Shown here piece by piece: positions 1 through 64,000 of a DNA stretch of 64,000 nucleotides. A model generated the notes under the pieces. That model did no database searches and had not been told where the DNA came from. It worked only from the letters and a program-made list of their open reading frames with translations. The translations under genes and the position numbers were made by a program. The DNA is from Guillardia theta CCMP2712 (Eukaryota; Protista; Cryptophyta): the NCBI RefSeq assembly GCF_000315625.1, contig NW_005434502.1, forward strand, positions 1 through 64,000, read 5' to 3'. Positions within the stretch are counted from its first letter, which is position 1; each line of letters starts with the position of its first letter.

Positions 1-53
1 TTCATCATCTCCTCCATCATCATCATCATCTCCATCATCTCCATCATCATCAT

Positions 54-90
<37 letters not shown>

Positions 91-100
91 TCCATCGTCA
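1..100. repeat. (CAT)n-type microsatellite
   Basis: Imperfect catcat/ctccat run seen directly. Confidence 0.9.
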
Positions 101-1630
101 ACATCAAGCATTTCATGACAAGGAATCTTCATTCACCTATAATCGCCGACCTTTCCATGTGACATGTCTCTTCATACCTGAGGTTACAACACAGAGCATG
201 AGTTCCACACGTCGCATCGGTTTCCTTCATTCTCTTGCCTACGAGAAGCTGATGCTTTCAGTGACGCACTGTTCTCTATTGCAGTCAGATCAAGTGCCAA
301 GTGCGAAGCTCGAAAACTCTGCGAGCAGCAGGACTCATGACAAGAAGCAGAGCAGGAGCGGAAATCAACACACATTGCTGTGCCCAGCGTTGTTTGTCTC
401 CTTTCCTGTACTTCATCGAATTACAAGAGCCGGTCTGAAATTTGCTTGAACCTTCTGACTTGTTCATGATAGAGGTTGAGATGTCACTTTCTGCTGATGA
501 ACTTTCTCGAAGCTTCTTTGCCTGGTAGATCGATCTTCGATCATCTCCTCACTTCACCTCCCCTCTCCTCTCATCTCCTCTCTTCTCTTCTCCTCTATCC
601 TCTTCCTCTCCTCTCCTCTCCTCTCCTCTCCTCACCTCCAAGAATCGCCTCCAGAACTCTTGCTCGCTCATGGCATGAGGAACCTGTACAAGTCAATCTC
701 CCAGCATGGGGCATGAACGCCAGCTGAGAAGATCTTTTCAACACATACCTGCTCTTCATAAACTTTGGCCAACTTGGGGTATTTCTTGAAGTACCTTGTT
801 CCCAATGAGTACAATCACTGATCAGATAGGAGATGATACTTGAAGATGGTTGAGGCGTCTAGTCTGTGTTGCTCCACGTTTTCTTCCTTGGCTGCTTTCT
901 TCTCTGGTGCTGCCCCGCCTCCTTTTCCGCCGCTGCTCCCCGACTGCTGCCCACGAGTCAAACAATCTCCCCTGCTATCACACTGGCCTCACCTGCTTCT
1001 TAGAAGAGCTGCTGGTGGAGGATCGAATGATTTCTGCTGCTGCATCCTGGCACGACGCTGCCGTCAGGTGCGACACGAGCTGTCTGATCCTGAACCTTGA
1101 ACGTGTCTCTCCAGGAAAACCCATCTCCTGCCCCGGTGAAGTCGAAAGTCACGTCCTGCAGGCTGTCAGCCTCTCCTTCCTTGCTCGTGCTGACATCAGC
1201 GCTGGCATACCTCTCCTCCGCTGATGCTCAGCCGCAGCAGCGCTTTCGATCCTCCCGTCTTGCTGACCTGCGCTAGGTTCAGCGAGCAGACTGCAACCCG
1301 ACGTGGAACCTGGAGGCTGCTGACCCGGGTACAGTCAACCTCAACCCTGTTGTTGTCTGACGAGCAACATCGTCAGCGTCCAACTTGAAAACTTCATCCA
1401 CTCCTCCAGCACGCCTCACCGAACTTGTAGGGCAAGAAGATCAACTTCGAGCTCCTGAGATGGAGTACCCCCTTCGTCTTCTCCTTCCCCACCGACACGT
1501 CTCGGCAGCAGAGAGAAGCTCCTGCTCCTGCCGGTCGTCAGCTCGAGGAAGAGGAGGGGACTTGCCTACCTCCCTCTTCCTCCTCCCCCGTCGTCAGATC
1601 GATGACTCCCTCCCTCCCGCCGTCCGCCAT
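1..1630 (-). CDS. GTF2H1: TFIIH subunit p62/Tfb1 (PH + BSD domains), multi-exon, 3' end runs off the window
   Basis: ATG at 1630 (MADGGREG...). PH-like exon KEKTKGVLHLRSSKLIFLPYK. Spliced exons at ~635-890 read LDASTIFKYFKKYPKLAKVYEEQ-VPHAMSEQEFWRRFLE, matching the p62 BSD signature (IFxxYPxVxxxYxxxVPxxMSExEFWxRF). Confidence 0.72.
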
Positions 1631-1914
1631 CACACCTAGGTGAGCCTGCCTCAGATGCTTGACTGCCCGGGCCAGGCCCGGGGCCCGCACTCACGGTGAC
1701 TGCCGCACTGGCCCACCGTCACTGGGCCGGCCAGGGCCGTGACTACCTCAGTGAAGGCCCGGGACTGGCACTATGCCAAGTCAGCGCCGGTAAGCCCCGG
1801 CTTGCAGCCCCGGTGTGAGAGTGAGCTATGACAGGCCGACGGGGCAACGGTGCCACGGAACGGTTCATTTCAGAGTTTCTCATGATAGAATTTTTCCAAC
1901 TCAACTTTGTACCA

Positions 1915-3451
1915 TTAACTACCCCTACCGTCCCTCTTAGCGGCCGAGGCAACACCACAAGGACTGAGCACAGACGGCTGGGCTGCCACAGCTATTCCCT
2001 CTTTCACAGAAGCCCCAGACGAGCTGCTGCCGCCATGTTGCCCCTCAGTCCTCTCATGCAGGATCTTCTCTGCCCGCTCCAGGAACGGCTGGTACATCCT
2101 CTCAAGATCCTCCGCTAGTGCGTGCAGTCGCTGTATCCCCTCCCTTGACTTCTGCATCCCCATGATCGTCTCGTCCTGCAGACACAACATCTTCCATCAG
2201 CGCGCTTGCGCCCGAAGCTCTCAGGCCCCACCCGGAGGTTCCCTCTCCCCCCTCTCTCCTCCAGTCCCCTCTCCCTTCTCACCGCGTACAAGTCTGACAC
2301 GAAGTCGCTCTTCCATGCCTCGTAGTCTCGTCCAGCGTTCAAGTGCATCTGTATTCTCGCACTCGACCCCTCCGACGGCATCACGGCTGACTCGTACTCC
2401 CCCCGATCCACCTGCCCCGCAGCAAGCACAGATTGTCAGACCAGTAAACGCACTCACCCCAGTCAAGTCCCCCCTCCCTAGCTCTCTACTCCCTCTCCGC
2501 CTCCCACTAACTCACCGGTACGAAATACGCCTTGATTGCTCTTGGTCGCCCGTAGCTGTCGAATTCCTCCTGCTGTATTAGCTTCACGCCCACACACTCT
2601 GCCCCCGTCTCGTCTCGAAAATTTCGGAGTCTGATTTGCATCATCATCGGCTGTCCCGGTCTGACTGCAAACGACCAGGTGCTGTACATCACGTAGCAGA
2701 AGTAGGAAAACTCTGTTGTAGGCAGCCGCAGCTCTCTGTTCGCTATCCTCGCCAGCAGCTCCTCCTCATGTAAGCCTATCAGCCTCGACGTGGCATCGGA
2801 AGCAAACACATGGGCCCGCTGCCCCGTCGACGGATGCAGATGCTGCTTCACCATCCCAAAGGTCTGCTGGTCGTAGAATGCTCGGTCTAGCTCCAAGTCT
2901 GGCTTCATTTCTGTCTCGCCTCCCCCCATCAGCAGGTGGTCCTCCACTCTCCGACACTGCTTCTCGATCTTGTCTGCCATGATGATCTCTACCGCATGCA
3001 GCGCTCGTCGTGTCACCTGCTGCAGGTAGGGAGGAAGATAGAGGAAGGTGTTCATCAGCTCCTGCGAGCTGAAGCCGAACTCCCAGTGCCTCGCCAGCAC
3101 GCGATCCGGCCACCCCATCGAGTTCATCTGCTCCCGCAAAGCTGACGGCTTGTCGAACGACACGCTTCGGATCCAGAAGTCTAGCGGTCTCTCCACCCGC
3201 AGCTCTCCCATCCGCCTCCTCTGATGCGCCAGGGCAAGGTCTGCTTGCTCCACCTCTCGCATCCCGTCGTCCGTGACTATCAGCTCCATGTCTTCGTACA
3301 CGCACTGCTCCTCTTTCAATCGACCCCTGCAGCGGGAGCAGGGTCGGCCCTCGTCGCACTTGACCTTGGATCTCTTGCACACAACGCACGCGACCAAGCT
3401 CCTGGTCCTCGAGGGCTTCGACACTCTCAGTCTCACGCAACGCCCTGCCAT
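1915..3451 (-). CDS. Zn(II)2Cys6 binuclear-cluster transcription factor with possible C-terminal PAS-like region
   Basis: ACVVCKRSKVKCDEGRPCSRCRGRLKEEQC = Cx2Cx6Cx5Cx2Cx8C. Long first exon (ORF 2507-3487, ATG 3451). Further coding-like exons at ~2280-2415 and ~1915-2225; 3' end approximate. Confidence 0.85.
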
Positions 3452-4469
3452 GTTGTGCTTGACGCACCTGCACCCCCATGACAACAAACGTCACACATGA
3501 TACGACACAAAGGTTGTCAGCTGCCAGCCAGCCCGCCTGCCAGCTTCCCCTCCACCGCTCCCCTCGCAATCCTCGCCCCCCCCCCCCCCCCTTCCACCCC
3601 CTCACCTCGAGCATGGCTGGAAGGTGTCGCACTTGTGCTTCGAATCGATGCAGGGCCTGCAAGCAAACCTGATCTTCTTCATCCTCCTGCTGATGTCTGC
3701 GACAGGTAAGTCAGCCAGCTGCCATCATGAGCGCTGATAAGCGCAAGCTGATGGGTCTATGCCTCAGGTACGTGTTTCTACTTCCTTCAAGACGCGCACA
3801 CACGGCTAAGACATGAGCTACCAGCGCATAGCACCATCGAGCTCTGCTAGAGCAAACACTAGACCCTCTCGTACTCCTGGCTCTGCTGCTCTGTGAAACT
3901 CTGCCACAGGTACCGCCCTGCAGCATGCTTCGCTGCGATCTTGGGATGGAGTAGTAGTAAAGACAGAGAACGCAACTTTTCATTTCATCACGGTTTCGTA
4001 TCCGTCAGCAGGCTCCGATAAGGTCCAGCTCTAAAGTTTTACTCATCCGCAAGGAGTTAATTAGCAACATCAAGCTCGCCTCAAGATAGTTCATACGACA
4101 TTACAAGGACAGCATTTTGATTGTTAGCTCCATGTCTTAATGTGTGCTGCTGTCACATACGCAGCCAGACTTGAACGGAACTGCGGGCCGTCCGAGTCTT
4201 CTCACAAAGTTCACTCAAACTTCAAGTTAAGTTGCCAGTACGACCTTTTACTCAAAGTTAACGACACTCCGTGCGACTCGGGCCCGGTGGTGACCGGCCG
4301 CCGGCCTCCCGGCCCGGCGGTGCTACTGTCCGATCGGCAGCCTGAGCACTCGGCCCAGTTTCAGCGAGGATCTGAGGCAGATGTAGTGGAAAGGTTTGAC
4401 TTTCTTTTTCAGTCAATATATGGAAAGGAAAGTCCCTGCCCAGCATCATCACACCTTTTAGATACCAGG

Positions 4470-4735
4470 TAGGAGCAGGACTGAGGAGCAGGAGCAGGAG
4501 CAGGAGCAGGAGGCAGGAGGCAGGAGGCAGGAGGCAGGAGGCAGGAGGCAGGAGGCAGGAGGCAGGAGGATCAGGATCAGGATCAGGAGGCAGGAGCAGG
4601 AGGCAGGAGGATCAGGATCAAGGGGCAGGAGGAGCAGGAGCAGGAGCAGGGAGCAGGAGGAGCAGGAGGAGGCAGGAGGCAGGAGGCAGGAGGCAGGAGG
4701 CAGGAGGCAGGAGGCAGGAGCAGGATCGGGAGCAA
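4470..4735. repeat. Low-complexity GGAGGCA/GGAGCA tandem repeat
   Basis: Heptamer and hexamer tandem units seen directly. Confidence 0.85.
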
Positions 4736-4935
4736 ATGGAGGAGGAGGTGGGGCGGAGGGGCGGGGGGGGGATTTGGGAGATATTCGAGACCTTGAAGGC
4801 TATCGAGAAGAATCTCTTTGTGCGCAAATTTGCAAGCTGCCTGAAACATTGTTAGGATCCGCTGTGGCAGCGCTGGTTGAGACGTCTCTTCACTATCTGC
4901 GGGCCTTGAAGGGAGACAAGAAAACTATCCTCAGG

Positions 4936-7407
4936 ATGTTGTCTCCCGTCATGGGGAACAGGGTCAACGCCTGCGCCATCGCATCGCTAGTGCTGCTATG
5001 GGCGTGTTGGGTGGTCTTTGTGGACCTCAGCGGCAACCGGTCAGGCGGCTCCGGGGGTAGGGAGTGCAGGGGCAAGGATTGCAGAGACAACACGTCAAGG
5101 CTGGTGCAGCAGCAGCGGCACCAAGATTCGCTGACGAGGTTGGTCGAGGACACGAAGGATCCAAACGAGGGACGCGCACAAAAGGATGAGACGAGCGCTC
5201 CTGTCAAGCCACTTGCTGACTTGAGAATGGTGTCAAGTCCGAACCCCAGCACGACCAGTGACCATAGAGACACGGTCGAGTTCTCGTTAAAGAATGACCC
5301 AGCAAGACTCTCTTGGTTCATTGAAAAGATACAAAGAGGAGGTTTCAGCAAGCTGCGACGACTGGACTTGACGGGCTGCCAAATCAGTGAGTTTCCTGTT
5401 GAGATCTGCAAACTGCGAAGTCTTGAACTGTTGAATCTTGGCAACAACTCACTCTCAACCCTTCCGAGCCAATTTGAGAACTTGATTTCTCTCAAGATCT
5501 TGTTCTTCCTGGGGAATCAATTTTCAAGCATTCCTGCGGTGGTGGGAAAGTTGAACTCTTTAGAAATCCTCAGCTTCAAAGGCAACAAACTTGTCGAGTT
5601 GGGAGATGATTTGCCTGTCGCATTGAAGTCTCTGGTGTTGACGGACAACTCACTAAGAAATCTGCCGAGCTCGATCGGAAAGTTGACCGAGCTTCAGAAG
5701 ATCATGCTCTCAAACAACAAGCTCTCATCACTTCCTTCTGAACTTGCCTTGGTGATCCAATAACTACTTGCCCGCGGCAGAAAGATAACGTTTCGTGGCA
5801 GTGCAAGAAGCTGGAGCTCATCAGACTGTCGAAGAACGAGCTGAAATCTATTCCCAAGGAGATATTTGACCTCCCATGTGCGAGATTATTGTTGAGCCTT
5901 GACTTCTCCTCTCTCATAATCATGGATGAGCAGCACTCGCATGGTTTGCTATCGGGAGCAATCCTATGACTCCTCCTGTCCCGTCCATACGGTCAAGGTG
6001 CTGCCGATTCACCTAACCTGAAGTTTGTCTGTTCAGGGTTCCCGAGAACACTGTCGATCAGTTTGAGATCTTTGAGCGTCTAGGAAAGGTACATGGGCAC
6101 GTGCAGTAGCGACCTGCCAGCCACTGAAAGAGACTTAGGGAGCGTCGGGCAAGGTATACAGGGCTATATCGAAGGAGACCAAAGAGGAGGGTAAGAAGTG
6201 CATGACACACCATCTTGTCTGATTGTTCCTTGCAGTTGCTATCAAGTTCTTCCACAAGTTCAACGCGATATCAGATGGGTTGACCTCTTTCTCACATGAT
6301 TCTCTTGGGCTGACATGTACGCTTCAGATCTCCGCTCGATGAGCTAGCTATTTCCTCCATCGTCAACAGCACCCACGTCCAAGTGAACATGCTGGTTGCT
6401 GTCGTCGTTGCTGTGCGCTCACCGTCCTACAGCGCCTCCTGGGAGTCATTCGCAAACCGATGCTCGCAGCTGGTGCTGACTGCAACTTTGTTTGTAAGCT
6501 AACGTCCTCTATCAGTCACTACAATCTCTCGAAGAAGCTCGAAGAACCTTGGATCTCCTCCATCCTTCTCGACCATCACGCGGGATACTTATCGGGGTGA
6601 GTGCCCCATGGATGAGGCTTCATGCTCCTGTAGAGTCTTCGGCCTCCTGTTGATGAGATGCCTGCAACAGACTTTACCATGTCAGCCGCAAATTGCTTGA
6701 AGATACTGCAGCAGGTATGAGCCTTGTATGGAACTTCAACAATGACTTCAAGTGGCAACAGGTGGCTTCGGGACTAGCAGCCATCCACTCTGCGGTTAGT
6801 TTTCTTTCTCCACTTTTGATGCCGTTGCCAACGTCTCACAGGGAATCTGCCATGGGGACTTATACGCCCACAACATCATGGCGGACACCTCGATTGGTAC
6901 TTGATGCAGGCAAGACGAATGTCTCACTGAATCGCTACTGCTCAGGTTGGGCTCAGATCTTGGACTTTGGGGCAAGCTTTCTCTATGAGAAAGATGTCAA
7001 GGACTCCTTGATCGACGGGGAGAGAGTTCAGCGGTTTGATGTTCTTGCACTGGGGAGATTGGTATGATGCCCCTCCCTGATCCAAGACGTTGACATGCCG
7101 CACCAGATCTTGGAGCTCGTGAGCCGTGTCGAGGGCGGGTAGCTCTATGAAGTACTTTGATACAAGTTCTCACAGCAGGGCTACAGCAACGAGGGAGAAG
7201 GCAAGGAGACGCTGGACAGGCTGAGGAAGGTTGCCGAGGTAAGTTCACTTGTCGACATATGTAAGTTCTCTCACATCGATCGATCAGGCATGTCTAGATG
7301 CGAATGTGATGAGGTGATAGGCATTCTCTTCCTCTCTCTGCGTGCTCTGATGACAATCTTACAGCCGTCCTACCGCCGCCACCATTGCACGCCGTCTACA
7401 CGCCTGA
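4936..7407 (+). CDS. Leucine-rich-repeat protein kinase with N-terminal hydrophobic anchor, many short exons
   Basis: LxxLxLxxN repeats (LRRLDLTGC, LELLNLGNN, LKILFFLGN, LKSLVLTDN). Spliced kinase motifs AIKFFH, LGSPPSFSTITRD, CHGDLYAHNIM, LDFGASF, DVLALG and final RPTAATIARRLHA* (stop 7405-7407). Confidence 0.85.
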
Positions 7408-9006
7408 AGCATTTCGACTTGAATTTTCATTTTTAGCTCCTTCGAGTTGGAAAGAAGCCCAAGCATTTGAAAATATTAATTCGTTAGAATCATTGAAATT
7501 CTATTATTAGTTTTCAAATATGAATGGACCTTTCAACTTGTTTTCAAACGTAGAACTACCCAGCCCTCAATCTACTGGGGTAAAGTACCGGTACTCAACA
7601 ACGCCTCCAACACTACCCCAACCCCCCACTTTGTCCCGGTGTTGATCACCCCCACCCACCCCTAACACACGTGCGCTCAGACCACCCATTCTTGTCTCAT
7701 TTTCTACCCCACTTTGTCACTAGGATTGACCCTACCCCTTCAGAGATGACCCCATTTACCATAACCATGACAAATCGACACCCCCACCCATTCTTCAGCT
7801 ACAAAATCAGAACCCTACCATCTGAATCAGAAACTACCACTGATCACCCCTTCTTTCATCTGCAAACTTACCAGTGCTCAACCACCCCCACCCAACGTGT
7901 TCAGTAGGTTTATTTACCCCTACCCCCTCGGACAACACCACCCTACCCACACGGAGCCCAGGGTTTGGGGGGCCACCGTCATGGCGGATCACATCCGCCC
8001 CCTCCCGAGTCATGGTCGCTGTCACAGAGCCTCCTGCTCCCGCTCCCCTCCTATCTGGTCTTTCTCTCCTCTCTTCTCACCCTCTTATGTTCCTCTCTCC
8101 TCCTACTCTCTGCTCGCCTCCCCATCCTCTCTCATCCTTCCTTCCTTATCACCTCTGATCTGCTTCTCTCGTCCTCCTCGCTGATCTTCTTCTCTCCCCC
8201 TTTGCTCTCCTCGCCTCCTCCTCTTCTCTGATATCAATTTTCTTCCTCTTCTCTCCTTGCTTGTCCTTTCTCTTTTCACATCCTGGGATCCTCCTAGCCC
8301 AGTCCTTGGCGTTTCCGCTGTATTCCAGACCGCTGCATCTTTATTCACACTTTTGTTTGGTTGGATGGTATTATTTTCTTGCTTCATACCTTTAATTGAG
8401 CTCACATATCGTTTTATCCTTTTCATCTTTCTTTGCTCGTTTTGATAGCAAGAAACCTTTCGCTATTCGCACGTGTGATCATGAACCCCCGTTGCGCCCA
8501 TGTGCAAATCTGTATTGCTCCAACAGCATCAGGACCAGCAAGATCCAGATGGCTTCATGTATTCTGTTGTTGCATCTAAGAATAGCGGTGTGTGTCTCCT
8601 CATCTCGAATATTAAGATAGCACAACTTTCTTTCCCGAATGACAAACTCCCTGTTTTCTCAAGTTGTCTGTTCTCTTGTTGTCTGTCAGCCATTCCATGC
8701 AAGTTGAAGATTGAGGATAATTCTATAAGCTTCTAGCGCATATTTGATTTTTTGCTATACATACAAACATGACATGTAGTGCATTTGCCCTGTAGGGTTT
8801 GAATCAGTCTTTCCATTTCAGCCAGCTGAAAACGATCTTGAAATTTTCAACCTTTCCCTGACATGCATATTCAGAGCTTTGGAACATCTCCCGGGGGATT
8901 GTGAGATCGGCAACAGCACATGTGAGCAGCTTTCTAAAGCATCTTCGAAAATGATATCATTGCAGAGCATAGTACCTCTGCCGATCTCCAACTCCACATT
9001 GGTAAC

Positions 9007-12000
9007 ATGTCGATAATTGCTGTGACTGCCACTGCAGTCGCAGCAATATTGACGGGATGCTCCGAGACACATGTAAGCTGAGAGAGTGTCTGACCATTGC
9101 AATGAGCGATACCTGTTGTCGTGGCTCCGTCGGCTGCATGCTGACTTCTGCGGCAGGCTTTTCAACCGTCGATGATGGGCAGAGCTCAGCCGCGCATGGC
9201 GAGTTGCAATCATCATCAACAGAAGTTCTTGCCTTGTAGTCTCCAACGTCATCCGATCCTCATTCAATCAACATCGCAACCTGCAAGAAGCCTGCTGGGC
9301 AAGTCCAAGTCTCGCGTCAGATGTCAGGACAGACCTGCTCTGAGGGGTGCGGAGCAAGCGAGCGAGTCGGAGGAGAAGAAGGCGGAGGCAACTAATAGCT
9401 CAATCGTCTCTGGGAAGGCTCGGCTCTATGGCGCGACTGAGACGAGGTCCGTCGCTCTTCAACGGGGCGTCTGAGCGCTGCTGACTTGCTGCTTTTCTAA
9501 CGTGCAGGAGGGGACATGGGGGAGGATTTGTAAACGGACTTCTGGGAGCTGTGGCAGATCGAGGTCAGGGAGGAGTTGCGAGGGTACGTGTGATGACGCT
9601 TGCTCGCAGAGTTCGATGCTGCCATCTTCGCTCTCGCCATCCCAGCCCTGGGGTCACTCATCATTGAGCCGGTGGTCCGAACGCTGGAAGCTGTCATGGT
9701 CGGGAGGCTGGGAGCTGCGCCACTTGGAGCCCTCAGTGAGTCAAGAGAGAGCAGAGGAAGAGGACAGGAGGAGAGGGAAGGGGGAGATAGTAGGAGAAAA
9801 GAGCAAGAGGAGAAGATGAGGATGAAGATGAGGGTGAGTGATTGTGTGCTTGCAGGTATTGGAGGGTCGGTGGTCTCCGTGTCTTTCCCTCTCTTCAATT
9901 TCTTTTCCTACGCCACCACTCCCATGGTGAGACAAGCAACCTTCTCCCTCGTGTTGCTCATCCTCCTGCTCCCTACCTGCAGGTTGCTCGAGCTCTTGCT
10001 CGTGACGATCCCAACGAGGCGTCTCGGCTAGTCGCTCAGGTCAGCACATTGCTCGTCTCCCCTTCCCCTTGTCCTCCCATCCTGGTCGCCATGAGCCTCT
10101 CACCTCCTATTCGCTCCATGCAAACCATCTCATTCCTTCCGTCAGGGGATCTGGTTGTCGACAGCAGTAGGATGCGTGCTGGGAACTCTCATGTTCAAGT
10201 TTGCGGACAACATCTTGAAGACGATGGGATCCAACGCTGAGATCTTTCCCTTCGCCCGAGCCTTCCTCATCATCCGAGCCTTCGCTGCTCCTGTACTACT
10301 TTCACCCCCTCCTAACCCCTTCACTCCCTCGACTCCCTTTCCCTCTCTTCGATCCCTCGTCCCTCCTGCTCCCCGTCTCCGCTTGCGCTTCAGCACTTTC
10401 CTGGTCCCAACTCCCCTCTTGCTCCCTGCCGAGAGCTGTAGAGTTTACGATCGCTCTGGTCAGGCGGAGCTGTGGCTGCTGGTAGCGAAGGGAGCTTCCT
10501 ATGGGCATCAGAACACGCGAGCTCCTCTCCTCGCCATTGCGACTGGAAGGTGGGACCAACTTCAGCCGACGTGCGCGACTTGACATGAAGGTTGTGCCAC
10601 AGTGCTGTTCACCTTGTACTGGATGCTGTCTTCATTCTTGGACTAGAGATGGGGCTGTCAGGTTCTAATTCTCCTTCCTCTTTCTACCTGCTCCGCTCCT
10701 CCCTCTGTCCTCCCTTTCCCTCCTTCCCACCTCGATACTCCATCCTTCCTCAATCGTTCCCTCTTCATCCTTTCCCGTCGTCCATGCACCCCTATGCGTG
10801 CACGCCATTACCGTCTTATCCGCCTCCTCGTCTTCCTCCTCAATCTTTATTCTCACTGGCTTACAGGGGCAGCGCTGGCCGTCGTCATTTCCCAGTATCT
10901 TGCAGGTGAGATTTAGAGAAAGAGTGCAGAATGAAATAGGGGAGGGAGCAGAGGAGGACGAGGGCGAGGACGAGGGCGAGGGCGAGGACGAGGAGGTTGC
11001 ACGTTTACCTTCTGTCTCCAGCTCTCTTCCTGCTGCGATGCCTGGTGCAAGATGGAATCTTGAAGATCTCAGACTTGAGGAGGTAGAGATAAGACCGACT
11101 AAAGGAGCGCCAGGAGTTTCCTGAGAGTATCCTGCAGGCTTCCTGACATCACCAAGATCTTCACTTACCTCTCAGCCGGTCAAAACCTCCTCGTCCTCTC
11201 ACTCCCTGCTTGTCTTTGTTTCCTCCTTGTCCCCTCCTTTCAACTCCATGTCAACCTTCTCTCTCTTCCCTCCTACTTCCTTTAGTTTCCTGCTTCCAGT
11301 GCCTCTCTCCCCCCTCTCCCTCCTCGCTCCTTTACAGTGACCTCAAGAGCAGGCAGCGCTCTCCTCATCCGCACAATGTCCATGCAGGCCTTCTACACTG
11401 TCATGACCTCTTACGGCGCCAGGATGGGAACAGCAGGTGACTGCGCTTGTCATTCCTCCTCCACCACCTGCCTTCCTCCTCCCGTCCTCCTCCTCCCGTC
11501 TTCCTCCTCCCGTCTTCCTCCTCACCTTCCTTGCCAGTCATCGCTGCACACGCCATCGCTCGTCAATGCTCTTCGCTCGAGGCTCTAGTGGTTGACGGAC
11601 TTGCCGTAGCGGCGCAGGTTGAATTCTTGTCTCTTCTTTCCTGCTCTCCATCCTCCATCTCTCGTCCTCCCTCCCTCTCTTATTCAGGAACGAGGATCCT
11701 TTTCTCTCCTCAATCCTTCCTCGATTCACTCCAAATGATCGGAACCTTGCAGGCGTTGGTCGCCATGTACATCGGCAAGGGGGACAGGTGAGGAGAAGCT
11801 GTGGGCGAGGATTCTCTTGCTGACGAGGGTGAGGAAAGGGTGTCAGCGCGGAGGCTGTGCAGGAGACTGCTGTTCCTCGGCGGAGTTGCGGGAACTGTGC
11901 TGGTAAAGCTCACTAGAGGCTGGAGAAGAGGAGGATTGGAGGGAGTTGGGTAGGGAGAGCAGAGTGGTACAGCAGCGGGCAGAGGGGGCAGGGCCAGGGC

Positions 12001-13612
12001 CAGGGCCAGGGCCAGTAACAAGTGACTCTTGGGACAGGGAGGGCTACTGTGGGCGGCGTCAGGGCCGATTGCGTCGGTATTTTCTACAGAGTGAGACGCT
12101 GTCCATGGAGGAAACTCTCCTTACCTGTGACCCACCAGCCCCAACGTGCTTGCGGAGGCTAGGAGAGCAATGCCGCTGGTTGCTGCCATCCAACTTCCAG
12201 CAGGTCTGACCCCTCCTGCCTTGCCCTCCTTCAACCCAATCCCCATTTACACAAACATACGCATACACATCCTCTGTTTTCTTCTTGCTCTCCCTTCCCA
12301 CTTACAAGAGACATCTCCTTCCCCTCACATGCACATCTTCTCTTATCGCCTCCCCCCAACAGCACGCACTTCCCTCTCCTCTCCTCTCCTCTCCTCTCCT
12401 GTCTTGACATCAGGCATGCAGCGCTGGCCTACATATTCGACGGGATCTTCCTGGGAGCAAGAGACTTCCGCTTCCTCGGGTGAGGGAATTCCTTTCCTTT
12501 CCTCCTCTTCTAACCCGCAGCAGCATCGCCATGTTTTTCTGCGTCATTCCCGCATCTGCCGTGCTCGTGACGGTCACTCCTCTTCTCAGCCCTCCTCCTG
12601 CTTCTCATCCTCCTCCCTGCAGGTCGCCGCCACTCTCGATGTCGGCCTCCTCACTCTGTGGATGGCTTCGGGTAAGGATGCGCACGTCTTCTCCTCTCCT
12701 TCCCTCCTCCTTCCCCTCCTCCTTCTACTTCGCGTCCCACCCTCTTTCTCCTCCCCCCTGGTGCTGTCCTTCAGCCTGTCTGAACTCGCCCCTACTGGAA
12801 TTCAGAAGCATCTGTCCTCATCTCTATTGCTTTCCTTTTCTCTTCACTTCGCCTCCCCAAAAAATCTCCCCTCCTCCCTNNNNNNNNNNNNNNNNNNNNN
12901 NNNNNNNNNNNNNNNNNNNNNNNNNNNNNNNNNNNNNNNNNNNNNNNNNNNNNNNNNNNNNNNNNNNNNNNNNNNNNNNNNNNNNNNNNNNNNNNNNNNN
13001 NNNNNNNNNNNNNNNNNNNNNNNNNNNNNNNNNNNNNNNNNNNNNNNNNNNNNNNNNNNNNNNNNNNNNNNNNNNNNNNNNNNNNNNNNNNNNNNNNNNN
13101 NNNNNNNNNNNNNNNNNNNAGCGACTAACATGCTCGTCGAGTTCCCCTGCGATCAAACTCTTCTCGACGACTTCACTGCCTCGACTCCGAACCACTTGCT
13201 GAGCATGACCGAGGTACCGCAATTGCCCTCCCCTTAAACTCTCCCTCCTCCCTCCTCCCTCCTCCCTCCTCCCTCCTCCCTCCTCCCTCCTCCCTCCTCC
13301 TCCTCCCTCCTCCCTCCTCCCTCCTCCCTCCTCCCTCCTCCCTCCTCCCTCCTCCCTCCTCCCTCCTCCCTGCTCGCTTCCTTCCCTTTCCCCCTCCCCC
13401 TTCCCTTCCCTCCCTTCTCTCACCTTTTCATGCACTGACCTCCACGGCAGGCACGCTCCTCGTCTCCCGAGTCATCGCTCTATCTTGGCGGTACAACTCC
13501 GATAAGGTCAGTCCACCACCCTCCTCCCGCTCCTTCCTCCTCCCGGCTGAATCTTCTTCAGGGTCCTCTCTCGCCCAGCAAAGACGTAGCAGCCGCACAA
13601 CCGAGCAGCTAA
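9007..13612 (+). CDS. MATE (DinF/DTX-like) efflux transporter with bipartite plastid-targeting leader; spans an N gap
   Basis: Exon 9007-9072 MSIIAVTATAVAAILTGCSETH spliced (GT 9073..AG 9156) to AFQPSMM. MATE motifs LAIPALGSLIIEP, VGRLGAAPLGAL, GHQNTRAPL, LDAVFI, AAHAIARQ, DGLAVAAQAL, DGIFLGARDF. Stop 13610-13612. Confidence 0.88.
12880..13119. other. Assembly gap (N run) inside a CT-rich intron
   Basis: N run, followed ~100 bp later by (CCTCCCT)n. Confidence 0.99.
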
Positions 13613-13837
13613 ACAGAGCAGCTGCGGGTGACCAGCAGGGGGACAGGAGGGGAAAGGGAGGAAGCGACGGGCCCTCTATCCCATCAACAGAGTCATCCTA
13701 TGATGAGAGCAAATTTATTTTTGTCGTTCGCTGAGGAGCAACAGGGAGAGGAGCGGGGGGTTGCTGCTGCGAGATGAAACAGCGTCAAGGGAGATCATGG
13801 TCGAATAAAAGAATGTTTATACTGCTCCCCCCTCCTA

Positions 13838-15577
13838 TCACAAGAAGGATGAAAGGAGCAGCGCCGATGGCACCAGGCCCAACACGAGGCCGATAGCTGT
13901 TCTCCGGCTAATCTTGACTTGCTCCTCCTGTCAAACAGGCGTCATGGAGGATTGGCGGAAGGAACACTTCGCCTTGAAGAAGGTCTCAGGGAGGAGGAGG
14001 AGGAGGAGGGCACCAAGAGCGGAGGAAACAGCAAGGGCCTGGGTCGGAGCTGATGGGGAGCATGTGTAAGATCAGACTAGAACAGGAAAAAATACCACCA
14101 AGAGCCATGGGAAGTGGGAGGAGAAGGTAGAGGAAGAGGAGTGGAAGGACGATAGAGTAGACGAGGAGCAAGCGAGAAAGCATTGGACTGACGAGGAAGA
14201 TAGCATGTCTTGACCCCCTTCAAGTACCTGGTGACTGAGCAAGAAACTTCCTCCAGGCGTCTGCTGGCGATCCAGGGAGACATTCCGCTTCCCCTAGCCT
14301 CGTGAAGACGAAGCGTCCTCCATATCGGTTCTTCCCGATCCGGATCCGCTCGTCGAGGTAAATGGTGTCGAGGTATACTGAGGAACACTGCTCTCAGCCT
14401 CGCACAGGAAGGAGCTTGAGGACCTGTCGTCGTCGGTCCAACGTTGAAAGTGAAGAGACCGGAGGGCCCGAAGGAGATGCGGGGAGAATCGAAGGAAGCC
14501 TGCAGGCAGAAGATGAGGAAAAGCTTCCCGTTTCAACCCCCCCCTCCACCTCCACCTCCTCCTCCTCCTCGTGCTCCTCCTCCTCTATCCACCCTCCCTT
14601 CCAGCCGGCCCCATCCCATGCTTCGCCCAAAGTTTTACCTTAATAGTTTGAGGAGACAACCCGGGGGGAGGCGTCTGGAACTTGACCTCCACTTGCGCTG
14701 TTACGATGCTATGGTCATGGGGGACGGGAAGAAGACGAAAGGGGGGGCAGGTAGGGGAGGAGGAGGAGAGGGCGAGGGAGAAGCGAAGAAGGGGAGGAGG
14801 GGGGAGGAAGCTTACCTCGCTCAGCGTCTGACAGCTGCTCGAAATCGCCTCGCAAGACGACGCATGCTGGAATGGAGCCAAGGAACTTGAGGTAGAGCAT
14901 GTTGACGGCGACTCCCTTGTCAAGAATGTGCTGCAGGGCATCGGTTGTTTTAAACAATGCTCTGCAAGAGTGTGTGAGAACAACAACTGTCTACAGCTGA
15001 ACGACAACAATGGAAAAGCATCGGGCAAAACAATCCAGCGCCATACAGCAAGCATTGCCTACCTTCCTGCTGCTGTATACCGAAAGTTCCCACCCACTGG
15101 TCGTCCTCTGCCCACGTCTTGCACGTACTGAACACGATAGTAGCCCACTAGCCGAGGATCCTCAAGGTAATCGCGTCCTCTACCAACCTCCTCCAGCCGG
15201 TCGATGCGATCTGAAATCTTGCTCGACTCCTCTTTTGTGTACTCGCCCTCCAGTCCCTTGCCGACGAGATCGAGAAGATCGTCCACTGTTGACGCAGAAG
15301 ATGCATAGATGCTGATGAGGCCTCTGTGGAGGGGACGCGGCATCGGTGCCTTGAGGATGGTGGGGGGAGGCAGGCGGAGAGAGGTCCGAGAGGAGAGTGA
15401 ACTGAAAGACAACAGGGAGGAGGAGGGGACGGAAAAGGCATGAGAGACACTCCAGCAAGAAATGAAGGTAATCACCAACAACAAAGCTCCTACTCCTCCT
15501 CCTCTTCCTCCTCCTCCTCCTCCTCCTCCTCCTCCTCCTCCTCCTCTGCCCCACCGTGACCAGCGACTCGATCCCAT
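13838..15577 (-). CDS. Plastid lipid-associated protein / fibrillin-family protein with bipartite plastid leader
   Basis: Hydrophobic signal LLLVITFISCWSVSHA|FSVPS followed by a Ser/Pro/Arg-rich transit region. ISDRIDRLEE...LEDPRLVGYYRVQY resembles the fibrillin N-terminus. Last exon KISRRTAIGLVLGLVPSALLLSSFL*. Confidence 0.65.
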
Positions 15578-15745
15578 TGCTATACTTTGTTGGCCTCATC
15601 CCCGCACATACCTCGAAATGTTGGGTGATGGGGTGGGGTACCAGATGACGGGTACTTTCCTCTGTAAGGTTCCTATGAAAATTATGGTACTCGGATGAAT
15701 GACGAGAATCTGATAGGAGGGTAGGTCGTCGAGAGAGAAGCAGAC

Positions 15746-16561
15746 ATGGCGACGAGTGGAGTGGCGGGAGGCCGGGGGATGGCGAGGAGAGGGAGGAGGC
15801 TGAGCGTGTCTCTCCTCCTATCGCACCTCTTCTCCTCCTTCATGCTCTCCTCCTCCTGCTCTCCGGCCTTGATCACCCATGGAACTTCGCATGCGCTTCG
15901 GTTGAGAGGGGGGTCGTCCCAGGCCGCGCAACTTGCGGAGATCCGGGCGATGAGGGCGAAGCAGTACGAGATGGCGAAGAAGGTGGAGATGGAGCAGGAT
16001 GCCCAGAAGGCTGAGAAGCAGGCGAGCTACAGTGGCGCTCAACGGGTCTGGTACTTTGCGACAGAAGAGGTTGGCCCGAACACCATAGCGACCCAGAGTC
16101 AAAGGATGATGCAGGGAGACGCTCGGAGGTTCTATGAGGGGCAAAAGGTCACCATGTGCAGAAACAGAGAGACAGGAATGGTCATCGAGCTCATGCACGA
16201 CAGCGATGGCTGGTTTCAATACTCTGCCAGGGAGAATTCCGCTCTTGCACAGATCAATGCTGCAGGGAACATTTTCGAGTACCTGCGCTGGTACTCTCCC
16301 GGCCTTCTTGAGCAGATTAAGAAAAATCCTTTGAAATCTGATCTGCTGGACAGAGAGCAGAGGATGGGAGGATGGAAGGCTTCTCCCCATGGATCCAGCA
16401 TCCTCATCAAACATGCAGAGAACGCGGACTTCGAGTTGTATCTACTCGAGCAAGCTTTCTTGTATATCAATCGCAAGGGAAAGGAAGCAATCTTCATGGA
16501 CACATCTGGAGAGCCGCATTACATGTCAATCAGCAATGCGGAAGCGATGCTAAAGAGATGA
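15746..16561 (+). CDS. Hypothetical protein, signal peptide followed by LRLRGG motif (single exon)
   Basis: 271-aa ORF; hydrophobic segment, then HALRLRGG at 15890-15913. Confidence 0.7.
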   Translation: MATSGVAGGRGMARRGRRLSVSLLLSHLFSSFMLSSSCSPALITHGTSHALRLRGGSSQAAQLAEIRAMRAKQYEMAKKVEMEQDAQKAEKQASYSGAQRVWYFATEEVGPNTIATQSQRMMQGDARRFYEGQKVTMCRNRETGMVIELMHDSDGWFQYSARENSALAQINAAGNIFEYLRWYSPGLLEQIKKNPLKSDLLDREQRMGGWKASPHGSSILIKHAENADFELYLLEQAFLYINRKGKEAIFMDTSGEPHYMSISNAEAMLKR

Positions 16562-16720
16562 GCGCGGCCACAGGATCATCATGTCACTCACTAAGAATAA
16601 AGCATGATTGCAGTACAGCGAATCTTGTCGGACAAAGTTGAAGGAATGATTTACAAAATCTTGTGGGTGTGAAAGTAGGACTGCTATGTAAACTTCGCCG
16701 GGGCAGACAGACAGAGTATC

Positions 16721-17746
16721 TTATGAAATTCTAGCATCCACCAAGTTCTCTGATTCTTCTTCCATGTCCAACGAAGTCGGCGTGGAGGTCCATGGGATGA
16801 GCTGCCCATCAAAGATGAACTTCACTGTTGTTTGTGCAACCTGCAAGATCAGCATTACAGGCTGCAAATGACCGTCAAGACAAGCAGCACTCACACTCTC
16901 TGATTTGCAGAAAGCTTCAAAGACCTTGTTCATGCTGTCGTTCATCGAGATCTTGAACTTCCTCACCTTGTCACCCTCGCGTGCCTTGATGCAGACGATG
17001 CATTTTGGTCCATTGGTTTCTTTGCTCTCTTTCACATGTACTCCCGACGGGTGTTCCTTTTCATGAGGATTCAGGTCCAGGTCCATCCCCCGAGTCGATT
17101 CAGTGATCTGGCATTCCGAATCATCCTCCTGCGTCTCATCTGCTGCTGATATGTCGGCTGATGCTGCCGATAGCAAACCTTCTTGAATCCTTTTTGTCTC
17201 CCTTGAAGAATCGAAAATCAGTCCCTTCAACACCAGCAGAAGACAATATGAACGATCAACACTTACATCAGCAAGTCATCGATTATCTTCAGTCTTTCAT
17301 CTTCCCTATGGTTCTTCCTCGTCATGAAATTTGCTGCAAGTCTAGCCATTTCGTCTTCTGCTGAATCGCTATCACTGATAGTGACTGTCGGTGCTTGCAA
17401 ATCGTCGTCTTTCCCTTCTTCGGCGTATTGATTGATAGCAGCAGAAGGAGTTTTCTGCTTCTTCTTGGAGTCCATTTTCCTTCCAGCCTTAGACTTCCTG
17501 TCGAACAAAATTTCCACCATTACGACATCGAGGAGAAAAATAGTAACACAGCATGGAAGGAACAAAGACAAATGAACAACAATCGTATGGAGCTCATCTT
17601 TCACAGAGAGGTTCTCACCTTGACATCTTGGTCACAGTTGGACCTTCGAAATCATCGTCATTGTCACTGTCGAGCACAAACTCGCTGTCTCCGGCATCGT
17701 ACTCGGCGTCCAGCCGCTGCGCATTCCGTGCATAACAATCCGCCAT
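16721..17746 (-). CDS. SUMO-like-domain protein (Rad60/Esc2/NIP45-type)
   Basis: Acidic N-terminus. C-terminal SUMO fold KFKISMNDSMNKVFEAFCKSE...VKFIFDGQLIPWTSTPTSLDMEEESENLVDARIS*, with no terminal Gly-Gly. Confidence 0.75.
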
Positions 17747-18025
17747 GTTATGATGGGGTTGAGGGGGATGATATTCACTGAGGTGACGAGGGGTTCCTGG
17801 ATTCAAAAAATATGATACGGGTAGGGTAGTATTAGGATAACAACTAGTTAATTTGATTTATTTCCGACCTCAAGGAGAAATTTTAATGATTCAAATTAAA
17901 AATCACAGGAGAGCAAAGTTGTACAATCAAAAAAGGGAGGGTATGCCGACAAGGGGGTAGGGTGGAAGGTGAGAACATCGGGGTGGGTGGGATGGAGTTC
18001 AGAATTCTTGGTGAAAGTAAAAAGG

Positions 18026-18097
18026 TGGAGCAGCCGGGGATCGAACCCGGGGCCTTCCGCATGCAAAGCGGACGCGCTACCACTGCGCTACTGCCCC
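18026..18097 (-). tRNA. tRNA-Ala (anticodon UGC)
   Basis: GGGGCAGTAGCGCAGTGGTAGCGCGTCCGCTTTGCATGCGGAAGGCCCCGGGTTCGATCCCCGGCTGCTCCA: cloverleaf, TGC anticodon, G3:U70 alanine identity pair, TTCGA loop, T5 Pol III terminator just downstream. Confidence 0.97.
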
Positions 18098-18310
18098 GTG
18101 TACCATGCTATGAAGATTTCAGACAATATATAATCTTATTTTTGGGGTGGGGGTGGTGATATGACCTGGTGGTGTCATAGCATTGGATCCAGAAAGCCTA
18201 TGATATGGTGGGTACTTGGTAGGCTTGGAGGGGGTGAAGAATTGGAAGGAGGGGATAGTCGTGATAGCAGGGGGTTGTGGGGTACACTTGCCAAACCGCC
18301 TCATCAGGAA

Positions 18311-19606
18311 ATGCGAGGCGAAATGCGTGCCTTTCAGCTCCTCCTCCTCCTCATGTCCTCCTCCCGAGCTCTTCCTGCTGCAAAACAGCCCACCGTATCT
18401 GAACTCCGACCTGTCCCTGCCTTGCTGCTCATACCTCCTCCTCCCTGCTGTCAAGGTGCTCAAACAGGTCCCGCGAAGCAGAAGATACATGGTCAACCAC
18501 TCTCACCCTCCTTGTGTCTGCACCTTAGAGGGGGTGGAAGCCCCAACGATAACACCAAAGAAAGCATGCGTGAGGATCAAGATAAGGGACAAACTTCGAC
18601 CAATGAAACCAGGCGCTCTCCCATGCCAAGAAGGCCTCTGAAGCTTGACATCCTCCAATACCTCGACGATCGCGATCCGTGAGTACTTCACCTCCATATC
18701 CAGGGTTACAAACCGGCATAACACAAGCGTGTATAGTCGAAGAGGCAGGCATACTGAGCCAGAGATAGCAGGATTGAACGATATGATAGGACGAAGAGTG
18801 AGTACATCTGCTGCTTTCCCAATCTCCGTCACTGCCCCTTAGAGTCAAGTGCAGGTGATGATTCTCTTGATGAACGGCAGGAACATGGTCGGCAAGCTCA
18901 GGCATGTCCTTTGTAGCTCTCTTGATGGTAAGAAGAGAGCTGAAACTGCCCATTCCAGAAGTTATGACCGTTACATGAACCTCATAATATCGAATGTGAC
19001 AGAAAGGGTGAACCGAGGTTGTAACGATTCTCTTCATACGTATGACATTCGAGAACTTTTTCAGGTCTTTCCCCCCTTCGAAATCACTGAAGATGTTGAG
19101 GTTTGTAATCCTTCCATTGTGACATCAGTGACAAGGTATCTCAGAGTCTGGAGTTACCCCTGTCATATACAGCCGAGGAAGGATCATGGTGAAGTTGCAC
19201 ACTGAAGGCTTCTGCGGTGTTTAGCATCGTGTTCACACAGCTCGACATACGACGAAGACGTGAGAAGGAGATCAGCGCTCCTCACGGATGTTGTGTACTA
19301 CTCGTGCCATGTTTGAGATCAAATGATGTGCTGCAGGACGAGCTCATTCTACCTCTACCTGGAAAGTTCATGATCCGTGGAGATTCCATCTCCATGGTAT
19401 CAGAGCTCAAGAACGTGAGTCTGTCAAGGCAGTTCTGTTTTGTGTCGTCAAACTGTCGCAGGACGATGACTGGAAGTTCGATCCCCTTCCTAGGCTGTTT
19501 GCGTGAGTGACAGTAGACCTTTTTGTCCGTTCTTGAGTTTGAAAATGTTGCTGTCAGTTATGCGGCTTCAAGAAATGAGGCTCTTGAGAAATTGAAGAAG
19601 TCCTAA
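18311..19606 (+). CDS. LSm1-like Sm-fold protein with N-terminal signal peptide and LHLRGG leader
   Basis: MRAFQLLLLLMSSSRA signal; LCLHLRGG. Spliced Sm1 VMILLMNGRNMVGKLR-SYDRYMNLIISNVTER and Sm2 GKFMIRGDSISMVSEL. Stop 19604-19606. Confidence 0.75.
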
Positions 19607-19878
19607 GGTGAACTGATTGGTGTCAGCTCTGTGATGTTGAATGACAGAGGCAGATTTGGTTGTCTCATGTACATGGTGTTCAAGAAAGGATTCGAATTCT
19701 TCATTTCTGTCACGGTCAATTCTCCTTCTCCATCCTCAATGCATTCTTCATTTTGTCTTAATTTTCATTGATCATGTGCTTATTCCCTTCTCAGCCTAGC
19801 ATACAAAATGTACAAAGCAAGGTCGCATGCATCATTGTGTCATCTCCGCTTCTGCAACCTCCACAAGTTGTGACCTAT

Positions 19879-20999
19879 TCACGCCATGCATTCCTCCTCA
19901 CGCATCTCCGCTTGCTCTTCCTCGTTTCGTTCTGCTAGGAGGGTCGACAGGTGAAGCTGGCTCACCTCCTCCAAGGCTGCTTCAACAGTTGAATCATCCA
20001 GGACAACCATCCTGGGCTGCCGCATATCTTCTCGCGACTCCGGCATCGGGGGAGACTCTATTTCCATATTCTTCAAGGAGTTGACTGGGAAAGGAACGAC
20101 CAGGCAAGGGGTTTCTGCAAACAGGCATCAAAGGAACGCTTCAAGTAACTTCAACGATCACACCAGAACGAGCAAAGTCCTTCAAGATGTCCATATACTG
20201 CGTGACAAGCATCATCTCCACCACTTCACTCGGTTCAAGCCCACAACTGCAAACACCATAAGCAACATGCGAGTGTCAGCATAAACCACCTGGACTTCAT
20301 CGATTCAATGCTGTTCTTGAACCCATTTGAGATTGCTTCCCTCATCAATGCTATCCCTTTCCCACTGAGGTACTTCGCATCTGCGTCAGCCTCTGCAGCT
20401 CGCACCTGAAGTATCTTGTTGCCCTCAGCTATTTCTATCGCCGCCTCCCGATTCCGACGAGCAGCGTTGATCGTGTTCATGGCCATCATAATGCTCTGCT
20501 CCAGCTTCATGTCCGTTACAAGAGCCTGATGAACGATGATCCCGTAGGCTCTCATCGACTCATGCAGCTTGTTCTTGACCGCATCTACAAGAGTCTCCTT
20601 CGCCTCAAAGGCTTCGTCTAAACTCATCGAGGGGATGTGCGACCTAATACAGTCATCCACAAACGCAGATATCTGCTTGTGCGGATCGCGCAGTTTGAAG
20701 TAGAATTTCTCACACTCTTGTGGGTTAACGGCATACTGAACTGCACAAGTGACTGTGACCGTGACGTTGTCCCTAGTCTTGGTCATTGTTTTCACATCAA
20801 TCTGCGTTACCTGCGGCGATGTTTCACAAAGGTAATCAACTCGCAGCAAACTAACGACCTTCATGCTTACTTTGCTCACAGCCTGCCATGGCCAGTAGAT
20901 GCAGCTCAAACCAGGATCAAGGATCCTTGAGAATTTCCCGCAGCTCTGAAGTACCCCTCGCTCCGACTGATCTACACGAGCAATACAGAGGATAGACAT
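19879..20999 (-). CDS. SPFH/Band-7 protein, HIR (hypersensitive-induced reaction) type; 3' end approximate
   Basis: VDQSERGVLQSCGKFSRILDPG, TKTRDNVTVTV, YGIIVHQALVTD, AAEADADAKYLSGKGIA, MMLVTQYMDILK. Confidence 0.9.
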
Positions 21000-21895
21000 A
21001 TGGTGGTCCTGCTGCAATGGACAAATCAACGGAATCGCGACAACCTGAGTAACATCATTCCTGGCTCACTTCCAAAACACTATCACCCAAGTCCTTTCTT
21101 AAGATCTCGCATCCGCACTCTCTTGCATTTTTCCTCTGCTAATCTCGATACATGCAAAACACGCAAATAAAGATACCGTGTCTTTTCCCTCGCAATCTCA
21201 AACCCTGCCCTGTTCTCCTACTCACTTTCCTTCTCTCTGCTCTCCTCTCTCTCCCCCCTCTCTCCTCCTCACTCTCTTCTCTTCATCCATCCGACAAGTT
21301 CTTTCTCTCCCTCCTTCCCCTCTCCCCTCCATCACATGTTGCACTCCTTTCTCCTTTAGGAGGGGGCGCTAGTAACGTGACCCCTACCCCTATCTTCGGA
21401 AAAATATTTGTACCCGTGGTGACCATTTCCTCTGATTTTCACTGCATATCACCGGTGGTTGAATGTACCCTACCCCCGCACAAAAGTTATACTCTGAAAA
21501 TGCCGTGTCTACCAGCTAGTCGTTGATCCCTGGGGCCACAGTGGGGCCATGCCTTCCAGCATGCATGCTGCCATGCCTTGCATGCAGGGTGCTATGGGGC
21601 GCATTTCGGTCAGGCATGCGAGCAGCAGAGGAAGAGCAACGAGTTAGGTGAGGAAGGGGAGGAGAAGAGACGAGCAGCCAGAGGAGGACAAGAGTCTTGC
21701 GCTCTCAATCGTTCTCGCACCATAGGAATCCTACACGGCTCCTGCAAGATTTTAGTTTTGGGCCTCAGAGCCGCTGTTCTTTTCTCGGCTCTCTTTGAAG
21801 TTTACTGCATCTCAGGAGGAGGAGGAGGAGGAGGAGGAGGAGGAGGAGGAGGAGGGAGAGCCCCTATTCGAACATCGGTGTTTCATAAGGGAAAG

Positions 21896-24800
21896 ATGCC
21901 GAAGAAGAGCGCTGTGCAAGAAGAGCTTCTGAAGCACGGCAAGACCTCCGCCGAGTTCTCCCGCAAGACTGAGCAACAGATCCTCCACTACCTGTCCTCA
22001 AGGAAGCAGCAGCAGGACGAGCATGCCTCCCTCGAACAAGTCAGCATCAAGAAGCTGGGCAAAGTTTGGGATGACCTCACTGGGTTGGGGTTCACCCATG
22101 AGGACGTGAAAGAGGTGCTCACGCGCATAAGGGAAGTCTCCCTCCCCGACGCCCTGGACTGGCTCTGCCTCAATGTCGACGAGGACAAGCTGCCGGTCAA
22201 GTTCCGATCGACTTACAGGCCCCAAGACGAGTTCAAGGGAGGCATCGAAATCATTGCTCCTTCGATTGTTGAGAGTGCTCCCGTTGCTTCAGAGGCTCCT
22301 TCTCCTCGTCCGGAGCCGCCGAAGCCAGCGATCCAAGGAGTGGAGCTCATGAAGAAGAAGGAGCAAGAGGAGAAAGCTGCAGCTGCAGCAGAAGCTGCCG
22401 CTCATCGTGCATGGATCTTGCAAAAGTATGACAATGTGGACGATTCAGAGGAAGGGTCAGGGAGTGAAGAGGACGAGGACGAGGACGAGGGCGAGGACGA
22501 GGATCTTCCGAATCTTGTGAACTCCCTGGAGGCGAGACTAGAAGCTTTCAAGCATCAGGCAAAGCGAGGGAAAGAGATGAAGAACGTCACAACCCTCGGC
22601 AAGTGCATTGAAACCGGAGATGCGCTGGCTGGTGAGCTGGAGAGCTGTCATAAGAAACTGACTTCGTTGGCGTCGGGGATGTACTTTGGTAAGAAAACTG
22701 TGAGCAGGAACTCTAAGGAGGGTCGAGCGATCGAGATGCAGGGCAGGAAAGATCTAGTGCGGAACTCTCGGATGATCTCTCAGTGCAAAGGAGAACTTGA
22801 GAGCTTGAAGAAGGTGCTGAAGGCCTCAAGCGGTGCTGGGAATGAAAAGAAGGAGGAAGAGAGCCCAGTGTCGAGGGAGTTTGAAGCAGCTGACATGTTC
22901 TCCATGGACGCTCTCTTCGATGAGCCAGCGCCGTCGGCCAAGTGTTCTGCTCAGGCTGGTGGAAACTTGACTAGTGCGGAGACCAAGAAGCCTGAAGGAG
23001 GAGAGGTGAAGGAGGGGGAGGAGGTGGAAGCTACGATTCTGGATGTGAACGAGGCCCTCAAGGGATGGACAGGAAAGACTCCCAAGGTGATGCTGATCGA
23101 GTTCTGCGCTAAGAACAAGCTGCCGAAGCCCAAGTTCGCTCAGATGAGGAACAACCCAGCCAGATGCAAAGTCTTGATGGGAGAGCAAGTGCACGAGGGC
23201 CCAGCTCAGTTCGTCTGCGCCAAGGTGATGGAGGCAGAGCACGTGGCCGCCTGCTACGCCCTCTACAAGATCTCGCAGGGGCGACAGCTGTATAGGATGA
23301 TGCCGGCCTTGTTCAGGGACCTGTGGCTGGGATGGGAGAAAGGAGAGGACGAGGAGAAGGCGAAGGGAGAGAAGGAAAAAGAGGAGGCCAGAGAGACTGT
23401 GCTGGAGGAGCTGCTGCGTGCGCGCTCTCTTTCTCGCCCTCAAGGTCCAGCAACGTCGGGTCCAACAGCTGCCCAGCAGGCAGACAAGTCGAGCTCAGTG
23501 ACGGAGTCGTGGGACGCGGACGAGCAGGAGAGGAAGCAGGAAGGAAACAAGACGGTCAGCCATGGTGACGGGAAGCAGGTGAGCGAAGAGCTGTTCAATC
23601 GATGGAAGACGATGAGGAGCTCGCCGGAGTGGCAGAGGCTGTGGGAGGGGAGGAAACTTTTGCCCATCTACTCGAAGCAAGAAGAGATGCTGTCGGCCAT
23701 CCGCAGCAACACCGTCACCATCATCGTGGGAGAGACAGGATGCGGCAAGTCTACTCAGGTCCCCCAGATGATCCTGGACGAGTTTCTGTCGCAGCGTCGA
23801 GGGGAGGGCTGCAGGATCATCTGCACTCAGCCTCGACGAGTCGCAGCTATAGGGGTGGCAGAACGAGTGGCGGCAGAGCGAGGAGAGACTCCGGGAGCAG
23901 GGGGAGCGCTCTGTGCCCACCAGATCCGCATGGAGAGCACGAGGACGGAGGACACGAGGATCTTGTTCTGCACTACAGGGATCCTTCTTCGGAGGCTGCA
24001 GGACGATCCGCAGCTGGAGGGCATCAGCCACGTCATCGTAGACGAGGCGCACGAGCGAGACGTGCTGTGCGACTTCTTGCTGGTGATCCTGCGGGGGATG
24101 GTGGAAAGAAGGCCCGACATGCGCCTGGTGATCATGTCGGCGACCATGGACGCTGATCGCTTCTCCCGCTACTTCTTTGACGCTCCCGTCTTCACGGTCC
24201 CCGGGAGGACGTTCCCTGTAGAGGATCTCTTCCTCGAGGATGTTCTGGAGCTGACGGGCCACCGGATCGTGGAGGGGCACCCGTGCGCCATCGTGAATAG
24301 AGCGGCAGTGCGGGGGATGGCGAAGATGACGATCTCGACTCGAGGAGGAAACTCAGCGCAAGTGATGGAGCAGTGGGATGAGGACGAGCTCGACGGACTG
24401 GGGCCGACCAACGACGCGTATGAGGAGGCGCTGTACACCAGTGAGTAGTGCGAAGGAGAAGTAGTGGGAGGAAGGAGGGTGACTGATCATGGAGAAGATG
24501 GGCAGGAAGAGGAGAAGGGGGGGGAGGCAGAGATAGAGGTGGATGAAGAGGAGGACGAGGACGAGGACGAGGAGATTAACGCTGACGGCTTCACGCAGAC
24601 TTCAGCGAGTCAACGAGGTTAAGCTTGAGGAGGGTGGACGAGGAGAAGATCAACTACGACCTGATCTGCGACGTCCTCCTCTTGCTCCGAAAGTCCCTTG
24701 ATGACGAAAAGGCGTCACCGGGTGTAGACTCGTGGGAGGATCTCGATGAGGAAGGGATGAAGTCGCAGGAGTCTGTGAAGGGAGTTCTGATCTTCCTGCC

Positions 24801-26785
24801 CGGCATCGGAGAGATCATGCAGCTGTACGACCAGCTCATGGCTAGCTCGGTCTTCTCGGACAGGAAGAAGTTTGTCGTCCATGCAGCGCACAGCTCGTTG
24901 CCTCCCGAAGAGCAGCGGAGGATCTTCGTGAAGCCGCCTCCTCACGTGCAGAAGATCGTGATCGCGACCAACATCGCCGAGACCTCCATCACCATCGACG
25001 ACATTGCCTATGTCATCGACACGGGGCGCGTGAAGGAGACGAGGTACAACGAGCGTGCCAAAATGAGGCTGCTGGTTGAGACGTGGATCGATCGAGCCTC
25101 GATGCGGCAGCGAGCAGGGCGAGCAGGGCGAGTGCAGGCGGGCAAGTGCTTCCACCTCTACACCCGCGTGCGGTCTGCCTCCTACTTCGATGAGCACAAG
25201 ACCCCCGAGATGCGCCGCGTGCCGCTGGAGGAGCTCTGCCTGCAGATCCTGTCCATGGGGCACCGAGACGTCGCGTCCTTCCTCGGGTCCGCCCTTGACC
25301 CTCCGAGTGAGACTGCGGTGAAGGTCGCCATGCAGACGCTCTCGGACGTGCAGGCGGTAGACGAGGAGGGGGGGCTAACGGCGCTAGGTCAGCACCTGTC
25401 GCGCCTCCCGGTCGACCCTCACATCGGCAAGCTGCTCATTATGGGATGTATCTTCTCCTGCCTCAACCCTATCCTCACCATCGCCGCCTGCTGCAGCTAC
25501 AAGATGCCCTTCCTGACCTCCATCGAACGTAGAGGACTCGTCGACGACGCCAGGAAGAAACTCGCTGGTCAGCACCCGGTATCAGACCTGCTTGTGGCTT
25601 CTGCAGCGTACGACATGTGGGTCGAAGCGAGCAGAGGGGAAAAGGGGAAGCAGCAGCAGGTGTGCAGGCAGTACAGCATGAGCCAGGCGACCCTCATCCA
25701 GATCAGAGATCTGCGATCCCAGTTCAAAGACCTGTGAGTAACCCCATTCCTTGCTCCTCCTCGTCGTCGTTGTGATCTTCGTCATGCTCCTCCTCCTCCA
25801 CCTCCTCCTCCTCCACCACCTCCTCCTCCTCCTTCTGCTCTTCTTGCTTCTGTTCCTTATCCTCCTCCTCCTGCGTCCTTCCATTCCTTTCATTCCTTAC
25901 ACTTCTTCCCGGCTCTCTCAATCTCTTCCCGCAGGTTACGATCCATCGGCTTCATCAACAAAGTGGGGGACGTGGACGAGGACAAGGCGAGCAACGCCAA
26001 CAGCAGGAGCAAGCCCATCCTCTGCTCCATCATCTTCGCTGGCCTCTACCCCAACCTCGTGCAGGTACAGGAAGGGGATAGAGGAGGAGGAGTGACTGCA
26101 AGCTGCAGGTGGAGCAGAGCAACCGAGACATCCTGCTCAGAGGGCCCGACGGCTCGAAGGGGCTCGTGCTGCACAGGTCGAGTGTCATGAACGGGCAGGG
26201 ACAAGCGTGCGCGCGAGGAGCTCTGGTGACGTACCACCAGAAGATGGCGACTTCTCGCCCCTACGTCATGGACGCGACCATCGTTCACGGCAACGCAGCC
26301 CTGCTGTTCGGGGGAAAGCTCGTGCTCGATCACATCCAAGGCGTTGTCTCCTTGGATGGATGGCTCCAGCTGAAGGTAACCTACTTAATCTCCTCCTCCT
26401 CCTCCTCCTCCTCCTTCTCCTCCCACTGATCCTCCTAATCATCACATCCACCACCACCACCACCATCACCATCTCATCCTCCTCCTCCTGCATCTCCACC
26501 TCCTCCTCCTCCTTCACCGCCATCACTATCATCTCCCTTCCCCTCTGATTTTTTCAACTTCTGCGCCTCACCTGCTCAACCTGCCCTTCCTGGCTAGTAG
26601 GCTCTGATGCTCTTCAGGTACCTGCCCGCACAGCTGTCATCGTCAAGGAGCTGAGAAAAGAGCTCGAGCGAGTCCTGACCGTGAAAGTGCGTCACCCCCG
26701 CATGGATCTTTCCAAGGAGTCCTCCTCCCTCGTCCAGGCAGTCGTCCTGCTTCTCAAGGACGCAGTGGCTTCCTCTTCCTCCTGA
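21896..26785 (+). CDS. DEAH-box RNA helicase, DHX29/DHX57-like (UBA-like, dsRBD-like, RecA1/2, HA2, OB)
   Basis: GETGCGKST, TQPRRVAA, DEAHER, MSAT, IFLPG, ATNIAETSITI, QRAGRAGR, HLSRLPVDP. N-terminal ALDWLCLN and WTGKTPK motifs are typical of DHX29. Stop 26783-26785. Confidence 0.92.
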
Positions 26786-26828
26786 GCGACCTGAGCCGAA
26801 GCACTCAGTGGTCTGATGTGGCACGGAC

Positions 26829-26899
26829 GAGGACCAGGACCAGGACCAGGACCAGGACCAGGACCAGGACCAGGACCAGGACCAGGACCAGGACCAGGA
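26829..26899. repeat. (GGACCA)n hexamer repeat in the helicase 3' region
   Basis: About 11 perfect copies. Confidence 0.9.
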
Positions 26900-27068
26900 T
26901 CAGAAAGGAGACAAGGACCAGGACGAGGAAGCAGTGTAGCGATTGAAGGTCCAACAAGCTCAGCGTCTCGATCGTCTTGTCGGAGGCTCGAAGCCTTTTT
27001 ATCAAGGGCGCTCCTGACTAGGTTTAGTTCAATAAAAGTTTAGTCTCACAATCTCCGAGGTCCCTTCC

Positions 27069-29002
27069 ATGGCAGGAGGAGAGGAGGGAGGGAAGCGCGG
27101 GGCAGATGAGAAGGGCATGAAGCTCTGGGAGGTGAAGGGAGTGACGGTCCGAGATGAGCGCGTGGCTAAAGTCCGACGAGTGGCCGTGCATCTCGCCAGG
27201 CTGGTAGCAGAGCTGAAGGAGGCTGGGGTCCCTCTTCACAACGCTCTATGTGTCGCTGAGCATGGACGATGGGCGCAGAGGCTGTGTGAGCATGCAGAGG
27301 AGTACGTCAGCAGTAGACCCGTCGGCGTCGGCATCCTCTTCACCGTCTTGAAGGATGGCTCCTTCGCGGTTGAAACCATCGAACGAGGTTCGCCGGCTGA
27401 GAGCTCCGACATTCGGGTAGGCGACGTGCTCAAGAAGGTGAACGGCGAGGAGGTGCAGGAGATGAGCTTTCAGGACATGGCCAACATCTACCTAGGCAGA
27501 GTGGGAACAGAAGTGAACCTTGTGCTCCGAAGACCCAACATCCCTCATCCCGTCACCGCCAAGCTGAGGAGGTGGAGTGGCAAGGATACAATGGTGCGGT
27601 GCGACCTTCATCCATGGAAGATACTGGAGCGAGTTCGCTTCATGGAGGACACGCTGCTCAAGCTGCGGTTCGATCTGGAGGAGTGGGGGATCCAAGACCC
27701 CGAGAAGAGGGTGAGTGAACTGAGTTGGCATCGGTCAGTGATCGAGAGCGAGGTCTTGCGACTCAATCACAGGTCCTCCTCCTCCTCCTCCTCCTCCTCT
27801 TCCTCCTCTACCATTTGCCTCCTGATCCTACATCTTCTACCTCCTCCTCCTCTACCTTCTTCCTCCTTTTCCTATATCTTCTGCCTTCTCCTCTTCCCTT
27901 CTCCTCTTCCCATATCTTCGGCCTCGTCTTGATACTACATCCTTTTTCCTCCTCTGTGTTGACACGGCACTTGCAGATGCTTGAGACTCGCCAAGGATCT
28001 GGGGCTGGAAGTGACCATCCAGTTCAGACAAGTGACGGACTACGACAAATCTTTCATCATAAGAGATCCTTTCGCTCAGATGGTGTGGAGGTCTTACTTT
28101 CATAATCGCCCTTGCATCAAGATCCGTGAGGTAGGAAGTGACTTCAACTCTCCGCCTTCTTATCTTCTCATCTTTAGTGGATTGCGGCCGTTCAGAATGA
28201 GCTGAGAAATCTCGGGATGCAGCTTCTGTCGTCATGGCAGTCGCAGTTTATGGCCAGCTTGATGTGCGTGGGGATCGAGGACTGTGTGTCCTGCTACGAG
28301 ATCCAGGTGATGGTGACTTGGCTGCGACGGGATGACGGCCTGCCCTCAGTCCTTCATCGATAGGTGGCTTCCTCCATGCCGTTGGAAGGAAGTCGAGAAC
28401 TTCTCGTGGCAGGAGGCTGGGAACGGTTTCATCGACGCTCTCAAACTTGCGGGTCAGAGGAGAAGTGCAGGTGACCGGGAGGATCTGACGAGAGCACTGC
28501 AGAGATCGCTCTGCTGACTGGGGCTAGTCGGAGCCTGCCAGAATGGTTCAAACCTCATCTCAACTATCAGGTGCTTGCTGCTGGCGCCCTTGCTGTGAGC
28601 TGTGACGGCGAAAGAAGGAAGCATGCTATCTTCTCAGCTCTGCGGACCCTGGGGTCTTCGTTGTTCGATACAGCGCATCTCCCGGCAACTTCGCCATCCA
28701 ATGGTGCTCGGCAGGGCGGCAGATTAAGAGTGCTAAGGTACGACTCCTTGACTGAGGATCAGCTGGGGTCGGGGAGCTGACGTAGCTCTGGAAGGTATTC
28801 GTGAAGACCGGGGGTTACTCGTGGCGCATCAACGGAAAGGCTGTCTACCCGGCTCTGTCAGATATGATCCATGAGGTGGACCTGTCAGCTGCCTGCTCGC
28901 CCTGACGTTTCTCAGGTCCATTCCTTCTTGTCGTACCCACTTGTCCTTCCACCGCAACGAGAATCTGCAAAGATTCAACCGCTGGGACCAGATGACGATT
29001 GA
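27069..29002 (+). CDS. PDZ + Cbl-like helical/EF region + C-terminal SH2 domain protein
   Basis: PDZ: VGVGILF...ERGSPAESSDIRVGDVLKKVNGE...GTEVNLVLRR. Spliced C-terminus: WFKPHLNYQ-EACYLLSSADPGVFVVRYSASPGNFAIQWCSAGRQIKSAK-LWKVFVKTGGYSWRINGKAVYPALSDMIHE-VHSFLSYPL. Stop 29000-29002. Confidence 0.75.
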
Positions 29003-29211
29003 GAGTCTGGTACCTTCATCGGAGTTGGCCTTTACATGTAAATTTGCACCGAAGAAAGTTAAAGGTATTGTTTGTTTTTAATGTCTTTATAGTACATTCA
29101 GCCAGCCATGATTCAATGTTGCTACTCACAGTCCTCCATCCTGCTATATCACCAATCAATGAAGGGAAATTCAAGTCTTCAGGACGACTGAACATTGAAA
29201 TATCGATGCGC

Positions 29212-31487
29212 TAATTCCAGCATTTCATCTGTATCTTGAAGCGAGCAATGGATCATCACGGTTGCTATTCAAGGTTGTGACCCAACCATTTCCCTTGCCC
29301 CTCTTGCTACCATTTCCTCCTGCCCGATCAGCATATGTGAATGTGCATCCACGAACAAAGACTCCGAGGTGCTTGCATTTGAATCAGTATTGTCGTTGCT
29401 AACACTGTCAGGATCGAACTTCCTCGCGCTCTCCTTCTGAGGTAGATTTTCAAGCTGGTTCTTCGCCCACTGCGCCTGTTGTGCGACACTGTCAGGATCG
29501 AACTTCCTCGCGCTCTCCTTCTGAGGTAGATTTTCAAGCTGGTTCTTCGCCCACTGCGCCTGTTGTGCGACAGTGTCAGGATCAAACTTCGATTCAGACT
29601 GTTCCCTTGCTGGTAGATTTTGTAATAGTTCCCGTGCTGACTTGCATTGATCTGCAATCTGATTTGAGATTTCATCGACGTTTACCATCTTTTTGACTTC
29701 AGTTATTCGCTGATTCAAAAGTTTTCTTGCCCATTCTGCCTGCGTTGCCCCATCCCAAATTATTGCAGAAGCCTCATTTTCAAGACCGTCATCAGATTCA
29801 GGTATGTCAAAGAATTCTTGGACTTCTGGATTTGTCTCCGGTCCTTCACTATTCAGACTCTGTCTCAAGAATATCATTCAACATCAGAGAAACTTAGCAT
29901 TCACCATCAATTCAGACATCATTTCCTCCTGCTCTTTTCGAATGTTATGGACCACTTTTTGATGCTTGTCTAAACTATTAGACGATATGTTCTCCGCATT
30001 CTGTAAATGTGTAAGGCAAATTGCGTCGAAAGTGAGAATTCATCGTACATCGGTTGGCTCCTTGTCATGATGTTTGGAGAGATCCTTCAAAGAACCCGAG
30101 GATTCCTTCTTGAGGAAGTCTATACGCCTCTGATTGGCACGGAGTCGCTTTTCTAGTGTAGGATCAATGCCTGTTCAAACCTTCAGTTTCATTCACTGTG
30201 GAACAAGCCGACGAGCATACTCGGAGTGACGGGTTTTGCCTGAACAGATTGCAATGGCATGGAACCTCCAAGTGTTGCCTCACTTTCATTCGATTGGCCT
30301 TGAGATTTTGATTCTTTCTTGATCCCATAAGACGATGGAATCACTATGCTGACAGATTCATGCGCCGGTATCTCCGAATTCACTATCTGTCTCAAGTTTA
30401 GGCATCAGTTACTTGAATTTCAGAAATTACCAAAGCCAACTCCTTGGTTTCACGATACCAAGATGCTTCTACGAAAGAGCCAAAGGGGGTAGAAGTCACT
30501 TGGATGTTATTCAGGTCTTCGCCATGAAAACCAGCCAAAACTAACTTGACCTTGAAAACGCTTAGACAAGAGAATATGAAGATTCCTGGACAACACCTTC
30601 TCCCCTTTCCTAAGGTTGATCTTGGGTTTAAATGAGATCGTAATGTCTTCCTGTTGAATATTTCTTACACTTTGAGATGCTATACTGAGTTACAAGTCAA
30701 TACCATGTCCGATTCATAATTCTTGGATTCGTTTTTCTGTTTGTCAGAATTTGGGTAATGCATCGATGATTCCAACAATGCTTGATTCGCTCGAGGTTGC
30801 TGATAATCGGAGTAAACGTTGGGGTCATCTTCATCGAAACTTGGTGATCTTGGATTTTTGTCATGGCTTATTTGTCCATCATCCTGGAAGCATTCTATTA
30901 GCTGCACACAAGATAAGATCAACATTCATACTTGGCGCATTGACTTGATCGACAGCATTTGGTCGAACAATTGAGCTAATCTTGTTTCTACTCTACTCGG
31001 AAGCCCTAGACTTTTCAGGTTCCTTAAGTTGCGCAGGTCATTCAAACTGTTTATCCCCACACTCGAAAGCAGCTCCCAATCTTTGTCCAAGCCAAACAGG
31101 ACAAGCTGAGCAAGAAAATCGCTCTTGCTCGTCCTATGCAGTGAGCTTGAAAGTAGATGCATTTCAGAATTTTCGTTCTAAACACCCACGGATCAATCTC
31201 ATTTCAGTAGAGAGAATGGCAAGATACCTGCATCTGGAGGGAAGCAAAGACGTTGGGGGAGATGGAGCTAATCTGGCGAGAGCTCGTCAGAGCGACTTGA
31301 TGCATGGGCTTAATCTCACATCTCTCCGCGGGGTTTGGTAAAGCAACCGAAAGGGACTGGCGTCGGGGGTCCCAGCATGGCTGCCGTTGAGAGACTTGGA
31401 TGGAGTGCTCAGAAGGCTGTTGTGCAGCATGATGCGATCTCTCTCAGCAATCTCATTGAGAGATGCAACAGAATCGATCTGCATCAA
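29212..31487 (-). CDS. Hypothetical multi-exon protein with SAM-like segment and 28-aa C-terminal repeats; ends approximate
   Basis: FGLDKDWELLSSVGINSLNDLRNLRNLKSLGLPSRVETRL resembles a SAM domain. Several ORF blocks are separated by short introns. Confidence 0.5.
29402..29593 (-). repeat. 84-bp in-frame tandem repeat (KFDPDSVAQQAQWAKNQLENLPQKESAR)
   Basis: cactgtcaggatcg recurs at 29403 and 29487, with a diverged third copy. Confidence 0.9.
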
Positions 31488-32247
31488 TAGTTGTCAGATG
31501 ATATGGACTCTTCCACACAATCAAGAAATTCCTTCTTCCGCATCCTTTTCGGCGACTCCTCTCGAGGAATGGAATGCTCCCTTTGCCCAAAAATAGATGA
31601 GTTTGATATCATAACTCGTACACCAGAATAAAATGTAAAACCAGATTAGTTGCTTTTGAACATCTTTCAAACTTAGTCCTATGGTACAATATTTTCTGCT
31701 CTTGATCTAATCTTTTCCTCAATCTCTATTGCCATGTAGGTCCTTCATGACAATGGACAGAGAAGTTCTCCCTCCCCTTCTCTCTCTCGCTCAGTCATTT
31801 AATCAAGCTGCTGGCCCTCCCTCCTCCTCCTCCTCCTCCTCCCCCGCCCTCATGCTCAGGCCATTCTCCCGCTCCTCATACCCGCCACCCCATCGACCCC
31901 CTGAGGCCACCGTCCCCAATCCTGCCATCCACCCACCCTCCTCCAGTTCAATCCGCTCCGATGAAACCACCCCACCCCTAACCCCCTAGGCGATGCAAGC
32001 CACGGCTTGACCATCCCCCGCCAAGTTTCTTTGGGGACATCTTTATAACGGAGAGGGGTGGGGTCCTAATGAAACGTGTTGAGACTGGAGGGGTGGAGGG
32101 GTAGGGGGGAGGTCTCTGAACGGTAGTTTCTGACTGCTGTCCCTTGCAAGAGAAAGCAGGGGGGTAGAAGAGATGCAAAGGAGGGGTGGGTACGTTCAAA
32201 GGGGAGAAGGGTGGGGTGATGAAAGGTAAGATAGTGGGGTAGTCGAG

Positions 32248-32727
32248 ACCCTCCTAACAACTGGATCCCTCCTAGCAACTGGATCCCTCCTAGCAACTGG
32301 ATCCCTCCTAACAGCTGGATCCCTCCTAGCAACTGGATCCCTCCTAGCAACTGGATCCCTCCTAGCAACTGGATCCCTCCTAGCAACTGGATCCCTCCTA
32401 GCAGCTGGATCCCTCCTAGCAGCTGGATCCCTCCTAGCAACTGGATCCCTCCTAGCAACTGGATCCCTCCTAGCAACTGGATCCCTCCTAACAACTGGAT
32501 CCCTCCTAGCAGCTGGATCCCTCCTAGCAGCTGGATCCCTCCTAGCAGCTGGATCCCTCCTAGCAGCTGGATCCCTCCTAGCAGCTGGATCCCTCCTAGC
32601 AACTGGATCCCTCCTAGCAGCTGGATCCCTCCTAGCAACTGGATCCCTCCTAGCAACTGGATCCCTCCTAGCAGCTGGATCCCTCCTACCAACTGGATCC
32701 CTCCTAGCAACTGGGTTCCTCCTAGCA
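32248..32727. repeat. 18-bp minisatellite CCCTCCTAGCA(A/G)CTGGAT, ~26 copies
   Basis: Direct reading; nearly every unit junction carries GGATCC. Confidence 0.97.
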
Positions 32728-33059
32728 ACACAACTCTGTTCAACATCGGCTTCGATCTCCTGGATCAATACTAAAAATCCTCCTGGCTATTCCGTGCTCA
32801 AAAGGGAGAGCCTGACAGAGGGGTCAGGAAACCATCATCATGGATGCGTTCTAGAGAAGGCGTGATGATGTCTCAGAAGAGCATCGCACTTGTGACGATG
32901 TCGTACAGCAGACGAACATAATAGCGAGATAAGCGATGAAACAGACATCATGAGCTGTCCACTTGACTTGTTGTCTAGCGTTTTGAGGTGGGGAGTATCG
33001 GTCAATCAATAATGTGTTATTTATTCTTCTTACTGAGCGGTAAGATTAAGTCATGGCCT

Positions 33060-34943
33060 AGACTCTACCTGGTACCAATTTCAGGGATGGCCTAGTAGGT
33101 TGTGCTGGTGAGCTTTAGTCCATTCTGCGTGGGAAATTCTCCTTTTTGGATTCCTGGGGCAACCAGCCAATCAGACGGTCATTCTTCGAATTCAAGTTGA
33201 GAGGCTTACTCGCAAAGGTAAATAATCGAATAGGAGCTTGAATGTAACTGGTGTGCAATCAAATGTAAGAGTGAGGGAATCCAACAACGCCTGTGCGGAC
33301 CTGTCGTTCTTCTCCGCATGTGAGGGCGATGATGGGTCGGGTTTAAGCTTGAGAGAGATGAGATTCCAAGGCGTGTCTCCTCTGTCATATGCCACCCTGC
33401 AATCGCCTTGAGCAAGCAACATGAATCAATCAAAGATAAATTTTCGCCTTCGTCCGAAGGGAATCGGATTCTCGAACAGAGCAGGTCGTTTCTTCACAGG
33501 TAGCTTTATGATGGCATTCTCATCTCCTTTTTGCTGATTGAATGAAAGAATATCATATCGAACCTTACAAGGGAATTTCAGCGCATCAAACCGATCCACC
33601 TCGTCATACCGATGAGAAGTTAAAGTCAATCCTGGGATGATTGTGTCCCTCATCCCTCTTGTCAGCCTCCTGACCAAACATACCAAGTTTAAAGAAGAGA
33701 GAAAAGATCTGAGAATTACCAATGTGTCGTTGATACTTCCAATATATTTCCCGACGCTCACAGCAGGTGTCCACAAGTATTTTTGATTTTCGTTGTCACC
33801 TCGGGCCTGTAACGACATGAGAACAAGACGGACTGCTTGATTGAGATCTTACGTCTTCTCTTTTGTTCAACCGATCGTCTATGTAGCATCCCACCGTCTC
33901 ATCCACCCACAAGAGTTTACGGAAATCTTGCAACGTCATTCCAACACTTGACGAGCACTTTGACATCAAACGGTCGACAACTTTTTCTTCCGCGGGTATG
34001 TCAAGCGACTGCATCATGTGAACGATCTCATTTCTCCCAAGGATGCCGTTTTTATCTGCATCCACTGGAAAACAATCAACTCAGCTGATAACATCTCCCC
34101 TCTCTCCCTCACCACTTCGAAAAGCTTTGCTCATTAACGAGAATTTTGCTGCGTTCTTGTTTTGGAAGACAGACTGGAACTTCGACAACCTGCTTTGTAG
34201 CTGAGAGCTGTGCAAATGACTGATCAGCCCCAAAGGATCAGCATGATGATATACTTCACAAACCTTTCGCTGGTGCCAGGTCGCAAAACTGACTTGCCGA
34301 CCAAGCCATCAGCAACAGCAGAAACTCCATGCTGAGCTCGCTTGATGGATGATGGAGCAGACATGGGACGAACTTGAGTCCTCTCTGTGCTTCTTGGAGT
34401 CGTGACCATCCGTCGGGAGGACGATTGCTGCTCGGCAGTTGGCGATGATCGTACAGGAGGCGGGTTCGTAAATTCCTCTCGCTCGCTGCTTCTCTCGCAT
34501 GGAGGATCGGGACGTGAGGTGCTGGTGTTGAATATTCCAAAGTGGTCGAGCTTACGGGGCATGGCAGTCTTAGGTCTAGCTGATCGTTGAGTCGGCGAGG
34601 GGATATCATTCACGTTCAAGGTTTCCTTGCCCTTGTGCGATTGCTTCGCATCCTCACTGGTAATCTTTTCGAATGAATCGAGAGTTACTCGCTTGGCGTT
34701 TGTAACTCCTCCCCCCTGTCTCGGAAGCCTCAAGGACGACATTGCTGTTTCAACAGCAGCCCTCAACACTGGTGCTTCTTCACAGCCAGTCAGTGGGTCC
34801 CCTTCAGCGCATGACAGGCATCCATCTTACTCTCTTGAGGACCACCTTTCTTTCATCTTCTTCTCTGAACTATGTCTCACCTTCTTTCAACAAGACGTCT
34901 TCTGTCCTCTTGCCTCCTACGTCCTCATTGTTTCGTCCCTCAT
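33060..34943 (-). CDS. EF-hand-containing hypothetical protein; 3' end approximate
   Basis: ATG 34943 MRDENNEDVGG. EF loop DADKNGILGRNE; S/P/R-rich N-terminal region; short GT-AG introns. Confidence 0.6.
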
Positions 34944-35246
34944 AACTACGAGAGCATGGCCGTTGGCACCTCGTTTTAACCCTCGTCCCCGCGCATATGC
35001 CGAAATGACGGCAGGCGGCACGGGGGTAGAACTACTATGTTCGAATTGACAGGCGGGCCAACCCCTGGTCGGTGAATTAAACAGTACAAATAATTAGTTA
35101 AATACCCCCCCCCCCCCGCTTCGCCTCCATGCGGTCTGTGTGGGGCGCTATGGCAGTTTTTTCAGGGGGTTCTGCATGCCATGGCAGGGTATCACAACAA
35201 AATTCAAATCCGATTTTTGGCGGGCAAACCTGTGACCCCCCTCGCC

Positions 35247-38084
35247 ATGGGCAAGCCGAAGGTGCGGAAGACCGAAACATGCCAATCATGCCAAAAACCA
35301 AGAAAGAAGGCCAGTGTTCGAAGATGGCAAGGTGTGCCTGTTTGCACAACTTGTGTACATTTATTCAAAACCCAAAAGGATGAGTGTGGTTCTAAGCGGA
35401 TTTTGCTCTCGAAGTGGGATGATACCTTGGTTTTCAAGCTGTTGGATTTCTTGCAATGTCAAGATCATGCAACTTTGTCTTTGGAGTGTGAAGACAACAA
35501 TCTTCTCACTTCAGCGACCCAGCATCTGAAGTTAAGTCTTCGTTCTGTATCCTTGTTTGAAGTCCAAAAGAAGCTAAAAGTCCTTGGAGATGTTTACGGA
35601 CATACATCAGAAGGGTTTGCGAAATGCTTTCTCTACTATTACACCAAGGTTTTCGAAAAACAAGCATCTGGAAATCCACATGCAGGAACCACTGCTATTT
35701 ATGAGCATTTAAATCGACTTCGTACACAGCTTGGTAATATGCACAGAAAGCATCGAACTCTTTTTTCCCGAATCGAAAAGTGGTCTACCTCACATTTCGA
35801 AGATTTGAATTCATTACAATCCACGATTCACGATTACTTTTTGCGGTAAGTCTGTGATGTTGCTTTCTTCCCCTCTCTGTAGTGTGATCATTCTGCAGAT
35901 ATGCAAAATTGTCGGATGAGCATGTTGATCCATGTCCCCCAAAGAAGCACACCAAGGCAGACTCCGAGCTGTTCATTCAGACAGTTTGTGAAACGTTCAG
36001 AACCCTTGATGGCAACACCCGATGTGAAATCATCCGAAGGATTCTGAGTGAGCACGACTCTCTGTGTCAAGCACAAAAGAAAACATCGGAGCATGAGTTC
36101 TCTGCGATATGCAATGTCGAAAGAGCAGTTTCAAACTTACATGCTTGTGGATTGCCAGATGTAGTTTCTGAATTGGTGATGTTTGCCAGTAATGATATCG
36201 ACGCTTTCAGAACAACACACAAAATCATGCCGTACTTGGTAATGGATTGGTGTCGTCAAAGTTTTAGAGCGAAAGATTCGAGGGGCATGAGATTCTCCCC
36301 GGAGATTATCAGTTTCGCATCAACACTCAAAAACCTTGGCAATGCGACAATGTTGCGGTTCCTGTCAGGGCCAGGGAACAAGTTTACAGACAATTTCCAT
36401 TCTGATCAGGCTTTACATAACTTGCCTCTGCCATGCATCTCTACTCTTTGCAAGCATCAAAGTGCTGACATGAAAACACGAGATGTGAAAAGGTCAAGAA
36501 TATGTAGCGAAATTTTGGACAATTACAGCGAAATGATGAGTACTAACCTTGTAGATGGTATCCACGTGTTGGCGATGGACAAGACGATGATCAATGCTGG
36601 TTTTTGTAAAGAATTCGAAGATTGCGAAGCAGATTTAGGCAACCAGTATGGATGATCGAACTCTATGTTCCTCTATTGCTGCATACATTTCAGGGCTATT
36701 CAAGTTCGAGCCTCCAATTTCAGAGCACGACATTGAGAGTGAGTGCACCTTGAACAATGCCGATGAATACGATGGGGAAGACCTGTCGTCATTGTCAGTC
36801 ACACCTCAGTCGGGAATGGTACACATGGATGTGCCGGAGATGAGAGATATCAAAAATTTTGTTTTGCAATTGCGACGCAACCAGGCCATATGGCAGGTTC
36901 AGAATGAGAAGACGCTAAGATGTAGCACGAGCAAGAGGCCAAGATTGACCTTGAAAGACATGTTCTGTAGGCTGAAAATATTTTGCCGAAGGTATGGATA
37001 CGAAGAAGTTCTGTCATTAGCCAATGACAATCAAGATGAGGAAGAAACATACACTCCATGGGAGATGGAGCGAAGGATAGCAGATGGGCTAAATGAGCTG
37101 GATGAAAACAAGATCCGCTTTAAATTTGACGAATGGCTGTCCAATCCCGTCATCTCTCCTATCACCAAGAAGTTGTTATTCTTCTCACCGTGCATTAACC
37201 ACTTGTTGAAGAATGTCAGGCATTCGATTGGATCAGGGAAGTCACAATCGTCTTCACCGGAAGCCAAGATATGGCATAAAGCTTACAGTGATATCGCCAA
37301 GAAGAATCCATCATGGATGTCTCAGATGGAGGTCGATGGAACCGCCGATCCACAATCTGTGGATATCATGCTGAAGATGTTCAGTGAAAAAGCCATCAGT
37401 CTACTGAAGGCAGAAGGGCATGAAGCGACAGCCAGAATGGCAGAAAGTATGTCTGGCCTTCACAAAGCATTCGATCAAAGAGGTCTGACAGTTTCAGAGA
37501 GGATACGTCTAGTACGCGAAGCTCGGAGTTGGTTGTTGGAAGGGATCGACTGGACCACGGTCAGCCAGAAACACGTGAAAGGATTATCTTCTGTCGCGTT
37601 TGAAGGTTTCATAGTGGCAATTGATACTCATCTGCAAGTACAGCAGTACGTGAAAAATAAGAGACATGTGCTTGGAGACGGAGACTATGACTTCAACTCA
37701 CGAACTCTCTGCACCGATAGTGTGGAGAATCTGTGGTCATTGATTGGCCATCTGAACAAGAAGGATTTCTTGAGAAAATTCAATCAGGCTTGCACAGAGT
37801 TATGTAAAAAGGTGGACCCTGACCTGCCCTTTGTGTACGAGCATTCGAAAAAACGAATTGTCCTCAGCCAACCGCATGAACGGGACACTTTCAACGTACG
37901 GAATGGATCAGATAATGACGGGGAAGCTGAGAACAGCACACATAAGAACAGGCGAAGACGAATTTATGCTAAATCAGCACAATGGGATGGAGGCCTCAAT
38001 GGTAACATGCCCGGGTTTCGGGGATTACGTGACATTGCTGGTTGCAAGTCGAAAAAGAGGTATACGAAAAGTAGAAAACATTAA
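35247..38084 (+). mobile_element. P-element-superfamily-like DDE transposase gene (3 exons, ~909 aa), TIRs not identified
   Basis: N-terminal C4 finger (CQSC..CTTC). RFSPEIISFASTL...LPLPCISTL (P-type HTH region), VLAMDKT (first D), CINHLLKNVR (C/D-x2-H motif), DPQSVDIMLKMFS, TLCTDSVENLWS (catalytic E). Introns 35846-35898 (GT-AG) and 36639-36693 (GC-AG, inferred) join the three ORFs in frame. Confidence 0.75.
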
Positions 38085-38457
38085 AAAGAGCGATAGTGAC
38101 ATCCGAATCATTGGTATCATGAGATAGAACTCACATTTCTCTGATAGACTGTGAGGTTTTGACAATTGTCATCATCGCGCTTTTTGCTTTAATCATCCTT
38201 AAACCTGGTCGCGGCCTGGCTGCCATTGCGATTTCCTGCAAACTTACCCACCCCCTCCCCATCAACATACCCTCTATCATTGAGGGAAAGACACCGGTCC
38301 TAGACCCTTTTATCGCGAGTTCCACCCCCGTGGGCAGGCGGCTGGGCAGGCGGCTGGGCAGGCCCCCCTGGGCAGGCCCAGTGCAGGCCGGTGCTGCAGG
38401 CACACCAGGGGCACACACTGAGGCACACCAAAGTCCGACGGGGCTGCCGCTGCTGTT

Positions 38458-38688
38458 GTAGGGATGAGTCATGGTAAAGTCCAGAACCAGCCCATTCCAG
38501 GTGTGGGTGGAGTGGCCAGGGAGCCAGAGGTCGCCCATGAGTCTGTTGGTGGGACCATGCTTGTTGCGGAGAACCATAGTACACTGCTCATGCACGGTGG
38601 TCCATAGAGCTGCTCGGTGACAACAATTGGCCAGGTGAGAGACGCTGCTACCTGTCGATGAGTCTAAGGCTGTAGCACAAGGATCACA
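38458..38688 (-). mobile_element. Remnant of a non-LTR retrotransposon C-terminus (CCHC knuckle + restriction-like endonuclease, CRE-type)
   Basis: CDPC...LD...HLANC...WTTVHE followed by RLMGDLWLP...LVLDFTMTHP, resembling CxxC..H..C, RH(D), R(P/G)D and LDVTVTHP of RLE elements. No reverse transcriptase is visible. Confidence 0.55.
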
Positions 38689-38892
38689 GTTGGCAGGCAG
38701 AAGTTGCACGTTTGTTGCATCAGAGAGTATAGCAGGCCGCTGAGATTTCCAAGTCGAATTGTACAGACAAGTAAACCTCACAAACATATGAGTCTTTTGT
38801 TAAGAAAGATCTCGCGAGCTATCGCAATGCTATCTCGCTCTGAGGGGTGTTAGATGCGCGTCTCTTTCCTTCCTATATACCTCAAATCTTCC

Positions 38893-41835
38893 TGTACCTG
38901 CAGCTTTCCCTGCTGGCTCACCTGCTGCTGCCTCACCTGCTGCTGCCTCACCTGCTGCTGCACCTGCTGCTGCTTCACCTACTGATGTTTGACCTGCTGC
39001 CTCACCTGCTGCTTGACCTGCTGCTGCCTCACCTGCTGCTGCCTCACCTGCTGCTGCTTCACCTGCTGCTTCTTTACCAAGTTGTTCCTTCTCCTGCTGC
39101 TTGACCTGCTGCTTCATCTGCCGATGCTTGATATACTGCTGGCTCACCTGCTGCTGCTTCACCTGCCGATGCTTGACCTGCTGCTGCTTCACCTGCTGCT
39201 GCTTCACCTGCTGCTGCTTCACCTGCTGCTGCATCTGCCGATGCTTGACCTGCTGCTGCTTGACCTGCTGCTGCTTGACCTGCTGCTGCCTCACCTGCTG
39301 CTGCCTCACCTGCTGCCGCTTGACCTGCTGCTGCCTCACCTGCTGCTGCCTCACCTGCTGCCTCACCTGCTGCCTCACCTGCTGCTGCTTTACCAAGTTG
39401 TTGCTTCTCCTGCTGCTTCATGTACTGATGCTTGACCTGCTGCTGCCTCACCTGCTGCTGCCTCACCTGCCGCTTCACCTGCTGCTGCTTCACCTGCTGC
39501 TGCTTGACCTGCTGCTGCCTCACCTGCTGCTGCTGCTGCCTCACCTGCTGCTGCCTCACCTGCTGCTGCTTGACCTGCTGCTGCTTCACTTGCTGCTGCT
39601 TGACCTGCTGCTGCCTCACCTGCTGCTGCCTCACCTGCTGCTGCCTCACCTGCTGCTGCCTCACCCGCTGCTGCTTCACCTGCTGCTGCTTGACCTGCTG
39701 CTGCTTTACCAAGTTGTTGCTTCTCCTGCTGCATCACCTGCTGCTTGACCTGCTGCTGCTTGACCTGCTGCTGCTTTACCAAGTTGTTGCTTCTCCTGCT
39801 GCCTCACCTGCTGCTGCTTGACCTGCTGCTCACCTGCTGCTGCCTCACTGTTGTGCTTTACCTGCTGCTGCCTCACCTGCTGCTGCTTCACCTGCTGCTG
39901 CTTCACCTGCTGCTGCCTCACCTGCTGCTGCTTGACCTGCTGCTGCTTCACCTGCTGCTGCTTCACCTGCTGCTGCTTCACCTGCTGCTGCTTCACCTGC
40001 TGCTGCCTCACCTGCTGCTGCATCTGCCGATGCTTGACCTGCTGCTGCTTCACCTGCTGCTGCTTCACCTGCTGCTGCCTCACCTGCTGCTGCCTCACCT
40101 GCTGCCTCACCTGCTGCTGCCTCACCTGCTGCTGCTTCACCTGCTGCTGCCTCACCTGCTGCTGCTTCACCTGCTGCTGCCTCACCTGCTGCTGCCTCAC
40201 CTGCTGCTGCCTCACCTGCTGCTGCTGCTGCCTCACTTGCTGCTGCCTCACCTGCTGCTGCTTGATCTGCTGCTGCTTCACTTGCTGCTGCTTCACCTGC
40301 TGCTGCCTCACCAGCTGCATCCTCACTTGCTGCTGCCTCACCTGCTGCTGCCTCACCTGCTGCTGCTTGACCTGCTGCTGCTTGATCTGCAGCTGCTTCA
40401 CCTGCTGCTGCTTTGTGTGCGTCACCTGCTGCTTGACCTGCCAATGCTTGACCTGCAGTTGTTTTTGTTGCTACTTTACCTGCTGATACTTTTAACTGTT
40501 GATGTTTTGCTTGCTGCTTTGCCTGCTGATACTTCACCTGCTGCTTCACAGGCCTCAAGTAATTATACCTCGCTGCTCGCTGGGTCTCGGACAGATTCTT
40601 CAGGACAGATTCTTAAGAAAAGATTTTTTAGGCCTCATCGCTTAGCCTGTCTCCCTCCTGTATCATTTTATCAGTGAACCTGCCGCTGCTAGGCACTGCC
40701 TTCATCGATGCCATCGCAAGTAGATAAGTAGATGCCCATAGAGCCCAACCTTGCTTCCTGCCTCTCCTCTTGTCCCCTGCTCCTACGCTGTGCTTGGGAC
40801 TCGTTGTGTTGAACTGCCAGCAAGCTCAATGGCGGGCAAAACTATGTTTGATATTAAGGATGTGTGACGTGTGAAGAGTGTCAACTTTGCTGCTGCTGCT
40901 TCACCTGCTGCTGCCTCACCTGCTGCTGCTTCACCTGCTGCTGCTGCTGCCTCACCTGCTGCTGCCTCACCTGCTGCTGATCGACCTGCTGCTGCTTCAC
41001 TTGCTGCTGCCTCACCTGCTGCTGCCTCACTTGCTGCTGCTTCACCTGCTGCTGCCTCACCTGCTGCTGCCTCACCTGCTGCTGCTTTACCTGCTGCTGC
41101 TTTACCAAGTTGTTGCTTCTCCTGCTGCCTCACCTGCTGCTTGACCTGCTGCTGCTTGACCTGCTGCTGCTTTACCAAGTTGTTGCTTCTCCTGCTGCTT
41201 GACCTGCTGCTGCTTGACCTGCTGCTTGACCTGCTGCTGCCTCACCTGCTGCTGCTTCACCTGCTGCTGCATCTGCCGATGCTTGACCTGCTGCTGCCTC
41301 ACCTGCTGCTGCTTCACTTGCTGCTGCTTCACCTGCTGCTGCCTCACCTGCTGCTGCATCTGCTGATACTTCACCTGCTCCTGCCTCACCTGCTGCCTCA
41401 CCTGCTGCTGCTTGACCTGCTGCTGCCTCACCTGCTGCTGCTTCACCTGCTGCTTGACCTGCTGCTGCCTCACCTGCTCCTGCCTCACCTGCTCCTGCCT
41501 CACCTGCTGCTGCTTCACCTGCTGCTGCTTGACCTGCTGCTGCCTCACCTGCTGCTGCCTCACCTGCAGCTGCTTCACCTGCTGCTGCTTTGTGTGCGTC
41601 ACCTGCTGCTTGACCTGCCGATGCTTGATCTGCTGCTGCTTGATCTGCTGCCGATGCTTGACCTGCTGCTGCTTCACCTGCCGATGCTTGACCAGCTGCA
41701 TCCTCACTTGCTGCTGCCTCACCTGCTGCTGCCTCACCTGCTGCTGCTTGACCTGCTGCTGCTTGATCTGCAGCTGCTTCACCTGCTGCTGCTTTGTGTG
41801 CGTCACCTGCTGCTTGACCTGCCAATGCTTGACCT
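38893..41835. repeat. Complex 15-bp CTG-rich satellite (CCTGCTGCTGC[C/T]T[C/G]A), two blocks
   Basis: Blocks ~38893-40455 and ~40887-41835, with recurring higher-order spacers (ctttaccaagttgttgcttctc; catctgccgatgcttga). Confidence 0.95.
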
Positions 41836-42272
41836 GCAGTTGTTTTTGTTGCTACTTTACCTGCTGATACTTTTAACTGTTGATGTTTTGCTTGCTGCTT
41901 TGCCTGCTGATACTTCACCTGCTGCTTCACAGGCCTCAAGTAATTATACCTCGCTGCTCGCTGGGTCTCGGACAGATTCTTCAGGACAGATTCTTAAGAA
42001 AAGATTTTTTAGGCCTCATCGCTTAGCCTGTCTCCCTCCTGTATCATTTTATCAGTGAACCTGCCGCTGCTAGGCACTGCCTTCATCGATGCCATCGCAA
42101 GTAGATAAGTAGATGCCCATAGAGCCCAACCTTGCTTCCTGCCTCTCCTCTTGTCCCCTGCTCCTACGCTGTGCTTGGGACTCGTTGTGTTGAACTGCCA
42201 GCAAGCTCAATGGCGGGCAAAACTATGTTTGATATTAAGGATGTGTGACGTGTGAAGAATGTCAACTTTGCT
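40312..42272. repeat. ~580-bp near-identical direct duplication (40312-40891 and 41693-42272, offset 1381)
   Basis: Unique sequence ...ggcctcaagtaattatacc...gtgtgacgtgtgaaga(g/a)tgtcaactttgct occurs twice; I saw one substitution in the unique part. Confidence 0.92.
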
Positions 42273-42401
42273 AGGTTTTTTCAATGTTTTATTCGCAGAG
42301 CTTTTCTGGTGCGATCTCCCTGTGTTCTCCTAAAAAGTATACAGGATGTAAAGAGCTCAGCGTCACGCGACGAGCAAGCAGTTGAAGTTCCAATGTCGAT
42401 T

Positions 42402-43580
42402 TCATGCTCTTGTCGTGAAGAGAGCAGCGATGGCGGTCACCATGAGAGTGAGTGCCATAAAAGCTGGGGTGCCAGCTGCGGAACTAGGAGCGGGAGCAAT
42501 GGGCACGGTAGGAGGCCCGACAACCCATCGAGACTGGCTAGAAGTTGTGGATGTTGCGCCAACGGCAGGTGCGCCTGCAGACCCGTAGAGGACCGTCTGA
42601 CCAGCTGTCTGAAAGTATTGCTTAGGGAAAAGGATGTCAAAGTATACAGACATGTCGTCTCCAGTTACTTTGTTGGCCCTGATATTCACGGTATCGCTTC
42701 CATACTTCGATAAAGATACAGGATCGCCTGATCCAGCGGTGGCGTAGTTGAAACCCTTCGAGAGAACCAAGGAGATGAGCTTGCCGCCTAGAGTGAAGGA
42801 GATGTCATTGACCTCGACGTTACTCATCTCGCTCAGCTTCTTCGATTGGGAGTTGAAAGTCATCTGTGCTGAAGTCTGGCTCTTGTCTACCACCGTCATC
42901 TTCAGTCTGAGGCCGAGATGCGTGCCCTTAGGATCCGCAACGTACTTGCTACCCATCGTTCCGCCGTAAGCCATGAACGCGATGTCGCCGGATACGAATG
43001 TCACATTCGTTCCGGTACAAGCTCCGTTGGACGTAGAAGCGATACAGTAATCTGCAGTGTTTTTGAAGGTTTTGTGGTCAGACGGAAGGTTGTCTGGTGC
43101 ATTCCATGAAACGGGAATGGTCTTGGTGCTGATAACCCCTTTGGTCATGATCGCATTGACCACGCCAACAAAGCCGCAGCTTTCAACAGTGTTACCAACT
43201 AGACCTCCGGCCATCATGTATGCAAACTCTGCAGTTCCCTCTTTGACGCCTGATTTACTCGAAACAAACCCATTGATGGAGACATTCGTCAGAGCATTTA
43301 TCATGTTGACCTGGTTGGCATTGGTGGCGTAGGTGTTGATATCGTAGATCCATGCCATTGAGTCGGGGGTGACTGTGACATAGGCTGAGGGGCCAGGGGA
43401 GGCAGCGGTGCACGGCCCGTAGGCAGCAGAGGAACAATCCTTCAAGTTTGCGCAATCAGGTATGACACCGGCGCAGATGTCCTTTCCCTCGGCTTTGACA
43501 AAGCTGTAGGCGCAATGAGAGCCAGGAAGGGAGGAGAGCAGGAGGAGCAGAGCTGCCGCGTGGTGAGCAGCAGCACGCAT
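42402..43580 (-). CDS. Intronless secreted, probably GPI-anchored or C-terminally anchored surface protein of unknown family
   Basis: 392-aa ORF: signal peptide MRAAAHHAAALLLLLSSLPGSHCA, Cys-rich N-terminus, beta-rich core, S/T/P linker, hydrophobic C-terminus FMALTLMVTAIAALF; AATAAA downstream. Confidence 0.8.
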   Translation of the reverse strand: MRAAAHHAAALLLLLSSLPGSHCAYSFVKAEGKDICAGVIPDCANLKDCSSAAYGPCTAASPGPSAYVTVTPDSMAWIYDINTYATNANQVNMINALTNVSINGFVSSKSGVKEGTAEFAYMMAGGLVGNTVESCGFVGVVNAIMTKGVISTKTIPVSWNAPDNLPSDHKTFKNTADYCIASTSNGACTGTNVTFVSGDIAFMAYGGTMGSKYVADPKGTHLGLRLKMTVVDKSQTSAQMTFNSQSKKLSEMSNVEVNDISFTLGGKLISLVLSKGFNYATAGSGDPVSLSKYGSDTVNIRANKVTGDDMSVYFDILFPKQYFQTAGQTVLYGSAGAPAVGATSTTSSQSRWVVGPPTVPIAPAPSSAAGTPAFMALTLMVTAIAALFTTRA

Positions 43581-45398
43581 ATCGCGAGGCAGGGCGAGAG
43601 CAGGCGAGGAGAGGAGGAGGAATATAAAGGCGAGCCTACATCAGACCACCCTCTCGTTCACCATTAAAAGTACCCCCATCGGAGAGCTGATACCCCGGAG
43701 GTCTTTGTGGTACTACAGTTATCTGACAGAGACGAGCAGTCCCCCGGGAGTTGAGATATTTCAGTACTGAGTTGTTTTAGTCACAATTACGGATTACCAT
43801 CGACTTCAACAGGATCGCACCGACTCAGCATCATCAAGTACCCCCGTTCGTTACATTTATCTTAACTTCCGAGGTCTTGTTGGTGCACCAAGAAACTTTA
43901 CTTCCACATTTATATCAGTCAGAAATGCCTTGCCCTTCATACAAGGGATGGAGTGGGGTGGGTTACCACCCACCAAGTAGTCATGTAATATGGTGCAGGA
44001 GAGCGGTGATCACCGACGGCGAAGTGGGTACCGGGTACCAAGAAACTTAACTTCCCAGTCCCACACGAGACGGGCAAAATGACCCCTCCCCCGGGACAGG
44101 ATTTTCATGGGGGTCAGTGGGGGGGTCGAGTCACCCGGATGATTGACCACTGAAAAAAAAACACGTAACTTCAAAATAGAATTTAATAAACACAAATTAA
44201 CTTAGTTTAAAGTTAAATTTGTGAAGGAACTTTTACTTGTTTACTCTCTACCGCCAGGCACTGGCGGCACTGAGCTGCCGCTGAGCGGCCGGTTGTCAGA
44301 AACTCAGTAGACAGAAAATGATCTCAGAGTATCCCGGCAGCGAAGCAGTTCCAACAAAGAGTGCAGTCTCGCGTTCTTGACAGCGCACAGGCTGCGGCAT
44401 GCTGTTCCGAGGCCCAATTGAAAAAAGGATCCGACATTCGTCAATTGAGGCAGTTGTAATCTGTTTCACTGAAGCCTGGCATAACTGCCGCCGAGTCTTT
44501 GACACGGCGGCCCGGGTCAGTGTGCCGGGCTGTGTAACCGTCGAACCGTCCGAGAGGCAGGGTAGAGTCGGGTGGTCTGACGTAAGTTTACGGTGAGGTG
44601 GGGTGGTACTTCACTAGAGAAACGAAGCACCCCTGCAATACATACGTATATTGGGGGTGCTGGTACCTAGAGTGATTCGATATGGTAGGGGTAGTAGGGT
44701 CGAAGCTGAAGGCACAGGTATTGGAGGGGTGGGGTCACCTGTTGACTTTTTTCTTTGACCCTGCCGGGGTACACGATGCGCTGCACAGAGGACGAGCCGC
44801 TGAGCTGGGAGCGGAGGAGAAGAGGGAAGCCCGCGGAGAGAGGGAGAGAGAGACAAAAGATGGGAAGTGATTGAAAAATGTTTGCAGAAAAACATGAGAA
44901 GAATTTAGGATAATCATGATCCGAACAAGAGTAGAAGTATCATGTCTTGCTGAGAATGGAACGTGACGTTTACGTTGAAATCTTTCAAAGGAAGAAAATT
45001 ACGTAAGAATGCGATTTCGGTCGGCGTGGAGAGGGGAGATGGTTGTACAGTGATCTTTAGAGAATGATAAGTTCTAGCATCAAATTGAGCAAGAAAGAGC
45101 AAGAGCGAACCTCTTGCAATTTTACCCCTTCTTGTGGTTGGTTCAATTTGATCGTTGGAAAAACCAATCACGACAAAAATTAGAATCTTAATGAAAACCT
45201 GCGACAGAGATCAAATTTTAGTCACCAAAATTCATCAGTCTTTACGAGAGCGCGCTTCACAAGATAGGATTGCTGATAGATGAAACCAATTTGGTTATAT
45301 ACTAAGCAAGCAATTCGAGTTGTTACCAATTGATTTCTCATTCTGTATGATTTCGTTGATTTGTTTTGATCTCATAGTTAAGTTAACAAGCTTCCGAA

Positions 45399-47074
45399 AT
45401 GAGTCTCGAAAGCAAATCTGCTTTTAAAAAATTCAAACGCGCCGATCTTGAGGTAAAATGAGAGCTCATCTACTCGATCACATGCAAGGACATTTGAATT
45501 TTATCTTTCTAGGTCTCTGATAAGATAGGCAAAGGGTCTTATGGGACTGTTTGGCAAGCTACAATCCTTGCAAGCGGACAAGAAGTCGTCGTTAAAGTGA
45601 TCTGGCCTGATCCTGGTGATACTCGAAAGCTCTTTCAGAGTCAATCTGATGTTGAACTTCAGATTTGGACCCCGAGGATGCCAAGAAAGAGAGTCCTGGA
45701 GAGCAGAGAAGGGCTGCTTTCAAGCGCGAGATCGATATGATGCGTAGGGTTGGTTTGCATCCCAATGTGGTGGCAATGCTTGGTTCTACGGGTGAGTATT
45801 TTGCCCTTTCTGTGTCTATTTTATCTAAAGCAGTAATGCAGCGGATTCATCAGTCATAGTTTTCGAAGAGGCCCTTACAGATTTACATGTCATCATTAAG
45901 AAACAGAAGCGGAGCCTTACAATGCCATTAATTGTTCGTTGTGCTCGGGATGTTCTGAGGGGTGTGGAGTATCTTCATGGCATCAAGGTTGTGCATCGAG
46001 ACATAAAGCCGGCGAATATTTTGGTTTTCAAAGAAATGAAACTCAAACTGGGAGATTTTGGTCTTGCTCGTGAATTTTCAGATGACATCATGACAGTGAG
46101 AAACGAGGTTTCTACACTTTGGTATCGTGCACCAGAACTGATTATGGGAGCATCAACGTACAATTCCAAGATAGATGAATGGTCTGTAGGGGTTTTAATC
46201 CTTGAGATGCTGCTCGGTCGTTGCCCTCTCATGGGCAATATCGAAGACAACTGCACATGTGACATTGTGACCCACTACAATTACAACTCAGATCAGCTGT
46301 ACAAAGTTTTCGAGCTTGTCGGTACTGCGGATGATCACTTCGCGTCGAGACTGGATTGCTATCAGCACTTCAAAGCTTGGCCTAGATTACAGTCTAGAAT
46401 AGAGGACATTGTGTCGACTGCATGCACCAAGGACCGTTGCCGTCGGTCGGACAAGACTGAACCATCTGATGAAGAAGTCAGTCAGGTAGAGCAGTTGTTT
46501 TTCATCATCATTCGCTTACCCATTCTGATGGCAGACATGCGAGGACACGATGGTCTTGATCAAAGGGCTGCTGACCATTGAACCAAACAAAAGAGAATCA
46601 GCAACCTCGGTATCATCCTTGTCTCATGCTCTTCTTCTTGACGGGAAACATCCAACAGGCTTTGCTTTCTCCGCTTTTGGATTCAAAACCGAATCCTAAG
46701 AGGGCAATCATGGGTTTTGGTAGCATGATCAACAGGATGCCTTCCTCCCCTGCTGCCAGCAACATGGCTTTCTCTAGAACTCCTTCCGCCCCCGCGCACA
46801 AGCATGAGGAAGCGGCAGCGCAGAACCTTACGAGGGTTGGCGATGAAACCTGGTTGCTAACTAGTCTGACTTATCGATTTCAGCAAATGGACCAGCTGAC
46901 CATGCGTAAGGCCAACGCGATGAAGGCGATGCCAGACTTCAGAAGAACCATGAGTACCTTCACTGCCGTCAGGTCGCCTCGCCCTCTCCAGTCTCTGACG
47001 GTTAGCTGACCATGCTTGACAGACCGCAAGAGCAAGAGAAAAAAACCTCTGAAAGAAAGATACGAGAAACTTAG
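45399..47074 (+). CDS. CDK-like (CMGC) Ser/Thr protein kinase
   Basis: IGKGSYGTVW, VVVK, HPNVV, HRDIKPAN, LGDFGLAR, EVSTLWYRAPELIMG, DEWSVG. Stop 47072-47074. Confidence 0.9.
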
Positions 47075-47149
47075 CTTCCTTTGTACATATATCATAACTT
47101 TCCTGACGTGCATGAGTCCGTGAGATTGAGTAGATCCATCAGTGCCAAG

Positions 47150-50100
47150 GAGCTAGAACCAAAATTTGAGCTAAAGCTAGAGCTAGAGCTCCAGCTCCAG
47201 CTCGAGCCAGAGCCAGAGCTAGAGCTAGAGCAAAACGTTAGAGCTAGAGCTAGAGCTAGAGCTAGAGCTAGAGCTAGAGCTAGAGCTAGAGCTAGAGCTA
47301 GAGCTAGAGCTAGAGCTAGAGCTAGAGCTAGAGCTAGAGCTAGAGCTAGAGCTAGAGCTAGAGCTAGAGCTAGAGCTAGAGCTAGAGCTAGAGCTAGAGC
47401 TAGAGCTAGAGCTAGAGCTAGAGCTAGAGCTAGAGCTAGAGCTAGAGCTAGAGCTAGAGCTAGAGCTAGAGCTAGAGCTAGAGCTAGAGCTAGAGCTAGA
47501 GCTAGAGCTAGAGCTAGAGCTAGAGCTAGAGCTAGAGCTAGAGCTAGAGCTAGAGCTAGAGCTAGAGCTAGAGCTAGAGCTAGAGCTAGAGCTAGAGCTA
47601 GAGCTAGAGCTAGAGCTAGAGCTAGAGCTAGAGCTAGAGCTAGAGCTAGAGCTAGAGCTAGAGCTAGAGCTAGAGCTAGAGCTAGAGCTAGAGCTAGAGC
47701 TAGAGCTAGAGCTAGAGCTGGAGCTAGAGCTAGAGCTAGAGCTAGAGCTAGAGCTAGAGCTAGAGCTAGAGCTAGAGCTAGAGCTAGAGCTAGAGCTAGA
47801 GCTAGAGCTCTAGAGCTAGAGCTAGAGCTAGAGCTAGAGCTAGAGCTAGAGCTAGAGCTAGAGCTAGAGCTAGAGCTAGAGCTAGAGCTAGAGCTAGAGC
47901 TAGAGCTAGAGCTAGAGCTAGAGCTAGAGCTAGAGCTAGAGCTAGAGCTAGAGCTAGAGCTAGAGCTAGAGCTAGAGCTAGAGCTAGAGCTAGAGCTAGA
48001 GCTAGAGCCAGAGCTAGAGCTAGAGCTAGAGCTAGAGCTAGAGCTAGAGCTAGAGCTAGAGCTAGAGCTAGAGCTAGAGCTAGAGCTAGAGCTAGAGCTA
48101 GAGCTAGAGCTAGCGCTAGAGCTAGAGCTAGAGCTAGAGCTAGAGCTAGAGCGAGAGCTAGAGCTAGAGCTAGAGCTAGAGCTAGAGCTAGAGCTAGAGC
48201 TAGAGCTAGAGCTAGAGCTAGCGCTAGAGCTAGAGCTAGAGCTAGAGCTAGAGCTAGAGCTAGAGCTAGAGCTAGAGCTAGAGCTAGAGCTAGAGCTAGA
48301 GCTAGCGCTAGAGCTAGAGCTAGAGCTAGAGCTAGAGCTAGAGCTAGAGCTAGAGCTAGAGCTAGAGCTAGAGCTAGAGCTAGAGCTAGAGCTAGAGCTA
48401 GAGCTAGAGCTAGCGCTAGAGCTAGAGCTAGAGCTAGAGCTAGAGCTAGAGCTAGAGCTAGAGCTAGAGCTAGAGCTAGAGCTAGAGCTAGAGCTAGAGC
48501 TAGAGCTAGAGCCAGAGCTAGAGCTAGAGCTAGAGCTAGCGCTAGAGCTAGAGCTAGAGCTAGAGCTAGAGCTAGAGCTAGAGCTAGAGCTAGAGCTAGC
48601 GCTAGAGCTAGAGCTAGAGCTAGAGCTAGAGCTAGAGCTAGAGCTAGAGCTAGAGCTAGAGCTAGAGCTAGAGCTAGCGCTAGAGCTAGAGCTAGAGCTA
48701 GAGCTAGAGCTAGAGCTAGCGCTAGAGCTAGAGCTAGAGCTAGAGCTAGAGCTGGAGCTAGCGCTAGCGCTAGAGCTAGAGCTAGAGCTAGAGCTAGCGC
48801 TAGAGCTAGAGCTAGAGCTAGAGCTAGAGCTAGAGCTAGAGCTAGAGCTCTAGAGCTAGAGCTAGAGCTAGAGCTAGAGCTAGAGCTAGAGCTAGAGCTA
48901 GAGCTAGAGCTAGCGCTAGAGCTAGAGCTAGAGCTAGAGCTAGAGCTAGAGCTAGCGCTAGAGCTAGAGCTAGAGCTAGAGCTAGAGCTGGNNNNNNNNN
49001 NNNNNNNNNNNNNNNNNNNNNNNNNNNNNNNNNNNNNNNNNNNNNNNNNNNNNNNNNNNNNNNNNNNNNNNNNNNNNNNNNNNNNNNNNNNNNNNNNNNN
49101 NNNNNNNNNNNNNNNNNNNNNNNNNNNNNNNNNNNNNNNNNNNNNNNNNNNNNNNNNNNNNNNNNNNNNNNNNNNNNNNNNNNNNNNNNNNNNNNNNNNN
49201 NNNNNNNNNNNNNNNNNNNNNNNNNNNNNNNNNNNNNNNNNNNNNNNNNNNNNNNNNNNNNNNNNNNNNNNNNNNNNNNNNNNNNNNNNNNAGCTAGAGC
49301 TAGAGCTAGAGCTAGAGCTAGAGCTAGAGCTAGAGCTAGAGCTAGAGCTAGAGCTAGAGCTAGAGCTAGAGCTAGCGCTAGAGCTAGAGCTAGAGCTAGA
49401 GCGAGAGCTAGAGCGAGAGCTAGAGCTAGAGCTAGAGCCAGAGCTAGAGCCAGAGCTAGAGCTAGAGCTAGAGCAAGAGCTAGAGCTAGAGCTAGAGCTA
49501 GAGCTAGAGCTAGAGCTAGAGCTAGAGCTAGAGCTAGAGCTAGAGCTAGAGCTAGAGCTAGAGCTAGAGCTAGAGCTAGAGCTAGCGCTAGAGCTAGAGC
49601 TAGAGCCAGAGCTAGAGCCGAGAGCTAGAGCCAGAGCTAGAGCTAGAGCTAGAGCTAGAGCTAGAGCTAGAGCTAGAGCTAGAGCTAGAGCTAGAGCTAG
49701 AGCTAGAGCTAGAGCTAGAGCGAGAGCTAGAGCTAGAGCTAGAGCTAGAGCTAGAGCTAGAGCGAGAGCTAGAGCTAGAGCTAGAGCTAGAGCCAGAGCT
49801 AGAGCTAGAGCTAGAGCCAGAGCTAGAGCTAGAGCTAGAGCTAGAGCTAGAGCTAGAGCTAGAGCTAGAGCTAGAGCTAGAGCTAGAGCTAGAGCTAGAG
49901 CTAGAGCTAGAGCTAGAGCTAGAGCTAGAGCTAGAGCTAGAGCTAGAGCTAGAGCTAGAGCTAGAGCTAGAGCTAGAGCTAGAGCTAGAGCTAGAGCTAG
50001 AGCTAGAGCTAGAGCTAGAGCTAGAGCTAGAGCTAGAGCTAGAGCTAGAGCTAGAGCTAGAGCTAGAGCTAGAGCTAGAGCTAGAGCTAGAGCTAGAGCT

Positions 50101-50340
50101 AGAGCTAGAGCTAGAGCTAGAGCTAGAGCTAGAGCTAGAGCTAGAGCTAGAGCTAGAGCTAGAGCTAGAGCGAGAGCCAGAGTCAGAGCCAGAACTAGAG
50201 CTAGAGCTAGAGCTAGAGCTAGAGCTAGAGCTAGAGCTAGAGCTAGAGCTAGAGCTAGAGCTAGAGCTAGAGCTGGAGCTAGAGCTGGAGCTGGAGCTAG
50301 CGCTAGCGCTAGTCAGAGTCAGAACTAGAGTCAGAGTCTG
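47150..50340. repeat. ~3.2-kb (GAGCTA)n hexamer satellite containing an assembly gap (48992-49291)
   Basis: Hundreds of copies with GCGCTA/GAGCCA variants and degenerate edges. Confidence 0.98.
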
Positions 50341-50684
50341 AGTCAGTTGCGATCAAATATGGCTGCGTGATTCGACTTGATTCGAATCGATACATGTAAG
50401 GGAGGAAGTGATTTATTCGGTTTGAATCTTGTTTATCTTCAGTTGCTTCTGCAACCCCTCACCCTCAGGTACCCCTGGTTCTAAGAGACTTTCATTATAC
50501 CAGGTACCGGGTTCATGGATTCCATCTGTGACCACCCCACTGTTTCCTGTAGTAGCATTGTTGTGACTTAACAAGGGGTCCCTTGTCCCCTCCCTGCTTG
50601 TGTCTCCTGCTCTCTTGCAGTCTGTCGTCACCCTTTCCTCTTCCACACCTCCATCGCTCTAAGTGAGCTACCCGACGACCTCTC

Positions 50685-51602
50685 ATGACCTCTTGTCCCG
50701 CATGCAGCACCGCTCTGCCTCCTGGCGCTCGCTTCTGCACTCACTGTTCATACTCACAAACTCGTTGTCCTTTCTGCAACGCACACCTCCCCGACCCATC
50801 TGGTGCCTGTCTCAACTGCAGGAGGGTCTCTCCTTCGGCATCACGCTCAGTCTCGTCGATGCCCGCGGCTGCGCCAATTACTTCCGGCTACGCACAGCCC
50901 AACCAGCAAAGCTACTCCATGAATGTCGGAATGAACTTGGGCGTGCCACAAAGCATGCATCAGAACTTCAACTTCAACCAAGGAATGGCTATGACGCAGC
51001 ATGCTTATAGGCAGCCGATGATCCAGCAGCAAGCCTTCCCCTTTGGTCTCCCAGGGTCTCAGGATTCAAACCTGCTTAAGACTGCCGGCGCTGGCATCAA
51101 CAGCATGCAGCCTAAAGCTTTTAAGCAGATGTCGAATCAAACCTTTGCAGGCCAGTCAGGTGCTCCAAAGAAGCTTGACTCTTCTCATATCAATCCATGG
51201 ATCTTTGCGAACAATGGCAACGGGCTTGCTCTAAGCAGCCCGAAGGTTGTTACTGAAATTGTTCATCCCTGTCTTTCTGACGTACTGACAGGCTCAAACG
51301 GTGAGCTCTCCATCGAACAGACACAATTCCAACGACAAGGTGAGGCGATTCATTAGCCCTGTAGAGACTCATCACGCTCAGCAGGACGACTCAAATGCCT
51401 TGGATGGTTTGTGTGTCATCTGCCTAGACAAGCAAGCGAAGATGGCGTGTGTACCTTGCGGGTGCGTGTTTACATGCTGCTCTTGACAGGCTACTCACAA
51501 CTCAGCAGGCACAAGTGCTTGTGCGAAGATCACAGCGCGGGACTGAGAGCATGTCCCATCTGTCGGACAAACGTTCAGACTGTCCTGAAAATCTATGGAT
51601 GA
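50685..51602 (+). CDS. Double zinc ribbon + C-terminal RING-HC putative E3 ubiquitin ligase
   Basis: CPAC..FCTHC..CPFC..CLNC; Q/N/M-rich middle; spliced RING LCVICLDKQAKMACVPCG-HKCLCEDHSAGLRACPICRTNVQTVLKIYG*. Confidence 0.85.
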
Positions 51603-52101
51603 AGCAGAGCTCTATCACTTTACTCAAAAGTTAGTTAAATCAGAACGAGGCTTGATCACTGTCGGCGCTACATGGACTGTTCGTATAGGTGCATTTGTAA
51701 TTCTCTCCAACCTTCCTACCAATGTTCCTTGATCAATATAAAGGCAACTCGCTGCTAAACGTTGTGCGTCCTCCTTGATCGTCTGCATAGAGAAGGATCA
51801 CAGAATGCTTGTTTTTATCTCTTACTGTTCTTCGTCTCCAGGCATATGAGCCTTTCTTTTTCAGTCAATAAAGGATTGGAAAAAAAAAAAAAGAATCTAT
51901 AGCATCTCAATTTTTATCTTGATGCAACTTCGACTTGAGTTTACACCAAAATAAGAAGGGTCGCAAACGACTTGGTGTATTAGACTTGGTGTATTAGTTT
52001 CCGTGAGAAGCAGCAGGATTAAGATAGCTTGATAAAACAAAAATGCCGATAGCCATATACATCATCCAATTTGCGCACAAGCAGGTTGTATCAGTGACAT
52101 T

Positions 52102-55100
52102 TCATTGCGGGGTTTGACTTGGCATGCTCCGCAGAGACTGGATATTCTCCTTGTGAAAGTTCCTCTGCTTTCTTTGCAACATGCTGCTCGACAAGTCAAA
52201 AGCCGCTGAGTCGATATCCGGCCACAGGCGTACCTCTCCTCAAGCTCTGCAGCTAACCGTGAGTCAACTTTGCTTCCAGCTTGCTCTGGTGGTTTGTACA
52301 TGGGGAAAGTTCCGACCTGGAAAGAAGGATGAGACCTTTCACGAGTCACGCCGTCGCCCACCAGTTCATAGATCCACTGCATGTCTTCGGTCTCAATGAT
52401 GAGCTTGGCTGTGTACTTCTTGCCGTACTCCGTGGGTTTGAAGTCGATCTGAAACTTGGTCCCTGTAGCAGCCGGTCACCGCTGAGGAGGCGAACGACTG
52501 AATCACCCTCGGATCCATAGCGCTTGAGAACGCCTGAGGTTGGCCTCACAGCAAACGAGGTCTGGGTCTCGGGAAGGAGCATGGCGGTGAAAGCTGTCTC
52601 TTCATCCGCCTGTAGGGAGGTAACAGGTAAGTTCTATGAGAGTGAGAGGACGAGAAGGGCACATGGTTGGTCAGGTGGAAGGAGACAGACGACTTCTTGT
52701 TCATCGTGCTGGTGATTTCGATGACGTCATCAGCTTGCTGAACGATCATCACGTGACCAGGTGCTACTGGGGTCATGGAGTCAGAGCTCACCGCCTGGTC
52801 GGCCACCAGCTCAAGTCGAAATCGCCATCGGCCACCACTAGGATGGGAGACGAGAACCTGAAGCATGAGGCTGAGCCAAGGCAGGAGAGAGAGGTACTTT
52901 GGCAACCTGTACATTCGCTCGGATAGGGCGGAGAGGAGCGAACTTCATGTCCAAGTGAACGGATCCCTGAAGACCTTGAACCAACTCGGTGACGAGACAA
53001 CGCGATAGAAGTTTCTCATTCTCCGGAGGGAAAATCAGCTCAAGCCCCAAACCGCTGCCAGCCTAGAGCAAGGTTGATCAATGGTTGGTGTGACACGTAT
53101 CATGGCGAGGTACCGCCCCTGAGTCAGAGAGAGTCTGCTTGTCAGCACCAGCGAGTTGTATGGGGATCTTCTCGGCTATAAGATCTCTCGCCCTATCATG
53201 GTATGACTGACAGCGACAGCCGCACGCACTTGTTGACCTGCACATGAAGCGTCCAAGGTTGACAGTCACTGGCGCTTCTACCGTCCCCCTGGTGAGATGA
53301 TCTTGTTAGAAGGAGAGACACAAACGGATGACGTACTTGATGGAATACTCCCATCTCAAGTCCTGATGATGTGCTGTCGAGATGCTCTGTAAGATCAGCG
53401 AACAAGAGTACTTAGTGAGGCTGGTAGGGCTGAAGAGCAAGGGAATCTCAACAGTCCTGTATTGCTGCGTGAGACTACTTTGATGCAGGAGAGAATGCGA
53501 GGAAACCTGTAGGGCTCGATTTCAAGCGTGGAAGTGTTTTGAAGGAGACTGAAAGCTGCCAGCCCAGTGGTGTACTGGTCTGACTGAATCTTCGCCTAAC
53601 GAGAACGTGAGTCCAGGAGAAGAGCAGAGAGGAGGAAGACACCTCAAGGTGCAAGGGGGTCTCGAACGGGTTGTTGAAGGAGATGCTGGTGCTGGCGCTT
53701 TGGTTGAGCGGAGCTGACATTTGCAGGTGGCTCTGAACAGAGAGATGAGGAGGAGGGAGAGAAGCGTCAAAAGCTTCACCGCAATCCCTTGAGGTTTGGT
53801 TCCCCTCCCACTACAAAGGAACCTCCATGACCCTCCAACTTTGTCGTGGAAGGTGATGGACGACGAGTCGACCCTGTCGATGGCATGTGGCGTGTAGAGC
53901 GCTTTGATCTTCTCAGCTCACTATCAGCTGCATAGCAAAATCCCATGCGTCACCTCTCGCTTCTCGTAGGGCTGGAGAGCCACGAAGCCTTTGGAAGCAT
54001 CGACAACTGAGAAGCAGCTGGGGTTGTCAATCTCGACAAGGAACTTGACGGTTGAAGACTAGTCAAGGGAAGAGGTTAGTCCAACTCCTTGCTTGACTGC
54101 TTCCTCACTGTCGGATTCTCCACGAGCAACTCGAACTCCTTGCTGATCCCCACCTGCGCAGTGTCATCACACGTTTGAGATGAGCGACGATAATGGAGAG
54201 AGGAGCAGGAAGACCTGGGTTTCTATCGTGTCAACTTGGATGGGATCGGCTTCTTCTGCTGTCATTCTTAACTGATACCTAAAAAGACGTCAATCGCAAA
54301 TCCTTCTCGTCAGGATCCAATACCAGAACTCTCCGATGTCTTCGTTGACAAAGGAGATAGCTCCCTGAAAGCCGAGTGACCTGAGAACAACTGCAAGGAA
54401 TTGACTGACCATGAACTGTCCAGCCAGCAACGGGGCAAAGATGGCTTCATAGTTCTGGGAACCTCCAGCGCTTATCTGCAGCTACACTGTCACAACTGCT
54501 CAAGTCAGGCAACAGACTCTGGACCGTGAGGCTTTCATATCCAATCAAACCATCTCCCTCCAGGACCACTTGGAAGGTGATGTCTTGGTCCATCGGATTG
54601 CTCACTCCGATCTCCACGGCTACAGCGCTTCGCACTTTGGTGGAGACCTGGAGCGGCGGGTCAGAGCTGCTTCCGGTCGAGGTGACCCAGACCTCGATCT
54701 CTCGCTCAAACTTGGGGTTCTCAGCATGGACCTCCAGCGTGTACCTGGGGGACAAGGTGGGTCAGAGGTGAAGGGAGGAGATGAGCGGTGAGCAAAGTGA
54801 AGGAGCTTGCCAGAAGTAATCCCCAGCTGGATCTGTGAAGGTCACGCTGCCGAAGAATGTTCCTCCCACTGGAGGCTGAACGTAAAGCGGATACTGCACC
54901 TCTACCGCCCCCTTTCTCAGCTCGCAAGTGCTTGCACCTGCGTGGATATCACTTCATAGTTCCCCCTCCTCCCTCTCCTCCTTCAGTCGCTCCTCCTTGT
55001 CTTGACCGTGATCACCTGTAATGAAGCGCAAGTCTGTGTTGACCTGATAGGTTATCGGCAGGTCTTTTCCGGTCGCGTTCTTGACCTGACAGTTGTGTCA

Positions 55101-58100
55101 TCTCCTTCACGTCAAACTTTATCCACCATGATTGAGGTCGAAGTTCGTTTCCTCGCCACACAATCGATCACAATGTGATCTTCAGCCACCGGGTCCTCCC
55201 CCTGCTAGGTTGTCAACTGACCCGCGCCCCAAGTCCTGACTTTGCACCTGACCCACGAGCTTGTACGAGTACTTGTCGCTGGTGGTCGCGTTGAGCAGGG
55301 TCAGCTCTCCTTCTGCTCGCATCGGCTTCTTGGGAGCGAACGACACCACGTAGTTCTTCTGCGCTCCTGCTGGCACTCGCAGCTCATTTCCTCCTGAGAA
55401 GAAGTTCCTGACCAACAGACCGTTGAGACTGTTGAGAAAAAGCAGCAGGGGGAAGAGGAGTTGAATGAGAGAAAACGAGGAGGAGGAAGAGAAAGAAAGG
55501 AAGAGATGAGCGAGGACGAGGACGAGGAGCAGTAGGGAGAGAGAAAACAGGAGAAACGAAAAAGAAGGTGGAGGAGAACAATCGAGCTACCCGAGGAGCT
55601 GGGCAGTGATGACCCAGTCGTCTGTGCTCCTGTTGATGATGGGAATCTCCTGAACATGACAAGTTGAGAAGAAAAGGAGATACCCAGCTGCTATTGACCT
55701 GAGAAATTTTCTGCCTTGCTGGGCATGAGAAGGTCAATTCCGCCTGCCAGGCAAGACTCAGTCTCGTCTCCTCCTCCCTTTCACTTTCCTCCAACGCCTT
55801 GGGCTGTATGTTGCAAAGGACAGACAGGACACGAACATCAAGTTTGCTCCTGCAGATGAGTTGTAAATGTCGTGCTTGAGAATGACCCCTTCGCTACCTG
55901 AGGATGATCATCCCTTCGTACGTCCCGGGCCCTCGCGTCTCAATCTGCAGCGACAGCTTGTTGACGGAAGGCGCTGCATGACAAGTGAGAGAGAGGAGAG
56001 GTAAGTTGACGCGGGGACGAGGTCACGAAGAGAGAAGTCGAGTTGAAGTAAAGACAAGATAGAGGCAGAGATGAGATGGTGAGGTAGAGGTAGAGTAGAT
56101 AAAGATAGTGAGGTAGAGGTGGAGTAGATGGAGATAGTGAGGTAGAGGTAGAGTAGATGGAGATGGTGAGGTAGAGGTAGAGGTAGAGTAGATGGAGATG
56201 GTGAGGTAGAGGTAGAGTAGATGGAGATAGTGAGGTAGAGGTAGAGTAGATGGAGATAGTGAGGTAGAGGTAGAGTAGATGGAGATGGTGAGGTAGAGGT
56301 AGAGTAGATGGAGATGGTGAGGTAGAGGTAGAGTAGATGGGGATGGTGAGGTAGAGATAGAGTAGAGTTCGTCAAGATGTTTTCAAGTCGTTCAGCTTGA
56401 CAAGTTTGACAAGTTTACCTCCAGCAGCAGTGGTGTCTTTCGGAGGGTTTCCGATGAGCACCTGCGGACATTTGAGACGATCAAGACATTTGGATCTGAT
56501 CTGCTCGCTGACCTCATTGGGCCCACTCATTGATGGGTTGACGTACTGAACCTGCACCCGTGACTTGTCATACTCGTTCACACCCTCCATCAGTTGCAAC
56601 CTTGTAGGGTTGAGCTGTCAGGTCAGAAATTTCCTGCTTGCAATCAGCCCACAGCATCTCCTCGCGAGTTTGTGATCACCTTGTAGAATTTCTGCCCATT
56701 GTCTTTGCCCATCATCTCCAAGACGGTGGATCGAACACGCTCGAGCAGCTGCCAGCAAGGATCAAACATGACAACAGAGGCATCAGATGTACAGCATTCT
56801 TTGCTGATAGCTGAAGATCCTTCACCACAACTTTTTTCTCTGGCAGAGAAAACTGAACAGTCGCGTGAGACACGAGAACACAAAGACGGGAGAACAACTT
56901 TGAGCGTCTCGCTGACTTTGGGGAGCTGCACGCTAGCAAACACGTCGATCGCAAACTCTCCGTGAGCTGCAGGCAAGTTGTCAAGAGTTTCCAGCTCTTC
57001 TCTTCGTCCTCTACCTCAACCTCCACCAATGCTATTAACTCCTCCTCCTCCTTCCATCTCCTCCTCCTTCCATCTTTCTCTTCTCTCTGCTCTCGCTCAG
57101 ACTTCTCTGACTCTTACCATCATCTTTGAACTTCACGACGCAAGAGTGATCGTTCAGTCTGATGGGCAGGAAGAAGAGAGACATGGTCGTTTGCTGCCCC
57201 CGGGCCAACTTGATCTGCTCGGAGATGAGCAGGGAGATGATATAGAAACGCGGAGTAGAAACTCGCCTTATCCTTCTTGATCCAGAAGCTTCTCTCCGGA
57301 AGAAGTTTGGACGACGTCACTCCGCCCGTCACTGCCGTCGACACGATGCTGGTCCGCTTCCTGTTCCGCGCTGCCTGGCCCTCGTCATTCTTGGACTCCT
57401 GGGAGCGAGTGAGACGGGAGGGCTGGATAAGGAGGCTGACTGAGAGGGAGATGGCGAAGGAGCAGACGTCCGCGTCATACGGATTCACGATCGGAATCTG
57501 CTTGCAGATGAATATTTGTCGTCGAGATGTCGATCGAACCTCTATGGTTGCGACTTCGTAGAGCTGCCCAGCGTAGGTGATCTTCAAGAAGTAGTTCAGC
57601 GCGAGGAGGAGAGAACGCGAAAGCTCACGGATGAAGATGACTTGTAGGACTTGACAGTAGATTGCATCAGAAACACCTGCAATCTCTCTCACTTTCACCT
57701 CCCGGCTTCCTTCACTTGTCAACCATTGGGGACGCTCGATCAGGCGAGACGAAGAACAACGTGGCGGTCGAGGGTTTTGAGAACCTTCGGGAGGAAGGTG
57801 ATTGCGGAGACAGAGATGGAGAAGAAGGTCAATTAGAAAGGAAAAGAATGCAAATGGTCACCATTGGTTCGGACAGATAAAACAAAAGCCCTCGACTAAT
57901 TGCTCACCTTGCTCTGTGTTTGATCGCAAAACAAATCTTCTCTCGCGCTTTCATCGTCACTCTCTTTGTTTCTATGGAAAATTCCGAGCTGAAGGCAAAG
58001 AGTGAGATAATCGAGTTTCTTGTAAACCCACAAGCTTTGCAAGCACTTGTACAGATGAAACTTAGCGCGTGGGGACAAACTTATTACCTTCCTTCGAGGA

Positions 58101-61100
58101 TCACGTTGTAGGAGATTATTTTGGAGCTCGGATTATGAAGATCGACCTGAAATGCGCAATCAGCTTCTATCAGCTTTCTTTTGTGCTTTCTTCTACTCCT
58201 GACTCTCTCACTCCTCTCGTGTCTCCCCCTCCTTCCTTTCTATTCCCCTTCATGTCTCACCTTTCGAACCACCTCACCGTTCAATTTCCCGTCGAACTCG
58301 ATGGTGGCCTGAAGGGTTGAGAGTGAAACAAGCAGCAGCAGCAGCAGCAGCACATCTGGACCTTGGGAACGAACTGAGGACAAACCTCGAAGAGCGAGAG
58401 AGCAAAGACGATGTTGGCTCGAGCCCTCGGCTCAGCAAGAGACTCTGGAAGAGGAAGGAAAGGAAAATGCAGCTCCCTGAAGGGAACGGAGTGAGAGGAG
58501 AGCGGGAGAGACGACAAGTCACCTCAGGACTGCCAAAAGTTTCTTTGCGTTTGCGACTCTTTCTTCTAAGTCAACACACTTCTTGATGTTGTCGAAGAGA
58601 TTCCTGGAGGCGCTTGAGATACAAACAAGGAGGCTGGAGCTTCTCACCTCCTCGAGGGGATGTGGGAGACGATTACGGAAGCAAAGACGCGACAGTCGGC
58701 CAGGTCGTCGGAGAAGTTGCTGACAAACAGCTTCTCTCCAGGGAAAATCTGCGATAAGAATGTGAGAAGGTAACCAGGTCTCTTCAAAAGTTGACGATAA
58801 GAAACGAGAGGGACATAAAGCCTCGTCAAAAATTGACGACAAAGGTTGACAAAGTCTCTCACTTGCGCATGATGAAACGTCAGCCACTTCAGAAGGATGT
58901 TCTCAGATACACTGAATGTGTTGCTCCCTGTGTCATGCTTCACTCATCGGTAAAGTGAACGGTTGTACACCTGTCAACACGTGCAACTTTGAGGCAGAAT
59001 CTTGTGACTGAGCATCCTCGTTGACCGACCTGCAAGAGAGCAAACGATCATCATCTTTGAGATCTCTCGGACGTGCAAAGTTGACTAGACTGTCTAGATA
59101 TGATGATCTAAAGCGATTGTCTCAAAACATTTCCCTCGATATGATTATCTTACACAGATTGTCTTTTCAAGATCTTGCTATCAATCTCTTAATGTGTTCA
59201 TCTAATCTTATCTTCTTGTTGATTTGTATCATCCCTTGTGTTTACCTGCTTTCGGTTTGAAAAGATGTCATCGCCGCATCATAAGATCTTTGCGTGACTC
59301 TTCCGATCGCCAGCAATCTTATCACCTGTCGTAACAGTCATGATGACACGATTAAACTACATACAACTTACTTGGTGCAGCAAGATCGACCACATTCCTC
59401 TGTCGCATCAAAGTCACACAAAGAGCAAGCCATCCTCCCCTCCCCTTCTCAACTCCTTCGCTCCTCTACTCCTCGCATAGTCTGACCTGTGAAGGACTTC
59501 ATAGAATTCCTCGAAGAAAGAGAACAAGCTCGACGAGCCCTTGTCCGCCTCTTCCTGTAGATCGAAACCTGTCAGGAGCTGCTCACACTCGTTTGTCGTC
59601 CACCATCGGCAAGATAGCCTCGAAGAATTCTTTCTGCGGCAGCAGGTAGGCTGCTGGGCGTTCAGGACGTTTCTCAGCTCCTCCCTCGACTTGCCTGCAA
59701 CAACGTGTCCTACAAGAGCCCCATGTAGCTTCAGCTGGAGAAGGAGCTGGCCAAGTGCTGTCAGACAAGGGAGGGAGACGATAGAGAGAGGAAGGGGAGG
59801 GCAGGAGGAGAACTAGAAAAGATAGAGAGACAAGGGAGCAAAGATTTGGATAACAAGGAAATCTTACCTCCTCGTACGCATCTAAGATTTCGAAGATTTC
59901 CTTCCTTTGCTGTGTGTAAGGATGAAGTCAGGCACAACCATTCTTCTTCTACTCTTCCCTTCTTTTCCATCACTTTCAACGTCTCTTCTCCCTTCCCTAC
60001 ATCATTCCACATCCTCGTGCTTGCGTGAAGGCTACCAGTGGTTTTCCCCCTCGCGGAGTCTGAGGATCCATCGCTGCAGCCAGCTTGCCTCCTTTTTGTG
60101 TCCCTGACTTCTTGTCCTGTGGCCTCGATCAGCCGAGTAGCAGCTGAGGGAGGAGAGGAGAGGAGAGGAGAGGAGAGGAGAGGAGAGGAGAGGAGAGGAG
60201 AGGAGAGGAGAGGAGAGGAGAGGAGAGGAGAGGAGAGGAGAGGAGAGGAGAGGAGAGGAGAGGAGAGGAGAGGAGAGGAGAGGAGAGGAGAGGAGAGGAG
60301 AGGAGAGGAGAGGAGAGGAGAGGAGAGGAGAAGCAAGGATAGGATAGCAGGATTTAACAACCTTCTGGAGGGAGGCGATGAGGTCGAAGAAAGCTTTTCC
60401 TCGAGAGCTGACCAGCTGGTCGAAGGAGGTGACTGGAGAGAGGAAGAGACCTGCCCAGGATTCGTCAGCAAGAGACTCTCCCCCTCCTCCGTCTCCTTCC
60501 TGTGCTTGCCCAGGCGATGAGATCCTCAAGCGGCTGTGGTTCGGAGAGGACAGCACACTCTGCAAAGAGGTGAAAAGAAAGTCGGAGGAGGAGGAGAGAA
60601 AGGAAGGAGAAACAAGGACTGAATGACGGAGGGAGAGAGAAGGAAGAGCGGAAGAGGAGGGCAGGAAGGCAGGAGAGATGAGGAAGTACCTGCGAGGAGT
60701 GAAAAGATTGACTCGTGCGAAAGGTTGAGCAGCGAAACTTTTCCATCACTCAATCTTCTCGGGTTATAACCTGTAGAGGAAGAGAAGCAATGAAAAGCAT
60801 CAGTCTCAACAGCAGGTGATCTGGAAAGAGATTTTGAGTTATGTTTGCTTGCCTGCATTTTCAAGAAAATCCTGATAATTGGGCGAAGCATCTGCATTGA
60901 GCAGCCGAGATGTGATTACCTAGAGACTGTTCGTTCAGTTCGGCTTCCCCATCCTCCTTCTCCCCCATCACACTCTTTTCTCCCACTACACAATTTCACT
61001 TCCCCTCATCCTCCTCTTCCTCCTCCACCTTTCCAGGTCCTCCCGATGTCCTGACGTTTCCATGGTTGAGCTGCAGCCAGGGGTAGACGGAGAAGAAGTT

Positions 61101-62072
61101 GTTGTCGCTTGTAGCAATCACTTTGATCTGCCATCTTCTTACAACCTCAACGGCATCCTCAACAAATTCACAGTGTATGCTGTCTCGTTCCCATCCAAAA
61201 ATGACAAATCTGCCAAAGTCGTTACCTTCATCACCTCGATCATCGACCTCCTCCTCCTCCTCCTCTCCTTTGCTTTCCTCGTTCACATTCTGACATTTGT
61301 GAAGTTCTCACCAGCATTGACGGAACAACTCTTCTTCGACGAGAAAGTGACATGCACAGGAATTCTTCGCTTTGCCGTGCTGATCACCTTCAACATCCTT
61401 CAGACTTGGACATACTAGGACAAATGATGCCCTCACCTCGCCTTCCGGAAATGAGAAAGAAAAGCCGAGACCATCGGGATACATGTGCTTCAGGCATCTG
61501 CGATGAAATGAGATGAGAAGAGATTCTCCTGCCATGTTGAAATACAAGTTGTCGAATCCATGATTGATGAGGTAGAAAGTGACTGCTGAGACGTTAGATG
61601 AAGCAGATCAGAGCTACATGTACGCTTGCCTGATGAAGTCATGTTGATGGGAACCGTCGGCAAGATGACTTCTCGTCTGTTGAAAGTTCAAGACAGGCAT
61701 CTAAGTTCATTCGTGGAGTTCAACCTGTCAAAGTAGATCGCAGGGTTCGATCCAAGTCCAACCACCTGTCGATCGCTGTCAACAGAGCGAGCTTTTGAAA
61801 TCTACATCAACCTCAATGTTGAGATATGGTTTGTCAAGTTTTGATCCGATGTAGAGAAGATATTGACATCTGATGTGATCATCACCGTTGCTAATCCTCT
61901 TGTATCTCCATCTCTCGCTCTCTCCTGTACTCACCTGTACTCGCGGTTCACAGAACCTGTGGGAGTGAAGCCCACATTGCATGTGTAACAACTGCCTGCA
62001 TGCAAAGTGAAGGATAGGTTGTCTGATCCGTGGACCTGTCACAATAAGAAACAAATCAGGCGAAATCATCAC

Positions 62073-62117
<45 letters not shown>

Positions 62118-64000
62118 CGTTGTTGTCGTTGTCGTTGTCGTCGTCTTCATTCTCATCATTATCGCTTTCATCACAATCACCACCACCACCACCGCCACAG
62201 CCATCATCAGCATCATTCCCAAAGAGCACCAGAGAAGATTCTGTTGATTGAGCTTCGAAGATCTGAAAGTTTCCTCCCTGTCATTGCGTTTCAGATGAGA
62301 TCTATGTAACGGAGAACATCCACCACTGCAGGTCTTCCGACTTTGCAAGAAGCTGCGGGAGGATCGTGAGAAGTTGTGAGAAGAAAGAGAATTAACGACC
62401 GTCATTCGATACCAAGACGACGCGACAATTAAGGTCATCAGAAGAGAAACTTGTGATCTCAACAGGGAGCGAGTAGCAAAAGTTCTTGTTCGATAGCTGT
62501 TTGCATTCAATAAGCAATCACATCTATGAGGTGTAGATGAAGACAAAGGAACGGAAACATGTCTGTCCAGACAGGCAAAGATGAAGGAGTGCGACAAGTA
62601 GGAGGAAGGGAGAGAATAAAAGACAAGGAAGGAAGAGGAGAGAAGGCAAGCGATGGCGACGTTCACAAAAAAAGGGAGGAGGACGTCAAAGGGGTGAGAT
62701 AGAAGGAAGAACAAAGAGATTGACCTGCTCAGTAACATTGACTCGATGCCCGAATTGAATGCTCGAGACTGAGAGCTGCAACAAGATTCCATAAGCAACT
62801 AGATTTCATAAGCAAGGAGGAGGGAGGAAGAGGAGGAGGAGGAGGAGGAGGAGAAGGAGGAGGAGGAGGACGAGGAGGAAGAAGAGGAGGGGAAGGAGGA
62901 CGAGGAGGAGGACGAGGAGGAGGGGGGGGGGAAAGGAGGAGGAGGGGGAGGAGGATGGGAGGGGGAGGAGGCTCAGAGGGGAGCAGATGTCATATGAAGG
63001 GAGATGGGTGAGGAGAAGTTTTGAAGAGGTTTGAGAGACCTGCACTTGTGGTCTCGTTGCCTCAGCTGCTACGACTCGTCGAATTTTTTTCCTCATCGAG
63101 CCAGGCAAGTCACCCGTAGAGATTCCCTGACAGAGAGAGATAGGAAGGAGTGTGGAAGAGGAGAGGGGAGGAGGGGAGACGAACGAAGGAAGAGAGCACA
63201 AGGAGGCAAGAGAAATATTGAGAAAGAAGGTTGAGGGAAGGAAAGAGGAGAGTCAGGATAAGGTCCGACATACACATCGATCTAGTCAACCTTGATGCTG
63301 AGAGGAAGTTCAAACGCGTATGAGCTGACTGAGGACGGTGAGAAGACAAGTTCCAAAGCTGATGTGAAGTTTGGTCGCATCGCAAACTCCAACACCTGAA
63401 TAACCTTGTCAACGTCTTGTTGCAAAGTGTTCTGTTCCCTACTTTCGGTTCTTGGAATTGTGTTTTGGTCGTGGAAGTCTGAAATTGCGAGTGAGATGCA
63501 AAGAAAACATCTTGACTACCATCTCGGATTCTTCCACGTTTCTCAATCCTTCGCCAAGATTCATGGTAAAGTCTGGGAACTGCAGCAAGAGAATCAGAGC
63601 GGTCAGAGATGACATTGGCGAAGCGCATCCAGTGCAGCGTTTGAAACGAACACGTGCACTATCTGACACATATCAGACAAATTTGTGCAAAAGATGACAT
63701 AAGATCGACAAGGTATATGATGCACGAAGACAAATCGAAAGATTCAAGAGAGGTGCCAGGTATGTGAGGAATTTTGAAACCTTGCGCAGGTCCATCTGCA
63801 TGACAGCTTCCAAGTTTGCGCTGCGATGAGCATCAGAGAGCATCGACGGACAGGTTAAACGATCGATGATGACAAATGTCAGCATCTGACAATCAAGTCC
63901 GGAGGACATGAAAACAAGAAAGATGAAGAGAATGGGCCAAGGGTATATGAGTTGGAGGAAGGTACAGGGATAGAGAGGTGAGGAGGTCAAGAGGAGAAGG
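52102..64000 (-). CDS. CFAP47: Cilia- and flagella-associated protein 47 (CH + many ASH/Ig-like domains); 5' part outside the window
   Basis: CH-domain exons SNTFSVSENILLKWLTFHH and NFSDDLADCRVFASVIVSHIP. Ig-like exons (ISFNNPFETPL, EIGVSNPMDQDITFQVVLEG, QWIYELVG) across dozens of exons. Stop at 52102-52104. Confidence 0.8.
56075..56368. repeat. Intronic ~29-bp minisatellite (GAGTAGATGGAGAT[G/A]GTGAGGTAGAGGTA)
   Basis: About 9-10 copies seen directly. Confidence 0.9.
60151..60331. repeat. Intronic (AGGAG)n pentamer
   Basis: About 35 perfect copies. Confidence 0.95.

Follow-up and report, generated by a model that had tools for sequence, protein, structure and literature searches.

The window, a stretch of 64,000 nucleotides of the cryptophyte Guillardia theta CCMP2712 (contig NW_005434502.1), contains a 3314-bp element at positions 35019-38332, which has kept both of its ends but is internally deleted and frameshifted (Table 1). 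Three open reading frames (ORFs) are present in it, at 35181-35849, 35909-36655 and 36648-38084. The first-pass annotation had seen no terminal inverted repeats (TIRs); however, both ends carry a 15-nt TIR, CACGGGGGTRGAACT, bordered by a 9-bp target-site duplication (TSD). The TIR pattern gave 33 exact matches in the genome versus 0 for the control.

Table 1. Features of the element and its borders, with positions in the window and the evidence for each.
Feature	Position	Strand	Evidence
Left 9-bp TSD, GGCAGGCGG	35010-35018		Identical to 38333-38341; low-complexity flank
Left TIR, CACGGGGGTAGAACT	35019-35033	+	Repeat pair 93% complementary; homology to the C20, C86 and C3 copies starts here
Exon 1, N-terminal 222 aa with conserved C4 finger	35181-35845	+	Listed ORF; Cys codons between 35280 and 35354
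Phase-2 intron of 53 nt, GTAAGT...CAG	35846-35898	+	Sequence reading; same position and phase, GT..AG, in subfamilies B and C
Surviving exon 2: RFS..FA..LPxxxTL region and putative first catalytic Asp	35899-36655	+	ORFs
Putative first catalytic Asp (AMDKT)	codon 36578-36580	+	A.DK motif also kept in distant relatives; putative D1
Deletion junction with GGC microhomology, 722 bp of the C86 copy missing	36638-36640	+	blastn against C86; C86 ORF continuous across this point
Out-of-frame TGA ending surviving exon 2	36653-36655	+	Sequence
C-terminal two fifths of the transposase ORF, no longer in the exon 2 frame	36641-38084	+	ORF3; 100% identical to C86 and C20
Extra insertion, C(2)H motif, GBD-like insertion domain and catalytic Glu	within 36641-38084	+	Motifs align with 40-65 relatives
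C(2)H motif, CINH	37191-37202	+	Aligns with D339 of 6p5a
Catalytic Glu in DSVENLWS	codon 37725-37727	+	Aligns with E531 of 6p5a
Stop codon of the transposase ORF	38082-38084	+	ORF3
Right TIR, read on the - strand as CACGGGGGTGGAACT	38318-38332	-	Repeat pairing with the left TIR; genome pattern count
Right 9-bp TSD, GGCAGGCGG	38333-38341		Identical to the left one

A 99.9%-identical copy on C86, differing by 4 SNPs, has 722 extra bp at the deletion junction by blastn (4036 versus 3314 bp in length); in the window copy this segment is absent between two GGC triplets. The C86 copy reads through the deletion point as one continuous ORF of 965 aa, and its full-length gene comprises two exons, with a short phase-2 intron between the 222 aa of the first and the 965 aa of the second. 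In the window, this intron corresponds to the 53-nt GT..AG interval that joins ORF1 and ORF2 in phase. Its position and phase are kept in subfamilies A, B, and C, with diverged intron sequences, which supports the first intron proposed in the first-pass annotation. Expression of the family is documented by two MMETSP transcripts, P0002 and P0134; a transcript spanning the exon 1/exon 2 junction was looked for and none was found. Between subfamilies A and B, Ka/Ks was 0.16.

From the N- to the C-terminus, the full-length protein is predicted to comprise a C4 zinc finger, a helical region, an RNase H-like core, a C(2)H motif, and a helical insertion domain, the latter taking the place of the GTP-binding domain of the P transposase. 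The four cysteines of the CxxC-x19-21-CxxC finger (C34, C37, C55, and C58; x19 in the window) are invariant in subfamilies A, B, and C, and exon 1 of these subfamilies had no Pfam match to THAP at E ≤ 1. The finger was thus correctly annotated as a non-THAP C4 finger. A THAP domain is typical of the P superfamily but is not its defining catalytic criterion.

The RNase H-like core would contain D224, D456 (SFDGE), and E847 (VENLW) as its catalytic residues, with the C(2)H motif directly after strand beta5. An Asp aligned with D456 (FDG) occurs in 48 relatives, model strand 564-569 precedes C669-x2-H672, and E847 aligns with E531 of 6p5a. The Cys previously noted in the [C/D](2)H motif (CINH) was confirmed. 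The first catalytic Asp is putatively D224; it could be D408 (VVAQDG) instead. YDGE and MDVP, earlier put forward as carrying the second Asp, were rejected, as both lie in an extra insert and it is SFDGE that aligns with FDGQ of the 48 relatives. That Asp could not be placed from the window since SFDGE was lost with the deletion. The full-length family thus presents a D-D-E triad, with its first Asp putatively at D224, and a [C/D](2)H motif after beta5. A D-D-E triad with [C/D](2)H right after beta5 is the P signature string of Yuan and Wessler, according to the passage of PMC8230255 that cites them.

Two extra insertions enlarge this predicted core, as indicated by longer spacings than in the Drosophila P transposase (DmTNP; 6p5a/6pe2): 232 versus 73 aa from D1 to D2, and 213 versus 36 aa from D2 to the motif. 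The first is a coiled coil of ~170 aa between beta1 and beta2, and the second, of ~175 aa, separates D2 from C(2)H. The insertion domain aligns with that of DmTNP both structurally and by profile, and D444 of DmTNP aligns with a column two residues away from a near-invariant Asp (AFDQRG); binding of GTP by this domain is putative.

Only sensitive methods revealed the link to P elements. In Pfam searches of the three window ORFs and the full-length C86 ORFs, no TNP-like or other domain was found at E ≤ 1, MULE and hAT domains included, and the output consisted of chance-level matches (K-box, Flg_hook, and R2K_3). PF21787, PF21788, and PF21789 had no match at E ≤ 1 on the Guillardia pieces or the full-length ORF. 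No match in the PDB was obtained by phmmer with single proteins or with a profile built from Guillardia sequences only, and a word-indexed homologue search returned Guillardia proteins only. Exon 1 and exon 2 proteins were searched separately. As the N-terminal profile gave only chance matches to EndoS in the PDB, the HTH region and D1 are not tied to P by sequence.

The link to P elements rests on intermediate relatives and on predicted structure. An HMM search of 1.84 billion proteins yielded 129 relatives, collinear with the family in two blocks, one at D2 and one from C(2)H to E. A 67-sequence profile matched a single PDB entry, the Drosophila P transposase 6p5a (E 1e-7), with D339 and E531 of the latter aligned to the family [C/D](2)H and E motifs. 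PF21787 (TNP-like_RNaseH_N) was detected in 3 of the 67 profile members, with P0019 scoring 25.8 bits against a cut-off of 24.6. Moreover, the ten best named Atlas clusters among language-model neighbours were all TNP-like. The AlphaFold model of the full-length C86 protein, whose alignment contained the intermediate relatives, reached a pLDDT of 73.8 and a pTM of 0.70, with values below 50 for the N-terminal 150 residues, including the proposed D1; a run with a shallow 6-sequence alignment was unusable (pLDDT 42). The model matched 6p5a_A with a Z-score of 22.1 (rmsd 3.4 Å over 280 residues), followed, among unrelated families, by RAG1 (9.9), Hermes (8.5), and Transib (7.5). The two top Foldseek matches were 6pe2 and 6p5a, at a weak E-value (0.03). 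The earlier description of a P-superfamily-like transposase is therefore borne out by profile, fold, and language-model neighbours.

9-bp TSDs are typical of MULEs, and this could place the element in another [C/D](2)H superfamily (Mutator/MULE, hAT, Transib/RAG-like, or Kolobok), as could the Cys at the motif, the lack of a THAP domain and of a direct Pfam TNP-like match, and the presence of RAG1, Hermes, and Transib in the fold list (Z 7.5-9.9). However, the Z-score for 6p5a is more than twice that of any other transposase, the P transposase is the only significant PDB profile match, although MULEs are excluded only indirectly in this way, since the PDB may hold no MULE structure, and PF21787 is carried by relatives. 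Most members of the wider clade have Asp at the motif, and 9-bp TSDs are documented for a bona fide P element, that of D. buzzatii, as well as for BuT5 (PMC3698922). We therefore consider membership in another superfamily very improbable.

The first-pass annotation had described the locus as an apparently intact gene, in which a GT-AG intron and a 55-nt GC-AG intron at 36638/36694 would join the ORFs into a frame of ~909 aa, and which would represent either a divergent cryptophyte lineage of P-like elements or a host gene derived by domestication. The three ORFs are free of internal stops, and removal of the 55-nt GC..AG interval would restore the frame. However, the frame break coincides exactly with the 722-bp deletion, the proposed intron is coding in the C86 copy, with its protein sequence conserved in subfamilies B and C, and the joined product would be without D2. 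Together with the TIRs, the TSDs, and dozens of paralogous copies, this makes an intact gene highly improbable. As read from the alignment of the copies, the supposed GC-AG intron is a deletion junction and the window copy has no intact frame. Since two independent loci share this deletion, an assembly artefact is unlikely. A domesticated gene of the THAP9 type would be single-copy, free of TIRs and TSDs, and intact, which is not what was found; the multiple copies with TIRs and TSDs, evidence that the annotation itself had set against domestication, show that the locus is not a domesticated gene.

The deleted segment holds the second catalytic Asp (SFDGE) and the coiled coil, and its loss also shifts the frame; the catalytic triad is therefore not encoded by the window copy, which would specify at most an N-terminal fragment of 473 aa. 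Movement of this copy would occur only in trans, by means of a full-length copy, the autonomous form of the family probably being the 4036-bp copy on C86. Deletions between short repeats are what interrupted gap repair typically leaves behind once an element has excised, and the loss of 722 bp between GGC triplets may have originated in this way.

The family is represented in the 87-Mb genome by dozens of copies and fragments (at least 66 protein and at least 73 DNA matches). TSDs of 9 bp, which transposition would generate, were found in 7 of the 8 copies examined (6 of 7 besides the window copy); the TSD of the C86 copy, in a repetitive target, was ambiguous (7/9). Four near-identical intact copies were found in a subfamily of 61% identity; the four near-identical copies of subfamily C (99.8-100%) each have a different TSD, and the sister subfamily, 3972 bp long, was located on C24, C36, C42, and C80. 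Many further deletion derivatives were observed, down to 424 bp.

A twin of the window copy, at C20:640212-643525, is 100% identical over 3314 bp and has the same deletion, with different flanks and a different TSD (GCACTGGCC versus GGCAGGCGG in the window). Although perfect identity over this length would also fit a segmental duplication or assembly redundancy within an old, immobile family, such an origin is scarcely credible, since the identical sequence ends exactly with the TIRs, each twin has its own 9-bp duplication, and the four subfamily-C copies likewise each have a different TSD. That the same sequence sits at a second site, bordered there by a TSD that differs, indicates that the putative mobilisation in trans was recent, and, judging from these sequences, the family is apparently young and still mobile.

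Overall, we estimate at about 0.9 the probability that the element at 35019-38332 is a non-autonomous transposon copy of G. theta, with an internal deletion and a shifted frame, and that its cut-and-paste family belongs to a very divergent branch of the P-element/THAP9 (TNP-like) superfamily, as sequence profiles and the predicted structure suggest. The family does not represent a new kind of element. With DmTNP and the P superfamily (P, 1360, Galileo, and THAP9), the Guillardia protein shares a predicted fold, over the 280 aligned residues. The order of D2, beta5, [C/D](2)H, the helical insertion domain, and the E in ENxF/W is common to the family and DmTNP, and a QS..A..FS motif in the insertion domain is common to the family and the superfamily. 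The family also has short TIRs with a TSD in the 7-9 bp range, as does the superfamily, and abundant internally deleted, non-autonomous copies, as do natural P elements. In contrast to the superfamily, the Guillardia protein has no Pfam TNP-like or THAP match and a C4 finger in place of THAP; its motif has Cys where DmTNP has Asp, and the gene has two exons, unlike that of P. The TIRs measure 15 bp versus 31 in the P element, and the TSD is consistently 9 bp rather than 8.

As in KP-type P elements and Ac/Ds-type pairs, the two ends and the 5' portion of the gene remain in the window copy, which has lost an internal segment between short microhomologies and is also inserted elsewhere, as the C20 twin. 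By analogy with KP, it could encode an N-terminal DNA-binding fragment (473 aa), and such fragments from deleted copies might act as KP-like repressors of the family.

In the HMM search, the nearest proteins outside Guillardia (E 1e-17 to 1e-29) are animal fusions of YqaJ and TNP-like domains (Batillaria attramentaria KAK7507914.1, corresponding to P0019) and metagenomic helix-hairpin-helix (HhH) relatives. These share with the family the D2 block, the long D2-to-motif spacing, [C/D](2)H, and the E motif; however, Pfam matched neither YqaJ nor HhH in the Guillardia proteins, and identity is 17-25%. No Guillardia or cryptophyte P-like element and no YqaJ-P fusion is described in the works that we found. 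Tentatively, the Guillardia, metagenomic HhH, and animal YqaJ-fused proteins may form a deep and so far undescribed branch within the P superfamily, with a KP-like repressor as a further, equally tentative possibility. Such a branch would be defined by a non-THAP end-binding domain and two extra modules in the RNase H core, namely the coiled coil in the beta1-beta2 loop and the insert of ~175 aa between D2 and [C/D](2)H.

The locus illustrates a common trap, in which short introns inferred across frame breaks can turn a deletion derivative into an "intact" gene, here a gene model described as spliced, intact, and possibly domesticated. It also reveals a probable P-fold transposon in a cryptophyte that was missed by Pfam, and would widen the known range of P-superfamily architectures in four respects, with C4 replacing THAP at the finger, a C(2)H motif, two core insertions, and a 9-bp TSD. 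Divergence between its autonomous and non-autonomous partners is near zero. The family is a candidate native transposon tool and could mark recent genome dynamics in Guillardia.

The three open reading frames (ORFs) lay where the first-pass annotation had placed them (see the table). ORF1 ended at CG/GTAAGT and a CAG acceptor 53 nt further on brought ORF2 into phase. ORF2 and ORF3 overlapped in different frames, and the frame could be restored by a GC..AG interval at 36639-36693.

Exon 1 and the long exon were kept as separate queries throughout the searches. In the window's own assembly (87.1 Mb, 669 contigs; the window is on contig C172), we found at least 66 matches to ORF3: three at 100% identity, one group at approximately 83%, and one group at approximately 61%, with uninterrupted 972-codon open frames. 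When fetched copies were compared by blastn, homology began at window position 35019 and stopped at 38332-38333. The element starts with CACGGGGGTAGAACT and ends with AGTTCCACCCCCGTG, a 15-nt terminal inverted repeat (TIR) with one mismatch, although none had initially been seen. The TIR pattern occurred 33 times genome-wide versus 0 times for the reversed control. Target-site duplications (TSDs) of 9 bp were assigned for all of the eight copies except that on contig C86, where the target was repetitive and the TSD ambiguous. The copy on C20 was identical to the window copy across the whole 3314 bp (100%), with unrelated flanks, and four copies of the ~61% group (subfamily C) shared 99.8-100% mutual identity, each with its own TSD. 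Full-length copies measured 4036 and 3972 bp. Many different internal deletions were observed among the others, the shortest copy being a TIR-to-TIR remnant of 424 bp on C11. In this remnant, which belongs to subfamily A, almost nothing separates the left TIR from the final ~390 bp, and it forms a MITE-like extreme of the deletion series. Thus, from the TIRs, the TSDs, the deletion series and the near-identical subfamily-C copies, the family is a young transposon of the cut-and-paste type, in which autonomous copies occur alongside non-autonomous ones; the suggested domestication does not hold, as multiple copies carry TIRs.

In every one of the seven clear TSDs, G and C made up 6-8 of the 9 bases, in a genome region whose G+C content is near 50%. 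This G+C richness may reflect a target preference, of the sort known for P elements. The target of the window element lies in a GGCAGGCGGCTGGGCAGG repeat, and a long low-complexity tract was observed just downstream.

Positions and characteristics of the element, its duplicated target sites and the full-length enzyme (nucleotides, window; residues, C86 long exon)
Feature	Position	Strand	Length	Description
Element, window copy	35019-38332	+	3314 bp	
ORF1	35181-35849	+	222 aa	
ORF2	35909-36655	+	248 aa	
ORF3	36648-38084	+	478 aa	
Low-complexity tract	38830-39820	both		(QQVK/QQVR)n on one strand; other frames Ala/Gly/Glu-rich or Cys/Leu-rich repeats
TSD, window copy			9 bp	GGCAGGCGG
TSD, C20 copy			9 bp	GCACTGGCC
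TSD, C3 copy			9 bp	CCGACCCCC
TSD, C24 copy			9 bp	GAGCTGGGC
TSD, C36 copy			9 bp	GGGGTCCTG
TSD, C42 copy			9 bp	ATCGTGCTG
TSD, C80 copy			9 bp	GGTCTGCTG
C11 remnant	C11:1091652-1092075		424 bp	
First extra insertion	after D1		~170 aa	coiled coil; model helices 175-295
Core strands	after coiled coil			two strands, helix, then strand VWSF
D2	D456			directly after VWSF
Second extra insertion	after D2		~175 aa	helical
C(2)H motif	C669-I-N-H672			immediately after strand KLLFFS
Insertion domain	after C(2)H		~175 aa	helical; in the place of the GTP-binding domain (residues 339-528) of the Drosophila enzyme
Catalytic Glu	E847			

The C86 gene consisted of a 222-aa ORF, the same 53-nt interval, and then a single continuous 965-aa ORF. 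Besides a 722-bp gap, located by direct comparison between two GGC triplets, the window copy differed from it by 4 SNPs only; by blastn, the extra DNA in C86 (99.9%) and in the 83% copies fell exactly at window 36638-36640. As 722 = 3 × 240 + 2, the deletion shifts the frame. Therefore, the stretch proposed as a GC-AG intron is ordinary coding sequence, read as such in the parent element (...ATSMDDRTLCSSIAAYIS...) and kept as protein in all three subfamilies, and the window gene, taken to be intact, codes for at most 473 codons (exon 1 plus surviving exon 2) up to a TGA at 36653-36655. The residues lost, roughly 246-486 in C86 long-exon numbering, include the coiled coil and D2, which explains why a second catalytic Asp had not been placed. 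The candidates YDGE and MDVP were rejected, since both sit in the second extra insert.

The 53-nt GT-AG interval occupied the same codon, in phase 2, in subfamilies A (window, C20 and C86 copies), B and C, after ...IHDY-x-x and before Y-A/V-K/R. GTAAGT or GTAACC and the CAG were kept, while the interior was unalignable between A and C. No transcript spanning this junction was found. Its conserved position and phase indicate that it is very probably a real intron, as first proposed. The MMETSP-derived proteins P0002 and P0134 show only transcription of the family. P0002 (635 aa) tracks subfamily B to about residue 620, followed by a short unrelated tail (columns 634-701 of the Guillardia-only alignment, A1), as if derived from another internally deleted copy or from alternative splicing. 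Ka/Ks between subfamilies A and B was 0.16 (long exon), a value that shows past purifying selection on the ORF.

Neither Pfam (E ≤ 1 for each of the three window ORFs) nor phmmer against the PDB returned a match for the window ORFs or the full-length C86 ORF, and the A1 profile also matched no PDB entry. An HMM of the three subfamilies gave 129 matches (E ≤ 1e-3) among 1.84 billion representative proteins; those beyond Guillardia came from metagenomes and from animals, for example Batillaria KAK7507914.1. Long matches were collinear in three places: the N-terminal region (weakly) and profile positions ~410-497 and 645-890. In the 67-sequence alignment with these relatives (A2), the motifs P.PV.YG...S, FDG(Q/E), [C/D]xxH..(K/T)N.R, D.QS..A..FS and RS...D..E(N/T)FFS were aligned across 40-65 sequences; across the wider clade, most sequences have Asp at the [C/D] position. 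Against the whole PDB, the A2 profile gave a single significant match, the Drosophila P-element transposase (DmTNP; 6p5a, E 1e-7), with the [C/D](2)H motif falling on D339 and the E motif on E531, the residues given for the P signature string (PMC8230255). Moreover, the ten best named Atlas clusters among language-model neighbours were all TNP-like, and Pfam detected TNP-like_RNaseH_N (PF21787) in 3 of the relatives (one above the curated cut-off), YqaJ in 8 and helix-hairpin-helix in 7.

An AlphaFold model built with A2 (residues 100-905 of the C86 long exon; pLDDT 73.8, pTM 0.70) was confident over residues 150-780. Foldseek ranked 6pe2 and 6p5a first (probability 1.00, E 0.03), and VIA-align gave Z 22.1 for 6p5a_A (rmsd 3.4 Å, 280 residues) versus 9.9 for RAG1, 8.5 for Hermes and 7.5 for Transib. 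From profile and model, we conclude that the predicted enzyme has the P-transposase fold and represents a distant branch of the P superfamily, confirming the original call; the element is a transposon of a known kind in a divergent form. Its 9-bp TSDs do not contradict this assignment, since TSDs of the same length are also generated by the D. buzzatii P element and its MITE BuT5 (PMC3698922).

Exon 1 contained four invariant cysteines (C34, C37, C55 and C58) and gave no THAP signal in Pfam; the CxxC...CxxC arrangement was common to the GUITHDRAFT_113240 family. We propose D224 in VLAMDKTMI, within a low-confidence part of the model, as the putative D1; distant relatives conserve this Asp as part of an A.DK motif. 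Another candidate for D1 is D408 (VVAQDG). With D224 as D1, D1 to D2 spans 232 aa versus 73 aa in DmTNP, D2 to the [C/D](2)H motif 213 versus 36 aa, and the motif to E 178 versus 192 aa.

In the nearest animal relatives (P0019, P0032, P0042 and others), a YqaJ-like recombinase/exonuclease domain was fused to the TNP-like core, as in the 1583-aa protein KAK7507914.1 of the snail Batillaria attramentaria; a literature search for this fusion found no paper describing it. The closest non-Guillardia relatives (P0011, P0016, P0017 and P0036) are metagenomic, carry the helix-hairpin-helix motif PF12836, and are labelled 'ComE-like DNA-binding protein' in one source. In P0016, this motif sits within the extra insert that separates D2 from the C(2)H motif in this clade and is missing from DmTNP.

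Overall, the analysis demonstrates a TIR-bounded family with 9-bp TSDs, near-identical copies at unrelated sites, and a DDE enzyme with the P fold that purifying selection has maintained. The transposase would come from the full-length copy on C86 and the four copies of subfamily C, would bind the ends via its C4-finger/helical N-terminus, and would cut the element out and insert it elsewhere at target cuts staggered by 9 bp. The window copy may owe its origin to excision-gap repair that broke off early and was sealed at a microhomology of 3 bp, and would later have moved in trans at least once, giving the C20 and C172 twins. That its 473-aa product acts, for example by KP-like repression, is speculation. 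Another Guillardia family of far greater divergence, represented by P0133 (GUITHDRAFT_113240; contig of 476957 bp), showed ~29% N-terminal identity (N-terminal alignment, A4), the same CxxC-x19-CxxC finger, and the LPDIVS, RNMRYS and NLPLPSxST motifs. These shared features suggest that several lineages of the P-like clade are present in the Guillardia theta genome.
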